From positions 1 through 6,100 of the forward strand of contig LVZN01000030.1 in the NCBI GenBank assembly GCA_001695645.1: a stretch of 6,100 nucleotides of DNA. The letters run 5' to 3'. Positions 1 to 6,100 of the stretch are shown here, piece after piece. Every line of letters starts with the position of its first letter. Within the stretch, counting starts at the first letter, position 1. Source of the stretch: Erysipelotrichaceae bacterium MTC7 (GTDB lineage: Bacteria > Bacillota_I > Bacilli_A > Erysipelotrichales > Erysipelotrichaceae). Position numbers and translations under genes: made by a program. Under the pieces are notes generated by a model. That model was not told where the DNA came from and ran no database searches. It saw only the letters and a program-made list of their open reading frames with translations.

Positions 1-20
1 AGTTTAACATATACAATTAA

Positions 21-70
21 AAAAACTGTGAAGCAGAGCCGTACGCTCTCTACTTACACAGTTTATTTTA
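21..70. terminator. Imperfect hairpin flanked by an A-run and a T-run; candidate bidirectional Rho-independent terminator
   Basis: Stem pairs 23-33 with 53-64 and 35-39 with 45-49 (AGAGC/GCTCT), loop CGTAC, with one bulge and one internal mismatch. AAAAAA precedes it and TTTATTTTA follows on the + strand, so either strand reads hairpin then U-run. It lies about 230 nt downstream of the ABC ATPase stop. It could equally terminate a + strand gene left of the window. Confidence 0.45.
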
Positions 71-295
71 CACTCCCGTATTACTCGGTTATTCGAGTAC
101 GCTCTGTTGCATTCATTATATTGCGTATAAAAGGACAATAAATATTGTGGTTTTCGACTTTTTTCTTTAAGTTTACCCACAGTCCATGATATTATCGTTT
201 TTTTTAAAAACCATATAGTAAGAGGTATTAACTTAATTTTAATCCAATTTTCTTGATTATCTCTTGTTACTTTAACTCATTTTGTGTGATTGTTA

Positions 296-925
296 TCATT
301 TGTTTTTCAAAACAATTTTTTCATCAGAAATTTTTGAAAAGACCAAGTCATGAGTGGCAATAATTATAGTCTTTCCTTCATCGCGTAGTTGCTTAAAAAT
401 ACTAATGACTACTTCTGCATTTTTTTCATCCAAATTCCCTGTTGGTTCATCAGCTAAGATAATATCACTTTCCTTGAGAAGTGCTCTAGCTAAGGCAACA
501 CGTTGTTGCTCACCTCCGGACAATGTATAAATCATTTTATCTAGGTAATTTGACAAGCCCACACGTTCTAAAACTTGATTCATCTTCTCTGTTTTGTTTT
601 TACTATTATCATATGCTAAAGCAATCTCCAAATTATACTTGACGCTCCTATTGTCAACCAAAGCATAGTTTTGAAATAAGTACGCGATTCTTTTTCTAAA
701 AAGCATAGTCTTACTACTAGTATCAACAACGCTATCTTTATAATATATAACCTCTCCAGAAGATGGTTTATCAATACCCCCTATTAAATTTAGTAATGTA
801 CTTTTTCCACTTCCAGAAACTCCATATAAAACATAGATTTTTCCTTTTTTAAATCTATAAGAAAAATCTTTTAGTACCTGATTCTCTCCAAAGGACTTAG
901 TTATATCTTTACATTCGACAACCAT
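296..925 (-). CDS. ABC transporter ATP-binding protein (MacB/LolD/FtsE-like NBD, lactococcin-972-group type)
   Basis: 209-aa ORF with Walker A GVSGSGKST, Q-loop LFQNYAL, ABC signature LSGGEQQR, Walker B IILADEPT and H-loop ATHD. It has no TM segment. Its ATG sits 2 nt after the permease stop (TAAAGATG) with an AAAGGA Shine-Dalgarno 8 nt upstream, so it is probably translationally coupled. Confidence 0.95.
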   Translation of the reverse strand: MVVECKDITKSFGENQVLKDFSYRFKKGKIYVLYGVSGSGKSTLLNLIGGIDKPSSGEVIYYKDSVVDTSSKTMLFRKRIAYLFQNYALVDNRSVKYNLEIALAYDNSKNKTEKMNQVLERVGLSNYLDKMIYTLSGGEQQRVALARALLKESDIILADEPTGNLDEKNAEVVISIFKQLRDEGKTIIIATHDLVFSKISDEKIVLKNK

Positions 926-927
926 CT

Positions 928-2931
928 TTAATTTCCTTTCAACACAATAGCAATTGATTTGCTTTCAAGTCTATATACAACTATGCTAGTAAATAAAATA
1001 TCTATAAATAAAATTATTAGCAGTATAACAAAAGTATTAATTTGATAGTTTAGAATAATTAGTAAAATGAAATTCACCACATATGAACAAATTAACAATA
1101 GAATTAAATCGACATATCTTGAGATAAAAGAGTATCCGTGCATTTTCTTTACAATATATTCTTTTCGATTCACTTCAAACATTAGAAATAAGTACTGAAT
1201 AATAAGTAAAACTAGCAACGAAATATATAGCAATATCATTGTTGCTTCATATATGAGAGTTGATAATTGTAAATTAAGTACAAAAGAACCTTCTTCTTTG
1301 GCTAGTGAATAAACAAATTCATTTTCAATTCCATACTCATACAGCATTTTTTGTGCGTTCTCATAATTTGGATCACTATTTTTCTTAAAATATAGGTCAC
1401 CCCATGTGAAGTCATCACTCACTAAGATTGGTGTTTGCTGGATATATCCCAGTTTATCCTCATCATAATTAATATTAAAGGTGAAAAGTTTTTGGTCGTC
1501 TTTAATTATAATTTCTTCAAATTCCAAAAAGTCCTTTAATCTTTCTACTCGCTTTTTGTACAACATTGGATCATTCACATATTCTTCTGGTATCAGCAAA
1601 TATTTCTTGCTTTCGTCTAGATCAACCACTTGTTGATTATTCATGTCATAAATTTTATATTTCTTCAAATAATTATAATTCACATCTACCCAAGCATAAC
1701 TTAGGTTCAAGCTATTATCATAATTACCTAAATAAATACCAATGTACTGTTCATTTTTTTGAACATCCTTAGCAAACTCGTAGATTCGCTCATTCCCCTC
1801 TTGATTTAAGAAACCCTGAATTTCTGTACTATGCGTATAGTCAGAACATTCTTCATTAAATTCATTATATTGAGTAGCAACTTTAATCGTATTTACAAAT
1901 CCAGGTAAGGAATCAAATAGTGATATTGTTAATAGAAAAACAAAAACAACTCTCATAATCGTGTTTACATTGAGGATGAACTTAGATATTCCTTTTTTCT
2001 TTAACAATATACTTATTCCAATTGATTTGATATACAGTAAAGCTATGCAATATACAATAGCAATTACAATGTATTTGCATGCAACAGCAATTATAATGTT
2101 TTGAAACATTGGAATATGAATATCGCTGAGTTTGGGTATATATATCACTGTCATAACTGCCACAACGACAACATCAAGAATGACCATCATAATTGAAGTA
2201 ACTAACAAACTATCCTTCACTATCCTAAAGTTACTATATCCATTCATTTTCTTTATCGAAATATCTTTAGTTTCATTTGAAAAAACAAGTAAAAGAATAA
2301 CGAGTGAACTACAACTTAAAATCAGCCCAAATTTGATCATTTTCTCATAATTTGGGTTTCTCTCCGTTGCAACTTCGTGATCCAAGTCTTCTTCATAGGT
2401 TTCAATGATTTCAATTTGATTTGGAAAATGATTTTGAAATTCATTGTAAAACTGTTCACGATTTTCACCAAAAACAAAATACCAACCATCTAATCGCGTA
2501 TTCAACTCATTATAAAATGAACGTTTAGTTAGTTCTATGGTATTGTCAAATGTATTAATTTCCCCAACTGTCGCTATTTGTTCATTACTGGATAAAACTG
2601 CGTATTTATCAAAGTTAAAATTCGAATCTATATTATATCTTTCTAGTAATTCCTTGTTGTTCAGTGCAATGAACTGATTAACTTTATTTTCGGTACTTCC
2701 ATTATTTGTTACAACACTAACATTATGTTTTTCTGCAAGTTTAACAATAAAGGTAGCATCATCATTTGTGTAAGTCTGTCCTTCATGCTCATAGACCATA
2801 AATTCTAAACTTGAACCTAGTCTAGTATTCACACTTTCTTCGTGAATAAATTTTTCTCTTGCGTCAGTGTGAATATAGAGAAAGCAGAATATCATAAATA
2901 TTCCGCTTAACATAAGTAAGATCTTTTTCAT
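928..2931 (-). CDS. Bacteriocin-associated integral membrane protein / ABC permease with two FtsX-like modules (DUF1430-type, putative immunity transporter subunit)
   Basis: Long uninterrupted ORF. Residue numbers use the 671-aa track ORF, which starts at TTG 2943. I prefer ATG 2931 (MKKILL...) because GGGGA lies 5 nt upstream. About 8 hydrophobic helices: aa 7-25, 202-222, 245-268, 283-305, 328-348, 563-590, 613-633 and 637-657. Two large hydrophilic domains: aa ~26-200 and ~350-560. A post-TM motif occurs twice: ETKDISIKKMNGYSNFRI at aa 224-241 and NRKEYIVKKMHGYSFISR at aa 592-609. It resembles the conserved FtsX/MacB segment after TM2. The gene sits between the peptide gene and the ATPase gene. 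Confidence 0.9.
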   Translation of the reverse strand: MKKILLMLSGIFMIFCFLYIHTDAREKFIHEESVNTRLGSSLEFMVYEHEGQTYTNDDATFIVKLAEKHNVSVVTNNGSTENKVNQFIALNNKELLERYNIDSNFNFDKYAVLSSNEQIATVGEINTFDNTIELTKRSFYNELNTRLDGWYFVFGENREQFYNEFQNHFPNQIEIIETYEEDLDHEVATERNPNYEKMIKFGLILSCSSLVILLLVFSNETKDISIKKMNGYSNFRIVKDSLLVTSIMMVILDVVVVAVMTVIYIPKLSDIHIPMFQNIIIAVACKYIVIAIVYCIALLYIKSIGISILLKKKGISKFILNVNTIMRVVFVFLLTISLFDSLPGFVNTIKVATQYNEFNEECSDYTHSTEIQGFLNQEGNERIYEFAKDVQKNEQYIGIYLGNYDNSLNLSYAWVDVNYNYLKKYKIYDMNNQQVVDLDESKKYLLIPEEYVNDPMLYKKRVERLKDFLEFEEIIIKDDQKLFTFNINYDEDKLGYIQQTPILVSDDFTWGDLYFKKNSDPNYENAQKMLYEYGIENEFVYSLAKEEGSFVLNLQLSTLIYEATMILLYISLLVLLIIQYLFLMFEVNRKEYIVKKMHGYSFISRYVDLILLLICSYVVNFILLIILNYQINTFVILLIILFIDILFTSIVVYRLESKSIAIVLKGN

Positions 2932-2947
2932 ATGTTTCCCCAATTAA

Positions 2948-3250
2948 CTACTTTCTTGTATGAACATGATTATATCGATTTGTATATAAACTTACTCTAG
3001 CTGTAGTACCAGGGCCTTTGGTTTGTGTATGTCCTGCTCCACCGGCATAATGATATATTCCTGCAGTTGCATTTGCGTATCTTTGATTATGCTCTGTTAT
3101 TGCGGTACAATTTGAACCACTTGGATTTTCATCAGCATACCGATACATCATATATGAATCTGAGTAGTATGCATTTGATGCTAGCACCACTGTTGGAATA
3201 CACATAAATGCCAATAAAACTAAAATAATACAGTATTTCAATTTCTTCAT
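2948..3250 (-). CDS. Small secreted peptide precursor; candidate Sec-dependent (class IId / lactococcin-972-like by context) bacteriocin
   Basis: ATG at 3250 is preceded by AGGAGG (3256-3261) with a 5-nt spacer. The longer track start at 3283 has no Shine-Dalgarno. The 100-aa product begins MKKLKY, then a hydrophobic core CIILVLLAFMCIPTVV, then VLA|SNA, a typical signal peptidase I site. The predicted 76-aa mature peptide is Tyr-rich (10 Y) and His-rich (5 H), has a single Cys and is net basic. It is the first gene of the operon. The permease ATG at 2931 lies 16 nt past the peptide stop codon (2948-2950). Confidence 0.8.
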   Translation of the reverse strand: MKKLKYCIILVLLAFMCIPTVVLASNAYYSDSYMMYRYADENPSGSNCTAITEHNQRYANATAGIYHYAGGAGHTQTKGPGTTARVSLYTNRYNHVHTRK

Positions 3251-3302
3251 AATTACCTCCTTTTCTAATAAGTAAAACGCCATAATAATATTCTTGATAT
3301 GT

Positions 3303-3314
3303 TAGAGTACTCTA
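3303..3314. promoter_or_regulatory. Perfect 12-bp palindrome TAGAGTACTCTA between the -10 box and the RBS; candidate operator
   Basis: Read directly: TAGAGT/ACTCTA with no mismatch. It starts 9 nt downstream of the predicted -10 hexamer, so it covers the expected transcription start region of the peptide operon. Confidence 0.3.
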
Positions 3315-3322
3315 TTATTATT

Positions 3323-3350
3323 AATATATCATAATAAGATATTTCGTCAA
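3323..3350 (-). promoter_or_regulatory. Sigma-A type promoter of the peptide-permease-ATPase operon
   Basis: On the minus strand: TTGACG (3350-3345), a 16-nt spacer, then TGATATATT, an extended -10 with TG at 3331-3330 and TATATT at 3328-3323. An A/T-rich UP-like tract lies upstream. It is about 70 nt upstream of the peptide ATG. Confidence 0.5.
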
Positions 3351-3602
3351 ATTTATATAATAATATTTTGTAATTTTTCGGTAAACCTAAAGTGAATATT
3401 TTCTCAAAAAAGTCGATTGCTATAACTTTATGATTTTCGAAATAATCTTTTGGTTCAAGTGCTCTCGAAAATATAGATGGTTTTCTCAAAACCTCGAATC
3501 ATGGATATTTACTAGATAATATTGCTCGATTATAACGAATGCAATCTGCTGCATTTTTTGTATATAGAGTTTGAAAGGATAGTAAAATAAAAGCAGCTTT
3601 TT

Positions 3603-3641
3603 CTTAATGTGTAGGTGTGGTATTACTATAACTTAATGTGT
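3603..3641 (+). repeat. Two copies of CTTAATGTGT spaced 29 bp apart, just upstream of the istB remnant
   Basis: Exact 10-mers at 3603-3612 and 3632-3641. They could be subterminal transposase-binding repeats or a rearrangement junction. A 10-mer repeat in AT-rich DNA is only weakly significant. Confidence 0.2.
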
Positions 3642-3668
3642 GTGCACCCTTTTTTTATTAGAAACTAG

Positions 3669-4334
3669 TCCACTCATCATGCCCCGGGACTTTTCTCTAC
3701 TCTATGCTTAGCATTGGAAGCATTAGAACAAATAATTGATTCTCTTTATCATTCGAGGAAGCATAAAACTATAAATCGTCTAAAAAAGAATTCAAGGAAT
3801 TCTCAAAAGAATGCTAATATATTGGATATTGATTATCTTCCTGATCGCAATATAAATAAATGCATTGTAGAACAACTACTAACGAATGATTATATACTTA
3901 AGCATCGTAATGTCAATTTTTTGTGCTTGTGGTATAGATAAAGAGTTTATAGTAAATGCATTAAGTAATCATGTTTGTGATAACTCACATTCAACATTCT
4001 ATTGTAGGATATTTGGATTCAATGATGAATGCAATCAAGAAAAAATCTAACTAACTACCACTGTTAGTGAAGCGCTCAAAAAATATGTAAAGTATTAAGG
4101 ATTAATCATTGATAATTTTTAATTAACGAGTTAATAAATAAGCAAGTGAATTATTTATTTCAACTTCATAAATAACGATATGAAACAAAGTCGACTATTA
4201 TATGCTCACAACTTGAACCCAAAGAATGGCATTCTCGAAGAGGAGATAACATATTGGCGGATTCTATTCTCAATAGAATTACTCCAAATGCATATGAAAT
4301 TATCCTTAATGGGTAATCCATGAGAAATAACTAA
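3669..4334 (+). pseudogene. istB: IS21-family helper ATPase IstB, decayed (frameshifts, in-frame stops, ruined Walker A)
   Basis: Three stretches read like IstB. The first is 3714-3938: INRLKKNS...DIDYLPDRNINKCIVEQLLTNDYILKHRNVNFL. The second is in the +1 frame at 3931-4125: GIDKEFIVNALSNHVCDNSHSTFYCRIF...KKYVKY*GLIIDNF. GIDKE sits where Walker A GxGKS/T should be, and LIIDNF sits at Walker B. The third returns to the first frame at 4149-4334: LFQLHK*RYETKSTIICSQLEPKEWHSRRGDNILADSILNRITPNAYEIILNG*SMRNN*. This matches the IstB C-terminal pattern of RYE, S-IITSN, EW, AxAILDR and GxSxR. There are at least 2 frameshifts and at least 4 in-frame stops. Confidence 0.7.
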
Positions 4335-4373
4335 AACAACAGTTATCATCATAAAGGTGGCGACTGTTGTTTT
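4333..4373. repeat. 11-bp perfect inverted repeat with a 19-nt loop immediately after the istB remnant
   Basis: AAAACAACAGT (4333-4343) and ACTGTTGTTTT (4363-4373). The right arm runs into TTTTATT, so it may be a weak terminator. The loop is long for an intrinsic terminator. Confidence 0.3.
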
Positions 4374-4624
4374 ATTACTATAATTGGCACAGTTTATCCC
4401 AACGAAAGTGGTCCACTTTTAAATTACAATAAACAGCAATTTAAGTGGCTTAAATTATAGCGACGTGGATGGCTCAAAACGAACGATGTATTCATAATGC
4501 AAATGGCTTTAGAAACTTTGAGTGAGCTCGTAATAAAATCATGTATTCACTAAATAAGCATAAGCATGATTCCCTAAGTGAGTACAAGACAAAGAAGAAA
4601 AAGAGTAAAACAAAGAAAGCAACG

Positions 4625-4656
4625 AAAAAATAGACTCCAGATTTAGCTGAAGTCTA
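4625..4656 (-). terminator. Rho-independent terminator candidate for minus-strand transcription
   Basis: TAGACTCCAG (4631-4640) and CTGAAGTCTA (4647-4656) with a 6-nt loop. The single + strand C/A mismatch becomes a G-U pair in minus-strand RNA. That gives a 10-bp stem followed by UUUUUU (complement of A-run 4625-4630). It is about 200 nt downstream of the transposase stop. Confidence 0.4.
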
Positions 4657-4722
4657 TTGACTGAACTGATGGCTTTAAACTAAGGGGCTGTGACAGATAG
4701 ACATATTTAGCCGAATCTGGAG
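4635..4722. repeat. Long-range imperfect inverted repeat (17 positions per arm) enclosing about 54 nt
   Basis: 4635-4651 pairs with 4706-4722. The core is a 9-bp perfect match, CTCCAGATT/AATCTGGAG. The extension reaches 14 Watson-Crick pairs plus 2 G-U pairs and 1 mismatch. It overlaps the arms of both neighbouring hairpins. Confidence 0.5.
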
Positions 4723-4738
4723 CACAGCTCCTTTTTTT
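4719..4738 (+). terminator. Rho-independent terminator candidate for plus-strand transcription
   Basis: GGAGC (4719-4723), loop ACA, GCTCC (4727-4731), then TTTTTTT (4732-4738). The stem is short but all five of its base pairs are Watson-Crick, four of them G-C. Confidence 0.45.
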
Positions 4739-4765
4739 CTTGATTTGTTCCATTTATTGCTCGTT

Positions 4766-4791
4766 TTTTAATAATGTGTCCATTATTAAAA
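4766..4791. repeat. AT-rich 11-bp perfect inverted repeat, TTTTAATAATG tgtc CATTATTAAAA
   Basis: Read directly. It lies about 70 nt beyond the 3' end of the transposase gene, in the zone where the IS1182-family element should end. Its function is unknown. Confidence 0.3.
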
Positions 4792-4858
4792 GCCCATTCT
4801 CATTTCAGGCTGATTTTTGATTCGCTTTTGCATTAACTCTATAATCTAATGTGGAAAA

Positions 4859-6100
4859 CTATGACAGTATAATCTTGTCTTTTGGTTTTCCATGTTTTTT
4901 ATTGTGGTATTTACGTAGATTGAAGCCAATTCCTACAAGCTTCATTTCTACCTCTACACCGCTTTCTCCTCGCCTTTGTAAACGCGTGTATTTGAAGTTC
5001 TCTTTAATATCCGCAAACGTTCCTTCCGCTTGTGAACTTCGATTACTTAGTAATTGCTTTCCACGACTGGTTTCCAGTAGTTCATCAATACGTTTCTTTT
5101 CTTTTTCCAATGCTGGTGTTACTTGTGCTGTACGCCCTTTCGTGGCTCTTGTACATCTGTTTCTTACTGGACATACCGCACAATTGGAATTGCGATAATA
5201 TATGGTAATCTTCGGTGTTAATCCAATGTATTGTACACTAGTTCTCTCTATATCAAATGCATGTCCTTGTGGACATATTGGTGTTCCGACAGCTGTTCTT
5301 TCAAAATGCACTAAGTGATATCGATTCTTATCATTTACTTTTTTCTTCTTTGCTTCAAATCCACTATATTTCAGAACCGCTTCAATACTATTTCGCTTGC
5401 AGAACTCATAATTATCATAACCACCATATCCTGCGTCTCCGACAACGGCATTAGGATAGTCATGATACTGTTTTTTAAATTCATTTAAAAATGGCTGTAA
5501 CGTTTTGATGTCATTTGGATCTGCACTTATATACATATGTGCGATGTATCCATCAACGATACCAGCTTGCACATTGTATCCAGGTTTGAAGACATTCGTG
5601 TGGTTATAATAATCGTACTTCATATGCATAAATATTGCATCTGCATCTGTCTTTGAAAAACTATTGCGATTGCCTAACACATCAGTAGCCATCGTATATT
5701 GCCACATTTTAATTGCACTTTTCTTAAGTTCATCAACTAGTTTTGCAAGTTCGTGCTTTCCACGTCTTCTACGGATAAACTTCTTTTCAGCAATATATTT
5801 TTCTATTCGTTCGTCAATCTCAATCAAATATTCTATGCTTGGTTCTTTAATAATCGAATACTTGATATTGATTTCGTTCTTTTTAAAATATGTATTGATC
5901 TGTCTAATGATTTCAATGCACTTTTTCCAGTGGCGAGGCTGATATCTTTTTTGCCATGCACGCCAAAAGAATGTCATTTTATTTGCATTAGCTTCAAACT
6001 TCGTTCCATCTATATATAGAATATTTTCTTCTAATGCTTCTTTGTCTTGTATGTATAAATATACTTGCTTAAACAACTCATCAATTGAGCACTTAAGTAT
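4859..6100 (-). CDS. IS1182-family DDE transposase, N-terminus outside the window
   Basis: The reading frame stays open to the window edge. The codons upstream of the track start read ILKCSIDE-LFKQ with no stop. Family motifs read by eye include YIDGTKFEANANK, SKTDADAIFMHMK...KPGYNVQ and GDAGYGGYDNYE. Others are the Cys cluster CAVCPVRNRC and the C-terminal NRSSQAEGTFADIKENFKYTRLQRRG...NLRKYHNK. There are no internal stops across 413 codons. Confidence 0.9.
   Translation of the reverse strand: MLKCSIDELFKQVYLYIQDKEALEENILYIDGTKFEANANKMTFFWRAWQKRYQPRHWKKCIEIIRQINTYFKKNEINIKYSIIKEPSIEYLIEIDERIEKYIAEKKFIRRRRGKHELAKLVDELKKSAIKMWQYTMATDVLGNRNSFSKTDADAIFMHMKYDYYNHTNVFKPGYNVQAGIVDGYIAHMYISADPNDIKTLQPFLNEFKKQYHDYPNAVVGDAGYGGYDNYEFCKRNSIEAVLKYSGFEAKKKKVNDKNRYHLVHFERTAVGTPICPQGHAFDIERTSVQYIGLTPKITIYYRNSNCAVCPVRNRCTRATKGRTAQVTPALEKEKKRIDELLETSRGKQLLSNRSSQAEGTFADIKENFKYTRLQRRGESGVEVEMKLVGIGFNLRKYHNKKHGKPKDKIILS
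4859..6100 (-). mobile_element. IS1182-family insertion sequence (partial in window; termini not determined)
   Basis: Inferred from the transposase gene. The near end must lie between about 4740 and 4858. I could not identify it without the other end for comparison. Confidence 0.6.

Follow-up and report, generated by a model that had tools for sequence, protein, structure and literature searches.

A lactococcin 972-type transporter operon in Erysipelotrichaceae bacterium MTC7 with a predicted secreted protein of an unannotated family

What is the function of a lactococcin 972-type transporter that is encoded beside a protein resembling no lactococcin 972? Bacteriocins of the lactococcin 972 (Lcn972) type are normally recognised by genome miners through an HMM for the peptide, and in Erysipelotrichaceae bacterium MTC7, a gut organism, the conserved transporter pair also accompanies a putatively secreted protein to which no model matches. 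The window analysed here is the whole 6,100-nt stretch of a 6.1-kb contig, and on its minus strand three open reading frames follow one another in the order peptide, permease, ATPase, at the positions given in the initial annotation:

2948..3250, minus strand: gene for a 100-aa preprotein (ATG 3250, stop TAG 2950-2948)
928..2931, minus strand: permease gene, whose 667-aa product is an integral membrane protein of DUF1430 / bact_immun_7tm type (ATG 2931, TAA 930-928)
296..925, minus strand: ATPase gene, whose 209-aa product is an ABC protein of L_ocin_972_ABC type (ATG 925, stop 298-296)

The spacings reported for these genes, 16 nt from the peptide stop to the permease ATG and 2 nt between permease and ATPase, are exact, and each gene has its own Shine-Dalgarno sequence: GGAGG for the peptide, GGGGA for the permease and AAGGA, located within the 3' end of the permease gene, for the ATPase. 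That of the peptide, 5 nt 5' of the ATG at 3250, is the strongest of the operon. An alternative in-frame ATG further 5', at 3283, has no Shine-Dalgarno sequence, and the NCBI annotation of the peptide, in which it is labelled hypothetical, likewise gives 100 aa. Neither a C39 exporter nor RiPP enzymes nor a small immunity ORF is present in the 6,100-nt window, as had been claimed.

The two transporter proteins belong to bacteriocin-linked families; the contrary outcome was looked for and not seen. The ATPase barely passes the cutoff of TIGR03608 (255.5 against 254.85 bits, E 3e-76), which upholds its assignment to L_ocin_972_ABC, and its next-best matches are FtsE, MacB and LolD. Its Walker A (GVSGSGKST), signature (LSGGEQQR), Walker B (IILADEP) and H-loop (ATHD) motifs are intact, and the Q-loop is also readable in the translation. 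It shares 39-51% identity with its counterparts from seven bona fide Lcn972 loci, among which identities run from 37 to 62%. The permease has the eight hydrophobic segments claimed for it (Kyte-Doolittle). They fall into groups of one, four and three, separated by loops of ~175 and then ~210 aa, both of which are extracytoplasmic in the topology predicted from hydrophobicity. Its assignment to DUF1430 stands (PF07242, 40.7 bits against a gathering score of 28.2), whereas TIGR01654 aligns along essentially the full length (residues 50-666 on model positions 30-681, E 1.2e-28) but scores 100 bits, below the cutoff of 189.35. Permeases encoded beside true Lcn972 peptides score 706, 735, 242, 194, 177 and 102 bits on this model, the last being that of Lactobacillus amylovorus, and the MTC7 score lies within the range of these controls. 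The protein also fits the bact_immun_7tm layout of a ~650-740-aa multipass protein encoded between genes for a secreted peptide and a TIGR03608 ATPase. The description of the permease as a double FtsX fared less evenly. The topology is consistent with it, as is a weak internal repeat (KKMNGYS versus KKMHGYS, E 0.009), and DUF1430 and FtsX belong to one Pfam clan (PMC6588880), but a direct match to the Pfam FtsX model PF02687 was not found at E<=1; we infer that the permease may be of this kind. A search of its sequence against the PDB gave no match.

The peptide presents a different picture. Residues 1-24 (nt 3250-3179) are predicted by inspection and alignment to form a Sec signal peptide, with MKKLK at the start (three Lys in the first five residues), a hydrophobic core and V-L-A followed by SN. 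The A-[ST]N junction is kept across homologues whose leaders vary while the 76-aa mature portion is conserved, in keeping with the reading of the leader as Sec-type, with no double-glycine motif. The predicted mature protein (nt 3178-2951; 8.5 kDa, pI 9.1) is rich in Tyr, His, Asn and Thr and is predicted to be all-beta; there are no modification genes, and an unmodified product of this size would fit the ~65-90 aa range of Lcn972-type peptides. The peptide has no match in Pfam or NCBIfam and no detectable similarity to known bacteriocins. By every sequence test it is a member of an unannotated family outside the lactococcin 972 family, as the initial annotation had guessed.

This family is small, with eight members found among about 15 billion proteins, and it keeps close company with the transporter. 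Six of the eight lie directly upstream of this permease type, four of these with the ATPase in view; of the other two, one directly follows the ATPase and the second gives no usable context. The informative arrangements include:

L001, L003 and L015: peptide, then permease and ATPase
L002: peptide, then permease and a gene cut by the contig end
L012-14: peptide, then a permease 38% identical to that of MTC7, cut by the contig end
L016: peptide directly after the ATPase gene

Wherever the context is readable, no peptide homologue occurs away from the transporter. The flanking genes beyond the module are unrelated between loci, and the loci compared share neither a regulator nor a two-component system alongside it. 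Nucleotide homology to Breznakia blatticola (89.5%) is limited to window positions 263-3254, that is, to the three genes, for which dN/dS is 0.11 (peptide), 0.09 (permease) and 0.10 (ATPase). The three genes are thus real and under purifying selection, and the metagenome scaffold L018, 99.6% identical to the window, keeps the open reading frames.

How might such a module be expressed? Three features of the DNA bear on this:

3323..3350, minus strand: candidate sigma-70 promoter, TTGACG-16-(TG)TATATT, a consensus match only
2882..2908, minus strand: conserved hairpin/palindrome at permease codons 8-16, recognised by folding and synonymous-site conservation
20..64, minus strand: terminator-like hairpin followed by U7 (-19.5 kcal/mol, z = -4.5)

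The claim of a single operon promoter holds as far as the consensus is concerned: a -35 TTGACG, a 16-nt spacer and an extended -10 TG-n-TATATT lie ~73 nt 5' of the peptide ATG. Sigma-70-like sites are not enriched in this AT-rich DNA, however (29 found against 37 expected from shuffles), and the promoter is a plausible candidate. It would be specific to MTC7 and L018, since homology to the Breznakia locus ends 4 nt 5' of the peptide ATG. The terminator-like hairpin lies ~235 nt 3' of the ATPase stop, and its tie to the operon is uncertain because window positions 1-77 are absent from the near-identical scaffold L018.

The hairpin within the first 50 nt of the permease ORF has the sequence AAGCGGAAUAUU-UAU-GAUAUUCUGCUU, then UCUCUAUAUU, and folds at -12.1 kcal/mol (z = -4.1). 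Its synonymous positions stay fixed in six divergent loci (Fisher p = 2.5e-4), demonstrating constraint at the nucleotide level; double-sided covariation was not found in it. The hairpin overlaps the part of the permease whose amino acids are most conserved. Of seven canonical loci, six carry a stem-loop between the peptide and permease genes (-15 to -25 kcal/mol), and the MTC7 hairpin is in roughly the same place.

Comparison with the best-known system makes both the likeness and the difference plain. The lcn972-orf2-orf3 cluster of plasmid pBL1 in Lactococcus lactis (peptide structure 2LGN) has the same three-gene order, with products of 91, 648 and 207 aa and a last gap of 1 nt, against 100, 667 and 209 aa and 2 nt in MTC7. 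Both encode a preprotein with a Sec-type leader, a ~650-aa membrane protein aligning with DUF1430 and TIGR01654 (in MTC7 below the cutoff of the latter) and a TIGR03608 ATPase, the ATPases being 45% identical. In contrast, the permeases cannot be aligned by BLASTP and the peptides have no detectable sequence relationship; the stem-loop of pBL1 stands between structural and transporter genes, whereas that of MTC7 is inside the permease ORF, after a spacer of only 16 nt. The MTC7 locus is moreover chromosomal, flanked by insertion sequences and found in an erysipelotrichial genome, whereas lactococcin 972 is carried on a lactococcal plasmid.

We consider it likely, if by no means certain, that the MTC7 operon is a self-contained bacteriocin-plus-immunity module, combining a Sec-exported antimicrobial protein of a new family with an Lcn972-type transporter for self-protection. 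One minus-strand transcript, starting near 3316, would encode all three proteins. The preprotein would be exported through the general Sec pathway, as Lcn972-like peptides are (PMC11796350; PMC12345188), with signal peptidase cutting after Ala24; the 76-aa product, basic, beta-rich and unmodified, would be released and may act on competing Gram-positive cells. The eight-segment permease and its cognate ATPase would together form a transporter that protects the producer rather than exporting the peptide, probably by ATP-driven removal of the protein from an envelope target on the external side of the membrane. For lactococcin 972 itself, the lcn972 cluster with orf2-orf3 lifts the Lcn972 MIC from 12.5 to 800-1600 AU/ml (PMC4055356), and according to the literature cited there and in PMC11796350 this bacteriocin binds lipid II and inhibits septum formation; what the B and C genes do is described as experimentally unverified even in lactococcin 972 loci (PMC11796350). 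The hairpin at codons 8-16 probably limits transporter message or protein relative to peptide, and may take the role of the strong intergenic stem-loop of canonical loci.

Is the peptide instead a true but extremely diverged lactococcin 972, sharing the beta-sandwich fold and probably also the lipid II target, that the HMMs miss? The identical operon architecture would suit this, as would a transporter that falls inside canonical Lcn972 transporter diversity. Mediterrocin, from the gut Bacillota member Mediterraneibacter gnavus, is only 18% identical to Lcn972 and yet the predicted fold is common to both (PMC12345188). The AlphaFold2 model of the MTC7 mature protein is all-beta with five strands, at low confidence (pLDDT 58.8, pTM 0.45; pLDDT of 47 and 59 across the peptide predictions), there is a weak local match of PGTTARVS to AGVWAKAT, and a full-length hhalign comparison with a diverse Lcn972 set is collinear (probability 21%, E 0.001). 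The hhalign signal, however, comes from the signal peptides: mature domains alone give a probability of 1.9%, and close Lcn972 relatives 0.4%. PF09683, TIGR01653 and NF052268 match none of the eight family members, the first two not even at E<=10, whereas PF09683 and TIGR01653 each match all ten control Lcn972 peptides, from seven genera and down to 26% identity; NF052268, the mediterrocin model, was in the library searched and is touched by three of the controls. No Lcn972-family protein emerged when 1.8 billion representatives were searched with a profile, and Foldseek of the weak model against the PDB, 2LGN and 9HKJ included, gave a best E of 2.6, with neither of these structures among the matches listed. 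Extreme divergence seems less likely than not.

The comparison with mediterrocin is instructive on other grounds. It too is Sec-dependent and unmodified, with ~89 aa, and its cluster pairs a DUF1430 protein (mdcH) with an ABC protein (mdcI), as in MTC7 (PMC12345188). It is, however, recognised by the Lcn972-family models and by its own NF052268, neither of which matches the MTC7 peptide family, and it is widespread, with a prevalence of about 80% in human gut metagenomes (PMC12345188), against the handful of members found for the MTC7 family.

An improbable alternative is that the transporter is a BceAB-like module for resistance to, or sensing of, foreign antimicrobial peptides, with the secreted protein as an accessory factor or signal. 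A distant orphan permease-ATPase pair, L019, has no peptide, and such peptide-less pairs mean that the transporter can function with no toxin encoded beside it; staphylococcal and Macrococcus loci include an additional small secreted YxeA-family protein within the transporter operon. The BceAB/MacB-type transporters (type VII, FtsX clan) also share with MTC7 a separate small ATPase and, in the predicted topology of the MTC7 permease, large extracytoplasmic domains between helices 1 and 2 of each four-helix unit. The MTC7 permease nevertheless lacks the PF02687 match and has eight helices rather than ten, and the transporter comes with a secreted peptide in the same operon and with no linked two-component system; nor is a regulator conserved alongside the module across loci. 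The peptide itself occupies the exact position of a bacteriocin gene, first in the operon and with the strongest Shine-Dalgarno sequence, and shows no match to YxeA/DUF1093 or any binding-protein family.

There is a slimmer chance still that the transporter is dedicated to exporting or maturing the peptide, with immunity supplied from elsewhere. NCBIfam names TIGR03608 a 'putative bacteriocin export ABC transporter', and the three genes are in tight translational linkage. Against this, the predicted leader is Sec-type with an A-x-A-like site, double-glycine leader and peptidase domain are both lacking, and a 4+4 topology with large extracytoplasmic loops suits permeases of the mechanotransmission (MacB/Bce-like) kind, not peptide exporters (PMC6588880). 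Both streptococcin B (PMC11796350) and mediterrocin (PMC12345188) are described as Sec-dependent, the former being secreted independently of dedicated bacteriocin exporters (PMC11796350). Streptococcin B, from Streptococcus pneumoniae, is encoded by a comparable three-gene Lcn972-like operon, scbABC, whose B and C products are presumed to act in immunity and transport (PMC11796350); unlike the MTC7 peptide, ScbA is an Lcn972-family peptide, and scbABC is under ComE/ComR control whereas the MTC7 module has no conserved regulator.

Finally, that the locus is a decaying, non-functional remnant is scarcely credible: it does lie in an IS-rich patch (an IS1182 transposase, an IstB-like remnant and an ISL3-associated 193-nt repeat), but its reading frames are intact, here and in the 99.6% identical scaffold, the ATPase motifs are complete and dN/dS against Breznakia is ~0.1.

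A bacteriocin-plus-immunity module therefore remains our preferred reading, and a bolder form of it may be put forward tentatively, one that we think less than likely. The 76-aa protein could be an evolutionarily independent toxin that has replaced the Lcn972-fold peptide, in an operon that also carries an attenuator within its coding region, an RNA hairpin written in the synonymous sites of the permease's first transmembrane helix. Were the toxin independent, the DUF1430/ABC pair would be a general, cargo-swappable immunity platform, and a genomic hook for toxins that are invisible to peptide models.

At 3 kb the module is compact and therefore easily testable for toxin, for immunity and for the roles of the B and C genes, and the synonymously constrained hairpin offers a simple handle on the toxin:transporter ratio in such operons. 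The Erysipelotrichia are a lineage of animal and insect guts with few characterised bacteriocins. If the MTC7 peptide is active, it would support transporter-first mining and would give this lineage a class of unmodified antimicrobial proteins that is new in sequence and depends on Sec.

The module occupies the minus strand of a single complete 6.1-kb contig of Erysipelotrichaceae bacterium MTC7. Re-reading its three open reading frames bore out all the gene coordinates, lengths and gaps of the initial annotation, and the observation that they form an operon of the lactococcin 972 (Lcn972) type is confirmed and its interpretation supported. The features of the contig are as follows.

4859-6076, minus strand: IS1182-family transposase, cut by the contig end (NF033551, E 2e-61)
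3714-4050, plus strand: two short overlapping ORFs, an apparent frameshifted remnant of an IstB/IS21 helper ATPase (Pfam IstB_IS21, E 0.0094, under the gathering score)
3350..3323, minus strand: promoter-like site TTGACG-16-(TG)TATATT, a consensus match
3250..2948, minus strand: peptide gene, 100 aa, Shine-Dalgarno GGAGG 5 nt before the ATG
2931..928, minus strand: permease gene, 667 aa, Shine-Dalgarno GGGGA, ATG 16 nt past the peptide stop
2908..2882, minus strand: hairpin (palindrome) in permease codons 8-16, flagged by a terminator scan
925..296, minus strand: ABC ATPase gene, 209 aa, Shine-Dalgarno AAGGA, ATG 2 nt past the permease stop

The promoter-like site is plausible, not proven, since promoter-type consensus matches are no more frequent in the window than in shuffled sequence. 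A strong hairpin followed by U7 lies ∼235 nt downstream of the ATPase stop, and scanning the window against Rfam and for tRNAs gave no hits.

The ATPase passes the NCBIfam model TIGR03608 (L_ocin_972_ABC), with 255.5 bits against a cutoff of 254.85, and shares 45% identity with orf3 of pBL1, the lactococcin 972 plasmid. Its identity with the ATPases of seven annotated Lcn972 loci (from Lactococcus, Streptococcus, Staphylococcus, Enterococcus, Lactobacillus, Macrococcus and Bacillus) is 39-51%; these are themselves 37-62% identical to one another, and the ATPase thus falls within the diversity of the family. The permease passes Pfam DUF1430 and aligns end to end with TIGR01654 (bact_immun_7tm; E 1.2e-28), at 100 bits, below the 189-bit cutoff. 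A score of this kind is normal for diverged permeases, because control permeases adjoining genuine Lcn972 peptides (706, 735, 242, 194, 177 and 102 bits) range down to 102 bits. Hydropathy gives eight segments in the permease, arranged as one, a loop of ∼175 aa, four, a loop of ∼210 aa and three, with a weak repeat within the sequence around KKM(N/H)GYS. These features fit the 'double FtsX' permease first proposed, that is, a duplicated FtsX-like (type VII) permease, and DUF1430 and FtsX belong to the same Pfam clan (PMC6588880). No direct match of the permease to FtsX was obtained, however, so that this part of the description is still inference. In the Staphylococcus aureus and Macrococcus Lcn972 loci (L007 6263-6583 and L010 2293-2607) an extra gene for a YxeA-family small protein lies between the permease and ATPase genes.

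The peptide family is tied to this transporter in every locus with readable context. In the Breznakia blatticola locus (L001) and in two others (L003, L015) genes for a DUF1430 protein of 666-671 aa and an ABC ATPase come immediately after the peptide gene. The next gene in L002 encodes a DUF1430 protein of 665 aa, with a further gene downstream that is truncated by the contig end, and in L012-14 the peptide gene precedes that of a permease 38% identical to the window's, beyond which the contig stops; L017 is too short for context and stands outside the synteny tally. No two loci have the same genes around the module. At the nucleotide level the window is homologous to Breznakia (89.5%) over 263-3254 only; this stretch begins 4 nt before the peptide ATG and ends shortly past the ATPase stop, and dN/dS for the same pair is 0.11 for the peptide, 0.09 for the permease and 0.10 for the ATPase. 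The three genes are therefore one unit, selected and inherited together.

Gene order and start signals vary among the related loci. In L016 (2-712) the order is permuted: the peptide gene of a distant family member, P0010, follows an L_ocin_972-type ATPase gene at a distance of 18 nt instead of preceding a permease gene. A distant transporter pair, L019 (4185-6949), comprises a permease (23% identical) and an ATPase; the 336-nt gap upstream of them contains no peptide gene, and this orphan transporter may confer immunity only. In Breznakia, a 14-codon upstream ORF (L001 4775-4819, MIQKQSSQVSYKKL) with a strong AAAGGAG Shine-Dalgarno overlaps the peptide start codon as ATGA, while the peptide's own Shine-Dalgarno is poor, so the peptide there may be translated by coupling. 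In contrast, the peptide gene in the window has its own GGAGG.

The surroundings of the operon are rich in mobile elements. A metagenome scaffold, L018, is 99.6% identical to window positions 78-6100 and diverges from it at 1-77. On this scaffold the operon lies between two direct copies of a 193-nt element (1990-2182 and 6673-6865), which are 91% identical and separated by 4683 nt, the second abutting a split ISL3 transposase; the window has one copy, at 4494-4686. This arrangement suggests an IS-mediated, cassette-like setting for the operon. The scaffold also carries a full 512-aa copy of the IS1182-family transposase (279-1817). The entire 8.1-kb block of IS1182, operon and ISL3, just before murF, is enclosed by imperfect 30-nt inverted repeats (96-125 and 8236-8265) with 80% complementarity, which may have arisen by chance or may mark the ends of a composite element.

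Within the permease gene, the hairpin shows conservation of synonymous sites across six divergent loci. It recurs in the same codons in L001 (5155-5181), L002, L003, L012 and L015, and the 27-nt block is almost invariant across six loci that are otherwise no more than 65% identical. Of the alignment columns, 53 have an amino acid that is degenerate and invariant in the six permeases; the codon is constant in only 12 of these, and six of the 12 sit in the hairpin block, which has seven columns of this kind (Fisher p = 2.5e-4). TTC and TGC are among the fixed codons, and their C residues are paired with G residues of the 5' arm. The stem folds with -9 to -12 kcal/mol (z = -4.1), and 98.6% of the cells in the alignment pair; the four one-sided substitutions all preserve pairing, and no double-sided covariation was found in the alignment. 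Of seven canonical Lcn972 loci, six carry a strong stem-loop (-15 to -25 kcal/mol) in the spacer between peptide and permease genes; here that spacer measures just 0-17 nt, and the hairpin falls in permease codons 8-16. The hairpin can be read as the same device, a putative partial terminator or processing site that would keep peptide transcripts more abundant. When a longer stretch is folded, the permease Shine-Dalgarno GGGGA is paired with UCUCU 3' of the stem, which makes translational control an alternative role. A DNA operator is conceivable but unsupported; the window has a single occurrence of the palindrome, and none close to the promoter site other than this one was found.

What, then, is the peptide? 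Its N-terminus reads MKKLKYCIILVLLAFMCIPTVVLA, followed by SNAYY, and shows the features of a Sec signal: charge, a hydrophobic core and a cleavage motif of small residues; among homologues the leader is variable and the junction and mature part are conserved. Tyr, His, Asn and Thr are abundant in the predicted mature protein, which has 76 aa (8.5 kDa, pI 9.1). A lipoprotein is rejected, there being no lipobox and no conservation of the leader Cys, as is a YxeA-like accessory protein, for which no Pfam match was found. The family is very rare: a word-indexed search of 5.8 billion clusters gave three homologues and a full HMM search of 1.8 billion representatives four more. Plasmid, phage, viral-contig and JGI metagenome collections yielded no member, whether by tblastn of the plasmids or by scans of metagenome contigs (with the peptide alignment) and viral contigs. 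The entire window, compared by megablast with plasmids and phages, likewise had no match, nor did the permease in tblastn of the plasmids or the permease alignment in a metagenome-contig scan, and a genome-collection scan with the permease recovered only Breznakia blatticola. PDB sequence searches with the permease and the peptide profile gave nothing significant.

The peptide has no match in Pfam or NCBIfam, and its homologues are transporter-linked wherever context is readable, in keeping with the proposal that it belongs to an undescribed family using the conserved transporter. None of eight family members matches PF09683, TIGR01653 or the mediterrocin model NF052268, even at E≤10; in contrast, all ten control peptides of the Lcn972 family, the most distant being 26% identical to Lcn972, match both PF09683 and TIGR01653. 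Aligned by hhalign with a diverse Lcn972 alignment, the family gives 21% probability with leaders included. The homology so suggested is a signal-peptide artefact, since mature domains alone give only 1.9%. On these grounds the peptide lies outside the Lcn972 family by sequence.

A hyper-diverged Lcn972 fold is nevertheless a possible, if doubtful, reading. Lcn972-like peptides are described as Sec-dependent, beta-sandwich and lipid II-binding (PMC11796350), and the mediterrocin peptide has drifted to 18% identity while its DUF1430 and ABC partners are kept (PMC12345188). AlphaFold2 models of our peptide are all-beta, at low confidence (pLDDT 47 for the full preprotein with 4 sequences, 58.8 for the mature domain with 8), and a Foldseek search with so weak a model, against a PDB that contains the Lcn972-type structures 2LGN and 9HKJ, gave no informative match. 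Cargo unrelated to Lcn972 is judged equally tentative. Less likely are a resistance module with an accessory protein, the transporter as a dedicated exporter, set beside a peptide with its own Sec-type leader, and a decaying remnant, set beside dN/dS near 0.1.

For pBL1, lcn972 together with orf2-orf3 gives producer-level immunity, raising the MIC from 12.5 to 800-1600 AU/ml (PMC4055356), and in Lcn972-like loci the B and C genes are presumed, unverified, immunity and transport genes (PMC11796350). The likeliest model for the present operon, and probably the right one, is a putative pairing in which the peptide would be exported via Sec as an antimicrobial protein and the permease and ATPase would form an ATP-driven self-protection transporter. 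In sequence, the peptide family is new; the transporter and the layout of the operon were known before.

Follow-up and report, generated by a model that had tools for sequence, protein, structure and literature searches.

The stretch of DNA analysed here (6,100 nt, referred to as the window) includes a short open reading frame whose product appears in the database record of Erysipelotrichaceae bacterium MTC7 as a hypothetical protein. The question raised by this locus is whether that product is a bacteriocin and, if so, whether it belongs to the lactococcin 972 (Lcn972) family or to a different one. To our knowledge, Lcn972 represents the only family of unmodified bacteriocins known to bind lipid II, and the cassette consisting of a toxin gene followed by genes for a DUF1430 protein and an ABC ATPase serves to recognize Lcn972 relatives. 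Some members of TIGR01654, according to the description of this model, accompany uncharacterized putative bacteriocins, and the principle discussed below should therefore not surprise specialists. The initial annotation of the window, made from the nucleotide sequence, described a Tyr/His-rich mature peptide that does not look like Lcn972 and considered that it was either a very divergent member of that family or a member of a new one.

The peptide gene and its product

The open reading frame occupies positions 3250..2948 of the window on the minus strand, stop codon included, and specifies a 100-amino acid precursor. Its translation, split at the cleavage site predicted between VLA and SNA, is MKKLKYCIILVLLAFMCIPTVVLA followed by SNAYYSDSYMMYRYADENPSGSNCTAITEHNQRYANATAGIYHYAGGAGHTQTKGPGTTARVSLYTNRYNHVHTRK. 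The ATG start codon at 3250 is preceded, at a distance of 5 nt, by what reads as a strong Shine-Dalgarno sequence, AAAGGAGGT (3255..3263, minus strand), and the TAA stop codon (2948..2950, minus strand) is followed by a 16-nt spacer containing GGGGAA before the next gene. A candidate sigma-70 promoter composed of TTGACG, 16 nt, and a TG-extended TATATT is located about 70 nt upstream of the start codon (3323..3350, minus strand). This promoter is weak evidence because promoter-like sites in the AT-rich window did not exceed the expectation from shuffled sequences and because the upstream DNA is not conserved in the related loci. A search of the window against Rfam produced no match. The repeats found in the window look like chance occurrences.

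The first 24 amino acids (3179..3250, minus strand) have the features of a Sec-type signal peptide, namely an n-region with three Lys residues, a hydrophobic core, and the V-L-A motif. The basic n-region and the hydrophobic core were kept in all five full-length members of the peptide family, and so was the Sec cleavage context, with Ala at −1, Val or Ala at −3, and then [ST]-N. Cleavage after VLA is inferred from this conserved −3/−1 pattern, which also sets the start of the predicted mature peptide, a Tyr/His-rich protein of 76 amino acids and 8.5 kDa (2951..3178, minus strand). The Cys residue in the LAFMC segment of the signal peptide would allow for a lipoprotein reading, which was ruled out since this Cys is absent in two members of the family (P0003 and P0005) and the residue at −1 is unfit for a lipobox.

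A recount of the mature portion returned exactly the composition given in the initial annotation (10 Tyr, 5 His, 1 Cys, 7 Arg/Lys, and 4 Asp/Glu in 76 amino acids); Trp and Phe are both absent. The calculated mass, pI, and GRAVY of the mature peptide are 8485 Da, 9.1, and −1.03, and the values for Lcn972, used for comparison, are 7381 Da, 9.7, and −0.98. The initial annotation had also stated that there is no GG leader and that there are too few Cys residues for a lanthipeptide, and both statements held. The leader is of the Sec type, the 209-amino acid ATPase encoded downstream has no peptidase domain, Lan enzymes are missing, and there is a single Cys, a combination that led to the rejection of both a double-glycine class II bacteriocin and a lanthipeptide. 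Neither modification enzymes nor dedicated export genes were found in the window.

Conservation and distribution of the peptide family

Homologs of the peptide were found in Breznakia blatticola DSM 28867 (locus L004) and in metagenome or SRA assemblies (L001, L003, and L011-13); their mature parts are 84% and 53-72% identical to that of the window peptide, respectively. A profile built from the family recovered all its members with E values of 1e-33 to 1e-43. Thirteen positions of the mature peptide are invariant in the six members (Y5, D7, S8, M10, R33, G47, Q52, A60, S63, N67, Y69, H71, and H73). They include the motifs that are proper to this family, Y-x-D-S-[YWF]-M and the C-terminal N-R-Y-x-H-x-H, and an N-C pair is common to five of the six members. 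The dN/dS ratios (Nei-Gojobori) were 0.11 between the window and the Breznakia locus and 0.26 between the window and L003. At larger distances, the ratio was 0.14-0.19 for the mature part and 0.56-0.58 for the signal peptide, so the mature part is the more constrained of the two. As judged from these substitution ratios, this is the pattern of a functional secreted protein.

A reading frame annotated only as a hypothetical protein and matching no family could in principle be a chance or misannotated one that has no product. Besides the strong Shine-Dalgarno sequence and the dN/dS ratios of 0.11-0.26, the reading frame, the signal peptide, and the synteny are kept in five independent loci, and these conservation data already refute such an explanation, leaving it with practically no probability. 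The sequence comparisons indicate that the peptide gene is real and under purifying selection.

The family is extremely rare, and for this reason the breadth of its conservation cannot be used as support. A profile search of 1.84 billion representatives (50% clusters of about 15 billion proteins) added two clusters, P0005 and P0007, for a family total of three. Another protein returned by the same search, P0006, was discarded as a spurious repeat protein. Among the 185,579 genomes of the GTDB species representatives, a single species, Breznakia blatticola, carried the gene, and no members were detected in the JGI metagenomes (two scans), IMG/VR, or PLSDB. All named hosts are Erysipelotrichaceae. 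Literature searches brought up no description of this peptide family, nor of bacteriocins in Breznakia or MTC7.

The downstream genes and the layout of the cassette

The gene that follows the peptide gene (928..2931, minus strand) codes for a polytopic membrane protein of 667 amino acids of the DUF1430/TIGR01654 type, which presumably serves as permease and in immunity. The start codon was set at the conserved ATG at position 2931; a longer open reading frame extends to a TTG at 2943. The match of the protein to PF07242 (DUF1430) reached 40.7 bits, above the cut-off of 28.2. With TIGR01654, "bacteriocin-associated integral membrane protein", it scored 100.5 bits (E value 9e-29, residues 54-670), short of the curated cut-off of 189 bits. 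The third gene (296..925, minus strand) codes for an ABC ATPase of 209 amino acids of the type defined by TIGR03608, "L_ocin_972_ABC"; its score of 255.5 bits exceeds the cut-off of that model, 254.85.

Genuine Lcn972 cassettes were used for comparison, among them L005, which encodes a relative 70% identical to Lcn972, L009 and L010 from E. faecalis, and the plasmid cassettes L015-17, whose peptides are annotated as "lactococcin 972 family bacteriocin". The TIGR01654 score was 118.6 for E. faecalis L009, which is also below the cut-off, and 476.4 for L005; the TIGR03608 scores were 285.3 and 254.5 for the same two loci, respectively. On the basis of both models, the accessory genes of the window therefore resemble the Lcn972 type to the same degree as those of real cassettes do. 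In pairwise comparisons, identity between the ATPase and its counterparts in five genuine Lcn972 cassettes was 44-47%, and the membrane protein was about 22% identical to its own counterparts end to end, over about 700 amino acids (701 amino acids with an E value of 1e-9 in the case of L016, BLASTP). In the alignment with the membrane protein of E. faecalis L009, the significant BLASTP match begins at residue 206 and so excludes the first large loop, which spans residues 23-198.

The arrangement of the genes was the same as well. The order peptide gene, gene for a DUF1430 membrane protein of about 670 amino acids, and ABC ATPase gene, all on one strand and separated by spacers of 4-17 nt, was found in the window, L001, L002/L004, and L003, and L011-13 had the same gene order as far as their contigs reach. 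Every related locus with enough flanking sequence thus has the peptide gene in the first position, with the same order and tight spacing. All the genuine cassettes named above share this layout. The three elements of an Lcn972-type three-gene cassette were all present in the window, namely an ATPase of the TIGR03608 subfamily, a polytopic membrane protein of about 650-720 amino acids with DUF1430 at its C terminus, and the gene order.

With respect to the kind of transporter that the two downstream proteins may form, the next-best families of the ATPase after TIGR03608 were FtsE, DarD, MacB, LolD, and DevA. The hydropathy profile of the membrane protein displayed eight hydrophobic segments and two large loops (residues 23-198 and 347-564), and a KKM[NH]GYS motif is duplicated in this protein, following a TM helix. 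The families of the ATPase, together with the loops and the duplicated unit of the membrane protein, suggest a MacB/BceAB-like architecture. The BceAB/MacB-type (type VII) ABC transporters confer resistance to cell-wall-active peptides. The window pair resembles them in the next-best families of its ATPase, in large loops that would be extracytoplasmic, and in the duplicated TM-motif unit. It differs from them in that the membrane protein had neither a Pfam FtsX match at E values up to 1 nor a sequence match in the PDB, and the resemblance is therefore to be taken as a presumed likeness in architecture rather than as membership in that group.

A transporter of this kind could also be a housekeeping or general resistance system, and the peptide could then be a secreted or surface protein devoid of antimicrobial activity. 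It might, for instance, act on the DUF1430/ABC transporter as an extracellular partner, as a ligand, or as a factor that modulates sensing, or else serve as a signaling or adhesion peptide. Some DUF1430/TIGR01654 proteins occur without a recognized bacteriocin, MacB/FtsEX-type ABC systems frequently work with extracytoplasmic partner proteins, and the C-terminal H-x-H and the single Cys of the peptide could mean metal or partner binding. The genomic context of the cassette speaks against this possibility, which we consider quite improbable. The flanks differ from one locus to another, and mobile elements are common in them: the window has an IS1182 transposase gene and a weak IstB-like fragment, and L011/L012 have a group II intron reverse transcriptase. 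The differing flanks, the mobile elements, and the unconserved upstream DNA identify the three-gene unit as a conserved, mobile module. Another locus, L014, is a decayed copy: its peptide open reading frame has lost the signal sequence, and after it, in the same frame, comes a fragment corresponding to residues 576-613 of the membrane protein (61% identity, E value 3e-11), residues 1-575 being gone. A toxin and an immunity gene that decay as one unit would be expected to show such a joint loss. The patchy distribution, the mobile neighbors in otherwise unrelated neighborhoods, and the decay as a unit are typical of accessory competition loci, not of housekeeping systems. Moreover, in every characterized cassette of this layout, those of Lcn972 and mediterrocin, the first gene encodes the toxin (PMC4055356, PMC12345188).

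Comparison of the peptide with the Lactococcin_972 family

While the accessory genes pointed to Lcn972, the searches with the peptide did not. None of the six family members had a match in Pfam at E values up to 10 or an Lcn972 match in NCBIfam at E values up to 1, and BLASTP against mature Lcn972, using a reference sequence identical to that of 2LGN, returned an E value of 5.1. The Lcn972 relatives compared here carry PF09683 matches, except for a few short fragments. The profile-profile comparison that the initial annotation had recommended was carried out with hhalign, in which the six mature sequences were aligned with a diverse set of 31 PF09683 proteins of the lactococcal, enterococcal, and Bacillus/Paenibacillus types, later extended to 34 with three plasmid-encoded proteins. 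Against the complete set or its subfamilies, the probability was 0.3-0.7%, with P values of 0.085-0.21, and no relationship was detected. The three Lcn972 subfamilies recognized one another with probabilities of 93-99% and P values of 3e-7 to 3e-20, even when only six sequences a side were used, and single divergent Lcn972 members gave P values of 8e-4 to 3e-14. These positive controls indicate that the test has power. Sequence and profile searches of the PDB with the peptide returned noise only.

Two local resemblances were examined and rejected. The segment RYANATAG is similar by eye to RYSNAYVG / VWAKATVG (9HKJ, Lcn972), and the similarity was not significant in hhalign, where it extended over 7-15 columns with P values of 0.12-0.21; the lowest P value (0.085, with the enterococcal subgroup and a probability below 1%) falls on a different segment. 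A circular permutation that would equate the C-terminal N-R-Y-x-H-x-H with S-N-Y-H-H of Lcn972 gave a null result with tandem-duplicated profiles. The 31-sequence alignment has invariant columns at W29, G32, S40, Y42, H49, V53, and A74, and the family signature (W-x-[YH]-G; S-x-Y-x-H-x(4)-H-x-[AS]-x-V; and an Ala near the C-terminal strands) had no collinear counterpart in the window peptide.

The three genes were then considered together across nine cassettes. The 44-47% identity between the ATPase of the window and those of the genuine cassettes compares with 38-44% between L005 and the other four genuine ones, and the membrane protein of L016 is 22% identical to that of the window (E value 1e-9) and 21% identical to that of L005 (E value 8e-12). 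The peptides behaved differently: in BLASTP, genuine Lcn972 peptides found each other with E values of 1e-3 to 1e-20, and the window peptide had an E value of at least 0.06 against all of them. At equal divergence of the accessory genes, genuine Lcn972 peptides still recognize one another and the window peptide recognizes none. An Lcn972-like open reading frame hidden elsewhere was sought in all six frames of the window and the related loci, and none was found (unfiltered hmmsearch, E values of at least 5; 1e-21 to 1e-30 for the controls), which leaves the peptide as the only candidate product. In the reciprocal search, the HMM of the new family found its own members only. A cassette therefore has one or the other of the two peptide families in this slot, and never both.

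By HMM, profile-profile, and pairwise methods, the peptide belongs to a new sequence family and is not a detectable member of the Lcn972 family. The impression that it does not look like Lcn972 was thus confirmed, and of the two possibilities left by the initial annotation, the new family stands as far as sequence is concerned and membership in the Lcn972 sequence family does not. With respect to ancestry and to the small Lcn972-like beta-sandwich suggested in the initial annotation, a fold that in 2LGN consists of two three-stranded sheets, structural prediction was of little help. The AlphaFold2 models obtained from a 4-sequence and a 6-sequence alignment had pLDDT values of 41.8 and 37.2, respectively, and both were unusable. 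The periodicity of the hydrophobic moment did not discriminate between beta and alpha structure, and the test has no power since the Lcn972 control also failed to show a beta signal.

Small beta-rich secreted toxins evolve fast, and the peptide could be a true, extremely diverged Lcn972 homolog whose sequence signal has been erased, with the beta-sandwich of Lcn972 and a mechanism that is probably directed at lipid II as well; it would then be a distant member of the Lcn972 superfamily and no replacement. In favor of this view, the accessory genes are of orthologous kinds, the peptide agrees with Lcn972 in size, charge, hydrophilicity, and Sec export, the RYANATAG segment offers a short resemblance, and the Lcn972 family tolerates identities of about 18%, as in mediterrocin (PMC12345188). 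Nevertheless, hhalign found only noise on that segment, the circularly permuted profiles added nothing, the invariant columns have no counterpart in a peptide without any Trp, and the peptides of equally divergent genuine cassettes are still mutually detectable. On balance, we regard a diverged homolog as unlikely, although less so than a non-antimicrobial protein. It differs from the explanation favored below in ancestry and fold only, not in function.

Proposed function of the cassette

The downstream homologs of orf2 and orf3 of Lcn972, in the same order and with the same spacing, strongly suggest a functional analogy with Lcn972. The initial annotation had entertained such an analogy without using this gene pair as evidence. 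The explanation that we favor, and consider reasonably probable, is that the three genes form a bacteriocin cassette of the Lcn972 type, with the first one specifying a structural peptide from a different, undescribed sequence family. The peptide thus probably represents a new and rare family of candidate bacteriocins within this type of cassette, its role as a bacteriocin being deduced from the association with this one cassette type.

The likeness to the Lcn972 family (PF09683/TIGR01653; PDB 2LGN; including mediterrocin, Sil, and Lmo2776) comprises a Sec leader, an unmodified and hydrophilic product of 7-9 kDa with a pI above 9, and the location of the peptide gene as the first of a DUF1430/TIGR03608 cassette. 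The differences are the lack of sequence or profile similarity, the absence of Trp and Phe, the one conserved Cys, and the peptide's own motifs. With regard to orf2 and orf3 (TIGR01654, "bact_immun_7tm", and TIGR03608, "L_ocin_972_ABC"), the window pair is homologous and identically ordered and spaced, and differs in a membrane protein that scores under the TIGR01654 cut-off.

In the mechanism that we propose for this cassette, the 100-amino acid precursor would be exported through the general Sec pathway and cut by signal peptidase I after VLA, releasing an unmodified, cationic, Tyr/His-rich protein of 8.5 kDa. The released protein would then attack related Gram-positive bacteria at their envelope, from the extracellular side. 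The DUF1430 membrane protein and the MacB/FtsE-like ATPase would assemble into a transporter for self-protection of the producer, in line with the proposal made for orf2-orf3 of Lcn972, and would not be needed for export of the peptide. The immunity role of orf2-orf3 has been proposed (PMC4055356), and the literature describes this function of the DUF1430/ABC pair as putative only. The cluster of mediterrocin also encodes proteins of the DUF1430 and ABC types, for which an immunity role has been proposed, and its peptide is exported in a Sec-dependent manner (PMC12345188). As for the slot occupied by the toxin gene, either an unrelated gene may have moved in or the resident gene may have diverged past recognition, with the immunity module remaining recognizable. 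The Sec-type leader, the cationic and hydrophilic nature of the predicted mature protein, and co-transcription with the DUF1430/ABC pair are the steps supported by the sequence; we infer secretion, antimicrobial activity, an immunity role of the downstream genes, and an envelope target by analogy with the characterized cassettes. Lipid II as the target is conceivable but purely conjectural. Only for Lcn972 are lipid II binding and septum inhibition known, as cited in PMC4055356 and PMC9964109.

A more far-reaching proposal, that the peptide founds a structurally new Sec-exported antibacterial family that displaced Lcn972 in its own cassette, and that the DUF1430/ABC pair is a toxin-agnostic or target-centered immunity device, is put forward tentatively, as we think it less likely to be right than wrong. 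Should displacement have occurred, searches baited with DUF1430/TIGR03608 pairs could uncover further envelope-targeting bacteriocins that have escaped recognition in little-studied Firmicutes, the Erysipelotrichaceae among them. Since the product of the first gene is recognized by no current model, genome mining with family HMMs would miss this peptide. If active, it would provide a new scaffold of envelope-directed, Sec-exported antimicrobial protein from Erysipelotrichaceae of insect and animal guts, and a test case for whether DUF1430/ABC protection operates by toxin recognition or by target guarding. If inactive, DUF1430/ABC modules would be unreliable as markers of bacteriocin loci. At the level of speculation, the single conserved Cys might support a covalent dimer, and the C-terminal H-x-H might bind a metal.

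The DUF1430 membrane protein encoded after the peptide gene in the cassette (window 928-2931, - strand) contains an internal duplication. The sequence K-K-M-[NH]-G-Y-S is found at residues 227-233 and again at residues 595-601, and in each repeat copy it is preceded by a transmembrane helix and followed by two further ones. Each copy is preceded by a large loop, one about 175 and the other about 220 amino acids in length. This duplicated layout is reminiscent of permeases of the FtsX/BceB type; the Pfam FtsX family had no match in the window protein. The organization of the cassette differs from that of the Bacillus-type Lcn972 (lactococcin 972) family loci of Bacillus paralicheniformis, L007/L008 (5001-9724). 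In these loci the ABC ATPase lies about 1 kb after the peptide and is followed by small ORFs and then by a 657-aa protein, for which Pfam returned no match. No DUF1430 protein was called within 5001-9724.

A copy of the cassette in decay was found in the related locus L014 (950-1281). Its peptide ORF, the homologue P0007, lacks a signal peptide, and a fragment of the DUF1430 protein that matches residues 576-613 (61% identity, E 3e-11) adjoins its 3' end in the same frame. Since the fragment begins at residue 576, about 575 codons of the L014 membrane protein have been deleted.

An IS1182-family DDE transposase is encoded at window 4859-6076 (- strand; PF13751, E 3e-28). Its NF033551 score of 208 bits falls under the cut-off of 270 bits and the match covers model positions 121-486 only, indicating that the N-terminus is absent or lies past the contig end. 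The transposase probably explains the assembly break at this site. A 75-aa ORF at window 3714-3941 (+ strand) showed a weak IstB_IS21 match (E 0.009, under the cut-off) and may be what is left of an IS21 helper gene. As no other convincing gene was found in window 3500-4850, mobile-element debris flanks the cassette. In the related loci L011 and L012, apparently fragmented group II intron reverse-transcriptase/maturase ORFs (RVT_1, GIIM; 512-1685 and 585-1758, respectively) are located directly upstream of the cassette copy carrying the homologue P0005.

A 74-aa TTG ORF directly upstream of the window peptide gene (3265-3489, - strand) had no Pfam match, and the related loci show no conservation of this upstream stretch. 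The ORF is probably not a gene. Inspection of the alignment by eye showed GGAGG 5 nt before an in-frame TTG in L001 (~270-305) and L011 (~2390-2425), with the conserved MKK start following 9-10 codons after this TTG. With these elements in place, the precursor in both loci may start earlier, with a longer n-region. The same inspection showed, upstream of the peptide gene of Breznakia blatticola (L004, ~2650-2699), an apparent 14-codon ORF, MIQKQSSQVSYKKL, that has a separate AAAGGAGA. The TGA of this ORF and the peptide ATG overlap (ATGA), an arrangement that could translationally couple the two. The window lacks this ORF, and a strong SD directly precedes the peptide ATG instead.
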